Source: Naegleria gruberi
Lineage: Eukaryota
Reading direction: 5' to 3' (one strand)
DNA: 64,000 nt
Assembly: GCA_000004985.1 (NCBI GenBank)
Contig: GG738849.1
In this document: positions 1 through 64,000 of the stretch, piece by piece
Layout: each line of letters opens with the position of its first letter
How positions within the stretch are numbered: the stretch's first letter is position 1
Translations under genes and position numbers: made by a program
The notes under the pieces: model-generated
Seen by the model: the letters and a program-made list of their open reading frames with translations, nothing else
The model's database searches: none
What the model was told of the DNA's origin: nothing

Positions 1-175
1 AAGAAATCCATTGTTTTAAAATGTTTAAATTCTTGACAATATTGAAAATTTCCCAAATAAATATTTGAATTCTTTGGACTGGTGGCATTTCTTCAAATTT
101 TGAATATTCCACATTGGAGGTATTAGTATCCCCTTTACTTTCCGATTCTTTTTGTTCTATATTATTGTGACTCAT
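1..175 (-). CDS. Partial CDS (N-terminal ~58 codons). ATG at 175..173, preceded in frame by TAA, open to the window edge. Hypothetical protein.
   Basis: Minus-strand frame MSHNNIEQKESESKGDTNTSNVEYSKFEEMPPVQRIQIFIWEIFNIVKNLNILKQWIS... is uninterrupted to position 1. No recognisable domain. Not in the ORF track because it is under 60 aa. Confidence 0.3.
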   Translation of the reverse strand, partial: MSHNNIEQKESESKGDTNTSNVEYSKFEEMPPVQRIQIFIWEIFNIVKNLNILKQWIS

Positions 176-288
176 TTAGACTCTTCACTTTTTAAATGTA
201 GCTGTACAAAGTAGAGATGGGAAGAAAAACAATCAATTTTTCAAAGTAATTTTTTTAATGAATTTAAAATTTTATTCTTGAATAAAAA

Positions 289-765
289 ATGCGTTTGGGT
301 TCCGTCTGTTCATTGGTTGCCAGAAAACCATCCCAACAACAACTTTCATCAGCAACATCTAGAGTTGTTTTGCAATGCAAGCAAAATCAATATAAATTCT
401 TGATGAATCAAACTTTCAATAATACAACAATTAAACGTTCATATAGCGAAGCCGCTGAAGAAGAGGAAGATGATGAAACTAAACTCAGAAGACAACTCGC
501 TAACCTTCCAAAACCTCTCCTAGACCCACTTATCGTTCCGAGAAGAAGAAGAGGAATAACTGTGGAATCATTTTTAAAGAATATCGGTAAAGGATGCGAA
601 GAACATGTAGATAAATTTACTTCATGGGAAGATTTGTTCACCTCCAAGTCTCTCAAATTGAAGGTTAAGGAAATACCAGTTGCCCAACGTCGTTGGATTT
701 TGAAATGGTTGGAAAGATATAGAAAGGGCGAAGTTCCAGGATATCCACAAACCTACTTGCATTAA
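289..765 (+). CDS. Mitochondrial ribosomal protein mS41 (MRPS41/Fyv4 family), 158 aa, single exon.
   Basis: ATG at 289, stop TAA at 763-765. Basic, acid-free N-terminal presequence-like segment. C-terminal IGKGCEEHVDKFTSWEDLF...IPVAQRRWILKWLERYRKG matches my memory of the mS41 SAM-like domain. Confidence 0.55.
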   Translation: MRLGSVCSLVARKPSQQQLSSATSRVVLQCKQNQYKFLMNQTFNNTTIKRSYSEAAEEEEDDETKLRRQLANLPKPLLDPLIVPRRRRGITVESFLKNIGKGCEEHVDKFTSWEDLFTSKSLKLKVKEIPVAQRRWILKWLERYRKGEVPGYPQTYLH

Positions 766-1068
766 TTTCTCAATCTACAAAAGTAGTGTGAAATGTGTTA
801 GTTGTTGCTGTTTACTTTGGATACATCTCTCTCTAATTATTATTATTACTTATCATCATCGGTATACTACTGCTACACCATTATCTCGATTTTTTGAAAA
901 AAAGCTTTAAGGCAATAAAAAAATACTATTTAAAAATTAATTATTCATCATAATTATTATTATTAAATAGATTTATAGTTGCCATTTTAATTTGATTTAA
1001 TTTGATTATTATTTCAAAAAGAAAAAACAATAATAGTAAAATTCTATTTTTAAAAACTTTAAAAAAAA

Positions 1069-2457
1069 ATGAATGGTAATAACAGACCAACAAATGGACA
1101 AGTGATGAGTGATGACTTGGAAGAATACTCGGAAAATCCATGTATTGTAGATTTATTTGATAAGAGAAATAAATTTCTAACGGAACAATCACTAGCCGTG
1201 GATACTACAAGCCTACAATCTGAAGTGTATGGACAAGATGTTCAACGTATTGGATGGGAAGTTAGTATTAAGAAGTCCCGATCAAATTATAGACTTGAAA
1301 GAATGAAGACGTATGATAAAGCACTGGAAAAGAATGCTGATGAGAGTAAACCAATTGGTGATTTGTGTGATATGGAGAGTAAATTACACTTTCCGACAGA
1401 TGAAAAATGTTGCTTTTATTCGTTTAAATCAAATTCTAGACAAACACCATGCTCGTTTACTCACTTTCAATTGAGACATATGATAGCAGCAACTTCGCCT
1501 ACTGATGTATATTATATGAATGATAATTCAATTCATCATTGGAATTCTATAACAAGAACAACTCAACAAGCTGATGGAAAATTATCAAATTCGAAAGTAT
1601 CAATGGATCTCAGGAAGGGAAAGGGAATTGTAAAGGATTTAACTTATATGGATTCGGAAGCTTCAGGAATTTTAATATCAACACTTAATGCTAATTACCC
1701 ATATCTGGTAGCTGGTGGATTTAAAGGAGAAATTGTAATTATGAATTTAGAGAATGATGGAGAGGTTATTTACAATAACCGAATATCACACTCTGCCAAC
1801 TCTATAACAAATTATTTAGATTTGAAGGGAAATTCATTGTTAGTGTCAAGTAATGATGGGTTTGTTAGAAAGTTTGATCTTCCTACAATGGACATGATTT
1901 CAGCAGTATCTTTTGATTATTGTATCAATAATTCAGTGACTCAGTCAAAGAATGGTAAATTAATGGCATGCATTGGAGATACTTATGAAGTTGTTGTTTG
2001 TGATCAGGAGGGAACACCTTCATCCATGATGAAACTTTCTGGGCATATGGACTTTAGTTTTGCCATTGATTGGAATCCTGTAAATGAATATCAATTCACC
2101 ACAGGAAGTCAAGATAAATTGGTTTGTGTTTGGGATATCAGAAAGCCAACAGGTCCTGTTCATACAATTCCTGGCATTATAGGAGCCATTAGATCTGTAA
2201 GGTATTCTGAGGATGGTCAATTTTTGGCCTCATCAGAACCAGCAGACTTTGTACATGTTTATGATGTAAATAGTGAATTTAGCAGAGAACATGTTATAGA
2301 TATTTATGGAGAAATTGTTGGTATTGCATTCAGTAGGAATGATGGTGGACAGAGTCTTTATATTGGCATTTATGATAGACATTTTAGATCACTCATGGAA
2401 TTATCGAGATATTCATCCAGATCCCTTAGTTCAAGCTTTGATTCATTGTTAATATAA
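1069..2457 (+). CDS. WD40-repeat protein, 462 aa, single exon. C-terminus resembles the DUF2415 type.
   Basis: AAAAAAAAATG start context. WD-repeat signatures (…LVCVWDIRKP…, …LASSEPADFVHVYDV…). C-terminal IDIYGEIVGIAFSRNDGGQSLYIGIYD resembles the DUF2415 motif found at the end of a fungal and animal WD-protein family. Confidence 0.7.
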   Translation: MNGNNRPTNGQVMSDDLEEYSENPCIVDLFDKRNKFLTEQSLAVDTTSLQSEVYGQDVQRIGWEVSIKKSRSNYRLERMKTYDKALEKNADESKPIGDLCDMESKLHFPTDEKCCFYSFKSNSRQTPCSFTHFQLRHMIAATSPTDVYYMNDNSIHHWNSITRTTQQADGKLSNSKVSMDLRKGKGIVKDLTYMDSEASGILISTLNANYPYLVAGGFKGEIVIMNLENDGEVIYNNRISHSANSITNYLDLKGNSLLVSSNDGFVRKFDLPTMDMISAVSFDYCINNSVTQSKNGKLMACIGDTYEVVVCDQEGTPSSMMKLSGHMDFSFAIDWNPVNEYQFTTGSQDKLVCVWDIRKPTGPVHTIPGIIGAIRSVRYSEDGQFLASSEPADFVHVYDVNSEFSREHVIDIYGEIVGIAFSRNDGGQSLYIGIYDRHFRSLMELSRYSSRSLSSSFDSLLI

Positions 2458-2561
2458 TCATGTCACAATTACATTTTAACTTGTTTTCTTTTTTCTGCCT
2501 ACCATATACAGATAATGAAGATAATCTCGTAGAGATAGTAAATATTCTAATGTACACAAGT

Positions 2562-4426
2562 TTATTTTCTTCTTGGGATTGGAGGAGGTGAACGAGCTGC
2601 ACCAGATGTCGTACTCGATTCAGAATCAGTACTTGTTCTTGGTGGAGGTAAAGGTTTGGCAGAAGAATCTGATTTGGATGCAAAACGTGATGGAAGAGGA
2701 GGCTTATTAAATGTTAAATTTCCAGAAGGGACTGGTGGAAGAGTTGGTCGATCCTCTTGTGGCTTTCTTGGTGGAATTGTAAAAGTGGTTGTTGGAGAGC
2801 TCTCAGAACGAGGTGATTCAAGAACAGTAGCTCTTCTAGGAGGAAGTGGTTTTGGAGGCTTCTTTTCGAGACCTACATCAAAACAAACATCTCCTGCTTT
2901 CATTACTCGTGAGAGTCTTTTAATCTCTGCTGTTGCCTCTCTACTATTACTTATTGAACTCATACTGTCCATGACTGAAAGAACACTCTTCGATGAATCA
3001 GATCGATTGGCAAACACTGATCTTGATGTTTCTCTGCTTGGAGGTTTAGGTAAAGTAATAGGTTTAGATTCTGTATCACTCGGAGTTGTTTCAACACTAT
3101 TGCCTGATGAAGGATTAATTACTGAAGGAGAATGTCTTTTTGGAAGAGGAGGTTTTTTAACAGAACTTGTTGGTAGCTGTGGAAGTGTTGTACTCGTTGG
3201 TGTTGAAGATGTTGATGATGGACTTGGGAGAGTTTTTGAGGTAGTAGGAGTTGTTGGACTCATGTCAGTATTCACACTAATTTTTGGTTTGGTTGAAGGT
3301 GGTTTTGGAGTTTCTTTCTTTGTTCCAACTAATTCATCCTTTCCTCCAAAGAAGAATTCATATTCTGCAATAAGACTTTCAGTGAGACTTGTTGCAAATC
3401 TGGCTTCACTCAATTGCATTTGAAGAACGTTGCAATACATTGGTGGTGGACGAAGGATATTTGGTGCAAATACAATGGCTAAATTTGAGGCATCCATTTT
3501 GTTAATTGAAGAATTGTTGTGAATGGTATTCAAAAATTTACACAACTTTTTCAAAACGAAATAATTTGATCTTGGAAGGAAACGAAGAACATTTCTAATA
3601 ACTTTCAATCTTACTTCATCATCTGGAATACCATCACTGTAATAATATTAGCTCAATAATACTTGTTTTTGTGAACTTACCTAGCAATAAACATATCGTA
3701 ATGGTCAAATGTCATGAGTGGTTCAGGTAATTCTCTAATATACATTTTCAATAAACTGGAAACATTATTAATAGTATTTTGAGGAAATATTTCAACAAAA
3801 TTCATTCCTACAATTTCCAACAAGTTAGTATAAAGATTTTGTCTATTCAATGCAACAAATGGAACACTGTCAGGAGGAACATTACTTGGATAAAAGTAAA
3901 CTAAAAACTTTTGAATGAGATGATTTTCTCTCATATTATAGTTGGAAATTTCATCATCATCCGCAGTTGGTGTTCCCAAACTATCATCATCAGAATCAGA
4001 ATCATAATCATTTGTCTTTGGAACATTGTCATATTTTCCCTTGATGAGTTGTTCCTTGAGAGCACTAATACTAGCAGCTTGACCACTCAACCTGAAAATA
4101 CCCTCTAAGTAAAATAGATATTAGAAATTCAATGTACATGTATATAAAAACAAACCTGTCGTTGGACAATCATTGTTATTTTCAAGCCAATTCAAACATA
4201 ACCACAATAGTTTTGGATAGATAACAAAACGTTTTCCACCAGTGGCTGTTTCATCTTCCTCCTGAATGAGAAGAGAGGTACGAATTGATGTAATTTGCGT
4301 CTTGAGTGGTTGTCCAAATATATGATTAGGATCAAATTCCTTGTTCTTATTCTTCTTCTTTTTACTCTTCTTCTTTTCAGAAAAGTTTCCAGCATCAGCT
4401 GCGGAAGACAATTTCAAAAATCCCAT
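2562..4426 (-). CDS. RhoGAP-domain protein with a Ser/Thr/Pro-rich C-terminal tail. Three exons: 4426..4156, 4104..3681, 3636..2562.
   Basis: ATG at 4426..4424. Intron 1 (51 nt, GTTTGT…TTAG) joins …CPTTG to (E)GIFRLSGQ, the RhoGAP arginine-finger motif. Intron 2 (44 nt, GTAAGT…ACAG) joins …DMFIA(S)DGIPDDEV… Exon phases are consistent (271/424/1075 nt). Rest of the GAP domain: …FAPNILRPP…. Stop TAA at 2564..2562. Confidence 0.75.
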
Positions 4427-4931
4427 TTTCTATTATATTATATTATATACTCTACTTGTCAATTTATAATTAATTAAATATATTTAATAATGTAGAATAA
4501 TAATAATTAAATTATATATATACAAAAATTCCTCTCCAACTATATATCCTTCTCTCTCAAATAATAATAATAATTTTTACTACTACTACGACTATTACTA
4601 ATAATAATAACAACACAAACTATCAAAACCTCCGGAGAAAAAGATTAGAAAATATGTGATGTTTTCTTTTTTCAGAGAGAGTTTCAGAAAATATTTTTTT
4701 ATCTGATAATTTTTGTGCTGGATTTTGTGATTTGTGTGGTAAAAACGTTCGCAATATTGAATGTGTTTGACACTTTTTGATTCGTTGCATTGATCTGTCA
4801 ACTGCTAGTTCTGTTTTGGGAGTGGGCAACTGATTTTATTGTTAATGAAGGTCATGGAATGTTATTTTCAAGTTTAGGGTATTTAAAATAGAGAGTGTTA
4901 GCGAGGGTTTACAATTGTTTTGATTGTATAT

Positions 4932-7454
4932 TTAGAAAGTTTGTTGGTGATCTTCTGCAAATATGCCAATTTTTCTCTTTACTCTGTTTAATAGAGCCTC
5001 TTCAATAGAGCTTGTTCCATTGACATAAAGTTCTTCTACCCATAATATTTCATTTACCCAAGGAGAAATAATTTGATTGTCTATAAGATATTCCACAATT
5101 TCCAATATTTCCATCTCTAGTTTTTGATTAATGCTTACTCGGTAAAGAATTTGCAAATGTTGCACCAGTTTTGGAGCTAGTTCAGCCATATTTCTTCTGT
5201 CTATTAAACAAGTGGAAAAGGCGTTAACATATAATTCGTCTAACTTGTCAATATGAGTTGAACCTTGTTTAAAGTTAGTAAAGCATTCTATTGTTTCAAA
5301 CATAGCATTGATTGATTCATTCAAAATTACAAGAGATCTCTCACCACCATTAAGAGCAACATCGTTTCTAATAATCCTATTACATGCCCAAAAAGCTTGC
5401 GACATTTTATCCACGATTATATTAGGAATCCAAAGCATGTCATCTTCAAAATCTTCCATATCAGCAATCTCCTTAATAATTATTGGCAAAATGTAATCAT
5501 AGATAAAATCCTTCTTTCCTCCTTCATTGATAGAATTATTAGTCAACATGTCCATGGAGAGATGAGTGTGTAATATTCCAATTTCACTCAAAGTTCCAAG
5601 CAATGTGAATAGTGAATGATATTGTGTGTATGCAAATGGATCTCCAATCTTAATGAGAATTCGTATTAGATTGGCAAGAAATGAATAGGAGTGTTTGTTG
5701 AAAGCTTCAAGTAGAGCTTTTCTTTCTATCCATCTGCAAATTTCTATCAACACCACCGTAAGTGGCACAATCATTGAATTAAACAGTTCCTGTATGCTGT
5801 AGCTTGACATTTCTTCTGTCTTTTCCTTAATATAGGAAAGAAGTTTCTCACATAGTACATTATCATTAATTAATTGAAATGCGTTTCCGATTAAGAGGAG
5901 GCATTGATTAATATTCTTCTTATGTAGGTTTGTTTTTTCTTCCTCGTTTTCAACTGTTAAATATTCCATCGTTTCATTCACACACACAGTTTCGAATAAA
6001 TTGTTAATCTTGAATTTCAAACCTTCCAAAATTGATTCACTAATTTCTGATTTGCTAATATTCAGACTGTTAGTAATGCCTTTCAACAAGGCACAATAAT
6101 CTGTGATATCATTACTACTCAATTCATGAGATTTAATGATACAATCAAGTAAATCATCAGAATAATAATTAGTTTTTGAAAAGAAAAGACCAAGGGCCTT
6201 CTTGGTGACTAATCTTATATCCCTATTCTCAGAGGAGAGTAATTTCTTACAAATTTGAATAATTGCAGAGACTTGATTCTTAACATTTTGAGTTTCAATC
6301 GAAGATAAATCAATTAGAGAAATACTGTCGAGAGCTGTTATGATAGATCTTTTTGCCAATAAATCTCCACTCTCCAACTCACTCTGTTGTTGCAAAGTGT
6401 CAAATATGAAATCCTTAAAGAGAGCTGCTACGTAAGATTTGTTTTTAAAGGCAGAAGGATCTTGTTTACAATCATAGTTCAATATATTACTAATCATTCG
6501 TAATATTTTGTGTTTGATTACCCAAACAGTCTTTCCATAATTATTTCTAATTCTTGGAAATAAATTTTCAGATATAATGGTAGAATCATCTTTGGTGTTC
6601 TTGATTTGTGCCAAATCATTCTCCATCATATCTAGAATGCATTTTGCAAAATTAATTGACAAGTGAAACAATTTTCCAAGTAATGTGAATAATTTTTTTG
6701 TAACATTTGTCTTCTTCTTTGTAGAACTAGCCTCAGCAAAGTTATAGAGACAAAAAATGAAATATCGTGCCAGTAAAAGACCGAAAGCCTGATTTTTGTA
6801 ATAGTTTTTAGCCTTAAGTTCATAATCATCCTCTGTAGGTGTTGTTATATATTCAATAAATTGATTCCAATAATAAAAGAGATCGGTCAATAACCAACTA
6901 TTTGCTCCTGATAAATAACTTTCAGGATTTTCTTTCAACAATTGATTCTTTCTTTCCAAAAAGTAATTAGAAACCGTTAACAATAGAAAACATGGTGGAA
7001 ATTCAGTAAATCCGACATGTGAAATTGGTTTTCTACACTTTAAAACTTCAGCATGCACCTTTACAATAAAATGTAAAACAACTTTTTGCCAATTCTCCAA
7101 ATTATCAATTCCACATTCGAATGGTTCCACTTCGGCACCTTTCCTCACCTCTTGATAAATATGGTTTGCACAACGAAAGAATTGGGGTATAATTCTCTCC
7201 TCTGCATAATCCATAAATTGACAAAACTCTCTCACTTCACAATTCATCCAATTACACGAAATGGCTGTGGAAAGGTAGTAATAAATTAGAATAATCATTT
7301 TCATGCAAGCTTGTTGCTCAGTATCCGAATCATATACTTCCGAATATACTTTCAACTCATTTTCATCACACAACTTTCCTANNNNNNNNNNNNNNNNNNN
7401 NNNNNNNNNNNNNNNNNNNNNNNNNNNNNNNAAACACGATTTGTTACAAGACAA
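4932..7454 (-). CDS. Large alpha-helical protein of unknown function. At least 840 codons, single ORF. Extreme N-terminus interrupted by an assembly gap.
   Basis: Continuous 2.5-kb minus-strand ORF with coding-like composition. The N run at 7382..7431 lies 7 codons after the nominal start, so the real 5' end is undetermined. No confidently recognisable domain. Confidence 0.55.
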   Translation of the reverse strand: MSCNKSCXXXXXXXXXXXXXXXXXXGKLCDENELKVYSEVYDSDTEQQACMKMIILIYYYLSTAISCNWMNCEVREFCQFMDYAEERIIPQFFRCANHIYQEVRKGAEVEPFECGIDNLENWQKVVLHFIVKVHAEVLKCRKPISHVGFTEFPPCFLLLTVSNYFLERKNQLLKENPESYLSGANSWLLTDLFYYWNQFIEYITTPTEDDYELKAKNYYKNQAFGLLLARYFIFCLYNFAEASSTKKKTNVTKKLFTLLGKLFHLSINFAKCILDMMENDLAQIKNTKDDSTIISENLFPRIRNNYGKTVWVIKHKILRMISNILNYDCKQDPSAFKNKSYVAALFKDFIFDTLQQQSELESGDLLAKRSIITALDSISLIDLSSIETQNVKNQVSAIIQICKKLLSSENRDIRLVTKKALGLFFSKTNYYSDDLLDCIIKSHELSSNDITDYCALLKGITNSLNISKSEISESILEGLKFKINNLFETVCVNETMEYLTVENEEEKTNLHKKNINQCLLLIGNAFQLINDNVLCEKLLSYIKEKTEEMSSYSIQELFNSMIVPLTVVLIEICRWIERKALLEAFNKHSYSFLANLIRILIKIGDPFAYTQYHSLFTLLGTLSEIGILHTHLSMDMLTNNSINEGGKKDFIYDYILPIIIKEIADMEDFEDDMLWIPNIIVDKMSQAFWACNRIIRNDVALNGGERSLVILNESINAMFETIECFTNFKQGSTHIDKLDELYVNAFSTCLIDRRNMAELAPKLVQHLQILYRVSINQKLEMEILEIVEYLIDNQIISPWVNEILWVEELYVNGTSSIEEALLNRVKRKIGIFAEDHQQTF
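7382..7431. other. Assembly gap: 50 consecutive N.
   Basis: Literal n characters in the sequence. Interrupts the 5' end of the 4932..7454 CDS. Indicates a draft assembly, which is relevant to the apparent frameshift at ~56745. Confidence 0.99.
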
Positions 7455-7599
7455 CTACTGCACAATTTTATTTATTACAGTTATTTGAAATACAGTATCT
7501 CTGCAAATGGTTCTTTTAATAGTGTGTTTTAGGCCTTCCTTTTCTGCTTTGTAACGAAACGTCCATAAAACTGTTATTCATCATAGATATTATTTATTA

Positions 7600-10500
7600 T
7601 TATTTGGATAGGAGAGTTTCACAAATGTCTTGGTCAATTTGGTTATATTTCAACAAGACTTCTAAAATGAGAATAATCTTTTTTAGGGAAGGTCTTTGGT
7701 TAGGATTCAGTCTTGTCATTTGTTGGAGGAGACCAATTAAGAGTTGTTCATTTTGATGTGAACAGTAGTAAAAGGATTTTTTTAACTTTTCCATATTTGG
7801 TGTAGTATTTAAGGAAGTTTCATTGGATGCATTGAATGGAGTTGAGGAGGAAGGGTTGATTCTTTCAGAGCTTGGAGGAGAAGCCAAGAGAGAGGAAGCA
7901 GACATTGGAGAACTTGTTTCAGAGCTTGAAATTTTGACGAAACCATCCGAATGGTGATTAATGGAAGAATTGTTGGAAGGATTATGAAGTCTTGGAGAGA
8001 TTAAGTGAGGAATAGCTTCACTCTTCAATAAACTCATGTGAATTTTGGAAGCCATGATTTGATGAGTGAGTTTTTCATCTCTTGAGATTGCTTCCTCAAT
8101 CGAAACATATTCGAAATTTGTTGCATTGGTTTGAATAGTTGCACTTTCTAAATTATTTCCAACAGTAGTATTAGAAGAAGATGCAATACCATCTGTTTGT
8201 CCAGTACCATTCAGCAATTCTTGATGGTCAACTTCCTTCTTAATTATTACAGTTGTAGTTGAGGTTGGAGACGAAACTGTTGAATTATCTGAACTTTCAC
8301 CATGTTGATGCAAATTAGACAACCTAATAAATGATTCCTTTGTAATGAGTTGATAAAAAACACATCCCAATCTGAAAATATCATCCTTCTCATCCAAATA
8401 TCTTTCAATATCACCATCAAAATTTAACTTTTCTTGATTATTGACATTGGATGACATTATTTCACGCAATACCATTTGTTTTCTTAAAGTAGAATGATTA
8501 GTACTTGAAGTGGTTGATGTTGGTGTTGTAGATCTAATAGTAGACCATTCATTTGAGTGTTGCTTGTTGTGATATTGTTCCATCACTTGTCTGTTTTTAA
8601 ATTGGACAGTTCCATCAAGGATTGAAAAATCCCAAGGTTTAAACCAATCAGTGAGTTTCACATTGAGATTTGACTTGTGTTGATCACCCAATAATGTATC
8701 ATTCTCATCAAATGCCTTAATAATTACTGATTTCAATTCTTGTTGCTTTGCTTCTGACAAACTATTCGAAACACTATTATCAAACAATAACAAATCAGCC
8801 TTAAAATCACTACCAGCAGGTGTTACACACGACTGAGTCGATCTAAAACTTGAATCTTTCTCTTCATTATAATTCATCAAAATCTTTTCCAATTTCAATG
8901 AAGGAAAAACAATCGAATTCTGATGCAAATGTGAAAGACCTTTCGTTGACTGCAAACAAACATCAATCAACTCTAAATAATTCATGAATCGATGATTTCT
9001 AATCATAAATTCAACTCTCTTCTCCAAATTGGAACCATTCATATAGGGAAGTTCAATGAAAATTTCAAATCGTTCAGATCTACATCTTCTAATGGTATAA
9101 TCAGAGAATGTCATGACATTTGGATGTTTTGGAAATAGTATCATGGACTCGACACCTTTACCAACTTCTGTTAAATCTGATTTTGTGAAATTTGTCAAAT
9201 GTTTCAAAGCACAGAGTGAGCTTGTCTTGACTTTGACAGATTTGTAAATTTTAGAGTGGTGATTGGAGAAAATTCTCTTCAGAATTAGATATCTATTACC
9301 AAGTACATGAGGTCTAATTCTTCTCTCAAAACCATAACAGTCAATTGGGGAAGTGACATGTTGGAGAAGGAATTTCATTAACATTTCAACTTCATTTCCT
9401 CTCTTGAGATGAATCTTCTTCTCCATCCAATCTACCATTCTAATTACTTGATCTTCAACCAATTCTTCCAAACTTGCATATTCTTTCACTTTCTTTTTCA
9501 CACTTTCGAATAAATTCTTCAAATTTAAAATGAAATTCCATTCATCCTCCAAAGAAACCATAAAAGTTCCATCATATAACTGTTGATTCTGTTCAGAATA
9601 TAATTGTTTAGCAAATGTAGCAATGAAAATTGCAAAAATCAATCTCTCATTAATTTCCCTCTGATAATTTTCATCACTTTTTGTAAACATCATTTGGAGA
9701 ATATTCTTCTTTTTGAGTGGAATGTCAAATAGGAAGGAGAGAATTTGTTGTTCATTGTGTGGAGTTACTTTTTGTTTGAGTTTGAGTTTGACATTTCTAA
9801 AATCAAATCTTTTCAAACAAATTTCAATAACTGGACAAGTGACTTGATAAGATTCAAAATGATCGACTAGGAATTCAACTTGTGCAAGTTCCCTTTCATC
9901 ATTAATTGGTGTATTCAAACAATAACCATGAACATTCAAATTAGTAAAAAGTGCCTTGACAGAATTCATCACAATATTATACGAATCTTGATTTGGTGGA
10001 ATGTAATTTTCAATTATGACTGCTTGCTCACCACTCTTCTCAGATCCACTCCAACTACTCCCCAATTGACCTGTCAAATATTGTGCATTAGTCAATTGTT
10101 GTGGTTTCACTGCACTATACCTCAAATTACCTCCTTGAACAATTTCTCTCAACAAGTCATGAAAAATTTCCTTAACTTTTTGTTGAATTAAACTTTTTGG
10201 TTCATCACTATTCATTTCAATGAATGGAACGTAATAGTAGAGTGATTTTTTTAATCCTTCACGTTTGGAAACTTGTCTTTCTTTACCATTTTGAGAAGTT
10301 ACAAAGATGGAGGAGGATGAGGAATTGGATCGAAGTGAGGTTGAGTGATGTTTGTTGTTGGTTGTGTTTGATAGGATGGTTGTTGAATTATTGTTATTAT
10401 TCCAGTATTTGGTGGCACTGGAAAGTGAAACAATTGAGGCTTTTCTTGAGGAATCGGATAGATCGGCATTGTCTTGCATCAATTGACCACTTGTACTTGT

Positions 10501-11886
10501 TGAACTCTTGAGATTCATTAAACTTGTAGCTGTCAATGGAGATGGTTGATTAGTGATTGGTGTTGTGGTTGAATTCTGTTGTTGTTGTAATAGGAGACTT
10601 GTTGTGGAAGGTGGTGAACCAGCATTACTCTTATTACTATACTCAATTCCAACAAGAACCATTGAAATGGTACCTCCCTCTTTAGCTCTATAAAGCTTTT
10701 CGTATAGAATGTCAACTTGTTGGAAACTTCTACGACTTGCAACATTGTAAACTATGAGAAAACCATCACATTCTTTGAGACATTGATCCATCATGTTGAC
10801 AAATTGCTCATAGATGTCATAAAAGAAGAGTTCTAATTGGTAGGGTTTTCCACCAAAATCGAATTGTTTCTTCATAACGGTTTCGTCAGAGTTGGTTGAC
10901 CTTTTGACTTCTTCTTGCAAGAATTCAGCTGCAATGAGAGAATCTGATAAATCTTCACCTAGAATGGCGATTTTGTAAACTGGATATTGTTCAGCTGTTT
11001 TGGTGACTTCTACAATAGCAGAAGATGGTCGAGGAGATTCTTCTGGTTCAGTTTTGGTTTCTCCCTCATCATTCTTATAGAAACCAAACCATTTCTGGTA
11101 GAAACTCAATTCCTTCTTAATTTCCAACTTGATTGGCTCTTCATGAGTTGTGGCTGTTTCTTCAATTTTCACTTCACTTTCGTTCGTAGGATTACTATTA
11201 GAAACCAGCATTGGAGGTGGTGGAGGCTGTTGAACATTCGAATCTTGATAAACATCTTCCAGTTTAATCAAATCATCATCTCTAGAACTAATTGCATGTC
11301 TTCTAAGATCTTCTCCATCTTGTTCTTGCTCATCTTCACTTTCATCTTCGACATTATTCTTTGATTGAATGTTAATATTGGCAGATGTAGTATTACTTGT
11401 CAATGGTTTACCAAAATCAATAATATCCTCATCATCAATCTTGAATTTAGTCAATTGAACACTGTCTCTACTCGTTTTAGTTTCTAGTGTTGCAGTTGAC
11501 TTGTTACCTTGTTTCTTATTCTTTTTCTTTTGAAAAGTTGTTGCACCACCAGCACCACTAACCACATCAGTTGAACTATTAGCTTTATGAATATATCGAG
11601 AGAGAAAGTTATTCTTCTTTGATTTCAATTCCTTCTCAAATTGAGATGTATCATGAACAGTTGGAGAACTTTCCATTGGAAGAGTTTTACGAGTCAATTG
11701 TTTGCCTGAATTGTTCTGCAGCTGTTGATCATCCTCTTCTTCTTCTTCAGAGGAGTAGGCTGAATTTGAAGATGAAGTCTCTTCCTGTTCATCACCAGAT
11801 TCAATGAGAATGATTTCTTCCTCAGCAAGTATTGAAGACATTTTTTCTTTTGAATATATCTGAATTGGAAAATCTTTCAACAACAT
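7600..11886 (-). CDS. Roco-like giant protein (1428 aa, single exon). Acidic/Ser-rich N-terminus, degenerate Ras/Roc-like GTPase domain, COR-like middle, degenerate protein-kinase domain.
   Basis: GTPase-like block KIAILGEDLSDSLIAAEF…LELFFYDIYEQF…GFLIVYNVASRRSFQQVDILYEKL…MVLVGIEYS aligns to Ras G1-G4 but lacks the P-loop GxxxxGK[ST], the DxxG and the NKxD. Kinase-like block LGNRYLILKRI…LCALKHL…FPSLKLEKILM (HRD-loop Asp replaced)…KLTDWFKPWDF…DDIFRLGCVFYQLITKE. Stop TAA at 7602..7600. Confidence 0.7.
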   Translation of the reverse strand: MLLKDFPIQIYSKEKMSSILAEEEIILIESGDEQEETSSSNSAYSSEEEEEDDQQLQNNSGKQLTRKTLPMESSPTVHDTSQFEKELKSKKNNFLSRYIHKANSSTDVVSGAGGATTFQKKKNKKQGNKSTATLETKTSRDSVQLTKFKIDDEDIIDFGKPLTSNTTSANINIQSKNNVEDESEDEQEQDGEDLRRHAISSRDDDLIKLEDVYQDSNVQQPPPPPMLVSNSNPTNESEVKIEETATTHEEPIKLEIKKELSFYQKWFGFYKNDEGETKTEPEESPRPSSAIVEVTKTAEQYPVYKIAILGEDLSDSLIAAEFLQEEVKRSTNSDETVMKKQFDFGGKPYQLELFFYDIYEQFVNMMDQCLKECDGFLIVYNVASRRSFQQVDILYEKLYRAKEGGTISMVLVGIEYSNKSNAGSPPSTTSLLLQQQQNSTTTPITNQPSPLTATSLMNLKSSTSTSGQLMQDNADLSDSSRKASIVSLSSATKYWNNNNNSTTILSNTTNNKHHSTSLRSNSSSSSIFVTSQNGKERQVSKREGLKKSLYYYVPFIEMNSDEPKSLIQQKVKEIFHDLLREIVQGGNLRYSAVKPQQLTNAQYLTGQLGSSWSGSEKSGEQAVIIENYIPPNQDSYNIVMNSVKALFTNLNVHGYCLNTPINDERELAQVEFLVDHFESYQVTCPVIEICLKRFDFRNVKLKLKQKVTPHNEQQILSFLFDIPLKKKNILQMMFTKSDENYQREINERLIFAIFIATFAKQLYSEQNQQLYDGTFMVSLEDEWNFILNLKNLFESVKKKVKEYASLEELVEDQVIRMVDWMEKKIHLKRGNEVEMLMKFLLQHVTSPIDCYGFERRIRPHVLGNRYLILKRIFSNHHSKIYKSVKVKTSSLCALKHLTNFTKSDLTEVGKGVESMILFPKHPNVMTFSDYTIRRCRSERFEIFIELPYMNGSNLEKRVEFMIRNHRFMNYLELIDVCLQSTKGLSHLHQNSIVFPSLKLEKILMNYNEEKDSSFRSTQSCVTPAGSDFKADLLLFDNSVSNSLSEAKQQELKSVIIKAFDENDTLLGDQHKSNLNVKLTDWFKPWDFSILDGTVQFKNRQVMEQYHNKQHSNEWSTIRSTTPTSTTSSTNHSTLRKQMVLREIMSSNVNNQEKLNFDGDIERYLDEKDDIFRLGCVFYQLITKESFIRLSNLHQHGESSDNSTVSSPTSTTTVIIKKEVDHQELLNGTGQTDGIASSSNTTVGNNLESATIQTNATNFEYVSIEEAISRDEKLTHQIMASKIHMSLLKSEAIPHLISPRLHNPSNNSSINHHSDGFVKISSSETSSPMSASSLLASPPSSERINPSSSTPFNASNETSLNTTPNMEKLKKSFYYCSHQNEQLLIGLLQQMTRLNPNQRPSLKKIILILEVLLKYNQIDQDICETLLSK

Positions 11887-12051
11887 GTAATAATAACTTG
11901 CAGCAGTAACTCGTGGTCTGTAGCATCATCAATGGGACTATTATTGACTTGTTCATCCATTAAAAGAAATGACACTGAAACATACCATCCAATCAACAAT
12001 ATTTCCAAAAAAGTAAAATAGATCAAAATTAGAAAAATTGATCGAAATAAT

Positions 12052-14082
12052 TTATTGCTTTTGTTGAGAAACTTCCCTGAATAATTTGAAAATATCACCA
12101 TTAATATAGTCGTTATCAACAACATTGATCAAGTACCATTCGTCAGAAATTGTCTTTAAGAGAGTATGAGCTTGAGATCCTTCTTCATATAAAGACAACC
12201 AGTGAGTATCCAAAATTTGGAAAGCTTCATCCTTCCAAACTAAGAAAGCATTACTATCAACAACAGTTGGTTGAAGAATTTGTTGAGCTGGGAAAACACC
12301 CCAAGTGACAGCATTCACATAATTATCACCTTGAATATTGGTCTTGACTCTTCCATCCTTTGTGAGAGCTTGATAAGTAACCATTGGATACTTTTCCTTG
12401 ATAATATTTTCAAGAGTTTCAAGATGTTGTGGTGAAATGAAACATTCAACGTAGGCCTTTTGATAGATAAATCCATTCAATGGTCCCCAACCAACAGAAT
12501 CATCAGATGATGAAACACCATTAACCTTTGGTTGAGAATTGGTAGTCAAGAAACCATTCTTATTGAGTTCAATCAATTCATTCTTAATAATATTGGTTTC
12601 TGGAGAGGTAGATTGTTCATTCCATGGAAGGAATGGAATCTTTCCTTCAATAAAGTTAACAAAAACTTGTGAAATTGATTCCAAATTAGCATGTTCAGCA
12701 CCCCAAGCAGCAACAATATTTTCCTTTTCACCAAACTTTCTTCTATAGAAATAGGCAATTTCTTCACCCAATTCACCAAATGCAGGTGATCTAGAATCAC
12801 TCCAACGTCCATTAGGGAATTCATCCCAATGTTGAGTACGATCAATGTATGATTTAACACGATTAGACCAAAAGATTGGACGAACTTCTTCAGCCAAACG
12901 TTTAGCATTAGCAGGTTTAACCCAAGGTAATGATCTTGGAATACTTTCCTTTGGTGAGAGTTCCAATCCTTCAAGAATAGCTTCAGTACTCTTTTCCAAA
13001 TTGAGAGTATAGAAATGGAGTCCACGAATACCATTATCCATCAATGCTCTACAAATAGTGATACATAATTTGATACCATAGGCCTTAACTTCATTATCAT
13101 CTTCCAAATTAAGTTTAGCCATTTCATCATGAACATTTTGTGGAATACTTGTTTTACAGAAAGTGGTCATTCTTTGCCAAGATGCATGATTGTTAATTGG
13201 CATAATACCTGGAATAATTGGACATTTAATTCCGATTTCTCTAGCTTCCTTAACAAACTTTAAGAATTGTTGCCAATCGTAGAACAATTGAGTAACAACA
13301 AAATCTGCTCCAGCATCATACTTTTCCTTCAAGTACATTAAATCCTTTTGATAATCTCCCTCTGGGTGACCTTCACTGTATCCAGCACAAGAAATACCAA
13401 AGTAATCACCATGAGTCTTTCTAATGTGTGAAATTAAATCTCTAGCATACTTGAAACCACCATCAGTTTGTTCCCAATCTTCACTTCCAAGAGGTGGATC
13501 TATATTGTTATATAATAATATATATCATGGTATTGTTAATATTGTTATTATTAAATTAGTGTGTTATTAAATTATTAAAAAAGATCATCATAGTATTATT
13601 ATTATTATTAGTGTAGCATTGGTTTGTAATGATAACAATGATGACAATGATGATGAAGAATGGAATTGGTGACACACATTTAGTTATTAACAAGCAACAA
13701 TAATAAATTATCATTAACACACATATAAATAATAATAAAACAAACCTCCTCTCAAAGCCAAAATATTAGAAATACCCATATCCTTTGCAGTTTGAATAGC
13801 CTTGTCCAATTCTTCAACCTTCATATTAGTACAAGTCATGTGAATTTGAGTTTCAACACCAATCATATTTTGAGCAGTTGCTCCGATTTCAATTGTTTTA
13901 CCAGCAGTACTACCACCAGCTCCCCAAGTAATATCAATAAACATTGGAGCAAGTTTGGCCATACGTTGCAAACGTTGATATAAATTTTCAACGCCTGCAT
14001 CAGTTTTAGGTGGGAAATATTCGAATGAATAAAAGGTCTTGTTTTCTTCAATGCACTGATTGATCTTGTCAATAATCTTCAT
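12052..14082 (-). CDS. MTHFR: Methylenetetrahydrofolate reductase, eukaryotic type with C-terminal regulatory domain. Two exons: 14082..13746, 13499..12052.
   Basis: First in-frame ATG at 14082..14080 (the ORF-track start at 14121 is TTG). FSFEYFPPKT…IDITWGAGGS…HMTCTNM…ALRG|DPP joined across a 246-nt AT-rich intron (GTTTGT…ATAG, 13745..13500). The long second exon carries the rest of the catalytic domain and the eukaryote-specific C-terminal domain. Confidence 0.85.
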
Positions 14083-14483
14083 GTTGTTGTTGTTGTTAGA
14101 TGTGAAGAAGGCTTGGTTCAAGTATTTTTTTTAACACGCATAGTTGAACAGAATTAATAGAGAGAAGGAAAATTGTGAAATTCTTTGGGAAAGAACGATC
14201 AGGTAGAATATTCTTCAACAAAGTAGGTGTGATTACACTCAGAGGGCTGTTCACTTACCATGTTTCCTTGAGGATCGGAGAGAGAAGGAGGTATGACGTC
14301 ACAAAACGTGGCTTATGGATCCTTTTCGGATAGTTTTGTTTTTCATGGCAGTCTTCCTAAAAATATTAAGATGTTGAAATAGCAAAGTTGTACAAGAATT
14401 CAACAAGACACAATGTGCCAATAAACAAGATAAAGGTAGGACTATATTGTAAAATACCTTTATATATTTATGAACATATAGAA

Positions 14484-16748
14484 TTAGGGAATTCTTTTAT
14501 CAAACATCATGTAACGATCGGGGAAGTTTGGAATTACATTATTTGGATCTTGCTTGTAAGCACACAAATTTTTAGCTGCATGACCAATGATTGTGATTGA
14601 TATCAATAATTTGAGAAGGAATAAGCATAAAAATCCAAGCAATGTTATGATAATTGGATAAATTACTTTGGAAAGAGAAGGAATGGCAATTAATGTCTCC
14701 AATGAATCCCAATTATTACTATATCCAAGAACAGCCACAAAGTGAAATAGCCATGGTAGCATTACTTCCATAATCATTCGAAGGGTGTGAGTGATGAGTG
14801 GGCCTTCCAAAAATCCCAATCTTCTTGCAACCTTACTTCTATTTGTATTGTGAAAGAAGGATGAGACAACCACTGAAGTTGTCTCACTCTTTTTTGCTGA
14901 ATCAGAATGAGATATCAAGTCGTCACATAACTTGAGAGTGTACATTCTAAATGTTGATGGATGAATGCTGTTAAACTTGGAGACAAAGGTATGCTTGAGA
15001 GTATCTACTAAAATCTCAGCACAAATCATGAATATGAAAATATGACCAAACTCTTCCAACTTGTCGTCGAGGAAGGAAAATAGTGAGCTAGAGCCTTCCA
15101 GGTTTGTCATAGTTTCAAAGTCATTCAAGTCAACTCCTTCAACAGGCCCAGAGGTTGAATCCACAATTGTTCTCAATGTGTTTTGTACAAAGATCAAAAT
15201 AGTAAACCAAAAAATCTCAAATCTTTCCACTACATCACTACTAGCTAGTTGGAAAAGATTCTCCTTTGTAAATCTCTTGAATACACTACCCTTCAATTCT
15301 ACAAAGTTTGTCGAGATAATCATTGTAAGAAGAGTGTAATTAGAACTATTCAGGGCTGCATTTAAGGTAACAATTCTAATCAATTGTACAATACTATGCA
15401 CATAGAGATAAATCATGTGGAATATGAACATTACTGTCATGTGCCCAAATTCTTTCCACGACCCACTCCTATCATTCAATATACCATTGACAAATTGTTT
15501 GGAAGAATAAAGGAGAGCTATTTGTGAATCTAGACCGAAGGAGGAACACAACTTGTCAAATACATCCAACATATTACCAATCACGTACAACTTTAAAATT
15601 GATTCTCCTCTAATGTAGTGATACAGTAGTGAATAGTCAGTTGTTTGCATGATGAGAATTATATTAATGACGAGGCAGAAAAACTTCACCAAATCAAATA
15701 GGACTGACTCATTCACACTCGGTTTTAATCTGCTATTTCCATTACTCATCTCTCTTAAACATCCTCTAAATGGTAATAGTATAATATATTTTACAATGGA
15801 CCAAATAATTCTCCACAATGATAAAAACACTCTCACAGGAAAGAAGGTCAAATAAAATAGAAATGTGTCCAAACAAATGAAAAATCCAAAGAATAAAAAT
15901 CTCTCCACTCTAATGGGTATCTCAATAAATTTGTACAATTGACCTCTCAATTCTTCATCTGTGAAACAATTATCTTTTGGATCGTGTGATAATTTGATAA
16001 ATCCATTTGGAAAATTATATGGTTTTCCATTTAGAGAACTTTGAGAATTATCACATATTGGTGTTGATTGAGTACTTGTAGGTGTTTCTGCGGACATTAT
16101 AACATCATTAGTAGATTTTCCTTCAGAATTTGAAATTACATTGGGCGAATTTCTTGTTGTCACATTCAATTCTCTGTGCAGATATCTCAAAAAACTATCA
16201 AACCTCTGTAATGGCATTTTCTTTTTCGATTTTAGTTGATTTTCTTCAATGTGTGGTGTTGCTAAATTCAATCGTTCAGAGATTGATCTCGAAGTTGTAT
16301 CAATATTTGGAGATTGCAATGTGTTGCAACCACTATCACTCCCATTGTCACTCGAAGCGGAAGGAGGAGTAAATGGTGAAGTGAGTGATTTTTTCCTCAA
16401 TCTTGTTGTGTTATCAATATTCAAACGAGGTGATGGAGCATCTGAAAAATCAAACACAATTCTTTCTGAAGCTGTTGATTCTCCACCAATTTGTACAATC
16501 TGAATAGGTGATGTTCCACTAGTACTATTATCAATCACGTTATTACCACTAATCAATAATGAATTATTCCGAATATTATTATTACTAATCAAAAAATCAA
16601 TCTGTTGTCCTTCTTCTCCTCCGATCAACCTTTTATCATTGTTATTTGTATCAATCCCATCCCGATCATCCAATTCTACTTCTTCTTCAACAATCCTACC
16701 AAAATTCATCCTAGTACCACTTGATAGATTGGGTGAGTTTGGTGTCAT
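14484..16748 (-). CDS. TAPT1/Emp65-like multipass membrane protein (DUF747), 754 aa, single exon.
   Basis: ATG at 16748. Ser/Asn-rich N-terminus, multiple hydrophobic segments. Core …LYHYIRGESILKLYVIGNMLDVFDKLCSSFGLD… matches my memory of the conserved TAPT1/Emp65 block. Confidence 0.6.
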   Translation of the reverse strand: MTPNSPNLSSGTRMNFGRIVEEEVELDDRDGIDTNNNDKRLIGGEEGQQIDFLISNNNIRNNSLLISGNNVIDNSTSGTSPIQIVQIGGESTASERIVFDFSDAPSPRLNIDNTTRLRKKSLTSPFTPPSASSDNGSDSGCNTLQSPNIDTTSRSISERLNLATPHIEENQLKSKKKMPLQRFDSFLRYLHRELNVTTRNSPNVISNSEGKSTNDVIMSAETPTSTQSTPICDNSQSSLNGKPYNFPNGFIKLSHDPKDNCFTDEELRGQLYKFIEIPIRVERFLFFGFFICLDTFLFYLTFFPVRVFLSLWRIIWSIVKYIILLPFRGCLREMSNGNSRLKPSVNESVLFDLVKFFCLVINIILIMQTTDYSLLYHYIRGESILKLYVIGNMLDVFDKLCSSFGLDSQIALLYSSKQFVNGILNDRSGSWKEFGHMTVMFIFHMIYLYVHSIVQLIRIVTLNAALNSSNYTLLTMIISTNFVELKGSVFKRFTKENLFQLASSDVVERFEIFWFTILIFVQNTLRTIVDSTSGPVEGVDLNDFETMTNLEGSSSLFSFLDDKLEEFGHIFIFMICAEILVDTLKHTFVSKFNSIHPSTFRMYTLKLCDDLISHSDSAKKSETTSVVVSSFFHNTNRSKVARRLGFLEGPLITHTLRMIMEVMLPWLFHFVAVLGYSNNWDSLETLIAIPSLSKVIYPIIITLLGFLCLFLLKLLISITIIGHAAKNLCAYKQDPNNVIPNFPDRYMMFDKRIP

Positions 16749-16952
16749 TTTTTATTACATATTGTTAGTTATTATTCTGATTCTCAACAAAAAATGATTG
16801 AGGCAAATAACAGATTCTTCTGCAAAGATATTTCTTGCAAGCACTTGCTCAATATCAAGTGTTCATCATCATGACTACAACTCCAAAGATACCAACCAGT
16901 TTAATTGGTGCCTACTAGAAAATATTGAAAAAAAATTTGATTTTTTTAAAAA

Positions 16953-18601
16953 ATGAGTGAATCCGATAGAATCAATAACGCAACAACTTCATCGGGAGGG
17001 TATCATCAAGATGTGTATCACTCCTCACCAATATATGAAAGGGGTAGTGGTGGTGGTGACTCTATAAATGATGGTGGTGATGATGGAAGTGGTTTTCGTG
17101 GAATTTTAAAATGGAGAGAATATAATTATTGTGCCTATATTGTTCCTGCCATTTGTTTTGTTCTTACTTGTCTTGTTGTTATTCCATCAGTGATTACTCC
17201 TGCTTTATATTATAGTTATTCTAGAATTGGAAATAGAGCTAGTGATTTGAGTTGTGAATCTACTTGGTAGGTTGTTGTGGAAATGCATTTTCAACAATTT
17301 ATTTAGTTCTTATCAGATTGTTGAAAGTATTCCAATGGGAGTTGATCTCAAACTTGTTCCAAATACCGATTACACATATAATGCTTGGTCTTCAATTATT
17401 TCAAATGCCAAGTCTTCATTGACAATTGCTTGTTTTTATTCAAGTCTTCGTAATGATGCATCTGATGTTTCTGGTGGACAATTTGGTAACCAAGCATTTG
17501 ATAGTATTGCTAATGCTATCAAGAGAGGTATTAAAGTTCGTATTGTTCAAAATATTGCATCAAAGGAATTCCCAGATGATGATACTAGAGCTTTGGAGAA
17601 AATGGGTGCTGAACTCGTTTCAATTGATTGGAGTAAAGCCTTCTCAGGTGGTATTCTTCACACAAAGGCCATTGCTGTTGATGGACAACATTTCTACGTT
17701 GGAAGTGCAAATTTGGATTGGAGATCTTTGGCTCAAGTTAAGGAATTGGGTGTCAAGGTCACAAATTGTGCTTGTTTAACAAAGGATATTGAAAAAATTT
17801 TGGATATCTATTATACTCTTGGAAAGAATATGAATAGTACTTTTGAAGGTTTTAGAGGATGGCCTGAAAATACCTTCACCTCTGTCAATCAATTCTCTAG
17901 ATTGCTCGTTCCATTCGAGAATGAACCTCAAAAGAATGAATCAACTGTCTTTATGAGTGCTAGTCCAAAAATTATTAACGAACCACAAAGAACTAACGAT
18001 ATTGATGCCTTGTTGGCTGTTATTAACAATTCCACTCAATTTGTTCACATTTCTGTAATGGACTTTGTACCACTCTTAATGTATGCTGGTCCACAATTCC
18101 AATATTGGGGAGATATTGAAAGTAAGTATTTTATTAGATTTGTATTTATTCTAAAATTCATTAATAGATGCTCTTAAGGCTGCTATTATGAGAAATGTTA
18201 AAGTCAAGTTGCTTATCAGTAAATGGGATCACACCAAGTCATATCAAATTACTGTATTGCAATCATTGGTTGAATTTGGAGGTAAATTCTGTACTGAATC
18301 TCACAAGTGTACTGGCTCAATTTCTGCTAAAATCTTCCAACTTCCTGATCAACAAGATGCTCCAAAATATCCATTCACAAGAGTCAATCACGCCAAGTAT
18401 ATGGTCACAGAAAAGCAAGCCTACATTTCCACATCTAATTGGAGTAAGGACTACTTCTACACTACTGCAGGTATTTCATTTGTTAGTACCACCCCATCTT
18501 TGAGACAAACAGTTAATAGTATTTTTGAAAGAGATTATTCTTCCATTTATGCTTTTGATTTACCACCTGTCAATACAACTAAACTCTACGAATCCTACTA
18601 A
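16953..18601 (+). CDS. PLD3/PLD4-like (vaccinia K4L-type) two-HKD phospholipase D family protein, type-II membrane anchored. Three exons: 16953..17266, 17307..18121, 18168..18601.
   Basis: N-terminal TM (YIVPAICFVLTCLVVIPSVI). Two HxK(x4)D(x6)GSxN motifs: ILHTKAIAVDGQHFYVGSANLDW and VNHAKYMVTEKQAYISTSNWS. Introns of 40 nt (GTAGGT…TTAG) and 46 nt (GTAAGT…ATAG) with phase-consistent exons. Confidence 0.8.
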
Positions 18602-18716
18602 TTTATTAATAAATAAATAATCCTTTTTCAATTTTATTATTGTTTAAAAAATTGGAATAATTGGTATTATTTTGTTAAAAACATATTTGGTAACATAATT
18701 AAAATGTTGAAATAAT

Positions 18717-20627
18717 TTAATGGAATTTTACATATCTTTCGTGGAGCATTGAGGTAATCTTTTGGAATTTTGCAAACTCTCCATATTCTTCAGAGTCAAT
18801 ATCATTGATTTGTTGCTTGTGAACAACACCAAACTTTTTCTTTACATTTTGAAAGACATCTCTCACCATTGGAATGAGATATTTTTGTTGTGTAATGTCG
18901 ACAAACTTTCTATCAATCAAGGCACAAAACACAACAAGTGGAGTCATCTCATCACTAGTTCTGCATGATTCAAAGTAAAGTTTGATAAGTCCCTCAGTAA
19001 TTGCCAATCTCTTCTCGAGAGCATCCTTCATTACTGTGGATGCTCCTTTGACATCTTGTTGGTGTCTGTAGGCCATCAATAATTTCCAATGAATTTTGAT
19101 ATTGTTAATTTTGAAAAGATTAAGTGATCTCATTCTAGAAAGAATCACCCAAGCCTCTTTCATATTACCAACTCTACAGTAGGCATCAATGAGATCTTCC
19201 ATCATCATGGAGGTTGGTTTCAGTTTCTCCTTAGTTACAGCATAATCATAGATAGTCAACATTGTGTCAATATCAACCTCGTAAGTGTAGTTTGGTGGAA
19301 TGAAGGAACGAATCAAATGTTGGTAAATACTGGTCAGTTCCAAATTCAATCCATGCTTGAACTCGAGAGCATTCTCTGTTGGGGCGACATTGTCAAGACT
19401 TCCCACCACTTTTGCACTGGAATTATCCAAAAAGAATGCAGAGCTACTTCTGTAATCTTTGAACTTTCCTCTATTCAACAATAACCTGTGGAAAAGAGCT
19501 TTTGCTGCCTGTGGATTATAATAAGATCCAGATAGAAATAGTGATATAGAATCATAACATTTCAAATAGAAGAGGCCATATTCGTTTTCCATCAAATCCA
19601 AAGTTTCCATCATGACATTGATATTTCTAGATCCATGAATAACAAATCTAAATGTATCTTCATCAGGCTCATACCCAGAATCAATCATTATAGAAAAGTA
19701 TTTTGAAAGGAGTTCATTTTCCTGGAGAGGGGTTGTCATTGAGTTTGTTGCATCTCTCGACATGTTATCAGTACCAATTAATGCCAAAGCAGAAAGAAAA
19801 TGATTCCAATATGATGTATCCAGCTCAATACAATCATTCCACTGTGTAATTGCTTTTCTATAGTATTGAATGGCCTTGTCAACCTGATTGTCAACTCTGG
19901 ATGCATCGGTAAGGAAAATCAATGTTGTTAAATTAGGATTGATTCCATTCTTTTCCATAAATCTTTCCATTTCCCAAATCTGCTCCGTTGCTCGCAATCT
20001 CAAATAAATATCCATAAACATGTTAAATAAATGTACATCAAAAGCTAATACGTCTGGTCCAATATTATTAGAAATGTCATTTACAAATATAGCTTCCTTT
20101 TTGGCATCTCTGAACATGATGTCAACCTTTCGGAGAAGGGTTTCTCTATCTTGGAGAATTATTTTTCTTTCATTTGGATTATTTAAATAGTGCTGACTTC
20201 CCTGTAGTGCTTGTTTAATATTTGAAGATGATAATATTGTTCTATCATTTTTCAAGTAGCTTTGTTGACAATTTACTAATTTTCTTCTTATCAATGAAAC
20301 TTCATTTCTAATATTAACATTATTCCATCTTTGTGAAAAATTATTTAATAAAAGTCCAATATTTTGTTCATGTTTTGCCTTTAAATTATTACTCTCTTGA
20401 AAATGTTTTAAATTCTTCCTCATAAAATCAATATTGGTCAAGTATTTTCTCTGAATGGTGCTACTCTCAATGACATGATCTTGATGAAAAGCTGATGAAT
20501 AATTTCTTCTTTTATTCCCTTCCGAAGATTTTGAGAATTTTAAAACACCACAATGACCCAATAATAATTGTTTCCTAGTTGTTGATGATGTTCCGAGTAG
20601 GAATGAAACTTTGTTTGTGTTGTTCAT
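18717..20627 (-). CDS. Hypothetical helical-repeat protein (636 aa, single exon). Possibly a PPR/TPR-like organellar protein.
   Basis: ATG at 20627..20625. Continuous ORF, basic N-terminus. Repeated ~35-aa helical-hairpin-like units. No confident family assignment. Confidence 0.5.
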   Translation of the reverse strand: MNNTNKVSFLLGTSSTTRKQLLLGHCGVLKFSKSSEGNKRRNYSSAFHQDHVIESSTIQRKYLTNIDFMRKNLKHFQESNNLKAKHEQNIGLLLNNFSQRWNNVNIRNEVSLIRRKLVNCQQSYLKNDRTILSSSNIKQALQGSQHYLNNPNERKIILQDRETLLRKVDIMFRDAKKEAIFVNDISNNIGPDVLAFDVHLFNMFMDIYLRLRATEQIWEMERFMEKNGINPNLTTLIFLTDASRVDNQVDKAIQYYRKAITQWNDCIELDTSYWNHFLSALALIGTDNMSRDATNSMTTPLQENELLSKYFSIMIDSGYEPDEDTFRFVIHGSRNINVMMETLDLMENEYGLFYLKCYDSISLFLSGSYYNPQAAKALFHRLLLNRGKFKDYRSSSAFFLDNSSAKVVGSLDNVAPTENALEFKHGLNLELTSIYQHLIRSFIPPNYTYEVDIDTMLTIYDYAVTKEKLKPTSMMMEDLIDAYCRVGNMKEAWVILSRMRSLNLFKINNIKIHWKLLMAYRHQQDVKGASTVMKDALEKRLAITEGLIKLYFESCRTSDEMTPLVVFCALIDRKFVDITQQKYLIPMVRDVFQNVKKKFGVVHKQQINDIDSEEYGEFAKFQKITSMLHERYVKFH

Positions 20628-20884
20628 TTTTAAAACTCAAAACTAAATTGCTTCCACACATTATTCAAGTTATCACAACATACAAGTCATTGCATGTTTT
20701 GTATCGTCACTTATTGACAATGAAACAGAATTTTAAATGACCTGCTCAAATATAGTTCATCACTAAGAGGTGTTTGTTTTAGGCGGCACTTGTGATAGGT
20801 CGAGATGTTATCAGAACTCTAGACAATCTGCCTCAATGCATTGCTCGAAGGCATGCTCTCTTATACAGCAAAATACAATAAAAA

Positions 20885-22194
20885 ATGAGTCATTATGCTA
20901 TGCCTTTTCTGATCTTCAATCTCGGTGGAGAGATGATGTACATTCTCCATCAAAGATTGGAAGCTCAAAAGATTACCGAGGAGAAGAGTAAGAAGGTTCT
21001 TCAAGATGTAGTCAAGCATATGTTTGATGAGGAATTTATTAATGAATTGGTTAAACCTCAAAAGATGTATTCTGATGCTTCTATTAGACATGTTTTTGAA
21101 AAGTTGGCACACTCCTCCATCATGAGACTCTCCACTAGCAGTATGAACAAGGTAAGGTTGAAATGGAAAATATTACGGAATTAATATTTCCTTATTGTTA
21201 TTATTACTTATAGTTGTACGATTTGATGGTAATGGGTTTAAAGTACTCTTTCATTGCCTGTAATCACCCTCATGAAATACTCCAATTTACTTTGAATCAC
21301 TTGGATGAAATTGAAAATATTATCGGCAAGCTTGATAGTGATGAAACTGCCCTAGAAGCAAAGAAGTGTGTTCAACGAGCTGTAAACGAAATTGTTGAGG
21401 TAAGTGCTCATTGAAAGGACTTATTATTTATATTAAATTGATCAATAGATCTCAAAGAAAATGTCCCTCAATGATTTTATTAAATGCAGATATACTATTT
21501 GTAATTTCTTGAAGGATAGAAATATAAAGGTTTCAATCTTTTTGAATTGCAAGATTCAACACCGATCAAATGGTCACTTTAGAATTCCAAACAATAAGCA
21601 ATATCCACTCGGATTTGATAAGCCTGGAACTTGCAGATATTTTGAAGCTGAAGGAAATTTGAAAGAAACTGAATTAATAGCAAATCACCCAATGAAAGAT
21701 TTTACTCACAGTACAGTTACACATTCTGATTCAAATCAAAGAACAAGTGATTTGGGGGCCAACTTGTAAGTTTATTCTCCTTCCTTTATTATATTTTATG
21801 AATTTCCTAAATTTGGAATTTGTTTATTAACCATAGCTACTCTTCCACAAAACCTAAAATTGCCCAACAAGAACACACTGATGATGATAATGAAAACTAT
21901 TCATTCTCTGCTGTGAAGAAGAGTCACGACACAACTAGTGAATTAAATTTCTTGGCAAACCTTATTCATGGACCAAAAGAAACAAAGGAAACCTTCAAGG
22001 TTAACCTCTTCTCCAAGTTTGATATTTTCGAAGAACCTGAGGAAGATGAAACCGTTGAAACTGTAGAGAAAAAGTTTGAGGAATTGATTTTCGATTGTAG
22101 AGTAAGCAATAGAGTGAATGTTGACTTTGATATTAGTTCCACTCCTTCAAACATTGTTGAACAAGATGACTTGTTGGAATTGATGGATTCATAA
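20885..22194 (+). CDS. OSCP1: OSCP1 (organic solute carrier partner 1 / NOR1) homologue. Four exons: 20885..21151, 21214..21399, 21449..21765, 21837..22194.
   Basis: N-terminus MPFLIFNLGGEMMYILHQRLEAQKI…VKPQKMYSD…FEKLAHSSIMRL…MNK|LYDLMVMGLKY…LNHLD… is collinear with animal OSCP1 (LLFLNLGGEMLYILDQRL…LYDLMTMAFKYQ…). Three GT-AG introns (62, 49, 71 nt), phase-checked. Confidence 0.75.
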
Positions 22195-22308
22195 ATTTTG
22201 TATTTTATAAACTTCATATTGTTATTGAAATAGTAATCCATTTAAAGAATTAAATAAAATTCATTTAATAGGTAATTAATATTTAAATTCATTAATTGAC
22301 TAAAAAAA

Positions 22309-24216
22309 ATGGATGAAATTAACCTTGATGATTTTGCAATAAAAAATGACTCAAGCCCGTCCGATATTGTAGATAGATTGGAAATTCCTCTTCACACCAA
22401 AAATCACCATCAACAGAATAGTTATAGTGAGGAAAATTTATTAAATAATTTAAAGCTGGCCTATGAATTTTCCAAACGATTAATCCGAACTTCACTTGGA
22501 CCATTCAGTAAAGATAAACTAATTGTCAAGGGTGATTTACAAAAAAGCATCCTTGTTACGAATGATGGACGAACGTTAATGGAGGAAATGTTCAAATTGA
22601 GATCTCTCAATGAGAATAGAGAACAACATCCAATTCATACACTACTCTATCAATTATCAAAAAATCAAGACAATACAGTAGGTGATGGAACAACTAGTGT
22701 TGTCGTCTTGTGTGGAGAAATGTGTAAATTATCTGTGGAATTGATTGAAAAATGGAATTTGAGTGTAGATAAGATTATGAAAGGTTTTCAAAAAACTTTG
22801 GATTATATTTTAAGAGAATGGTTATCTGTTTTTACGAAACCATTGAGAGAGGTTGACCCAACAGAGAGCTCTTTAAAAGCTAGTAGATTTTTAAACCTTT
22901 CAAAAATCAAAGATTTAACACAGAGTGATATTGAAAAAATTGCAGCTAAATCATGCCTCCTTTCCAAACAAGTGAAAAATATTTGTGAGGAACTCAGTTC
23001 AATAGCAGTGGAAGCCATTCACGCTACAGCAGGCAAGCTTCATTTCATCAATGTGGACACTCTGATTATTGATAATCAAAATTTAATGAATCAACAACAT
23101 ATTGACAGTAGTACTAATGTAATTCTAATTGAATCTGGAATATGTTTGGTTGGTAAAAATTTGGCATCCAATTTGAATATGAAATTTTCAATGAGAGATT
23201 GCAGAATTGCTCTATTTTCATGTCCCATAGAAACACCTCGACTCAAGACACGACACCACATTAATATTACCAATTCAAAACAATATCAAGAATTGGAAGC
23301 TGTTGAAAATTCCTACCTTGAAGAAGTTATTTCAATTCTGAAGAATTGTAATGTAAATATAATAGTCTCACAATGGGGATTCGATAATAGATTTCATGAT
23401 TACCTAGTTGAGAACAACCTTATTGGTATAAGGTGGGTTGGTGCCGATGAATTGGATAGAATTGCTCTCGCTACAGGTGCCTCAATTTGCCCACAAGTGG
23501 CTCACTTTACTGAAAATATGCTTGGTTATGCTGGAAAATTTGAATATCAGGAGGGTGACAAGTTAATGACCTTTACTGAGTGCATAGAACCAAAAGTTTG
23601 CTCAATCCTAATACGATCCTCAAATGAGTTTCTTGCCCAAGAAACAGCTCGTTCCATGAATGATGCGCTAATGAGTGTTCGATCCGTATATTCTCACCTC
23701 TCCAACAAACACAATGTGTTAGAAAAGAACTCTGAAGACAATTTGGAAACTCTCTCCCTTATTCCTCCATTAAGCTATGGAGGTGGATGTTTTGAAATGC
23801 AAATTTATTCTCTCGTAATGGAAAATTTGGAAAAGATTGAACCAAATGATTTTCTCACTCAAACCATTGCCAAGCATTGGGCAAAAAGCCTTCTGGTTGT
23901 TCCATCTACATTTGCTGAAAATTCAGGACTCTCTGTAATTGAAACAATTCAAACTCTGATTGACAAGCATCAATTAGGAGAATATTATTGTGGACTATTT
24001 GCCAACTCATTCACCCAAGATGATCTATTGAGAGATGAGAAACTGATTGAGGAATATTCCAAACCTTGTTCAAATACTTGCAATTTTCTAATGCAAATTA
24101 AGAATATGAGCGAGACACAAGTTATGGAAAATATTCTTGTCAAGATGAATGTTCTCATTTTAGCAACTGAAATGGTTAATATGATTTTAAAAATTGATGA
24201 GAATATCATGTATTGA
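22309..24216 (+). CDS. Divergent group-II chaperonin (TCP-1/CCT-like) paralogue, 635 aa, single exon. Not one of the canonical CCT subunits. Candidate BBS-type chaperonin-like protein.
   Basis: LGPFSKDKLIV…ILVTNDGRTLMEEM (cf. CCT LGPxGxDKMLV…ITNDGATIL), the invariant ATP-site [10 protein letters not shown] motif, and C-terminal …SYGGGCFEMQ (cf. CCT VPGGGAxE). The rest is highly diverged. A canonical CCT-alpha is separately present at 41734..43552. Confidence 0.65.
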   Translation: MDEINLDDFAIKNDSSPSDIVDRLEIPLHTKNHHQQNSYSEENLLNNLKLAYEFSKRLIRTSLGPFSKDKLIVKGDLQKSILVTNDGRTLMEEMFKLRSLNENREQHPIHTLLYQLSKNQDNTVGDGTTSVVVLCGEMCKLSVELIEKWNLSVDKIMKGFQKTLDYILREWLSVFTKPLREVDPTESSLKASRFLNLSKIKDLTQSDIEKIAAKSCLLSKQVKNICEELSSIAVEAIHATAGKLHFINVDTLIIDNQNLMNQQHIDSSTNVILIESGICLVGKNLASNLNMKFSMRDCRIALFSCPIETPRLKTRHHINITNSKQYQELEAVENSYLEEVISILKNCNVNIIVSQWGFDNRFHDYLVENNLIGIRWVGADELDRIALATGASICPQVAHFTENMLGYAGKFEYQEGDKLMTFTECIEPKVCSILIRSSNEFLAQETARSMNDALMSVRSVYSHLSNKHNVLEKNSEDNLETLSLIPPLSYGGGCFEMQIYSLVMENLEKIEPNDFLTQTIAKHWAKSLLVVPSTFAENSGLSVIETIQTLIDKHQLGEYYCGLFANSFTQDDLLRDEKLIEEYSKPCSNTCNFLMQIKNMSETQVMENILVKMNVLILATEMVNMILKIDENIMY

Positions 24217-24499
24217 TTGAAAATCAACACCCATTGAATGTTATCCATCCTATGTAAATTGTACCACAGGCAGACATGATAGTATTATTATTCTGTTGTA
24301 AAGAAGAAAAAGAAAAATATTATTAGATTGTTGTCATCTTTGAGATTCTTTGAGAGAATGTGAAATTTCTTCAATTTCATTCAGCCACCACTTGCGACAG
24401 ACTCTGTTAAAACAGAATCAGCCAAAATATTGAATTTCCATCGCAGTTATTAAAAATCGTTTTTAAAAAAATTACCCAATTTTTGAATAGTAATATATA

Positions 24500-25399
24500 A
24501 TGGCTGCTGTCGATCTCTCTGCTTATCCACGTGTTGATTTGGCTTTCATTGGTGGCACCGGTCTCTCAAAGGCTGAAGGTCTTGAAAATGTTATCACTGT
24601 TGAACCATTTGAAACTCCATTCGGTAAACCATCATCACCAATTGTTATTGGTACTATTAACGGTTTGACTGTTGCTTTCTTGTGTAGACACGGTCTTTCT
24701 CACTCTGTTCAACCAACCGATGTTCCATATCGTGCCAACATTTTTGCTCTCAAATCACTTGGTGCTAATAATTTAGTTTCTTTCGGAGCTGTTGGTTCAT
24801 TGCAAGAAGAATTGGCTCCAAAACACTTTGTTGTTGTTGACCAATTCATTGATCGTACCAAATTCCGTCAATCTGAAAATACTTTCTATGATAGAGAAGG
24901 TTTGGTTGCTCACGTTTCATTCGGTGAACCAACTTGTAAGACTTTGTCTCAATTGGTTGTTGATTCATGCTCACGTATTGAAACTATTCCAAAGACTCAT
25001 GCCACTGGTACTTATGTCTGTATGGAAGGTCCATGTTTCTCATCACGTGCCGAAAGTAAAATGTATAGAATGTGGGGTGGTAGTATCATCGGAATGACTT
25101 GTTTGCAAGAAGCTAAATTGGCTCGTGAAGCTGAAATGGCCTTTGCTTGTGTTGGTATGGTCACTGATTATGATGCTTGGAAAGATGAAGCTGAACCAGT
25201 TACTGTTGAAGAAGTTGTCAAGATTTTGCACGATAATGGTGACAATGCTAGAAGAGTTATTCAAGAAGTTGCCAAATCTTTCACCAAGTTTGAATCAAGT
25301 GCTCACTCTGCCATGAAATTCTCCTTGTTGAAGCCAGCCAGTAGTTTAAGCGATGATCTCAAGAAGACTTATGCTCCAATTTTGGCCAAATATTATTAA
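24500..25399 (+). CDS. MTAP: S-methyl-5'-thioadenosine phosphorylase, 299 aa, single exon.
   Basis: IGGTGL…TPFGKPS…RHG…H…ANIFALKSLG…MEGPCFSSRAESKMYR…GMT…EAKLAREAEMAFA…TDYDAW is collinear with MTAP. Codon usage is distinctly C/T-rich at third positions (GGT/GCT/TTC/ATC), unlike its neighbours. Confidence 0.9.
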   Translation: MAAVDLSAYPRVDLAFIGGTGLSKAEGLENVITVEPFETPFGKPSSPIVIGTINGLTVAFLCRHGLSHSVQPTDVPYRANIFALKSLGANNLVSFGAVGSLQEELAPKHFVVVDQFIDRTKFRQSENTFYDREGLVAHVSFGEPTCKTLSQLVVDSCSRIETIPKTHATGTYVCMEGPCFSSRAESKMYRMWGGSIIGMTCLQEAKLAREAEMAFACVGMVTDYDAWKDEAEPVTVEEVVKILHDNGDNARRVIQEVAKSFTKFESSAHSAMKFSLLKPASSLSDDLKKTYAPILAKYY

Positions 25400-25908
25400 A
25401 CTTTTAAAGTTTTTTATTATTGCTTGTATCAGTAGAGAATGATCTGAAAAACAGAATGATGATGTGATGCTTATTATGCAACTAATAGTGAAAAAGGCAT
25501 CAATTTATTGGATTGAACTCATCGTAAACTCAAAGCGTGTTTGAGCACTGTACAACTTCCTCATTAGATTCAAAAAAGAAAAAATTCATCACGTTTGAAT
25601 ACAGCAACTAAAGCAGTAGAGAGCAGTAGGAGGTTGTTGATCACCCGAATAAAACGCCACAATCTATTGCCATAGATTTCTTCATTACTAACCAAACTAC
25701 CACCACACTTGTTGAAGGTTTATTTTACTGGGAAAAGTAAACCTCCATCATCATAACATTACCTCTTCATCATTTGATTGGGATTATAATTTTGTTGTAG
25801 TAACAATCTAGTATTACATTGTTTATTTCATTACTTCATCAAATAGTAATAAGAAACAATTTAAATTAAATACACACAATTAAACACTTTTAGGAGTGAA
25901 AGCACTTG

Positions 25909-28900
25909 ATGATTGATCCATCTCAAAATTCAGAGTTAGAAACCTCTTTTAATTTACTTGATCAAGAAGAAAAGGAATTAATTGAACCTCATTATCACTT
26001 TATCCAAAGATCATCAGATTGGATTGAATTAATTCATAACAAAAAACCTCTCAACAATATGCCTCATCGGAACATGTATAATGACACTCCAAGTGATACC
26101 AGCTCAAATAATATAACTCCAAGTAATGCCAATAATGATGATTCACCAGACGTTACACCACTTCATATTTATCTAACCACCCACAAACATGGTCACCACA
26201 TGATTCATGCAAAGAAGGATCAACCATTTGCTCCATCCTTTTTAAATGATGCTGGCTATGAGAGTGGCAGTTCCTCAAATGACGATGATACTGCTCCATC
26301 GAGTGCCTGCGATGAAGTCACTCCAGCCATAACTACTCCTGTTCACTTTCTAACAGAACAACATCATCCCTATTCACCTACCACAATTAACAAATCTTCC
26401 TCAACTAAAGAGTTTCCAACAAGTCACAATCCAGATAATGTACAAAAGTAAGTTTTCCCTTTTTGTTCAATGGAACTAAATTTTCTTGTGATTTGATCAT
26501 TATTTGAAATTTAGAAAAAGGTCTCGAGTTGCTTCTTTACCAGTTACAAATCAACAAGAGAAACTTGTCACAAATAATAATAGCAAAGCAAATCATCCTA
26601 CTATTACTACCAACGATAATAATACTCCTTCTACCACCTCTACCACTTCTCAAACACCTCCAACAAATATTAATAATCCAACTGCTGGTATTCATCATAT
26701 TCAAAGCCAGCCAAACATGCTTTCCAATCAACCAATATCTCTTCTTTCTCAATCATTATTAAAACAAAGTGATGAACATGACTTTTATATGGTCAACGAG
26801 GAAGAAGTTACAAGTGCTTCTGCACTTATTGGAAAACAAAAATATTATAGCGAGGTTAATTTACCAAGTATGGACGTTTCTCCTCTCAAATCGAATGGTC
26901 AATCAATGAAAAAACCAATCATCAAACATAATATTGGAAAACATCACCCAGAAGGAACAGAATCTTGGCTTTTACCAGGGGAATGTGTTCTTAATCATAT
27001 TAAAAAGGTTGGAGTCGTTAAAAATCTCCCAATTACATACTTTCCTCCAACTCATTCCAACCCACAAGCAATTTCATCTCAAGGACCTTTTATTGAGCAA
27101 CCAAAACAAGCTTCTGGAGAATTTTTAACAACAGCAGAGGAATTATTGAATGATTTTAATGTTTATGACTTATTGAATACAGTAGGCGGATCTAGCTCAA
27201 ATTATGGAAGTGCTGGAAGTACTATTAGCACTAATGGTAATGCTACTTCCACTAATGTTGGTGATCAATCTGATACTGAGCCTACTCTTGTTATTGGCGA
27301 GTTATATATTACAAATTATCAAATTAGATTCCAAGTAAGTTTCTCAATTTTTTTTAGTTATTTTAACAATTAAATAGTGCGTTGCTAAACCATCTCTAGT
27401 TCTATCAACTCCAACATCTTGTATTCTTAGAATGGCTCCAAAATATCCACAATCAGAGACAAATACCTACAGCAACTATTACAGTCAATATATTTCATCA
27501 AATGCAAATAATGGACCTACCACTGATAACAAGTTTAATAGTCTTGGATATATTAGTATTAAGAGCAAAGATTTGCAGGTTTTGAAATTTTTATTCTTTA
27601 GAGATTCTTCCTATACAATTGACAAAGTTATGGAGGCCCTTAAAGCTGCTACCTCAAAGAGAGTGTTTGCATTTGCATTCCGTAAACATATTTCCTCCTA
27701 TCCAATTCAAATATATTCTCAGGAGGATATTGAAAAGGGATGGAAGGTTTACAAGATGAAAAGAGAATTTAAAAGACAAGGCCTTTTCACAAGACACCAA
27801 AATAATCCAGCTTTTTCTTGGCGTATTAGTTCTATTAACTCAAAATTCAAAGTTTGTGACACTTATCCAGAACATTTTATTGTTCCTAAAGATGTTTCAG
27901 ATGAAATGCTTGCAGCTTCAGCAGCTTTTAGAAGTAAAGGAAGAATTCCAGTTCTTTCCTGGATTCATCCTCATAAGAATATTTGCATTGTAAGATCGAG
28001 TCAACCTATGGTAGGTATCACAAGAGCAAGATGTAAAGAAGATGAAGAGTTAGTTGATGCCATCAGAAGAGCATCTGGATCAGAGAGACTTCAGATTATT
28101 GACTGTAGACCAAAGGCAAACGCTTGGGCCAATACAGTTATGGGAAAGGGTTATGAAAATATTGCATACTATACTAACTGTTCAATAGAGTTCATGAATA
28201 TTGAAAATATTCATGCCATGACTAACAGTCTTAATTTGCTAAAGAAATTAATTCAAAATAAGCAAAATAACGATCAATATTGGCTATCTTCTTTTGAGGC
28301 AACAGGATGGTTAAAACATACCAAGTTAATCATGCAAGCAGCTTCAAAGGTTGTAACTTATATTGAAAGATTTGATACATCAGTACTTGTTCACTGTAGT
28401 GATGGATGGGATCGTACCGCACAAATCTGCGCACTTGCAGAGCTTTTATTAGACCCTTATTACAGAACTATTAAGGGATTTGAAATTCTAATTGAGAGAG
28501 AGTGGGTTTCTTTTGGTCACAAGTTTCTAGATCGTGTAGGACATGGATGTGTTGGAAAAACTAATTCAGCCTCTGATGAAATTTCTCCTGTTTTTTTACA
28601 ATTTATTGATTGTGTTTGGCAAATTTGGCAACAATATCCTTCACATTTCGAGTTTAATGAGGCGTTCCTCTTCTTAATATTGGACAGTTTATATTCTTGT
28701 CGTTTTGGAAACTTTTTATTGAATTGTGCTAAACAACAGCTCGATGAAAATATTACAAAGGATACTATTTCGGTTTGGACAGAAGTAATGACAAACCCTT
28801 CTCTGTATTATAACGATGTTTATAACCCAAAGAATAGCGAATATTCAACATTAATTGTAAATACCGACATTGACACACTCTCCACACACTTTTGGATAAG

Positions 28901-29240
28901 CTACTTTTATCGATACAAGAAGGGTTCAAAGAACAGATATCACAGAATGCTCAAAAAGGCTATCACCAAGATGAAGAAGGAAAATGCAATTCTCTTGAAT
29001 TCTTTACAAGAGGAACTGTTGACAAGGAAGAGAATTGAGCTAGAGTTGGCCCAATCCAAACAAAAAATCAAATTTCTCGAAGGTCATAATTCATTAACTG
29101 ATGAATCCCACATAAGTGATTCGTATGGAAGTCATCCTGCTTCTGACACTTTAAGTTACAATGGTGAAGATGGAGACACGAAAGTTATTCGCTTCTCAAC
29201 CAGTGTGAAAGAAAATCTGGTGGAAAATTACTTTAAGTAA
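25909..29240 (+). CDS. Myotubularin-family phosphoinositide 3-phosphatase (active CX5R site) with a long low-complexity N-terminal region. Three exons: 25909..26447, 26515..27334, 27378..29240.
   Basis: Catalytic loop VLVHCSDGWDRTAQ (C-x5-R) with upstream RPKANAWANTVMGKGYEN and …SWIHP… Introns of 67 nt (GTAAGT…TTAG) and 43 nt (GTAAGT…ATAG). The ATG at 25909 follows an in-frame TGA. Exon lengths are phase-consistent. Confidence 0.8.
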
Positions 29241-29277
29241 AACCACACAAAACATTTTAAACTTAATAATTTATTGC

Positions 29278-31708
29278 TTAATCCTCTTCTTCATCGTCTT
29301 CCTCTTCCTCCTCCTCTTCTTCTTCCTCTTCTTCTTCCTCTTCTTCATCGTCTTCCTCTTCTTCTTCCTCTTCTTCCTCTTCTTCCTCTTCTTCATCTTC
29401 GTCTTCAGAACCTTCTTCTAGTTCATTTACATATTCTTTACAAAGAGCCAAAATTGGTTTCATACTTTCTTCATCCAAATGTTCGTCATACCATTCAATA
29501 ACAGTATCATTATCCACAAGTTCTTGTACATTTAAAATCTTCACTATTGTGATAAGTGCTGGACGATACTTAACACCTTCATCGCTAGCTACAAAGTATA
29601 ACAAGTGGGTTAAGAGTAAAACTCTAGATTTCTTTACGCCCAACTTTAAGAAGTGTTCGAGCACTTCCATCCAACATCTCTTTCCATCTTTTCCAGTCAA
29701 TACATCAATAAACTTAGAAAGGAAATCAGTAATGTCATCCTTCTTTGAAATTGTGTCACAATAAACTAAAATACCAGTGAGACAACCAATGGCGATATCT
29801 TCAAAGCTGCTGTCATAGGTAAACTTGAGACCATTAAGTTCAAGTTTTGCATTTTCAATGCTGTGATTTTCGTCTATTGATCTTCTAATACTGGCTCTAA
29901 CCTCATCAAAGAAATCTATTCAGAAGGTAATTATGGATTGAAATATTACTAAATACTTACTAGCATCATCGATATCTTCATGATGTTGTTTGGTTGGCTT
30001 AACAACTTTATCACGCAAAGCCATATCTGATTCAAGTTTATCAGCATCAGCTTGAGAAACTCCCAATCTGTTAATTAATTGATCGCTCAAGAAGGATGGC
30101 AAAACGTGCAAAGAACCCACACCATTAACACCAACATAATTCTTGTTATTGACAACTTTTTTGGCAACCAGGTTGATACTTTTTCTTTCATTTTCAAAGG
30201 CATCATCAAATGAAACTTCTTCTTCTTGATTGGAATATTCATCCTTATCATATTCAATAGTTGTTAATCTGTGATGAGATTTGACAGTAAAATCTGGTCC
30301 AATAACAACATCATATGAAAGTACAGCACCGGTTTCCAATACAGAGTTTGTACACACTTTGACATTATCACAAATGAGAGATGATGTGATCTTTACATTA
30401 TCTTCAATAATAACATTATCCCAAATAAAACTAGCCTCAATTTGAACATTATTACCAATTTGAACATTTTTACCAATTACTGTTGCTTTGATCTTGGTAT
30501 TTTCTCCAATTATTGTTCCACTTCCAATTAAGCAATTTTCTCCAATCACACAACTCTTTGAGAGAGAAATGTTTGATTCATAATAGTTATTTGGTCTTGA
30601 ATATCTGAATGAAGTAGTTCCAGAAAAATTAGAATCTGGAGTGATAGGATACATCCATCTATTGATAAGATCCATGCTAATACTTTCATATGAATTGAGA
30701 TTACAAACTCTACCAGTATATCCATTATCATCAATATAAGCAATGACCTTATGTTCAACAACTTCCGATTTGTGGAGAACATATTTTTGGAATAAATCAT
30801 TTCTTAAATGCTTGTAATCGAATTGATCTTGGAAAACAGGAAGAATTTCAGGAGAACAAATATCAATTCTACAATCCATAACGTCAGAATAAATTCTAAT
30901 ATTATCTTTTGTTTGTTTAAAGTGACGAGTTTCAATCTTAAAATCAAGATTTTCCTTCTTTTCATTTTCATAATGTAATAATTGTTTACTCTTTTCAGAG
31001 ACAGCAATCCAAACAGAATCATTATCTTCATAGAATCTAACAGTATCTGGAGTACATTTACGGAAAATTGTTGTTGCCAAAATGTTGGAATCTAATTTTC
31101 TTTCAGCTCTAAAAAATGTACATTAAAATCAATCGAAATACAATAATAACATACTTGTGTCTTTCCACAATTGGTGCAAGATTAATATTACTAATCACAT
31201 CTCCTTGAATTAAAATAAAATCATTTCTAATTAAATCCATATCAGCAATTCTTCTGAGAGCATCACCAGCAGATTTGGCATCAGTTCCAACAATGGTAGA
31301 TACTTTAATATCAGCACTTGTTGCTTTTGGTGATTGTTTCCACTTGTTTGATGTTCTATTGACCAATTATTTGTATAAATATTTACTATTAATCTCTGGT
31401 ATCACTTACTCCAAATAACGTTTAATTTCATCGGCTCCGTGGCAACAATAAACATAAATTTCTTTTACTCCTGATGAAGCTAACAACTCCAAAATATATT
31501 CGATAATAGGAATGTTATTAACTGGAAGTAAACACTATTAAATAACAACAAGTGTGATTTTAATCAGCACGGATACTATTAAACAACATACTCTTGGTTT
31601 AGATAATGTAATTGGTCTCATTTCCTTTGTGAAAGAGTCGGCCAAAACGACCGCCTTTAAAACATCTTCAGTCTTGACTGGACCACCAGTCTTTTTAGTC
31701 TTTTTCAT
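29278..31708 (-). CDS. Translation initiation factor eIF2B epsilon. Five exons: 31708..31592, 31534..31410, 31355..31155, 31108..29961, 29915..29278. C-terminal W2 domain ends in a long pure-acidic tail.
   Basis: Nucleotidyl-transferase-like N-terminus (VVLADSFTKEMRPITLSKPR|CLLPVNNIPIIEYILE), hexapeptide-repeat LbH region (…IGENCLIGSGTIIGENTKIKATVIGKNVQIGNNVQIE…), W2 domain with AA-boxes (…VIEWYDEHLDEE…). Introns of 57, 54, 46 and 45 nt, all GT-AG, phase-checked. Confidence 0.8.
29281..29400. repeat. (GAR)n trinucleotide microsatellite (CTC/TTC on the + strand) encoding the ~40-residue poly-Glu/Asp tail of eIF2B-epsilon.
   Basis: Near-perfect CTTCTTCCTCTTC… run visible on the + strand. Translates on the minus strand to EEEEEEEEEEEEEEDDEEEEE…. 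Confidence 0.85.
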
Positions 31709-31895
31709 TTTTTTTAAATCAATTTTGAAAATTATCTTTTACTGGTAAGCAACTATTATTTAAATTAATAATAATAATTAGAAATTTTATTAATATCGCA
31801 CCAATACGCATGTCAGGATTGAATGATTATATAAATAATTTCTTAAAACTCATTATTTAATGTATTCAAAATATTCTAAAGTTAATTGGTTTTAC

Positions 31896-33578
31896 TTAGT
31901 CACGTTTTACTCTCTTACTGTCTTGTGAGGAAGGTGTTGGGTGCTCTGTTCTTCTACCAGTACTTGTATTGGTTAAAAGTTGACTAGTTGTTAAGGATGG
32001 TTGAGTTCTGAGGAGAAGACTTGGAGATACAAATGTTTGAGATGAATTTACAGTGGTGGAGGATTGAGAAGTGCCAGAATTTTCATTTTGTCTTCTCATT
32101 CTAGAAATTTTGATATTTTCCTTATAAATTTCTTCCTTAGATATTACACTTTCGAGGGCATCTTTTCTAGAGCTTTGCAAGTTACAATAGAGACCTTCAA
32201 TTGCACGTTGCATAGAGTTTAAAACTTGAATTGGATCAGAAGCTACTTCCTTCATCCATCCATCTCTCATTACTTCTGTGGCATTTACATCACTGGAGAC
32301 CTTTTCAAACTTTTTCAAAGTGTCAAAAATCTCACACTCTGGGAAAATGCCAATCCACTCACTAAATCTTACAACATTGGAATTAACGAGATTGGTTGTG
32401 CTTTGGGAGCTGGCTCCACCAGGTATCGCTGTATTTAGTTGAGTAGGAAGAGAGGTGTGATGATCTAGCACAGAGCCACTAATATTTGATTCCCAAGAAG
32501 ATTTCCACTTGTTGGAAATTGTTGTCTTGAGCTTGAGTATTACTTCAGAATCATCTGTTGAAAATTTATCTGTATTGGCTTGATAAATATCAATAATATC
32601 CTCAATGCAGTCAAAATCATCTTGAAGTCTCTTTAAAATTGTTTCCAATATTGTAGGTGTAATAACATAACGAGTAGCCTTATTCGCAATTATCAATCTC
32701 TTTACACAAGCAATTGATTGATTCTTCTTCAAAGTAAAGTATTGATCCAACACATTCTCTCCATCATCCAATTTAACATAATCCGAGTCCCAAATACCTG
32801 GTTCAACTTCTTTAGCTGCATCAAGAACAGAATTAAAGTTAAGCATAATTAGGGTATCAACAATGGCCATTAAAATATCTCTGAAATTTGGATCCATACA
32901 CAAGGAACTATTTCTAAAATACCATATTGTATAGTCAAATGCTTTCTTTAAGTTTTTCAATTCAGAGACGTAATAAAATAATGTCCCATATTCAAATACT
33001 CTGAATCCATGAACAATTTCAGATCTGAGCTTCAAAAATCTGTTTGCTGAATTACTATCTTCCATTCTTAATTCGTTTAATTTTTGATTCTGGAGATAGA
33101 TCAAGAGCTTTTTTGATTTTTCGCTATTGTAATCTCTTAAATTTTCAATAAAGGCAAAAACATCCCCCTCACAAAATTTGGCAATAAATTCATCCTCATC
33201 ATATGGCCTCTGTTGACAATTACTTTCATTTGCACTCTCCACGGAATATAAAAATTCAAAAAAGCCTATGCAAAGTACTTTCATCAGTGATGTTGTTAAA
33301 TCATTCAACTCTATCGGATCACTTGGATTAATGTCCGTTTTCATCCACATTAATAATAATTGTACTAGTGATTGAATATATTGTTTTGGGTTTTGACTAT
33401 CACTCAAGAGCATATAGAGTGAGTGATCACATTTGCCATCTGTACTTCTACTAAATAATCCCTTCTCTCTGTTTTTAAATTGGCTATTGTCACCAGATCC
33501 ACCCAAGTGGTCCAAAGTATTATTATTTGTTTCGCCATCGTCTGTTTTTTCAGAGGCACCACCAGGTGATGATGGCAT
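31896..33578 (-). CDS. Hypothetical protein, 560 aa, single exon. No recognised domain.
   Basis: ATG at 33578..33576. Continuous ORF. Gly/Ser-rich N-terminus and a Ser/Thr-rich basic C-terminus ending …KRVKRD (NLS-like). Confidence 0.5.
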   Translation of the reverse strand: MPSSPGGASEKTDDGETNNNTLDHLGGSGDNSQFKNREKGLFSRSTDGKCDHSLYMLLSDSQNPKQYIQSLVQLLLMWMKTDINPSDPIELNDLTTSLMKVLCIGFFEFLYSVESANESNCQQRPYDEDEFIAKFCEGDVFAFIENLRDYNSEKSKKLLIYLQNQKLNELRMEDSNSANRFLKLRSEIVHGFRVFEYGTLFYYVSELKNLKKAFDYTIWYFRNSSLCMDPNFRDILMAIVDTLIMLNFNSVLDAAKEVEPGIWDSDYVKLDDGENVLDQYFTLKKNQSIACVKRLIIANKATRYVITPTILETILKRLQDDFDCIEDIIDIYQANTDKFSTDDSEVILKLKTTISNKWKSSWESNISGSVLDHHTSLPTQLNTAIPGGASSQSTTNLVNSNVVRFSEWIGIFPECEIFDTLKKFEKVSSDVNATEVMRDGWMKEVASDPIQVLNSMQRAIEGLYCNLQSSRKDALESVISKEEIYKENIKISRMRRQNENSGTSQSSTTVNSSQTFVSPSLLLRTQPSLTTSQLLTNTSTGRRTEHPTPSSQDSKRVKRD

Positions 33579-33789
33579 TATTTTTAATTATTAATATTTT
33601 TTTAACTTTGATGCAACCGTTAATAATTGTGTTTGAGCAAAGATTTGTGCTTCAACAAATTTATTTTTGTTCAAATTTACAAATATTAATGTGTTTTTTC
33701 AAATATTAAAAAGTCTGGTTTGGTTTCACGAAGCTCCAATAAACAATTTTCCTACAATATAAGATATATATGTTCATTATGAACATGAT

Positions 33790-33861
33790 TCCCGTGTAGT
33801 CCAATGGCTAGGATACCTGGCTTTCACCCAGGAGGTCCGGGTTCAATTCCCGGCATGGGAG
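33790..33861 (+). tRNA. tRNA-Glu (anticodon UUC).
   Basis: Cloverleaf readable by eye. Acceptor TCCCGTG/CATGGGA (one G-U pair). Anticodon stem CCTGG/CCAGG with loop CTTTCAC (anticodon TTC). T-arm GGTCCGGGTTCAATTCCCGGC. Near-identical to the eukaryotic cytosolic tRNA-Glu(UUC) consensus. Confidence 0.9.
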
Positions 33862-34049
33862 AATCATTTTGTCAAATTTGTTTTTCAATATGAAAACCAC
33901 TCGATTTTTCAGCAGTTAAATAAATTCTTAATTTGAGAATATTGTATTTACAGTCTGATGATCTTAAAACCTTTTATGGCTCCATCCAAAAGAGTTCTCA
34001 ATCAGTAAGCTATTCTTTAAAAAAAATATAAAAACCTTTTTCTGTACAG

Positions 34050-35801
34050 ATGGCACCTCTCACTATTCGCAAACAAGCCACACAACCAATCCCAGGACAA
34101 AAGATGGGTACAAGTGGTCTTCGTGTCAAAGTTAAGCTTGTTGAAAATACACCATCTTTCCTTGAAAATTTCTCCCAAAGTGTATTCAATATTATTCTCT
34201 CATCGGAACAAGGATTGATCGGAAAGGTAAATGATCAAGGATGTTTACAAATGGTTATTGGTGGAGATGGTCGTTATTATAACAAGAAGGCCATTCAAAC
34301 CATCTTGAAGATTCTCTATGCTAATGCTGTTGCTCGTAATTTGAAAATTCATGTTAGAGTTGGGCAGGATGGTGTTGTTTCTACACCTGCAGTTTCGTGT
34401 ATGATTAGAAAATATAAGGCCGAATTGGGTGGTTTGATTTTGACAGCATCTCACAATCCTGGTGGTCCAAATAATGATTGGGGAATTAAATACAATGCAC
34501 CAAATGGAGGACCTGCTCCTGAAAAGATTACTGACATTATTTATCAACAGTCAACTCAAATTACTGAATATCATACTTGTGATGAATTCCCAGAGATTGA
34601 TTTTTCTCACATTTCTGATGTCTTTTCTGATGAACATTTGAAAGTTTCAGTTATTGATCCTGTAGATGACTATTATGAATTGCTCAGTACAATTTTCGAT
34701 ATGGAAAAGATTAAGAAATTAATTCAAAGGGATGATTTCAATTTATTGTTCGATGCCATGCATGGTGTCACAGGTCCCTATGCCAAGAGAATTTTACATG
34801 AGAAATTAGGAGCTGATCCTCAAAAGAATTTGATTAATTATGTTCCAAGTGAAGATTTTGGAAAGGGTCATCCAGATCCAAATCTTACCTATGCTGAAGA
34901 ATTGGTCAAGAAGGTATTGAATGATGAAAATAGTATTATTGATTTGGGAGCTGCATCTGATGGTGATGGTGATAGAAACATGATTCTTGGTAAACACTTT
35001 TTTGTCACTCCTTCTGATTCTGTTGCAATTATTGCTGATTATGCACAAAGGTGCATTCCATATTTCCAAAAGAGTGGAATTTCTGGATTGGCTAGATCCA
35101 TGCCAACTAGTACAGCCCTCGACAGAGTTGCTAAAGCTCTGGGTGTAAATATTTATGAAGTACCTACTGGATGGAAGTATTTTGGTAATTTATTTGATGC
35201 TGGTAAACTCTCTATTTGTGGTGAAGAGTCATTTGGTACTGGAAGTGATCATATCAGAGAAAAGGATGGTATGTGGGCTGTTTTGAGTTGGCTCTCAATA
35301 ATGGCATTTGAAAATGAAAATACCAAAACCTCAGTTGCAGACATTGTAAAGAATCACTGGAAGAAATATGGTAGAAGCTATTATACCAGATATGACTATG
35401 AAGAAGTTAGCTCTGAAGGTGCCAACAATATGATGTCTCACATTAGAGATACCTATGTTACTCCATTCCAAACTAATTCTCTCTCTGAAGAATCTAAAAA
35501 GTTATTCGAATCTTTGAGTGTTGCTTCATGTGAAGAATTCTCCTACACTGATCCTATTGATAACAGCTTTACTGGAAAGCAGGGAATGATCTTCAAATTG
35601 GTTGACCAAAGTAGAATTGTATTCAGATTATCTGGTACAGGAAGTTCTGGAGCAACTGTTAGAGTTTATATGGAAAAGTATAATCCAGATCGTTTGGATG
35701 GAAACCCACTCGAAGAAGTCAAACCACTTGCCCATGTCGCTCTCACTGTTAGCAAACTAGCTGAATTCACTGGTAGAAATGAACCAACAGTTATTACTTA
35801 A
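34050..35801 (+). CDS. Phosphoglucomutase (PGM1 type), 583 aa, single exon.
   Basis: GTSGLRVKV… and the catalytic phosphoserine loop TASHNPGGPNNDWGIKYN. Metal-binding DGDGDRNM. Full-length collinear with the alpha-D-phosphohexomutase family. Confidence 0.9.
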   Translation: MAPLTIRKQATQPIPGQKMGTSGLRVKVKLVENTPSFLENFSQSVFNIILSSEQGLIGKVNDQGCLQMVIGGDGRYYNKKAIQTILKILYANAVARNLKIHVRVGQDGVVSTPAVSCMIRKYKAELGGLILTASHNPGGPNNDWGIKYNAPNGGPAPEKITDIIYQQSTQITEYHTCDEFPEIDFSHISDVFSDEHLKVSVIDPVDDYYELLSTIFDMEKIKKLIQRDDFNLLFDAMHGVTGPYAKRILHEKLGADPQKNLINYVPSEDFGKGHPDPNLTYAEELVKKVLNDENSIIDLGAASDGDGDRNMILGKHFFVTPSDSVAIIADYAQRCIPYFQKSGISGLARSMPTSTALDRVAKALGVNIYEVPTGWKYFGNLFDAGKLSICGEESFGTGSDHIREKDGMWAVLSWLSIMAFENENTKTSVADIVKNHWKKYGRSYYTRYDYEEVSSEGANNMMSHIRDTYVTPFQTNSLSEESKKLFESLSVASCEEFSYTDPIDNSFTGKQGMIFKLVDQSRIVFRLSGTGSSGATVRVYMEKYNPDRLDGNPLEEVKPLAHVALTVSKLAEFTGRNEPTVIT

Positions 35802-35838
35802 AACTCGATTTATTGTATTATTATTAACATTAAAGAAA

Positions 35839-37457
35839 TTATTGATTTTCATCAATTTTTTGTAGTAATTCCTTATCATAGCCAGGTGTGTAATATTTGA
35901 CAAGTTCTTCAGGATAAAGGTTGTTGATAAATTTGATACTTTCTTGCAGAGATTCTTCTTCTGTTTTGATTAATTGCAACTTTTGAAGACCCTTAGATTG
36001 AACAAATCTCTTCTTTGCTTCAACATCATCTGGTAAAAGAGCTTCAAATTGCTTGACAACATATTTCAAAATACTTTCTGGGGCCTTTTCAGAAAGTAAT
36101 GGATTAAGGGCATCAAGATATGTACATTTTTGTATAATTGCTTTGAGGGCTCTCTTTGACTTACTCTTCAAGTCTTCAGAAGCCTTGTCATCAAGGAAAG
36201 ATTCATTCAAAAGTGTCAAAATATTAGCTTCAGCAACGGCCTTTGCGTGTTCTGAACTGTGTCTACCAATTTGTCCCAAACTCCATGCAGCAGCTGCACG
36301 AAGGTGATCGGAATATGATGGTGACAAACAATTTCCTAGTGGTTGAACTGCCTTGGCCTTAATGACAGCAGTGGCCATTGTTTCTTGGAAGGCAGCAATA
36401 AATCCTAGAATCATAATACCTGGTAATTTGTTATCACCCTCTGCATTACTGATATAATCAACAATAGCTGGTAAACCACCAGCATTGACAATTAGTGAAG
36501 CCAATTCAGGATTGTGCTTTGATACTTGCATAATACAAGAGGCAGCATTCTTTCTGACAATTTCATCATCTGGGTCTTGTAATAAAGCAAAAATCTTTGG
36601 GAAAATTTCTCCTTCAACAACCAATTCTGCCAATTCAACAGAATGTTTAGCAATGAAGGCAAGACATTGACATGCTTGTCTCTTTACCATTGGATTGAGA
36701 ATGAGTGGTGTTATAACTGGAATACCTTCAGCATCAACTACAGATTGAGCTAGCTCAGGAGTGTGACTGCAAATATTGGCAAGAGATGAAATTGCGACCT
36801 TTTTCAGAGTTTGTTCTGGTTGTTGGGCACAAGTCAAAAGTAACCCCACACAACCATGATCTACACAAATCTGAGCCAACTCTGGTGTATGTATTGAGAT
36901 ATTTCCGATTGCATATGCTGCAGATTCCTTTACCAAAGGATCAAATTCATCCAAACATTTTACCAAAGCTTCTACAGATCCAGAATCAACAACAGCTTGT
37001 GCTAATCTTGGTCCGTGCTTGGCGATAGCTCGCAGAACGAAAGCTGCATGTCTTTGATAGTATTTCTAAACAATATTAAGACGACAATTATTTTAAATAA
37101 TTCGTGAAGAAACATACATTATTCTTGAGGATGGAAGCAACCAATTGAGGGACAATATCACTTGCAACGATCTTCTCGGCAAGTTGAGGGTTATAATTGG
37201 CCAATCTTCCCAATGCAAGAGCAGCATTTTGTTGAACACTTGGATCGCTATCGAGCAAAAGTGGACGGAGCAAATCCAGAACACCAGTTTCTTGTTGAAT
37301 CATAGCTAAAATCGTTCATCATTAATTTTGTCCTCCAATCATTTTACATACCTTCGATATGTCTTGGTTGTTTTACGAGTTCGGCAACACTATTGGCAAA
37401 CGTAATTCTTGCCTTCTTGTATGAAGCGAATACTTGTTGAATTTCCTTTGAGGCCAT
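35839..37457 (-). CDS. SPAG6: SPAG6/PF16 orthologue (armadillo-repeat central-pair protein of motile cilia). Three exons: 37457..37352, 37305..37118, 37065..35839.
   Basis: Collinear with Chlamydomonas PF16 / mammalian SPAG6 throughout: MASKEIQQVFASYKKARITFANSVAELVKQPRHIE|…LLRPLLLDSDPSVQQNAALALGRLANYN…|KYYQRHAAFVLRAIAKHGPRLAQAVVD…LVKCLDEFDPLVKE…SPGYDKELLQKIDENQ. Introns of 46 and 52 nt (GTATGT…TTAG), phase-consistent. Confidence 0.8.
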
Positions 37458-37865
37458 TTTTTTTATGTGTTTGATTGTACATTAGGCATGGCGGGAAACA
37501 GTTGTAAATAATTTGCTTGTTTTTCAAACCACCATTTTTGGCGGCATTTTGTTTGACATTTTGAAACAACCTCTCAAACTGTTATTGTTAAGAATTTAGG
37601 ATTCTTGAATCATCAACCCAACTCTCTACAATTTTGAACAATCTAAGGAGCCACTTTCATTGAAGGGAATTAACGATCATACTATTTCGAATCCATTTCC
37701 AACTCCCTTTTAGAAGCAGAAAGATTAATTGTCATCACTAATAAAATTTTATTTTATTTTTAATTAAAAAAACGTGTTATTGTTGTGTAGATTTTTTCCA
37801 GGCATCACACTACAAATTTTCGGCATCATCTTGTATCATTAATTATAATATTCACAAAAGGAAGA

Positions 37866-40119
37866 ATGGAGCAATTGTTACCAATTATTAACAAAATCCA
37901 GGATGTTTTTGCAACTGTTGGATTGAATGACTCGATCGATCTACCACAAATTGCCGTCGTTGGTAGTCAAAGTTCAGGAAAATCCTCTGTATTGGAAAAT
38001 GTTGTCGGAAGAGATTTTTTACCAAGAGGTTCAGGAATTGTTACTAGAAGGTAATGTTTGTTTTACTATTATTTCTAATTTAGTTTAGACCTCTGATTTT
38101 GCAATTAATAACAATAGCATCAAAATATAAGGGTATGTGTATATTTTGGAAAATTCAACAACAACAATTTTAATAGCCGTTGAGGAAGTAACCGAACAAC
38201 AAAAACAACAAGAAGAATACGGTGAATTTTTGCACTTGCCAAACAAGAAGTTTTATAACTTTTCTGAAATCAGAGAGGAAATTGTGAGAGAAACCGATAG
38301 AATTACTGGATCAAATAAGAATATTAGTTCTGCTCCTATCAATTTGAAAATCTATTCACCATAGTATGTTTTGTTTAATTTCATCATTTCAATAACACAA
38401 ACGTGATCGGAAATAGTGTTCTCAATTTGACATTGATTGACTTGCCAGGTATCACAAAGGTTCCTGTTGGTGACCAACCAAAGGACATTGAACAACAAAT
38501 CAGAAAGATGATTCTTCAATTTATTTCTAAACCAACATGTATTATTTTGGCTGTTACTGCAGCAAATACCGATCTTGCTAACTCTGATGCTTTAAAGTTG
38601 GCAAAAGAAGTAGATAGAACTGGAGATCGTACTTTGGGTGTATTGACAAAAGTGGATATTATGGATAAAGGTGTCGATTGTATGGATATTATTAGAGGAG
38701 AAGTTTTACCACTCAAAATGGGATACATTGGTGTTATCAACAGATCTCAAAATGATATTAATACTAACAAATCAATCAGAGATGCATTGAAAGATGAAGA
38801 TGCATTCTTTAGAAACCATCCATCATATAGAAGTTATGCCAACAATATGGGAACAAAGTATTTGGCAAAAACACTCAATAAGATTTTGCTCAATCACATC
38901 AATAATGTTCTCCCAGAGCTTAGAAACAAAATTGGAAATCTCTTGACTCAATGCCAACAAAGAATGAAAGAATATGGAAGTGGTCCAATCAGCGATGATT
39001 CTCCAGGTGCTCTCTTATTGCAACTTTTAACTGACTATACAACTGAATATATTGATTCTATTGATGGAAGAAATACTGAAATTATCAAGATGAATGAACT
39101 TTTCGGAGGTGCTCTTATCAATAATATTTTTGTTTCCAAATATTATCCACAATTATCAGAACTTGAAGCTTGTGAAAATTTGACAGATTTTGATATCAAG
39201 ACAGCTATTAAGAATGCTAAGGGTTCAAAGACTTCTCTTTTCGTTCCTGAAGCAGCTTTTGAAATTCTTGTAAGAAGACAAGTTAAGCTTCTTGAAGATC
39301 CTAGCATTCAATGTGTAGATAGAGTTTTTGAGGAATTGATGAATATTGAAGATTTTTGTGAAAAGAAACTTATTCGTTTTCCAAATCTTAAGGAACGTGT
39401 CAAGGAATTTATCATTCAATTATGGAAAGGTTATACCATTGAACTTAAGGAATTTATTAGAAATATGATTCGTATTGAATTGGCTTATATTAATACTAAT
39501 CACCCAGACTTTATGGGAAGTAGTAAGAATGTATTCAGCCTCATGATGCCAAATAAGAATCGTGTAAACCGTGTTCAAAGTGGTGACCATTTACAACAAC
39601 AGCAACAACAACAACATCAAATGAGACCAAACATGCACCAAATTCGTAGTCAAAATCCAATGCCATCTGAAGATGATATGTACGATTACAATCCAAACCA
39701 AGGTAACACAAGGTCTGGATTACAACCTCCTGTCAATTCTATGGGACTTATGGGTGGCTCATTAGGAGAAAGAGAAAATCAAGAAGTTGAAGTCATTCGT
39801 GCTCTTCTCACAGCCTATTTTGATAATGTTGTCAGAAAGTAAGTTTTTCAATTTATTTCAAAATCTCACCAATGGTTTTTTCAAATTTAGGAAACTTGCT
39901 GATCAAGTTCCAAAGTCTATTATGGCTTTCCTTGTTATCAAGACCAAGAGCAATTTACAAAGTGAACTCATCAAAGAGCTTTACAAACCAGAACTTTTTG
40001 AAACACTCTTAAAGGAAAATGATGCTATTGCTCAAAAGAGAAAGCAAACTCAAAAAATGCTCAAAGCCCTCACGAAAGCTCAAAATGCCATCAATGAAAT
40101 TAAGGGTATTAGACTTTAA
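37866..40119 (+). CDS. Dynamin-family large GTPase (Drp1/Dnm1/DymA-like) with a Q-rich insert before the GED. Five exons: 37866..38050, 38089..38132, 38177..38363, 38417..39838, 39891..40119.
   Basis: [30 protein letters not shown]|PLILQL…|…[23 protein letters not shown]…|…[18 protein letters not shown]…LGVLTKVD…|[15 protein letters not shown]… (GED). Exon 2 is only 44 nt and intron 1 only 38 nt. Other introns are 44, 53 and 52 nt. Q-rich stretch [18 protein letters not shown]. Confidence 0.8.
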
Positions 40120-40316
40120 AAAAATTGTAAAAATAAAATATAATTATTATATTTTAATAATAATTATTTGATGATAAGTTGATAAACTTTATGATTGTTT
40201 TATTAGAAATGGTGAAGATCTTATTTTCTGTTTATTAATAAAGGAAGAACAAGGTTTTCAATTTTATTGAAGAAAATTAAAAAATAATTGAATTTTAAAA
40301 AAAAGGAATTTGAACC

Positions 40317-41414
40317 ATGAAACGCTTTGTGAAGGAGAACGTTAAAGAGTATGAAAGGAATTTCACTATTGATGATAGTAATAATAGAACATCATCATCA
40401 TCCGACAATGAAGACCAACTTGTTGCTGAAAAATTATTTACCGACCAAGAAGTTATTATTATGAATGAAAGATTGAAGGATTTAAACTTGTCATTCCAAA
40501 AATCTTTGAGCAAGTGTTTTAATTTAAATTTACCATACAAGATCACAACAGAGGACTCTAAATGTTTGATCAAATGTAAATCTTTATTACCTTCCGAAGA
40601 GGAAGCAAAAACAATTTCATCATGTTCCATATTTACTAAAGGATTTTTCAAATTTGATGAAGATTCGGGAGCATTTACTCTTGACAAGGCTCTCATTGGT
40701 GAAAAATCATTGGATGAAGTCAAATCAACAGCCTATGGATTTATTTCTAGAGGAGAAATTTCTACTTCAGTCAACACCCAAAATAATAAGAATCAAGCTC
40801 TATCTCACAAACAATTATTACACAAGGATGTTAACGCATATTTAGAAAAGGAATCTGTTTTGAATGGTATTGAAGATAAATTAATGGCACCAGTTCTGAG
40901 GAGCTCGTCATTCTCTAAATCAGAAAAGAAGGAACATGAAAAGTTGACTACTTTATTAGATCCAAATTATACACCTGCATCTATTGTGGATAAGAATGTT
41001 AATGCAGGAAAGGGATGGGCAAATATGGCTGCTCCAAGAATGACTCCTGAATTGAAACAAGAACTCGTTGCAATGCAATTAAAGAGAGCTAGTGAAGGTG
41101 AAGGAAAGAGAATTAAATCATCAAGTGTTGCACAATTTGATGAAGATAACATGCCAAAATACTTCCAAATTGGTACCATTGTAGATAATGCTAAAGAATT
41201 TTATTCGAACAGAGTTGTCAAAAAGAAGAGACAACAAAGTTTTTTAGATGAGCTCATACAAGATGATAAAGAACATGGATATGTTTCACAACGTTATGCA
41301 CAACTCCAAGACCAAATGGATCAAGTTCAAAAACGTAAGAAACGAAAGCTTATGAAAAAGATTGCTCAAAATAGTAAGGGAGGATCAAGCAGTGGTGGAA
41401 GCAGTAAGAAATAA
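40317..41414 (+). CDS. Fcf2 pre-rRNA processing protein family (DNTTIP2-like), 365 aa, single exon.
   Basis: C-terminal Fcf2 domain …KGWANMAAPRMTPELKQELVAMQLKRA…MPKYFQIGTIVDN…SNRVVKKKRQQSFLDEL… followed by a basic tail. Confidence 0.7.
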   Translation: MKRFVKENVKEYERNFTIDDSNNRTSSSSDNEDQLVAEKLFTDQEVIIMNERLKDLNLSFQKSLSKCFNLNLPYKITTEDSKCLIKCKSLLPSEEEAKTISSCSIFTKGFFKFDEDSGAFTLDKALIGEKSLDEVKSTAYGFISRGEISTSVNTQNNKNQALSHKQLLHKDVNAYLEKESVLNGIEDKLMAPVLRSSSFSKSEKKEHEKLTTLLDPNYTPASIVDKNVNAGKGWANMAAPRMTPELKQELVAMQLKRASEGEGKRIKSSSVAQFDEDNMPKYFQIGTIVDNAKEFYSNRVVKKKRQQSFLDELIQDDKEHGYVSQRYAQLQDQMDQVQKRKKRKLMKKIAQNSKGGSSSGGSSKK

Positions 41415-41733
41415 ACTTTCCCTCTGAAATATTCAAACCAGTTGACAATACAAATATTTATTATCCAGCATAGTTTCTCTAATCATGTTCTTTTTGTACA
41501 CTTGGAGTGATTTTGTATTTGTAAGATTAAGGTTGTAGTACATGGTACTGATGAATTGGTTTGACAAGTCAAGCTTCTCGTTGTATGCAACTCACGGAAG
41601 GCATTTCCGTCTTAAAAATGAAAAATATTTAAAAAAAAAATAGACTTTCGATAGTAGTGAATACCATCACACTTCGTTTCTTCCATCATCCAATCTTCCT
41701 TTGATACAAAACTTTAAATCATCCCTATACAAA

Positions 41734-43552
41734 ATGATGGCTCCAAGTATAAATCCTCTCTACATTGATGGAGAGAGAACCACTGGTAATGAAGTTAGAC
41801 TTGAAAATGGTATGTGTTTAGAAATTCGGATGTAAATTTATAATAGTAACATTTTGGAATACATCAACTTGTATTGTACATTTGATATCTTCTTGGGACC
41901 CTTTGAAATCTTTTTGGAATATACAACTTGTCTTTAATACAACAACAACAATATTGTGGATTTGTATTTTAACAACAATAGTTCAAGCTTGTCAAACAGT
42001 GCAAAACATTATGAAGACTTCATTCGGTCCACAAGGTCTTGACAAGATGCTTGTCGATGAAGTTGGTGATGTTACCGTAACTAACGATGGTGCTACCATT
42101 CTTAACCTCATTGAAGTCAATCATCCAGCCGCTAAGACTCTTGTAGATCTTGCTCGTACACAAGATGAAGCTGTTGGTGATGGTACAACATCTGTTGTTT
42201 TGTTGGCTGCCGAATTATTAAAACAAGGACAAGAATTAATCACAGAAAAGATTCACCCAACTAATATCATTTCCGGATATAAATTGGCTGCAAAGAAGGC
42301 CACTGAATTTATTAAGAATGAATTGCAAATCTCCACACATACTCTTGATAATGCTGCATTAATTAACGTTGCCAAGACTTCAATGGCTTCAAAGGTTTTA
42401 GGACCAGAATCAGATTTATTTGCCAAATTGTGTGTTGATGCTTTGTTGGCTGTTAAAGTTGTTACTGGATCTGGTAAGGAAAGATATCCAATCAAGGCTA
42501 TCAATATTTTGAAACAACACGGAAAATCAATGAAGGAAAGTACATTAGTTAATGGATTTGCTTTGAACAATACTCGTTCATCCCAACAAATGCCAAAGAT
42601 TATCAAGGGTGCCAAGATTGCTCTCCTCGATATTGCTTTGAATAGACAAAGAATGAAGTTGGGTATTAAATTCCAAATTACTGATCCAAAGGAATTGGAA
42701 GGAGTTCAAGAACGTGAACAAACTTTGATTCGTGACCGTATCCAAATGTTGTTAAATGCTGGTGCTAACGTTATTTTGACAACAAAGGGTATTGATGATA
42801 TGTGTTTGAAATACTTTGTTGAAGCTAATGCTATTGCTGTCAGAAGATGTGATAAGGAAGATTTGAAGCGTATTGCTAAATTGACTGGTGGTTCTTTGGT
42901 TACATCATTCGCTGATTTGGATGGTGAAGAGTCATTCTCTGCTGAATCTTTGGGTACTGCTGAAGAAGTTGTTGAAGAAGAACTTGCTGGTGATTCATTG
43001 ATTTATATTCGTGGTACTAAGCTCACCACTTCACAATCAATTGTTTTGCGTGGTGCTAACAGTTTCTTGTTGGATGAAATGAGTCGTACTATTCACGATG
43101 CTATGTGTGCTTTGAAACGAGTTTTGGAATCAAAGAATGTTGTTCCTGGTGGTGGTAGTGTTGAAACTGCTCTCTCTGTCTATTTGGATCGTTTTGCTAT
43201 GACTATTGAAACACGAGAACAATTAGCTATTGCTGCTTTTGCTAATGCTCTCTTGGTTATTCCAAAGACTTTATCTGTCAATGCTGCTTTGGATGCTACT
43301 GAATTGGTTGCCAAATTGCGAGCATACCACAATGATGTTCATGAATTGAACAAGAAGGAATATTTGAGATATGGTTTGGACCTTATGGCTGATGATGTTA
43401 GAGATAACGTTGAAGCTGGTGTTTTGGAGCCTGCCATGTTGAAGATTAAGTATATCCAATTTGCTACTGAAGCTGCTGTTACTATCCTCCGTATTGATGA
43501 CATGATCCGAATTAATGATAATGAAAAGGAAGATCCAAGAAGAAGAAGGTAA
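41734..43552 (+). CDS. T-complex protein 1 subunit alpha (CCT-alpha). Two exons: 41734..41809, 41982..43552.
   Basis: [26 protein letters not shown]|[40 protein letters not shown]…GDGTTSVV…PGGGSVE…, collinear with CCT1. 172-nt GTATGT…ATAG intron after codon 25. Confidence 0.9.
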
Positions 43553-43651
43553 TTAACTAGGAACACACCTAAAAACAATAAAATTTAAATTATATCAAAA
43601 TGAAATGTTACCGTTCGACCTATTCGTCCCATCAATCAACCTTCAAAAAAA

Positions 43652-45280
43652 ATGATACCCAACATTAATCATCATCAGCAGCAACACCAATTTAACAATA
43701 TCAAACAAAACATTTTAAAATGGGTAAATATAATGAAACCCTATATTATCAAATTTTGCGCGGCCATTGTAGTATTATTCTTTCTTTTAAAAGAATACTT
43801 TTTCAAACTCTTGTCAACATTTAACAAATCCAAATCATTGATATTTCTTCTCCTTTCACAAATTTTATTCTTACTATCATTTGTAATAATATTGAAAATA
43901 TTTCTATTTAAACCTCAATTTTCACCAATAACACACATTCCAACAGATGAATATTTTATTCATTTACGTAATGTTCCGATAGAAAAATGTCATGTGACAT
44001 TTCTATTGAGTGCAAAACCAAGATTAGGATTAATTGGAACTGAATTTGTTCATTTAGATTTTCTAATTGAAAATATTATGAAATTTAAACAACAAGTATT
44101 TAATCCTTGTATTCTAATTTATAATTCTAAAGGTAAAATTTATAAGGATCAAATTGAAAAGATTGTAAACAGATATCCAAGGCAATACATTTCAATAATT
44201 CATAATTCTTATAGTTTTAACATGTTTATGAATGCTAAAATTACACCAAAACAAAAATCTCAATCCAACTCTTTCTATGACATGGTTAAGAATGTGAATA
44301 ATCAAATATCTCTCATTTCTAAGGGTGGTAGCAGTAGCAGTGGTAGTGTTGGTTTGAATAGTGGTATTAATACAAAGAGTGGTATTCTAGATGCTAACAT
44401 ACCTGTAGTTCTCATGCAGGATGATTATGTTTTATGTGATTCATCCATTTCACATTTATCCTTGATATTTGAGAAGGCAACTCATTTGGAAGAACAGGGA
44501 AAGGATTGGGCTGGTTTTCGTTTTTCTTATGGAATGAGTGGAATAATGATGCAACAGAAGGATTTACCAAATTTAATTGAATATTTGGGAAGGAGAAGTG
44601 ATACCCGACATACCATTCAACACTTGTTGGATAATTTCTTTGATAATACTAAAAAGGCACACCAAGACTATTTCAAAGGACGTTATTTTTACACATACAG
44701 ATTCCAATTATTGAGACCAAATTATCATTTCAACTTGGAAAAGTCTCACTTCCCTCAATGTTTTGAACCTCAAACTCATTTGGTAATTGAATCATGTTCA
44801 CATTCTCTGTTTTTTCCTTGTGAGGGAAAGGAACAGCAAGCTATTGATTATTCAGCATCAACTTTATCTGGTAATTCCAATAGTGGTGGTTCAAGTGGTG
44901 GCAATTCATTCTCTCATGATGTTTTGCAATTGGCGGCATTTCCAGCTTCACATAAGCATTCTATTAGTGATTTTAAAAATGTTGAGAGTATTCCATGCGA
45001 AAAGGGAGAAAGTTGTAATGCATGCTGTAGAAAAGTGAATGCATTGTGTGATGCCAACTTTTTCAGTTATATCAATAGATGTGATGAAATGCAAAGATTT
45101 GCACCTAAATGTAATTGCAAATATCAGAGAGGATTAATTGTGGAAAGTGTAGCTCCATATTTTAATGACAATACCTGTGTATTAGGTTCAAGAGTTTCCA
45201 AATTTAATTGTCATAATTCTGATTCTACTGTAAAACGTTTATGCCCATGTACTGAGAAAATTATTGATAGAACTGATTAA
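43652..45280 (+). CDS. Type-II membrane protein with a Cys-rich C-terminus. Possibly a GT54 (MGAT4-like) glycosyltransferase. 542 aa, single exon.
   Basis: N-terminal signal-anchor (IIKFCAAIVVLFFLL…). Block …VVLMQDDYVLCDSS…GKDWAGFRFSYGMSGIMMQ resembles the DDD…W..L.FS.LGFIGK core of GnT-IV family enzymes. Assignment tentative. Confidence 0.45.
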   Translation: MIPNINHHQQQHQFNNIKQNILKWVNIMKPYIIKFCAAIVVLFFLLKEYFFKLLSTFNKSKSLIFLLLSQILFLLSFVIILKIFLFKPQFSPITHIPTDEYFIHLRNVPIEKCHVTFLLSAKPRLGLIGTEFVHLDFLIENIMKFKQQVFNPCILIYNSKGKIYKDQIEKIVNRYPRQYISIIHNSYSFNMFMNAKITPKQKSQSNSFYDMVKNVNNQISLISKGGSSSSGSVGLNSGINTKSGILDANIPVVLMQDDYVLCDSSISHLSLIFEKATHLEEQGKDWAGFRFSYGMSGIMMQQKDLPNLIEYLGRRSDTRHTIQHLLDNFFDNTKKAHQDYFKGRYFYTYRFQLLRPNYHFNLEKSHFPQCFEPQTHLVIESCSHSLFFPCEGKEQQAIDYSASTLSGNSNSGGSSGGNSFSHDVLQLAAFPASHKHSISDFKNVESIPCEKGESCNACCRKVNALCDANFFSYINRCDEMQRFAPKCNCKYQRGLIVESVAPYFNDNTCVLGSRVSKFNCHNSDSTVKRLCPCTEKIIDRTD

Positions 45281-45437
45281 ATTCTGTTAAATCTTACCAT
45301 GTTATTTTTACATTTTCAATTCATATAGAATTGCAAAGGGAATATCAAAATTTGAACAAGATATCCACCAGATTCAGATGATGTGAACTTGATCGTATAT
45401 TAGGCATCAGTAGACAATAATCCTCAAATATAAAAAA

Positions 45438-47349
45438 ATGAAAAAGTCACCAGCTATTGCCGAAGCGAAAGCACCAAGTCCCTATCTAACAACACCGTAT
45501 AAGGCACCTGCAACAACTAAAAAGACTGCAACCTCTTCATCATCACCTATTCCAACAACAACTAATGGTAGCAAACAATCTAAATCACCAGTTAAAACTA
45601 AGCAGAATCAACAACCAGAAAATAATGGCGTTAGTGCTCAGTTAAGCGAAAAGAAAGCTTCACCCTTAATTTCCAAAACGGCAAGCAATTCTACCCCAAA
45701 GAAGACAGCCACCACCACCACAACAGATAATCCCAATACTCCTACAAAGCAAAATAGCTCTCCAAATCACACTTCTCCTTCATCTATTGAAAAATCCAAA
45801 GGAAAGGAATCATCAACTCCAACTAAGACTACATCAACAAAAACTGCCACCTCTAAAACGACACCAACCTCTACAGGGAAATCTACTACTACCGTAACTA
45901 AATCTTCAGCAATTATCAAGTCTTCCTCCACCAAGTCCTCATCGAATAAGAATGCAGTTTTTAAGAAAATACCCTCAGATGTTGTTCTCATTATCTTGGA
46001 TTATTATGGAGGAATTTTCAAAAAGTCTACTATTACCGAAAAGGATGGCAAGATTGAGTATTCTTCTTTCATCAAAAAGTTTTATGGGCGATTTAGTGTT
46101 GATAAATCGGTGAAGTTCATGTTTAGATTCATTGAGGGGGATCATCAAGCTATCAACAATATGAAGGAAAGTATTGAACTAGTTAGATTGGCATTTGTAG
46201 GCTCCTCAAAAGTAAGAATTGCTGGCTCTGTGGCTGATTATCTTCTTAATTGTCCCAACAAGGCAGATCCCAGTTTAGCAATGCGAAAACTTGAACTATT
46301 TGCTTCATCACTTGGTGATGATTGTAAAAAAGTTAGTGAAGTGGATTTTGTTGGAAGAGAAACATTTTCAGAGTTGTGTTCTCTATTTTTCAAAACATTT
46401 ACAAATTTGGAAATCATAAAAGGTGGAAGACATATGAGAAAGAGAAGGGATAACGACTATGATACCAGATTTCATGCATTTGATACCTCCATGGCTAGTG
46501 CTCTGGAGGTTACAGGTCCAAATGTAAAGGAAATTAAATGGTTAGGCTCTACACTGCCAAAAAACCTGGCCTCCTTCACACCTAACTTGGAAACGATTCA
46601 CATTGGTAAGTTATTTTAACTTGGAATTATTCTCATTCTAAATATCAATATCAGCATGCCCTCAATCAATAATCGCTCACGCAGACCTATTGTGTGAATG
46701 GAAGAATCTCAAATCAATTTCCCACATCAAGCATGAAGTTTATGTTGACTATAATCCACCTCCAGTAAATGTAACTGAATATAATAGAGTTTTTACAACG
46801 TTTAGCAATATGGGGAGTTTACAAGAGTTGGTAATTGGGGAAGACAATAGAATTCCTCTCGATTGTTTCAGACTTTTAGAGAATAATCAGACGTTAACCA
46901 AGTTGAACCTAGATTTTTGTTTTCTGGGTAATGACTTTATGAAGATTATAGGAACCATGACAAATCTCAAACATTTCAGTGCAAGTGGTGGATCAATGAC
47001 ATCGTCATCTCTACAAAATCTACTGTCCATTAAACAATTGCAAGAATTAAAATTGGATCAGTGTGATAAAATAACAGAAGTTGGGTGTGAGACATTATGC
47101 AAGTTAACAACTCTGAGGTTATTGGAATTCCCTAATACTAATCTAAGAGATAAGGGTGCATGCATGTTGGTGTCCCTGAAAAATCTGAGGCACTTGGATC
47201 TTTCATGTTCTCTAATAACTAATACTGCAGTGGAAACCATTGTAAAGGGTTGCAGGAGGCTCACTTATCTAAATGTAACCAGTTGTAAATATGTATTCAT
47301 GGATAAATTCAAAGAGGATGTAAAGAAAAAGATTAAAAAATTCCACTGA
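45438..47349 (+). CDS. F-box / leucine-rich-repeat protein with a Thr/Ser-rich N-terminal region. Two exons: 45438..46605, 46685..47349.
   Basis: F-box-like IPSDVVLIILDYY. After a 79-nt intron (GTAAGT…GCAG), C-terminal FBXL-type LRRs (…LKLDQCDKITEVGCETLCKLTTLRLLEF…LRHLDLSCSLITNTAVETIVKGCRRLTYLNVTSCKY…). Confidence 0.7.
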
Positions 47350-47365
47350 ACTATTCTACAATCTT

Positions 47366-48919
47366 TCATTCCTCATCATCAGAGCTACTGTCCGACATTT
47401 CAATTTCTACAAATTTTCTCTTCTTTACATCTTTGTTAGTGGCATTTTCGATAGTGTTCATAACAGCCTTTTGAGCTAGAGCATTAATGTGACGATCTGT
47501 GAAGTCTTTAACCTTATTATTTGCCAATAAATCTTCCTTGATTTGCTTTGAACGAGCTGCCACAAACATTTGAGCACTTCTAGAGTTTCCAGAAAGGTAG
47601 TTTGCCATCTTTGGGGTGATACCACTGAAATTTTGGGCCTCTTGTTTCTTTTTCTTTTTTGTGGCCAATTCTTTTGGTTTTTCATCGGAGCTGGTCTTTC
47701 TAATCTTCTTAACATTAGCACCAGGATCTATAAAAAGGGTAACACCTGTGTAATTGTATACAGTAGGCTTGTCAAATGAGATGGATGACCTTTCAACAAG
47801 ATTGGCCCCATTGCATTCCACTCTACTATCTTGCACTTCTCTACTCTTCTTGTTAAAGTGGTAGTTACAATATCTGCTTACTGCCTTGTTGATAGGACAA
47901 GTACAAAATGTTAGTGGCTTATCCTTGTTTTGTGAGCTAGTTGTTGTGGTAGTTTGATTTTCGTCTTGCAGTTTTTGTTTCTTCTTCTCATTGAGCATAT
48001 TGAAAAGTTTAAGATTGTTTCCGGTATATTTGTTAAAGTCAACTGGTACATAGGTGCATGTCCCAAAATGTACAGCCTTACCAATAACTTTGAGAGAAAT
48101 ATTTCTATTTTCTCCAATCATGGATAACGAGCTGAATTGTTGTTTAGTACTATTCTCGGTGTCAGTTTCCTTCTTGTTAATTTGTAGAATGGTAGGATTG
48201 GCACTAATGACAATATCACCTGGAACAAGTTCTTGATTTGATTCCAACTTTTCCATTTCCTTCTTTCCAATACCTTTTATACTCAAGAGTGGCAATAGTA
48301 ATACCACAAACATTTCATTCAAAGTATCGGATACTCTCCAAACTTCAAACTCAATACCCTTTGCATTGCAAGTGAGATTGGGTAATTGTTCCATTAGTGT
48401 GAAAATTGTGCACCAGTTAGTGTACAAGTTATAGGTTTCATATTTTGACTGACGAACACAATCCTTGTATAATGTTTCAAGTTTTACAAATTGATAGGGG
48501 TTTGAACATTCTTTCACCTGTTGATTAGAAATCTTTCTTTGAGATATTTCCAATTTGGTAAAGTCCTCAATATTTTCCTTGCCAGTTGCTTCCAATCTTT
48601 TGGCTTCACATTTGAGTGAGAAAATCTTTGTGACCTTCTTTTGATGATCAGTTTTATCTTGTGAAAAGGTAGAAATAGTGGTTGGCTTGTTAGGAACGCT
48701 ATGTATCGGATTGTCACTATTACTTGTCGAACTAGTTATTTGCTCAGCCAATTGTCTGCTCTTTTTTAATTCTTTTGCTTGAACTTTTTTTTGCCTTTCT
48801 GCGATGGCTTCCTTCGGATCTTTGAAAGCTTGTCCAATCTCTACATTCGGAGTGAGAGCAAGACTTGGTTTGATAGAATTTGATCCTTTCTTTGTGAAGG
48901 GATGTTGATGATGGAACAT
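47366..48919 (-). CDS. Mcm10-like DNA replication factor (OB-fold plus CCCH zinc finger), 518 aa from the first ATG, single exon.
   Basis: First in-frame ATG at 48919 (the ORF-track start at 48961 is TTG). Candidate OB-fold (…VVLLLPLLSIKGIG…PGDIVISANPTIL…) followed by C-x(n)-C-x(n)-C-x2-H (…GTCTYV…FCTCPINKAVSRYCNYHFNK). Basic C-terminus. Assignment from memory of the Mcm10 internal domain. Confidence 0.4.
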   Translation of the reverse strand: MFHHQHPFTKKGSNSIKPSLALTPNVEIGQAFKDPKEAIAERQKKVQAKELKKSRQLAEQITSSTSNSDNPIHSVPNKPTTISTFSQDKTDHQKKVTKIFSLKCEAKRLEATGKENIEDFTKLEISQRKISNQQVKECSNPYQFVKLETLYKDCVRQSKYETYNLYTNWCTIFTLMEQLPNLTCNAKGIEFEVWRVSDTLNEMFVVLLLPLLSIKGIGKKEMEKLESNQELVPGDIVISANPTILQINKKETDTENSTKQQFSSLSMIGENRNISLKVIGKAVHFGTCTYVPVDFNKYTGNNLKLFNMLNEKKKQKLQDENQTTTTTSSQNKDKPLTFCTCPINKAVSRYCNYHFNKKSREVQDSRVECNGANLVERSSISFDKPTVYNYTGVTLFIDPGANVKKIRKTSSDEKPKELATKKKKKQEAQNFSGITPKMANYLSGNSRSAQMFVAARSKQIKEDLLANNKVKDFTDRHINALAQKAVMNTIENATNKDVKKRKFVEIEMSDSSSDDEE

Positions 48920-49089
48920 TTTTTTGAATAATTTTTTTGAAGATTCTATTGGCGCCAACAATGCATAACGGTTTTAGTAGACTTGAAATTGTTATTACAG
49001 ACTGCAGCAACAGAAATTTTGCAAATACTAAATAAATTGCACAGTGCAATTTTGAATTTCATTTCAATAATAATTATTATTATTAAAAA

Positions 49090-50457
49090 ATGCCAAGATA
49101 CCTTGTTCGTTTCTTTAATGACTATGCTGCTTTCCGATTGCCAGACTTGGAGTGTTCTGCACACTCCTTTTCGATACCATTGAGTCATTGTGGAAAATTG
49201 GAAGATGATGAAGTTTTTTATTTTGTTGATTATCCTTCGGAAGAGGATGCCAAGAAGGCAGTTTCAAGATCTGTGCTGATACAAGGTATTTATGAAGTGT
49301 GGGGAAGTGGTAGTTCTGCTGAGGAATGTATTGATCAAACAGGAAAATATTGTACTGAGAATGCCCAACATGTGTCTTCTATTTTACATGATTCATCGTC
49401 ATATTGTATCACTGTTGAAAATTATGGTTGTAGATGGACTAAAAAACAAAAAATTGATTTGATGAAAAGTTTTAATACGATACCTTGGAAAGGAAGGGTT
49501 AATTTGGAAACGCCTGACACAGACTTTTTCATTTTCCAAGATTTTAGAAACTCTAGTATTCCTGGATTTAAAAAGGAGGGCAATGAGCAAGAAACTCTAG
49601 TTTTAAAGCAAGTTTACTTTACTAGAAAGCTAGGTGAAGGTTCTAGACATTTAATTACAGATTATGACTTGAAGAAGAGAAAGTATATTGGTACAACAAG
49701 TATGTGTGCCACACTGTCATTCCTCAGTGCTAATTGTGCACTTGCCAATAGAAAATCTCTTATTTATGATCCTTTTGTTGGAACAGGTTCTCTGATTGTT
49801 TCAATTGCACACTATGGAGCTCATGTCATTGGTTCTGATTTGGACATTCGTGTGGTTAGAGGAAAGAATTTCCGTCAAAAGGGTAATATTGAAAGTGAAA
49901 CAAATATTCAATCCAATTTTGATGATTATGGATTAACTAACAAGGCTGGTCTTGAATTGTTGAGAGTTGACTTATCACAAAGCCATGTTTGGAAACCTCA
50001 AAACAAATCTCATGCCCCAAAGCCAATATTCGATGCTATTGTTTGTGATCCTCCTTATGGAAATAGAGAAGGGCCAAGAAAGATTGGTAGAAATAAGCCA
50101 TTGGCTGAGGATAGTTTGGCAAGAGTTAAAGAAAATTATATTGCTGGAACAGTTCCATATGATGTCAAGGAAATGTATGATGACTTGTTAGAATTTGCTG
50201 CTAGATCCATTGTTACTAAGGGAAGAATTGTCATGTGGTTCTTTGTCAATAATGATGAATATTGCGAGGAAATTCTGCCATCTCACAGATGCTTTAAACT
50301 TCTCTACAATAGTATTGATCCTCTCACAAAGAAGTATCACAGAAGATTATTAACATTTGAAAAGTTTTGTGACTATTTTGAACCTCCAACCGCGAGCAAT
50401 AAGCATGATTTAAGTGATGTTGCTGAATCAGAAAATAAGAGAATCAAACAAGAATAA
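49090..50457 (+). CDS. tRNA (guanine10-N2)-methyltransferase TRMT11/Trm11, 455 aa, single exon.
   Basis: Collinear with TRMT11: …FRLPDLE…, THUMP-like middle, …KRKYIGTTSMCATLSFLSANCALANRKSLIYDPFVGTGSLIVSIAHYGAHVIGSDLD…ICDPPYG (SAM-MTase motifs I and IV). Confidence 0.85.
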   Translation: MPRYLVRFFNDYAAFRLPDLECSAHSFSIPLSHCGKLEDDEVFYFVDYPSEEDAKKAVSRSVLIQGIYEVWGSGSSAEECIDQTGKYCTENAQHVSSILHDSSSYCITVENYGCRWTKKQKIDLMKSFNTIPWKGRVNLETPDTDFFIFQDFRNSSIPGFKKEGNEQETLVLKQVYFTRKLGEGSRHLITDYDLKKRKYIGTTSMCATLSFLSANCALANRKSLIYDPFVGTGSLIVSIAHYGAHVIGSDLDIRVVRGKNFRQKGNIESETNIQSNFDDYGLTNKAGLELLRVDLSQSHVWKPQNKSHAPKPIFDAIVCDPPYGNREGPRKIGRNKPLAEDSLARVKENYIAGTVPYDVKEMYDDLLEFAARSIVTKGRIVMWFFVNNDEYCEEILPSHRCFKLLYNSIDPLTKKYHRRLLTFEKFCDYFEPPTASNKHDLSDVAESENKRIKQE

Positions 50458-50560
50458 ATTACACTATTTCACTTCTACAAATTAGACCAATATTGTATTT
50501 CGTAATTATGAGGTGTGCTGATTAGAATTGAAAATTCAAAACATTTTAAAGAAGAAAAAA

Positions 50561-52735
50561 ATGTCTGCACTTGATAGGTTCACCTCTCCAAGTACTGCAA
50601 CGAGATTCGAATTTGATGCCTATTATCATGCTAAAAGTTTTCTCTCCTCACCATTTACTCTGTTCCTTAAAAATAGATCTTGCTCGTATTATCATCCCGA
50701 AATTAATTGCACAGAGCTGAATAAGATCTTATCCTTTGGCAGTAATCATGCCAAGTTTGGCCAATGGATAACATGGAAAGATTTAAAGCTTAAAACTAGT
50801 CATTGTGAGGAGGAGATTTTACTTGTTGATTATTTTGCAAATAATTTAACATTACCAACTGCTGTTGTGGATAGTAATGTAACAGAGATCATGGTTCAAC
50901 ACTTGAAGGAGTTGGATGGTGCAGTTCTTGTTTGTGAATTTAGCGTTGAGAAGACTGATGCAGAGTTTGATGTATGCTTGTCATTCTTTCAAGTAGATGC
51001 CACAATATTGAAACGTATCAGCTCTTCATTCCAAATAGTTCAAGATCTGTTCAAATATGAAGAGTACGGTAGATGTGGACTTATTTTTGAGCTATTGGAT
51101 GAGTATTTTGTAGATGTACTTTTTTCTATTGATGGAATTGAGTGGAATATCATTAACAGAGGAAGTGACTGGAAATTAATTCAAAAAGATCCAAGCCAAT
51201 ACATTTTTGTGACTCCAAAGTTAGAAAGTGAAAGGGAGTACTTTTTCAAACTTGTGGTCATTTCAAAGAGAAATACGTGGATATATCATGACTTGGGTCA
51301 ATTATATCCAGAATCAGTACTTTCTTCAGGTCTGTTGCCCTCATTGGTCAATGAAAATGTAAAACATATTGTTGATGGTTGTGTCCTTGCTTCAACTCAT
51401 CCAAACATGTTCCACCTTAAATTTGATAATTATCCACTCTTTCACCTAGGTTGCTCAATTGTAAAATCCCCAGCGTTCCATAATGAATTGAATTCAGCGT
51501 TGCAAGTTGTAGTAGAAGCAAGTGCTATTAAGAAATATGAAGAACCATTGTGGAAAGAAATAACTCCAGTTGGGCATGAACTAAACTCTGAACAATTGAA
51601 ATCATCAGCTATAGATACAAAAGCAAGTTACAAAGCACGATTGTTTATTGCTTGTAAGTTTGATCGTTTCAGAATTGGAAATATTACACCAAAAAGCAAC
51701 CCAGTGACCATTCCGAGTTCATTAATGATGTGGAATGAGATACCACATGTAGGCGAACTCTCTATGGTTCATGATACATTCCTTAAATTAACTTCAAAGA
51801 CACCAATATTTTTCGTCTTCCTTCCACAAGATGCCTATTCCAAGTTATACAATTTTACAATTCAAGCAAGGTTAAAAAGGTCAAATAATGAATCAGATTG
51901 GGTCACTTTAGATACTGAACCTGCAGTTACTGGATTCCATTTAAAAATGCAAGGCAATGTTGTAAAATGCTCAGCTAAATCCCATCAATTATTAGAGTAT
52001 GGAAAAATATACTCTGTTAGAATAATGGCAAGCTATAACAATTGCAGACCTATTATTGTAAAGGAATTTTCAAAGACCATTCCCAAGTTTAATTATATTC
52101 CTAATCTCACAACTGATATTTTGGAAAGAAACGGAGGAATGTTGATTTTCAATACTGAAAGTTATTATATTTATTTAATGTTGGATGGCACTATTATAAT
52201 AGTTGATCCAACTGTAAAATATCAGTGGAATGATACTAGAATGTTTGTTGGAACCTTTAGATTTTGTGATTTGTTGGATGAAAATGTAATGAGACCATTC
52301 TTCCTCCAATCATTTGCTACTATTAATGATGAAATGGTGGATGAAGTAATTGACACATCAAAATGGCAATTGATTACTCGTGTGGAAGCAACAATTGACC
52401 ATCATCCAACCCACAATCTTAGACTTCCAAAAGAAACTTTTAATTATTACTTTGATATTATTTTCGATCACGAATTGAAGAAATACCAACTCGTAGATAA
52501 ATCCGAGCTCTTTGGTGATGTACATCGAGTAGTTAGTGTCAAATGGAGAAATGAAGAGCTTTCCAATGCCATTATAATGGATTATTACTCTCATTCTAGT
52601 CAATTAGATCAACGGAGAATATGTGGGGTCAATCACGAGAATGAATATCCTCAAAGAGCAATTCAATGGTATTCTGATTTTTATATACAAAATAGAATAC
52701 AATTTAGTGATATGACTTTTGATTTTACAAATTAG
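50561..52735 (+). CDS. Hypothetical protein, ~724 aa from the first ATG, single exon. No recognised domain (orphan).
   Basis: First ATG at 50561 (MSALDR…). The ORF-track start at 50528 is TTG. Continuous ORF, not low-complexity. Its 3' end overlaps the convergent 52725..55393 gene by ~11 nt. Confidence 0.5.
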   Translation: MSALDRFTSPSTATRFEFDAYYHAKSFLSSPFTLFLKNRSCSYYHPEINCTELNKILSFGSNHAKFGQWITWKDLKLKTSHCEEEILLVDYFANNLTLPTAVVDSNVTEIMVQHLKELDGAVLVCEFSVEKTDAEFDVCLSFFQVDATILKRISSSFQIVQDLFKYEEYGRCGLIFELLDEYFVDVLFSIDGIEWNIINRGSDWKLIQKDPSQYIFVTPKLESEREYFFKLVVISKRNTWIYHDLGQLYPESVLSSGLLPSLVNENVKHIVDGCVLASTHPNMFHLKFDNYPLFHLGCSIVKSPAFHNELNSALQVVVEASAIKKYEEPLWKEITPVGHELNSEQLKSSAIDTKASYKARLFIACKFDRFRIGNITPKSNPVTIPSSLMMWNEIPHVGELSMVHDTFLKLTSKTPIFFVFLPQDAYSKLYNFTIQARLKRSNNESDWVTLDTEPAVTGFHLKMQGNVVKCSAKSHQLLEYGKIYSVRIMASYNNCRPIIVKEFSKTIPKFNYIPNLTTDILERNGGMLIFNTESYYIYLMLDGTIIIVDPTVKYQWNDTRMFVGTFRFCDLLDENVMRPFFLQSFATINDEMVDEVIDTSKWQLITRVEATIDHHPTHNLRLPKETFNYYFDIIFDHELKKYQLVDKSELFGDVHRVVSVKWRNEELSNAIIMDYYSHSSQLDQRRICGVNHENEYPQRAIQWYSDFYIQNRIQFSDMTFDFTN

Positions 52736-55393
52736 ATGGTTTGGTATCTTTAGAGATGCGATCTTGGCACTTTTCAATCATATGAGCACATGGCTTATCT
52801 TCAACACCTTCTGTTTTCTCAATATGAATGGATTGATATTGTTCAAAATATTCAAGGGCCTCATTAAAGTGACCTTGTTTAAAGCTTTCAATTCCCTTAT
52901 TGTAAATTCTCCACTTGTCCACTTGCTCTTTTTGCTGCAATTCATACATCCCTAAGTAATTATGATATTCACAAATGAAAAAACAATATCAACTTACATT
53001 CATCCATGTTAACTTGTTTTGAATCTCCAACCTCATAAATTGGTGTCTTTTCACCACTCTTTGATTTTCTATTGGACATAATTGGTTCAAATGTATTTTC
53101 ATTCACTAATTTCTTCCATGATACCAATCTAGTCGAGTGAACATCAGCAATTTCCTGGTAAACATGATCTGTGATTAAAAAGTTAACATTAAGCTTGGAA
53201 GTTAAACTGATTAAAAATTCAAGATTTTCTTGATAACTGCCTAAAATTGAGAAGGTTTTAACATCTCTAGTACCAACGTTACCAACTTTGTTTTGCTGTG
53301 AAACCATGGCACAAAGGAAAGATATGGATGAAGAACATTTCAATTTTTGTAATTGACCTTGAAGTTGTGTCATGCAGAATAAACCTTTTTCTTCTGCTTT
53401 GGCGCTTTCTGATGTAGCATTAAAACTAAGAATGATGGTACTCTTCTCAAAATTGCCAACCAATGCATTGTTTAAACTTGCATGTCTTTGAATTACTGTG
53501 AAAATTTCAGTAAGCACGACAGTAATATCATGTTCTTTCAATTCATTAAGTAGTTCGTTGAGCCCTTCGAAATATATCATTGCACTCACCACCCTTCTCT
53601 TTTCCAGACCTAATTTAAAAATGGAATTATGAAAACCAGAAGAATGAGCTCCAATCTTGCTATGATGAGATGACTTTGAGAAGGAAAGAGATGTAAACTT
53701 GTTACTCGAATGATGTTTAGATTCTTCGTGTGAACGTGTGTCATTACTATCCAATTTGCTCAACAAGTGAGGTGGAAGGAAACTTCTAAATAATTTCATC
53801 TTTTTCACCATGAACAATACATGTTCTTGGATTTCAGAAACTTCCTTCAATGGTGATGCAACCTTCAAGCCCTCAATTTCGTCCAATTGCATTTCTGAAA
53901 TGAATTCAAATTGGGTCATTAACTTTTTGAAAGGTGTAACAATTCTTGTACTGAACCAAATACCTATCAAAATTGCAGAGATTGTAATAATGACACTCAC
54001 AATAACGGCAACTATCACTGCAATTACAATGGAAGATATGTAGTTCCACTGTGGCACTGCAAAGATTATCATCCAATTCAACAATGTTGGAGTGCACAAT
54101 CTATAGAGTCCAACATAATAAGAACTAACTGTTGTGAATTTGAAAGTTGAACATTTCATAGATTTGAGATCATTCCCTAAAGATTCATAAACAGCAGATC
54201 CAATATCTCTCACTTGTGGAATATCAAAGTTCTTAACAGTCTTTCTTGTTTCCTTTCCACTTTTATCCCATTCAGAAACTGGAATATCAGGGTAGTTGGC
54301 TAATTATTATTGAAACAGTTTAAAACAGGAATATTAAAAAAACATACTTGCAATAATAGCGTCAGTTTTGATCTCAATAACAACTGCCAGTGAGTTCATA
54401 ATATCACTTGTAAATTCAAGCAAGTATTGGGATAGAGAGTGAACTGTCAGATCAATAGCAAAATACCAATCAAAAGTGGATGAGCCAGGAACTGAGTGAA
54501 CACTTACACATGAGAACCAAACCCACAGTGGATATCCTGAATCTGTGTAAGAGTCAGAAAATCCGGTTGAGTTGAGTAAGTTTTGGGCTTGTTCCACTTC
54601 AGTTGAAAGATCAAATGTTGGTTTAATCTTATCCCATGTTGGACCTTTTCTAACACAGCTAGTGTGAGAGGAGTCAAAATCACAAGTTTTGTAATAAGCT
54701 CCTGTTGAATTAATCACAAATAATGATAGATACATTTCAGGTGATTTAGCAGCTCTAGATTGACTGCTAGTTATACCCTTATTACCTCCCAATACATCTC
54801 CAAAATATGAATTGATGAAAAGACCATTTATGTAAGCTTCCTGTGATTTATAGGTCATGAAGGTCTTGTCAATTAACCACTCGTCACGATTATAATAATC
54901 CATATCATTCCACACAGAGTTCCTTACAGTTTCAGTGGCCATTGCTACCTGTTGTTAGGAATTTCCACATGTTTGTCAATTTTACACTAAATTCAAACCG
55001 TCAACAACAAACCTTATTCATGGTAGAGTCTATAAATTCAGTCATACTAGAGAATTGAGACTCCATTAAACTATTACTCACAGATGTAACACTCCCAGCA
55101 AAACTAGATACCCAAACTATGGTTAATAAGATTACAGAAACCACCAAAACAAACAATAATAAGAGTATTAAGCTTGATTTGATGGTTATTTTCTGAGAGG
55201 AACGCTTATTTTGTTGTTTGATTTGAGCACCATCATCTGACGAATTATCATCAATTATTGGTTCCAAAGGAGAAACAGCACTAATAGTAAATCCATCATT
55301 TGATTCGGTAAGGTGATTTTTGGATGTTGGTGTCCTATTTGTTGTATATACAGATACATGTGGGGGCAATGGTGTAACCTTAGAAGCGACCAT
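52725..55393 (-). CDS. Receptor-like protein. Cytoplasmic N-terminus, TM1, ~330-aa extracellular sensor-like domain, TM2, degenerate class-III nucleotidyl-cyclase homology domain, C-terminal TPR-like tail. Four exons: 55393..55013, 54948..54348, 54299..52998, 52951..52725.
   Basis: TM1 LILLLLFVLVVSVILLTIVWV and TM2 IVIAVIVAVIVSVIITISAILIGIWF. CHD-like region RRVVSAMIYFEGLNEL…ALVGNFEKSTIILSF…FLCAMVSQQNKVGNVGTRDVKTFSILGSYQENLEFLISLTSKLNVNFLITDHVYQEI follows the β1 / β2-β3 / αD-β7 pattern (FxDIxGFT → YFEGLNEL, GD → GN, GDTVNxASR → GSYQENLEF). Introns of 64, 48 and 46 nt, all GT-AG, phase-checked. Last exon …MYELQQKEQVDKWRIYNKGIESFKQGHFNEALEYFEQYQ… (TPR-like). Confidence 0.6.
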
Positions 55394-55880
55394 ACTAATG
55401 AACGCACACTGTTGTAGAGAGTTTTTTTATACTATTGCTCTGTGATAAGTTGCTGTAACAGTTAAAGAACAGTTCAGCAAGCCTTGTGCGTTTATCTCTG
55501 TCACCACCCGAATCCGAATACCTTAATTTATTATCTTCATTATCAGTCCAATGCTGAAAATAGACTATTGTGCTGTTGCATACAGGCGGGAAAGCCTTAC
55601 AAACTGTACAATCACCCTTATAGGAAGTTTCCTTTATCACTCAAAGCATGGTAGTCACCTGCTAAACAACATCTAAAGTTTTCCCGACCGGGTAGCTGGA
55701 TTTTCACTAGTTCCTCAATCAGCGGGGAAACACCAGTTACAAACCATAAATTCCATATCTCACCCTCTGTCCACATCCTTTAGAGTATTAATACTCTTTA
55801 GAAAAGATACTTATCGAACAAATTATAGAATTTCAACCAAACAAGTATAACTCTAGAAATGATCGTATTGAATCATGTTA

Positions 55881-58027
55881 TTATTGCATGGAACAAGTCT
55901 TCTTTTCACTATTCTTTACAACTTGCTTAAATGAAGGATCATTCCACACACAGATGGACTTGACCATCACTTCGTTCAGCTCCCTGATTCCAGTACCTTT
56001 CAGAGCGCTTGTTTCGGCAAGTAATTTTCCCTGTTCAAAACTTTGAATCTTTTTATGTTTTTTGATAAGTAATTCTCTGGTAAAGATTGGATCATCTCTA
56101 AAATCAATTTTGGTGCAAACAAGTGCAATTGGAGTTGTTGAACAATGATGCCTTAGTTCATTATCCATAGATGATTCTGAACAACAACTGAAACTCAAAA
56201 AGAATAAATCAGTTTGGGGATAAGAAAGTGGACGTAATCTGTGTATGATAGATAAATTCATTAAGTTCCAAAATTTAACAATATTATTGCTTTTTGATAA
56301 ATAAATAACTTCCCTAGGGAAGAAGGATAAATTACAGCACGCAGGGGGAGAAGTTCTTTTGCTTCCTTCCACATCATAGCCAACATTCAACCCAAAACAA
56401 CATCTGTCATTTACTTGAAGTTGTTGGTACATTGAAGAACAAGTGGTAATTGATACTTTGAACACCCTGTTTTTCTCTTGGTCTAATAAAGACTTGTATT
56501 GTTAATAAACTTCTATCTATAATAAATCATGAAAAAAAATCATACAACACCCTCAGTTGGTAGGAGGGGGTTTAAGACGGCCAAAAAGTGTAATTTATCC
56601 TTCTTCCCTTACCTATCAAAATCTTTTGAAAGGTCAATCAAAAATGTTTTGAATATTTTTTAAAATTACTAACCTTCTTGTCCTATGGTATCCCACAATC
56701 CAATACTTAAAGTTTTTCCATCATAGAAAAAATTGTATTGCTATCAAAAATTGTTGGTATATATTCGTGTGGAAAGGAATCGGTAGTTAGAGATATCCAA
56801 AGACATGTTTTACCCACAGCTCCATCACCTTATTTAAAATAATTAATTGGCATTCAATATTGAATAATAAATGATGACACTCACCAACTTGAACAATTTT
56901 AAAAGAATTTGCTGAACTGTTTTTCAAATTGTACTTGAGAATTTCTTCTTTAGGAACGTAGATATCACTTCCACATTGTGACAAACCCTCAATATAACTG
57001 GTTCTATTATGGTGATCTCTGTTGGCTCATTAACTTGCTTCTTTTTGTCAATCTTGTGATAAGTACCACCAAATACAAAGTAATTCATAGCAATACTATC
57101 ATCTTCATTGGTCGCTTGGAATGGAACAGTTGTATGAAAGACGGGTCCAACATCTTGGCTTGTAAAAGTTTGAGAAAGTGAGTGAGTGTGGCTTACATCC
57201 CAACCATTCTTGATATTAATTAAATCAATATAGATACAATCCAAATGGTCAATTCTATCATTACAACCTCCAATGGAGTAAAGTCTTTTACCATTTTCTG
57301 ATTTTTCCAACACCAATGAATGACCAAATCTTGGAGCAAAGCCATCAAGTTCAGAAATTAATACCTCCGATTGACAAGTACCCTCTTTCACATCCAGAGT
57401 AGACAATTTAATCTTTACAAAATCTTTAACAAGATCAGTAGCCGATTTACCACCCAAAATATACCAATCACCAGTTTCTTCATCCAAAACACTAGCATGA
57501 TAATATCTTCCCATAAGTTCAATGCTCAATTCCATCAATTTCCATTCTCTACTCTTCAAATTGAAAATAAACAATTCATTCGATGGGAAACTGTTGTTAT
57601 CATCATACCCACCAAACACAACCAAATAATCACCATAAATAGTTGCTGATTGACCATAACGTGGAGTGATAATCTCATCACCACTAGGCTCCAGTAATCC
57701 CCACTCAAAAGTATCAAATCGATACGACCAAACATCATTATGAAAACCATTTGATTTCCCGCCAAAAATTACCATCTCATCACTACAATCATTCGATTTT
57801 CTTTTCACTAGACACGAGGAGTGGAAGTTACGAGCACTTGGTCCCCTATTATGTATTGTCTTGTTTTCCCACTTTTGTGAGGAAACATCCACTTGAATGA
57901 GATCGTTTACAAGTAGTTCGGAATTGACAAAGCCTCCGAAAAGATAAACTTTATCGTTATGAAAGATACCACTGTGACCAACACGAGAGGTTAATTGACC
58001 GAGGGGCAACGAAGATGTTAATAACAT
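55881..58027 (-). CDS. Putative fusion gene: N-terminal Kelch beta-propeller (~347 aa) plus a C-terminal Rho/Rac-family small GTPase with a CAAX box (CSMQ). Five exons: 58027..56987, 56933..56885, 56828..56674, 56622..56613 (10-nt microexon), 56238..55881. Exon 3 carries an apparent 1-nt frameshift.
   Basis: Kelch ORF from ATG 58027 (…VYLFGGF…DVWSYRF…LVVFGGY…WYILGG…LYSIGG…). The Rho-frame segment upstream of the G1 exon has no ATG between an in-frame TAA and the GTGAGT donor, so it cannot initiate on its own. A 53-nt GTTTGT…AAG intron joins …EPVILR to [17 protein letters not shown]|DGAVGKTCL… Then GQE|DFD|[11 protein letters not shown] via the microexon ATTTTGATAG (introns of 51 and 374 nt). 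Downstream …[10 protein letters not shown]…ETSALKG…CSMQ*. Rho exon 3 is 155 nt where phase requires 156. See the finding on the frameshift. Confidence 0.5.
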
Positions 58028-58105
58028 TTTTTTGACAAAGTATTGGAAACTCGTGTAACAATCAAGATCAAATAATAAATTAAAAATATAATATTATTTA
58101 AAAAT

Positions 58106-58760
58106 ATGACAACAACTCTTGTACAAGACCCTATTGTTTGGGTTGACATGGAGGTAAGATAATAGCCACTGACCACAATTCACACAATTAATTCTAAATA
58201 GATGACAGGATTAGATATTGATTCCGATCACATTTTGGAAATTGCAGTCATTATTACTGATGGTAATTTAAATATTATTGCACAATTGGATTCATTGATT
58301 GTTCATCAGAGTGACTCTGTTTTAGATAATATGAATGATTGGTGTAAACAGCATCATGGTGATAGTGGTTTGACTGCTGCCGTTCGAAAGAGCTCATTCT
58401 CCATTCAGCAAGTTGAGGATACAGTCTTGGATTTTGTTAAACACTATGTTGCATCGGAGAGATTGGCTCCATTGGCTGGTAACAGTGTTTATTGTGATAG
58501 ATTATTTATGAAGTATGTTAATTTCTTTATTATTTTGTTAATAATATTTTAATTATTTTAGAAAGGAAATGAAAAGATTAGATGAATATTTGCATTATAG
58601 AATTATTGATGTTTCTTCAATTAAAGAGCTTGCAAGAAGATGGTCACCTGAAACTCTTACCAAGGTTGTAAAGACTGGAGCCCATAGAGCACTTGATGAT
58701 ATCAAAGAATCTATTGAAGAATTGAAAGTTTACAAAAAGCATCTATTTAAATTGGAATAA
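58106..58760 (+). CDS. Oligoribonuclease (REXO2/Orn, DEDDh 3'-5' exonuclease). Three exons: 58106..58153, 58202..58512, 58562..58760.
   Basis: …PIVWVDME|[21 protein letters not shown]…[12 protein letters not shown]|[27 protein letters not shown]… is collinear with Orn (DxE…, H-x4-D). Introns of 48 nt (GTAAGA…ATAG) and 49 nt (GTATGT…TTAG). Confidence 0.85.
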
Positions 58761-59124
58761 TTATTGATTCTAAATTATTAATTATATTACACAATATTTG
58801 ATCTTCTTTAACTAGTATATTCAGGTAAAGAATAGCAGGTTCATCTTGGCCATATTAAGGCCTGTTAATTTTGGTCGCTTTGTCTTAGTAAATCAGGGTT
58901 GTGTGAAAATCGCCAAAAAGCGGATTAATTCTTCCTAAAAGATACAAAGTATACTTTTTAGGCTGGCTATGAATCTCGAGCAAGACCACAACATTCCGAG
59001 ACTTATTTGTTATTAAAGCCTCAAAAAAAACAACTTCAATACCTCCTCAAATTTAGTACAAGCTTAATACTGGCCATAGAGAGGTTTTGTTATTTTGGTA
59101 CTTATTCGTTTGGTCGTATCCAAC

Positions 59125-60248
59125 ATGTTACCTTCCTTAAACGAATTGATTAAAAAGTTTGACGAATTTAAAGACAAACAAAGGTTGAATACTGATATTC
59201 ATCAGAATTTGAAACCAATAGATGTTAAACCAATAGTAGATGTTGCTTCTCCTGCATGTTACCCTTCATCATCCCATACTCAAAGAGAACCACCCATCAT
59301 TCATTCTAAATATTACTCTTCAACAACATGTAATTCTCTAAGATCTTCATCTAATATTTACCAACCATCACCACACAATCACCCTCATCAGCTCCATCAT
59401 TACCCTAGTCATCTTCAGCAAACCTCATTCACCAAAGTAATGCATGTGGATCATGATCCAAGCTATTTTGAATCTCTTCATTATCATACTGGAGGTCATG
59501 AAACGATAATTAGCAATAATAGTCTTGCACAAATTGTTGAGCCACCGCCACATGCTCTTAGTGACATGCCACATGCCCTTCCTCCAACTTTGGAAATGTG
59601 TCCAACAACTTCTAGTAATAATGCATCTTCGTCGATATGTAATAAGCAAACTTGTTTCCTTCCTTCTTCATCTCAAAGTACATTCACGACGGATGCAGCA
59701 AATAATAGATCAAATAGCAATAGTCCAAAAAATAGTTCTTCACAGAATAGTTCCACAAACTCTTTCCAGTCCTCGTTTAATGTAAATAAGAAAATTCCAA
59801 AAAGCAAAATTTCCAAAAAATCAAAAGAACCCATTCAATTCAAAGCATTTTCCATCTCATTAGATACATCTAAAATCAAATTTATCAATGAGCAACATCA
59901 GAAAATTGGGATTAATGATGGATCATGGACTGAGCAGGAACATGCCAATTTCATTCGAGGTTTAAATGAATGTGGAAAAGGAAAATGGAGAGAAATTGCA
60001 GAGGGTTATGTTAAGACAAGGTAAGTTGTCCAAGTTACCTGCTCGTGTTAATCGAATCGTAAATCCCTAATTATAACTATATTTCATGTTAATTGAATCT
60101 TATTTCTTTCCCCTTAGAACAAGGTAAGTGATTTCATTTTAATCGAATCCTAATTCTATCCTAATTCTTCCTTAGAACTCAAGTTGCTTCGCATGCTCGT
60201 AAATATTTGAAAATGCTTGCAAGGAAAACTAAATCTTCAATTAGATAA
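59125..60248 (+). CDS. Single-repeat Myb (SHAQKYF class) DNA-binding protein with a long low-complexity N-terminal region. Three exons: 59125..60020, 60118..60123 (6-nt microexon), 60176..60248.
   Basis: …GSWTEQEHANFIRGLNECGKGKWREIAEGYVKTR|TR|TQVASHARKYLKMLARK… With the 6-nt exon AACAAG included, the spacing matches the TRT-x-TQVASHAQKYF consensus exactly. Skipping it is also in frame but 2 aa short. First ATG at 59125 (the ORF-track start at 59095 is TTG). Confidence 0.6.
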
Positions 60249-60409
60249 CCATATTGATTATACTTCTTATAATATTCAATAATCCCCGTTCATTCAAGAA
60301 GAATAGAGGAGCCAACCTTCTTTTATAAATCTTAATTCGCACAATATTTGGCAACTTCGCCATCAAAGAATCGGATTATACGTATATTTTGTTGGAAGTG
60401 GATAAAACC

Positions 60410-61258
60410 TTATTTGTTTTTCTCCACTTCAAATATAGATCTCTCTCTCTTTTTACAGCCCACCTTAATCCACTCTAAATCACTCAAAAACCATTCTCTG
60501 TGCTGCTTGACTTCATCTAATGAAATGTTTTTTGTATTCCTATAAAGTGAGTGTATCATCATAGGATTTCCAATATTATTGTCCTTGGTATGGCTTTGTT
60601 GTGTGTTGGAATCTGCAGCACTCTGAGGAGAAGGAACAAATGAAGATGTTTTTAGAATCTTGTTAAGCCAATCCAAATTTGGAGTGGGCAACGCGTCGTT
60701 CATTGGTTCGTTAGTGGTATTAACACCCTCTACAATTGAAGATTTACAAAACTTGTTTGGGTTTACATAAATCAATTGTTTGCAATATTTTTCCTTAATT
60801 TGTTCATAGTCAAAATTTTGCTTTGGTCCATAATGTGAAATTTTCATTACTCTTTCTTCAATATCATGAATGGATTGTTCTCCAAAAATTGTAGACCAAG
60901 TTTTTAATAATTTCAAGTATTTAATTTGAATATTCAAATCTATTTGTACTTTGAATGAGTAAAAGAACAAGTCCGAAATTCCAGCACTAAATTCATCAAT
61001 ATATTCTCCTCCAATATTTTTAATAATTGAATCTAATAAATAGAGACTCGGAAGTTTCTCCTCTGCACTTGCTGTTTTAATTCTTGTAGAAATAACTTTT
61101 GCAATAGATTTACAATATTTAATTTCCTCCCTAGCAATACTAGTCAATTTTTTAATATCCATTAACGAATTGGTTTTTAAATCCTTCTGTAAGGAGAGAG
61201 AATATTTTTGTACAATACTACCTTCCGATGATGATTGGGGCTTGTTGAATTGTTTCAT
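60410..61258 (-). CDS. CID (RPR) domain protein, RPRD1/Rtt103-like. 282 aa, single exon.
   Basis: ATG at 61258. N-terminal CID …KLPSLYLLDSIIKNIGGEYIDEFSAGISDLFFYSF… (cf. Pcf11/Rtt103 …KLP.LYL.DSI.KN.G..Y...F…) followed by a predicted coiled-coil C-terminus. Confidence 0.65.
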   Translation of the reverse strand: MKQFNKPQSSSEGSIVQKYSLSLQKDLKTNSLMDIKKLTSIAREEIKYCKSIAKVISTRIKTASAEEKLPSLYLLDSIIKNIGGEYIDEFSAGISDLFFYSFKVQIDLNIQIKYLKLLKTWSTIFGEQSIHDIEERVMKISHYGPKQNFDYEQIKEKYCKQLIYVNPNKFCKSSIVEGVNTTNEPMNDALPTPNLDWLNKILKTSSFVPSPQSAADSNTQQSHTKDNNIGNPMMIHSLYRNTKNISLDEVKQHREWFLSDLEWIKVGCKKRERSIFEVEKNK

Positions 61259-61419
61259 TTTTTTGATAAGTGTTTACAAAAACTTGAATTGAAAATGTCA
61301 ATCTTTATCGAGACCTAATGAAAAACTTCAAAAAGGATCTACTGTTACTGAATCTTAGGTAAGAATACAGTAATCTATCTTACACCAATGCTTCATTATC
61401 ATATCATTCACCACAAAAA

Positions 61420-61800
61420 ATGAGTAACAAACAAGCCCTCCTCTCAGATCAACTTTATGATTCAAGCAGCTCGGACGATGATCTTGATTTCAAGCAGGGT
61501 TCCTACACTCCCCATAACATACTCTCATCGAATCCATATAGTAATAATAGTACATCAACAGCTGCCGCAGTAACATCCTCATCATCGAGTGGATATGTGA
61601 GCAAAGATCAGAGGCCACTTTTAGGACTTTCGAGCGAATCTGTACAGCAGCCTTCCGAATCAATCTATCAACGAGTTTCAAACCTAATTCCTCTTTTATG
61701 TGTTTTGAATGCATTTGCTTCGTTATTCAAGACAATTTTAGGTCGATTCTCCTCTCCTCAACAATCACAAGAAGAAAGTGATGGTTATTTAAATGTTTAA
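61420..61800 (+). CDS. Small hypothetical protein (126 aa). Ser-rich, with a hydrophobic C-terminal segment.
   Basis: ATG in AAAAAATG context. ORF ends …LIPLLCVLNAFASLFKTILGRF… No homology recognised. Could be a spurious ORF. Confidence 0.3.
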   Translation: MSNKQALLSDQLYDSSSSDDDLDFKQGSYTPHNILSSNPYSNNSTSTAAAVTSSSSSGYVSKDQRPLLGLSSESVQQPSESIYQRVSNLIPLLCVLNAFASLFKTILGRFSSPQQSQEESDGYLNV

Positions 61801-61832
61801 TGTATTTTTGTATTTGTTTTTTTGTAAAGTCT

Positions 61833-62474
61833 TTAAAGTTGAATTGTTGGTATGTGCTTCTTGATAGTAAGCTTTAAACTAGCATAGGATTCATCCAAAT
61901 CGTTATTTTCAACTGAGTCATCAAAGAGATTGGTATTGTCTTGTTCAAATTCTTCCAATTCTTTTCTGGCATTCTTAAGTCGAAGTTGAATGCTTTCCTC
62001 AGTTTCAGTAGCTCTTCCTCTCAATCTTTGTTCCAAAATATCCATGCTTGGTGGCTTGACAAACAAAACAAGAGGATTTAATTCCTTATTGTTTCTTACT
62101 TGTCTGGCTCCTTGAATATCAATGTCGAGGACACAACATTTTCCTTTGGTTTGAACTTCCTTTACAGCTTGAAAGCTTGTTCCGTACAAGTTTCCGTGCA
62201 CGTTTGCATGTTCAATAAATTTACCTTCATCAATTTCCTTTTGCATTATTTCCTTTGTACTAAAGTAATAGTGCACTCCATTTTCTTCTCCTGGTCTTGG
62301 TCCACGAGTTGTATGAGAGACTGAAAAACCGAAAATGTTTGGATATTCCTTGAACAATTTTTGAATAAGTGTTCCTTTACCGACACCACTTGGGCCACAA
62401 ATAACAATAGGTCTAAAAAGTTGCAAAGTTGAAGCAGTACTGGTGGACATGGTTGATGAGCAAATACCTCCCAT
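61833..62474 (-). CDS. Guanylate kinase (GMP kinase), ~213 aa from the first ATG, single exon.
   Basis: P-loop CGPSGVGKGTL, …SHTTRGPRPGEENGVHYYF…, …LDIDIQGARQ…. First in-frame ATG at 62474 gives an N-terminus MGGICSS (the ORF-track start at 62498 is TTG). A second ATG lies 8 codons downstream. Confidence 0.85.
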   Translation of the reverse strand: MGGICSSTMSTSTASTLQLFRPIVICGPSGVGKGTLIQKLFKEYPNIFGFSVSHTTRGPRPGEENGVHYYFSTKEIMQKEIDEGKFIEHANVHGNLYGTSFQAVKEVQTKGKCCVLDIDIQGARQVRNNKELNPLVLFVKPPSMDILEQRLRGRATETEESIQLRLKNARKELEEFEQDNTNLFDDSVENNDLDESYASLKLTIKKHIPTIQL

Positions 62475-62933
62475 ATAGAAATCTATACATTTAACCAAAT
62501 AGCAATTTTAAATGAGATGACGGCACATATTATCCGTTGTTATAATCACGGGTTGGGCTAAAAACAAAACGAACCTTTGAGATGATGAAGGAAAGAAAGG
62601 TGGGTTAAAAAACTCGAGTTGTTGAATTTTTTTTTTGCCAAACTTTCTAACGGTGGCAAATAGGTTACTTTTGAAAGTGAGTAGCATTGTTGCCATTTCA
62701 TTGAATGCTTGTTAGGAATTGAGGTTCATTAACTGTTTTACGTTGACAGACAAAGAAATTTAATGTGTTGAGAATTGTATATTATTAGAGATAATTGGTG
62801 TTGATTCAAACAGTTGAACAAACCAATAACGTAGGTGGGCCATGCATTCATTAATAATATGATGATGAAAAACCTGTAAGAACCCAATTATTATTAGAAG
62901 AAAATTAAACAATTAAAAACAAATTTAAAAAAA

Positions 62934-63569
62934 ATGAGTAACGTGACTGAAACAATGTTCAACCCTGTTTTTGCAAGAAATATTGTCAGCTTTTTAAAAA
63001 TTGTTAGTAAATTAAAACATACACTCCGAACAGGATGGGTAGATTGTAAAGTGAAACAACCAGAAACTATTGCTGGTCACATGTATAGAATGGCTATTAT
63101 CAGTATGCTCACAAAGAATCAACCAAATATTTGTACAGAGAGATGTATCAAAATGAGTATAATTCACGATCTTTCTGAAGCTATTGCAGGAGATATCACA
63201 CCTCATGCTGGTGTTTCAAAGGAAGAAAAATTCAAACTTGAAAATGATGCCATTGAAAATATGAGGAAAACCTTGTTGAATGGAGTTAGTGACACTACTG
63301 AGGAAGGTAAACAATTTACTCAAACTGTAAATGAAATGTTGGATTTGTGGCATGAATATGAGGAAGGAACATCACCAGAAGCAGTCATGATCAAGGATAT
63401 TGATAAATTTGATATGGTTCTTCAAGCTTTGGAATATGAAACAGACCAAAATTTGGAGCTACCAACTTTTTATGAATCAACAAAAGGCGGATTCAAGACT
63501 GATATGGTTAAGGCCTTGATGAATGAAGTTTATGAACAAAAAGATAAATTAACAGAAGAAAGAAAGTAA
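62934..63569 (+). CDS. HD-domain protein HDDC2 / YfbR-like 5'-deoxynucleotidase, 211 aa, single exon.
   Basis: …LKHTLRTGW…ETIAGHMYRMAIIS…IHDLSEAIAGDITP… (H…HD…D metal ligands of the HD superfamily). Confidence 0.85.
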   Translation: MSNVTETMFNPVFARNIVSFLKIVSKLKHTLRTGWVDCKVKQPETIAGHMYRMAIISMLTKNQPNICTERCIKMSIIHDLSEAIAGDITPHAGVSKEEKFKLENDAIENMRKTLLNGVSDTTEEGKQFTQTVNEMLDLWHEYEEGTSPEAVMIKDIDKFDMVLQALEYETDQNLELPTFYESTKGGFKTDMVKALMNEVYEQKDKLTEERK

Positions 63570-63578
63570 CATTAAAAA

Positions 63579-64000
63579 TTACAATTTTCTATTGGTATAC
63601 AACAATTTGTTACCACTTGTCAATCCTCCAAATATTGACAAGTTGCATCTTTTAGTGAGCATTTGACAAAAGTCTACCGCTCTTACTGAGTGACCTTTCT
63701 TATCAACAAGAGGAGAAAATATTGCCATGCCACAAACACCTGGTACCACAATCATTAGACATCCTGAAACACCACTCTTTGCTGGTAAACCAACAGTAAA
63801 TGCCCATGTACCACTGTAATCATACATTCCACAACTGTAGAGTAAACTCAAACAATCTCTCACAACATGAATATCCTTAATACATCTATCACCTGTCAAG
63901 GGACAAACACCACTATTTGCCAAAGTACTAGCAATTACACTCAATTCTCTTGTTGTACAACTGATGCTGTTACATTGAACATAAAAATCGAGTACATCAT
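63579..64000 (-). CDS. Glutaminase (GLS-type), C-terminal ~140 codons. Gene continues beyond the window's 3' edge (its N-terminus is off-window).
   Basis: …DFYVQCNSISCTTRELSVIASTLANSGVCPLTGDR…CGMYDYSGTWAFTVGLPAKSGVSGCLMIVVPGVCGMAIFSPLVDKKGHSVRAV… is collinear with the serine-dependent beta-lactamase-fold core of glutaminase. Stop at 63581..63579. The reading frame is open to position 64000. Confidence 0.8.
   Translation of the reverse strand, partial: DVLDFYVQCNSISCTTRELSVIASTLANSGVCPLTGDRCIKDIHVVRDCLSLLYSCGMYDYSGTWAFTVGLPAKSGVSGCLMIVVPGVCGMAIFSPLVDKKGHSVRAVDFCQMLTKRCNLSIFGGLTSGNKLLYTNRKL

Follow-up and report, generated by a model that had tools for sequence, protein, structure and literature searches.

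A candidate six-nucleotide exon between two related introns of a SHAQKYF-class Myb gene in Naegleria gruberi

The Myb gene and its two introns

The window, by which we mean the whole 64-kb stretch of Naegleria gruberi DNA that was analysed, is AT-rich (~33% G+C) and gene-dense, and it contains the single-repeat SHAQKYF-class Myb gene NAEGRDRAFT_46243. A protein search with the spliced product of this gene returned three proteins and none further above the search threshold; the N. gruberi entry itself, annotated as 'predicted protein' (XP_002681697.1, EFC48953.1, UniProt D2V2T4), to which the open frame of exon 1 is a 100% match, and one protein each from N. fowleri and N. lovaniensis, which are 78-79% identical to the N. 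gruberi product over its C-terminal quarter. All three Naegleria proteins have a single Myb domain, located at the C-terminus.

The coding sequence that we take to be correct, as part of an overall explanation that we hold with high confidence, is join(59125..60020, 60118..60123, 60176..60248), encoding 324 aa, with all parts on the plus strand. Exon 1 (59125..60020) runs from the ATG to ...EGYVKT and the AG that forms the first two bases of an arginine codon; its 3' end at 60020 reads W R E I A E G Y V K T, the last codons being GTT AAG ACA AG. Intron 1 (60021..60117) is 97 nt long and of phase 2, GTAAGTT...CCCCTTAG, with the termini GTAAGTTGTCC...TTTCCCCTTAG, a TTAG end and a branch-like TTAAT at 60089-93. 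It is followed by the hexamer AACAAG (60118..60123), a putative 6-nt microexon that supplies the third base of the arginine codon, the ACA threonine codon and the first two bases of the next arginine codon. Intron 2 (60124..60175) is 52 nt long and also of phase 2, GTAAGTG...TTCCTTAG, with the termini GTAAGTGATTT...TTCTTCCTTAG, a CCTTAG end and two branch-like CTAAT motifs at 60150-54 and 60161-65. The last exon (60176..60248), identified by translation and a three-species alignment, starts with AACTCAAGTTGCTTCGCATGCTCGTAAATATTTG (A ACT CAA GTT GCT TCG CAT GCT CGT AAA TAT TTG ... TAA); it contributes the third arginine base, then TQVASHARKYLKMLARKTKSSIR, and closes with the stop codon TAA at 60246-60248. 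Each intron splits an arginine codon as AG|A, and the exon context of the two is identical, ACAAG^AAC, over 5 nt upstream and 3 nt downstream. The preliminary description of this locus had given these coordinates and strings for both units and for AACAAG, together with the lengths of 97 nt and 52 nt, and it was accurate base for base.

Candidate introns elsewhere in the window were defined as GT[AT][AT]GT...YAG intervals that join two long open frames and have a stop inside, the shortest being taken for each donor. The 17 other candidates found in this way measure 43-71 nt, apart from one of 98 nt, with a median of 49. Their 5' ends are GTAAGT or GTATGT in 15 of 17 cases, mostly followed by T, their 3' ends are TTAG or ATAG in 13 of 17, and many of them, judged by eye, have TTAAT, CTAAT or TTAAC some 10-25 nt upstream of the end. 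Within this set intron 2 would be a typical member, at the length mode, and intron 1 would stand at the long end. Both units start with GT, end with AG and match the local splice consensus; the coding DNA of the orthologues is contiguous at both sites, and removal of the units restores the frame. When either intron is kept in the message, the frame runs into AGG TAA, an immediate in-frame stop.

The hexamer as a probable exon of the Myb domain

Keeping AACAAG in the message gives KTRTRTQVASHARKYL, that is K T R T R T Q V A S H A R K Y L, and skipping it gives K T R T Q V A S H..., which is still in frame and two residues shorter, as the preliminary description had stated. The N. fowleri and N. 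lovaniensis orthologues read KTRTRTQVASHAQKYF at this place on uninterrupted DNA, the sequence at the site being AAA ACT CGA ACG AGA ACT CAA, or K T R T R T Q, followed by VASHAQKYF. Both of these genes are intronless (1386 nt, equal to 461 aa plus stop, and 1419 nt, equal to 472 aa plus stop) and both translate to the protein used as query. Since the intronless orthologues read through KTRTRTQVASHAQKYF without interruption, the two residues encoded by the hexamer can be regarded as ancestral, and the microexon is almost certainly real. It had been suggested earlier that orthologues without the two residues would speak against the exon; both orthologues have TR-TR. The companion suggestion, that the orthologous Myb genes be examined for a conserved intron duplication, led to genes that carry no introns at all.

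The three proteins are taken as orthologues on the basis of unique best hits and of conserved sequence outside the Myb domain, not of synteny. Their similarity extends upstream of the domain (FSISxDxSKIKF..QHQ..GINDGSW) and includes an N-terminal LPS..L motif, which occurs in exon 1 as LPSLNELI and is common to the N. fowleri and N. lovaniensis proteins. No synteny between the N. gruberi locus and those of N. fowleri and N. lovaniensis was found within the flanks, where the neighbouring genes differ.

Over the C-terminal 89 aa, N. gruberi is 76-77% identical to the two sister species; removal of intron 2 yields TQVASHARKYL, in agreement with the orthologues, and TRTRTQVASHA, within the stretch VKTRTRTQVASHA, is invariant among the three species only when the hexamer is included. 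The Pfam Myb model scores 45.1 bits with the hexamer and 39.8 without it (+5.3; cutoff 24.4), and the TIGR01557 SHAQKYF model scores 45.7 and 39.2 bits, respectively (+6.5; cutoff 29.3). In its hexamer-included form the protein aligns without gaps in this region to 6nvz, a SHAQKYF Myb of solved structure (GTKTVVQIRSHAQKYF), to 1x41 and to the c-Myb repeats. A metagenome scan for Naegleria-like loci found one distant relative only, with 41% identity, and it has equal spacing (TRSTTQTRSHAQKYF / ATRSTTQTRSHAQKYF); this relative informs the spacing and not the dating of the introns. The earlier proposal that AACAAG restores the canonical TRT-x-TQVASHAQKYF spacing is supported by the orthologues, the domain scores and the gap-free Myb alignments. 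AACAAG would be a very short internal exon on which the conserved protein sequence depends, in keeping with a microexon, and the public gene model, an independent prediction, also removes intron 1 and uses AACAAG together with the donor at 60124. We have high confidence, from these sequence comparisons, that the main mRNA keeps the hexamer, and both introns are predicted to be spliced. An exact look-up in a collection of 15 billion proteins contained neither the included nor the skipped isoform.

The recognition helix of N. gruberi is itself atypical, with SHARKYL, which keeps 5 of the 7 residues of SHAQKYF, where both sister species have SHAQKYF; it is possible that this helix is under somewhat relaxed constraint in N. 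gruberi. As to where the two hexamer residues lie in the fold, the AlphaFold2 model of the N. fowleri orthologue is of low confidence (mean pLDDT 37, rising to 57-62 where the Myb region is modelled best), and in it helix 2 ends just before VKTRT and helix 3 starts at the second Arg. This gives a weak hint that the residues may sit at the turn and the N-terminus of the recognition helix, as had been supposed before.

In organisms with short introns the spliceosome recognises the intron as a unit, and each of the two introns would accordingly be recognised in its own right across its 50-100 nt. Given the footprints of the spliceosome, a 3' and a 5' splice site that are 6 nt apart can hardly be occupied together. 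This is the distance that separates the 3' site of intron 1 from the 5' site of intron 2; factors bound at the two would hinder each other, so that the introns are likely removed one after the other; after the first removal, the remaining intron would have a neighbouring exon of normal size. Joining of the donor at 60021 to the acceptor at 60175, that is, the in-frame skip, is expected to occur at a low level as a by-product and not under regulation, since the residues are invariant in the genus and since a cross-species survey that included N. gruberi found exon skipping to be less frequent than intron retention in every species examined but one (PMC6142364).

The preliminary description had seen in this skip a candidate for alternative splicing that alters the DNA-binding helix. 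Under regulated alternative splicing, included and skipped mRNAs would both be made in meaningful amounts, and the two Myb forms would differ in the turn between helix 2 and helix 3 and in DNA binding. The skip does keep the frame without a premature stop, the splice contexts are identical (ACAAG|GTAAGT and TTAG|AAC), which makes cross-pairing chemically equivalent, and exon skipping exists in N. gruberi (PMC6142364). On the other side, the same survey ranks exon skipping behind intron retention, and skipping would take out residues on which all three Naegleria proteins agree, an argument for regarding the short form, if made at all, as non-functional noise. On balance, alternative splicing of functional weight seems unlikely, and we give its regulated form roughly the odds of an outsider.

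A lower standing still is given to the reading in which the whole 155 nt (60021-60175) are removed as a single, internally repetitive intron, with AACAAG never retained as an exon and KTRTQVASHARKYL as the protein sequence. The product would be in frame and still Myb- and SHAQKYF-positive, at the 39.8 and 39.2 bits given above. Yet the orthologues and all of the aligned Mybs have both extra residues, and a length of 155 nt is well beyond the 43-98 nt range of the candidate introns in the window. Moreover, the hexamer is bracketed by the AG of a TTAG and by a perfect GTAAGT and encodes exactly the missing residues in phase, while by simple count only ~16 of 4096 hexamers (~0.4%) would encode the third base of Arg, a Thr and the first two bases of Arg. 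We therefore consider the single-intron reading very improbable, and two separate introns with AACAAG between them the preferred one.

The deposited gene model differs from ours downstream of the hexamer. Exon 1, AACAAG and a 10-nt terminal exon at 60459..60468 on the plus strand (C CCA CCT TAA) translate exactly to XP_002681697.1, 303 aa ending in KTRTSPP*, with a truncated Myb domain, and this terminal exon, which occurs in the public model only, falls inside an open reading frame on the minus strand (60410-61258) that belongs to a convergent, Pcf11-like CID-domain gene. That the joining of donor 60124 to acceptor 60458 is right has next to no probability in our judgement, for although the model is the deposited version and its acceptor is preceded by a long pyrimidine run (TCTCTCTCTCTTTTTACAG), it removes a recognition helix conserved in both orthologues, places its terminal exon within the coding region of a real gene, needs an intron of 335 nt against local candidates of 43-98 nt, and passes over a perfectly good acceptor at 60175 that restores TQVASHARKYL. 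We consider the public model to be wrong, its acceptor lying 335 nt downstream of the donor at 60124, with the recognition helix lost as a result. The microexon as such is not new to the databases, as XP_002681697.1 already uses intron 1 and AACAAG; what should be replaced is the 303-aa entry without a recognition helix (XP_002681697.1 / D2V2T4 / NAEGRDRAFT_46243), by a protein of 324 aa with a complete SHAQKYF-type Myb domain.

Relatedness and origin of the two introns

With the splice-site hexamers (the 6 terminal bases at each end) removed, the best local alignment of the two introns pairs 60081-60111 with 60131-60161 and has 26 of 31 positions identical (84%), ungapped, with a score of 37. 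Neither of two controls reaches this score; scores from 5000 dinucleotide shuffles averaged 15.6 (sd 2.8) and peaked at 32, and those of the 136 pairs among the 17 other candidate introns of the window averaged 14.9 and peaked at 25. Colinearity between the introns is limited to the 3' 44 nt of intron 1, where intron 2 aligns at ~77% identity with gaps by a hand count. The blocks that the preliminary description had named as shared are located in each intron, TTAATCGAATC at 60048-58 and 60139-49, and CCTAATT at 60066-72, 60149-55 and 60160-66.

The two introns contain a 23-nt module (TCRTKTTAATYGAATC..., TC(G/A)T(G/T)TTAAT(C/T)GAATC...) in three copies of 78-83% identity, at 60043, 60084 and 60134. 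Its first copy (TCGTGTTAATCGAATCGTAAATC, 60043..60065), assigned to family D2 in the repeat search, lies inside intron 1; the second (60081..60111; families D1 and D2) falls within the 3' half of that intron and resembles intron 2 most closely; and the third (60131..60161), found by both local alignment and repeat search, forms the core of intron 2, all on the plus strand. The branch-like TTAAT within the module may explain part of its conservation; the sequences on either side of it, ATTTCAT and GAATC, do not correspond to generic signals. Tandem Repeats Finder also reported, inside intron 2, an 11-nt plus-strand tandem repeat, ATCCTAATTCT, in 2.5 copies (60147..60172); it duplicates the branch-like CTAAT of that intron. 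The 64-kb window held no further copy of the intron module, only short chance matches; with one mismatch or fewer, TTAATCGAATC had 5 matches in the window against 2.25 expected, 3 of the 5 being in this locus. The intron cores had no match to exon sequence, the sole match between exon and intron being a 16-nt junction repeat, TTAAGACAAGGTAAGT / TTAGAACAAGGTAAGT.

From these comparisons we conclude that the two introns are related by duplication, beyond chance and beyond the generic intron signal. Their similarity reaches beyond the splice signals and falls short of the full-length near-identity by which same-gene intron duplications in fungi were recognised. The earlier term, a tandemly duplicated intron, holds as far as the relationship is concerned (a score of 37 against maxima of 32 and 25) and needs amending as to form; the copies are unequal, 97 against 52 nt, and share a three-copy module.

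The content of the hexamer is older than this arrangement, since TRTRT is contiguous in both sister species. The duplication would then have added no residues, and would have isolated 6 pre-existing coding bases between two introns. The idea that the microexon was created by intron duplication can be kept in the sense that the copying of an intron set 6 nt apart; the coding TR-TR itself predates the duplication. The N-terminal three quarters of the protein are not detectably alignable between species in the protein search, identity and coverage being confined to the C-terminal 24%, and set against this drift the mutual similarity of the introns suggests that the copying postdates the split from the N. 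fowleri/N. lovaniensis lineage. As the introns are paralogous, at least one of them would have been gained in the N. gruberi lineage. For the second intron there are two possible histories, likewise a gain, or loss of an ancestral intron on the N. fowleri/N. lovaniensis side, and two other species are too few to separate them. The intron sites are ~70-130 nt from the stop codon, and intron loss through reverse-transcribed mRNA is considered most likely at such stop-proximal positions.

The best explanation of these findings, and one that we regard as very likely, is that two same-phase paralogous GT-AG introns, which split the two adjacent arginine codons of the ancestral peptide T-R-T-R-T, are both removed and AACAAG is kept, as the conserved turn and the start of the recognition helix require, the arrangement going back to a same-gene intron duplication. 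An intron would have been copied, in the N. gruberi lineage, into the equivalent ACAAG^AAC site 6 nt away in the same gene, after which the copies would have diverged by in-dels, with an extra module copy in intron 1 and the 11-nt tandem repeat in intron 2.

Several routes to such a copy can be envisioned, and a general list of intron gain mechanisms has been reviewed (PMC3488318). In the first, a tandem DNA duplication of a 103-nt unit of ACAAG, intron and A would give three TR units, and a 6-nt deletion would follow; the occurrence of the 16-nt junction repeat at 60011 and 60114 fits this route, as do the two identical ACAAGA hexamers of N. gruberi, whose places are taken by ACT CGA / ACG AGA in the other species. 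In the second, repair of a break would copy the intron by means of short microhomologies at both ends (ACAAG and AAC). In the third, the excised intron would reverse-splice into its own mRNA, shifted by one register, and reverse transcription and recombination would then carry the product into the genome. We tentatively rank the first two routes together above the third. A plain tandem duplication of period 103 was rejected as a complete explanation, as it predicts three TR units and two are observed. A fossil third intron, in which intron 1 would consist of fused older copies that had lost a microexon between them (ATAACT at 60074 aligns with the GTAAGT of intron 2), was also considered and set aside, the alignment at the junction being too weak.

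The third route amounts to within-transcript intron transposition, by reverse splicing into the identical ACAAG^AAC site of the gene's own spliced mRNA, a 6-nt register away, and we think it a minority possibility. It would explain the unlengthened coding sequence directly, while the plain tandem DNA duplication needs a second, compensating 6-nt deletion. If true, this would be one of the cleanest natural examples of a route of intron gain that has been long proposed and rarely documented.

It could also be argued that the introns belong to a dispersed mobile family, of the kind known as introner-like elements, whose members inserted independently with a preference for ACAAG^AAC and are not local copies of one another. 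Both introns do have equal insertion contexts and related sequences. However, the rest of the window is free of the module, as described above, and the RNA across both introns has no unusual fold, its minimum free energy of -19.6 kcal/mol being close to the mean of shuffled sequences, -20.7 (z = +0.35), unlike the stable secondary structure of fungal introner-like elements (PMC3609843). From the 64-kb window and the predicted fold, such independent insertions seem improbable, and local copying of one intron remains the preferred origin.

Significance and comparison with known systems

Microexons and same-gene intron duplications are both known phenomena, and the locus adds a new instance of each. 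Our literature search gave no paper that relevantly links Naegleria and microexons, and neither phenomenon seems to have been described for a specific gene in the lineage of Naegleria. The case offers a datable intron multiplication outside animals, fungi and plants, with intronless orthologues as the reference state, and its two identical ACAAG^AAC sites constrain the mechanism. It also illustrates that gene finders can mishandle 6-nt exons in Naegleria, and other truncated models of the genome may share this cause. The case is a small one, which opens no new question by itself, and it would be more telling if skipping were regulated or if an intermediate state were found in a closer Naegleria.

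The closest parallel is with the fungal same-gene intron duplications catalogued by Collemare et al. 2013 (PMC3609843), about half of which were attributed to segmental duplication including the exon flanks, and the other half suggested to be possible results of within-transcript intron transposition or transfer between paralogues; the same paper also mentions a small number of examples from C. elegans and nearly identical introns of Oikopleura. As in the fungi, two introns of one gene are similar well beyond chance. The present case differs in its host, a heterolobosean, in its copies, which are separated by no more than 6 nt and have diverged (84% over 31 nt; 97 against 52 nt), and in a coding sequence that is not lengthened relative to the orthologues. 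Intron gain of the Rogers type, from a duplicated exon segment with AGGT, shares with the present case a local DNA duplication as the source of a new intron; there the intron is made from exon, whereas the intron cores of the N. gruberi gene are without a match in exons and the thing copied would be a pre-existing intron. With the introners and introner-like elements of Micromonas and fungi the case has in common that related introns occupy more than one position, and it differs from them in that the introns are of ordinary length, form no stable fold and have no dispersed copies in the 64-kb window.

The encoded protein resembles the SHAQKYF-class Mybs (TIGR01557; PDB 6nvz) in scoring above the curated cutoffs and in the spacing T-[KR]-T-x-x-Q-x-x-SHA-x-KY, and differs in its motif, which is SHARKYL where the sister species have SHAQKYF. 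Microexons, internal exons of very small size, occur in animals, plants and fungi, and AACAAG is like them in being tiny and in frame, with canonical introns on either side, and in belonging to a kind of exon that gene finders miss or mishandle. At 6 nt it stands at the extreme low end, and regulated inclusion seems unlikely. Its origin can be traced, to a contiguous ancestral exon into which a second intron would have been inserted or copied.

The deposited gene model and its convergent neighbour

In the deposited N. gruberi model of the SHAQKYF-class Myb gene (XP_002681697.1, NAEGRDRAFT_46243), a 335-nt intron is followed by a terminal exon of only 10 nt at 60459-60468 (together 60124-60468), and this combination cuts the Myb domain off at ...KTRTSPP*. 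The 10-nt mini-exon lies within the adjoining gene, a convergent ORF of 282 aa on the - strand (60410-61258), which encodes a CID domain and weakly matches the Clp1-interaction domain of Pcf11. The stop codons of this ORF and of the Myb gene are only ~160 nt apart.

Introns of the Myb gene and of the window

An alignment of intron 2 of the Myb gene (60124-60175) with the 3' 44 nt of intron 1 (60021-60117) places the hexamer ATAACT, at 60074-60079 within intron 1, opposite the GTAAGT of intron 2. Intron 1 might itself have formed from two older intron copies that fused, but at the junction the alignment is too weak to support this. Frame continuity identified 17 short candidate introns of 43-98 nt in the window, among them a 49-nt candidate (GTATGT..TTAG, 58513-58561, + strand) by which an RNase T-type exonuclease gene in the stretch 58202-58561 (+ strand) is seemingly split.

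Gene order and the recognition helix among Naegleria species

The neighbours of the Myb orthologues in N. fowleri and N. lovaniensis (loci L001 and L002, respectively) are a riboflavin transporter (SLC52) and a gene giving a faint PAP2-like match. Neither is represented anywhere in the 64-kb N. gruberi window, and the local gene order is therefore not conserved. The proteins also differ in that the recognition helix of N. gruberi reads SHARKYL (60198-60215), as opposed to the canonical SHAQKYF of both N. fowleri and N. lovaniensis, and in the C-terminal tail, which is KMLARKTKSSIR rather than ANKKF/ANKKY. SHARKYL and the divergent tail may reflect either an altered DNA specificity or a relaxed constraint.
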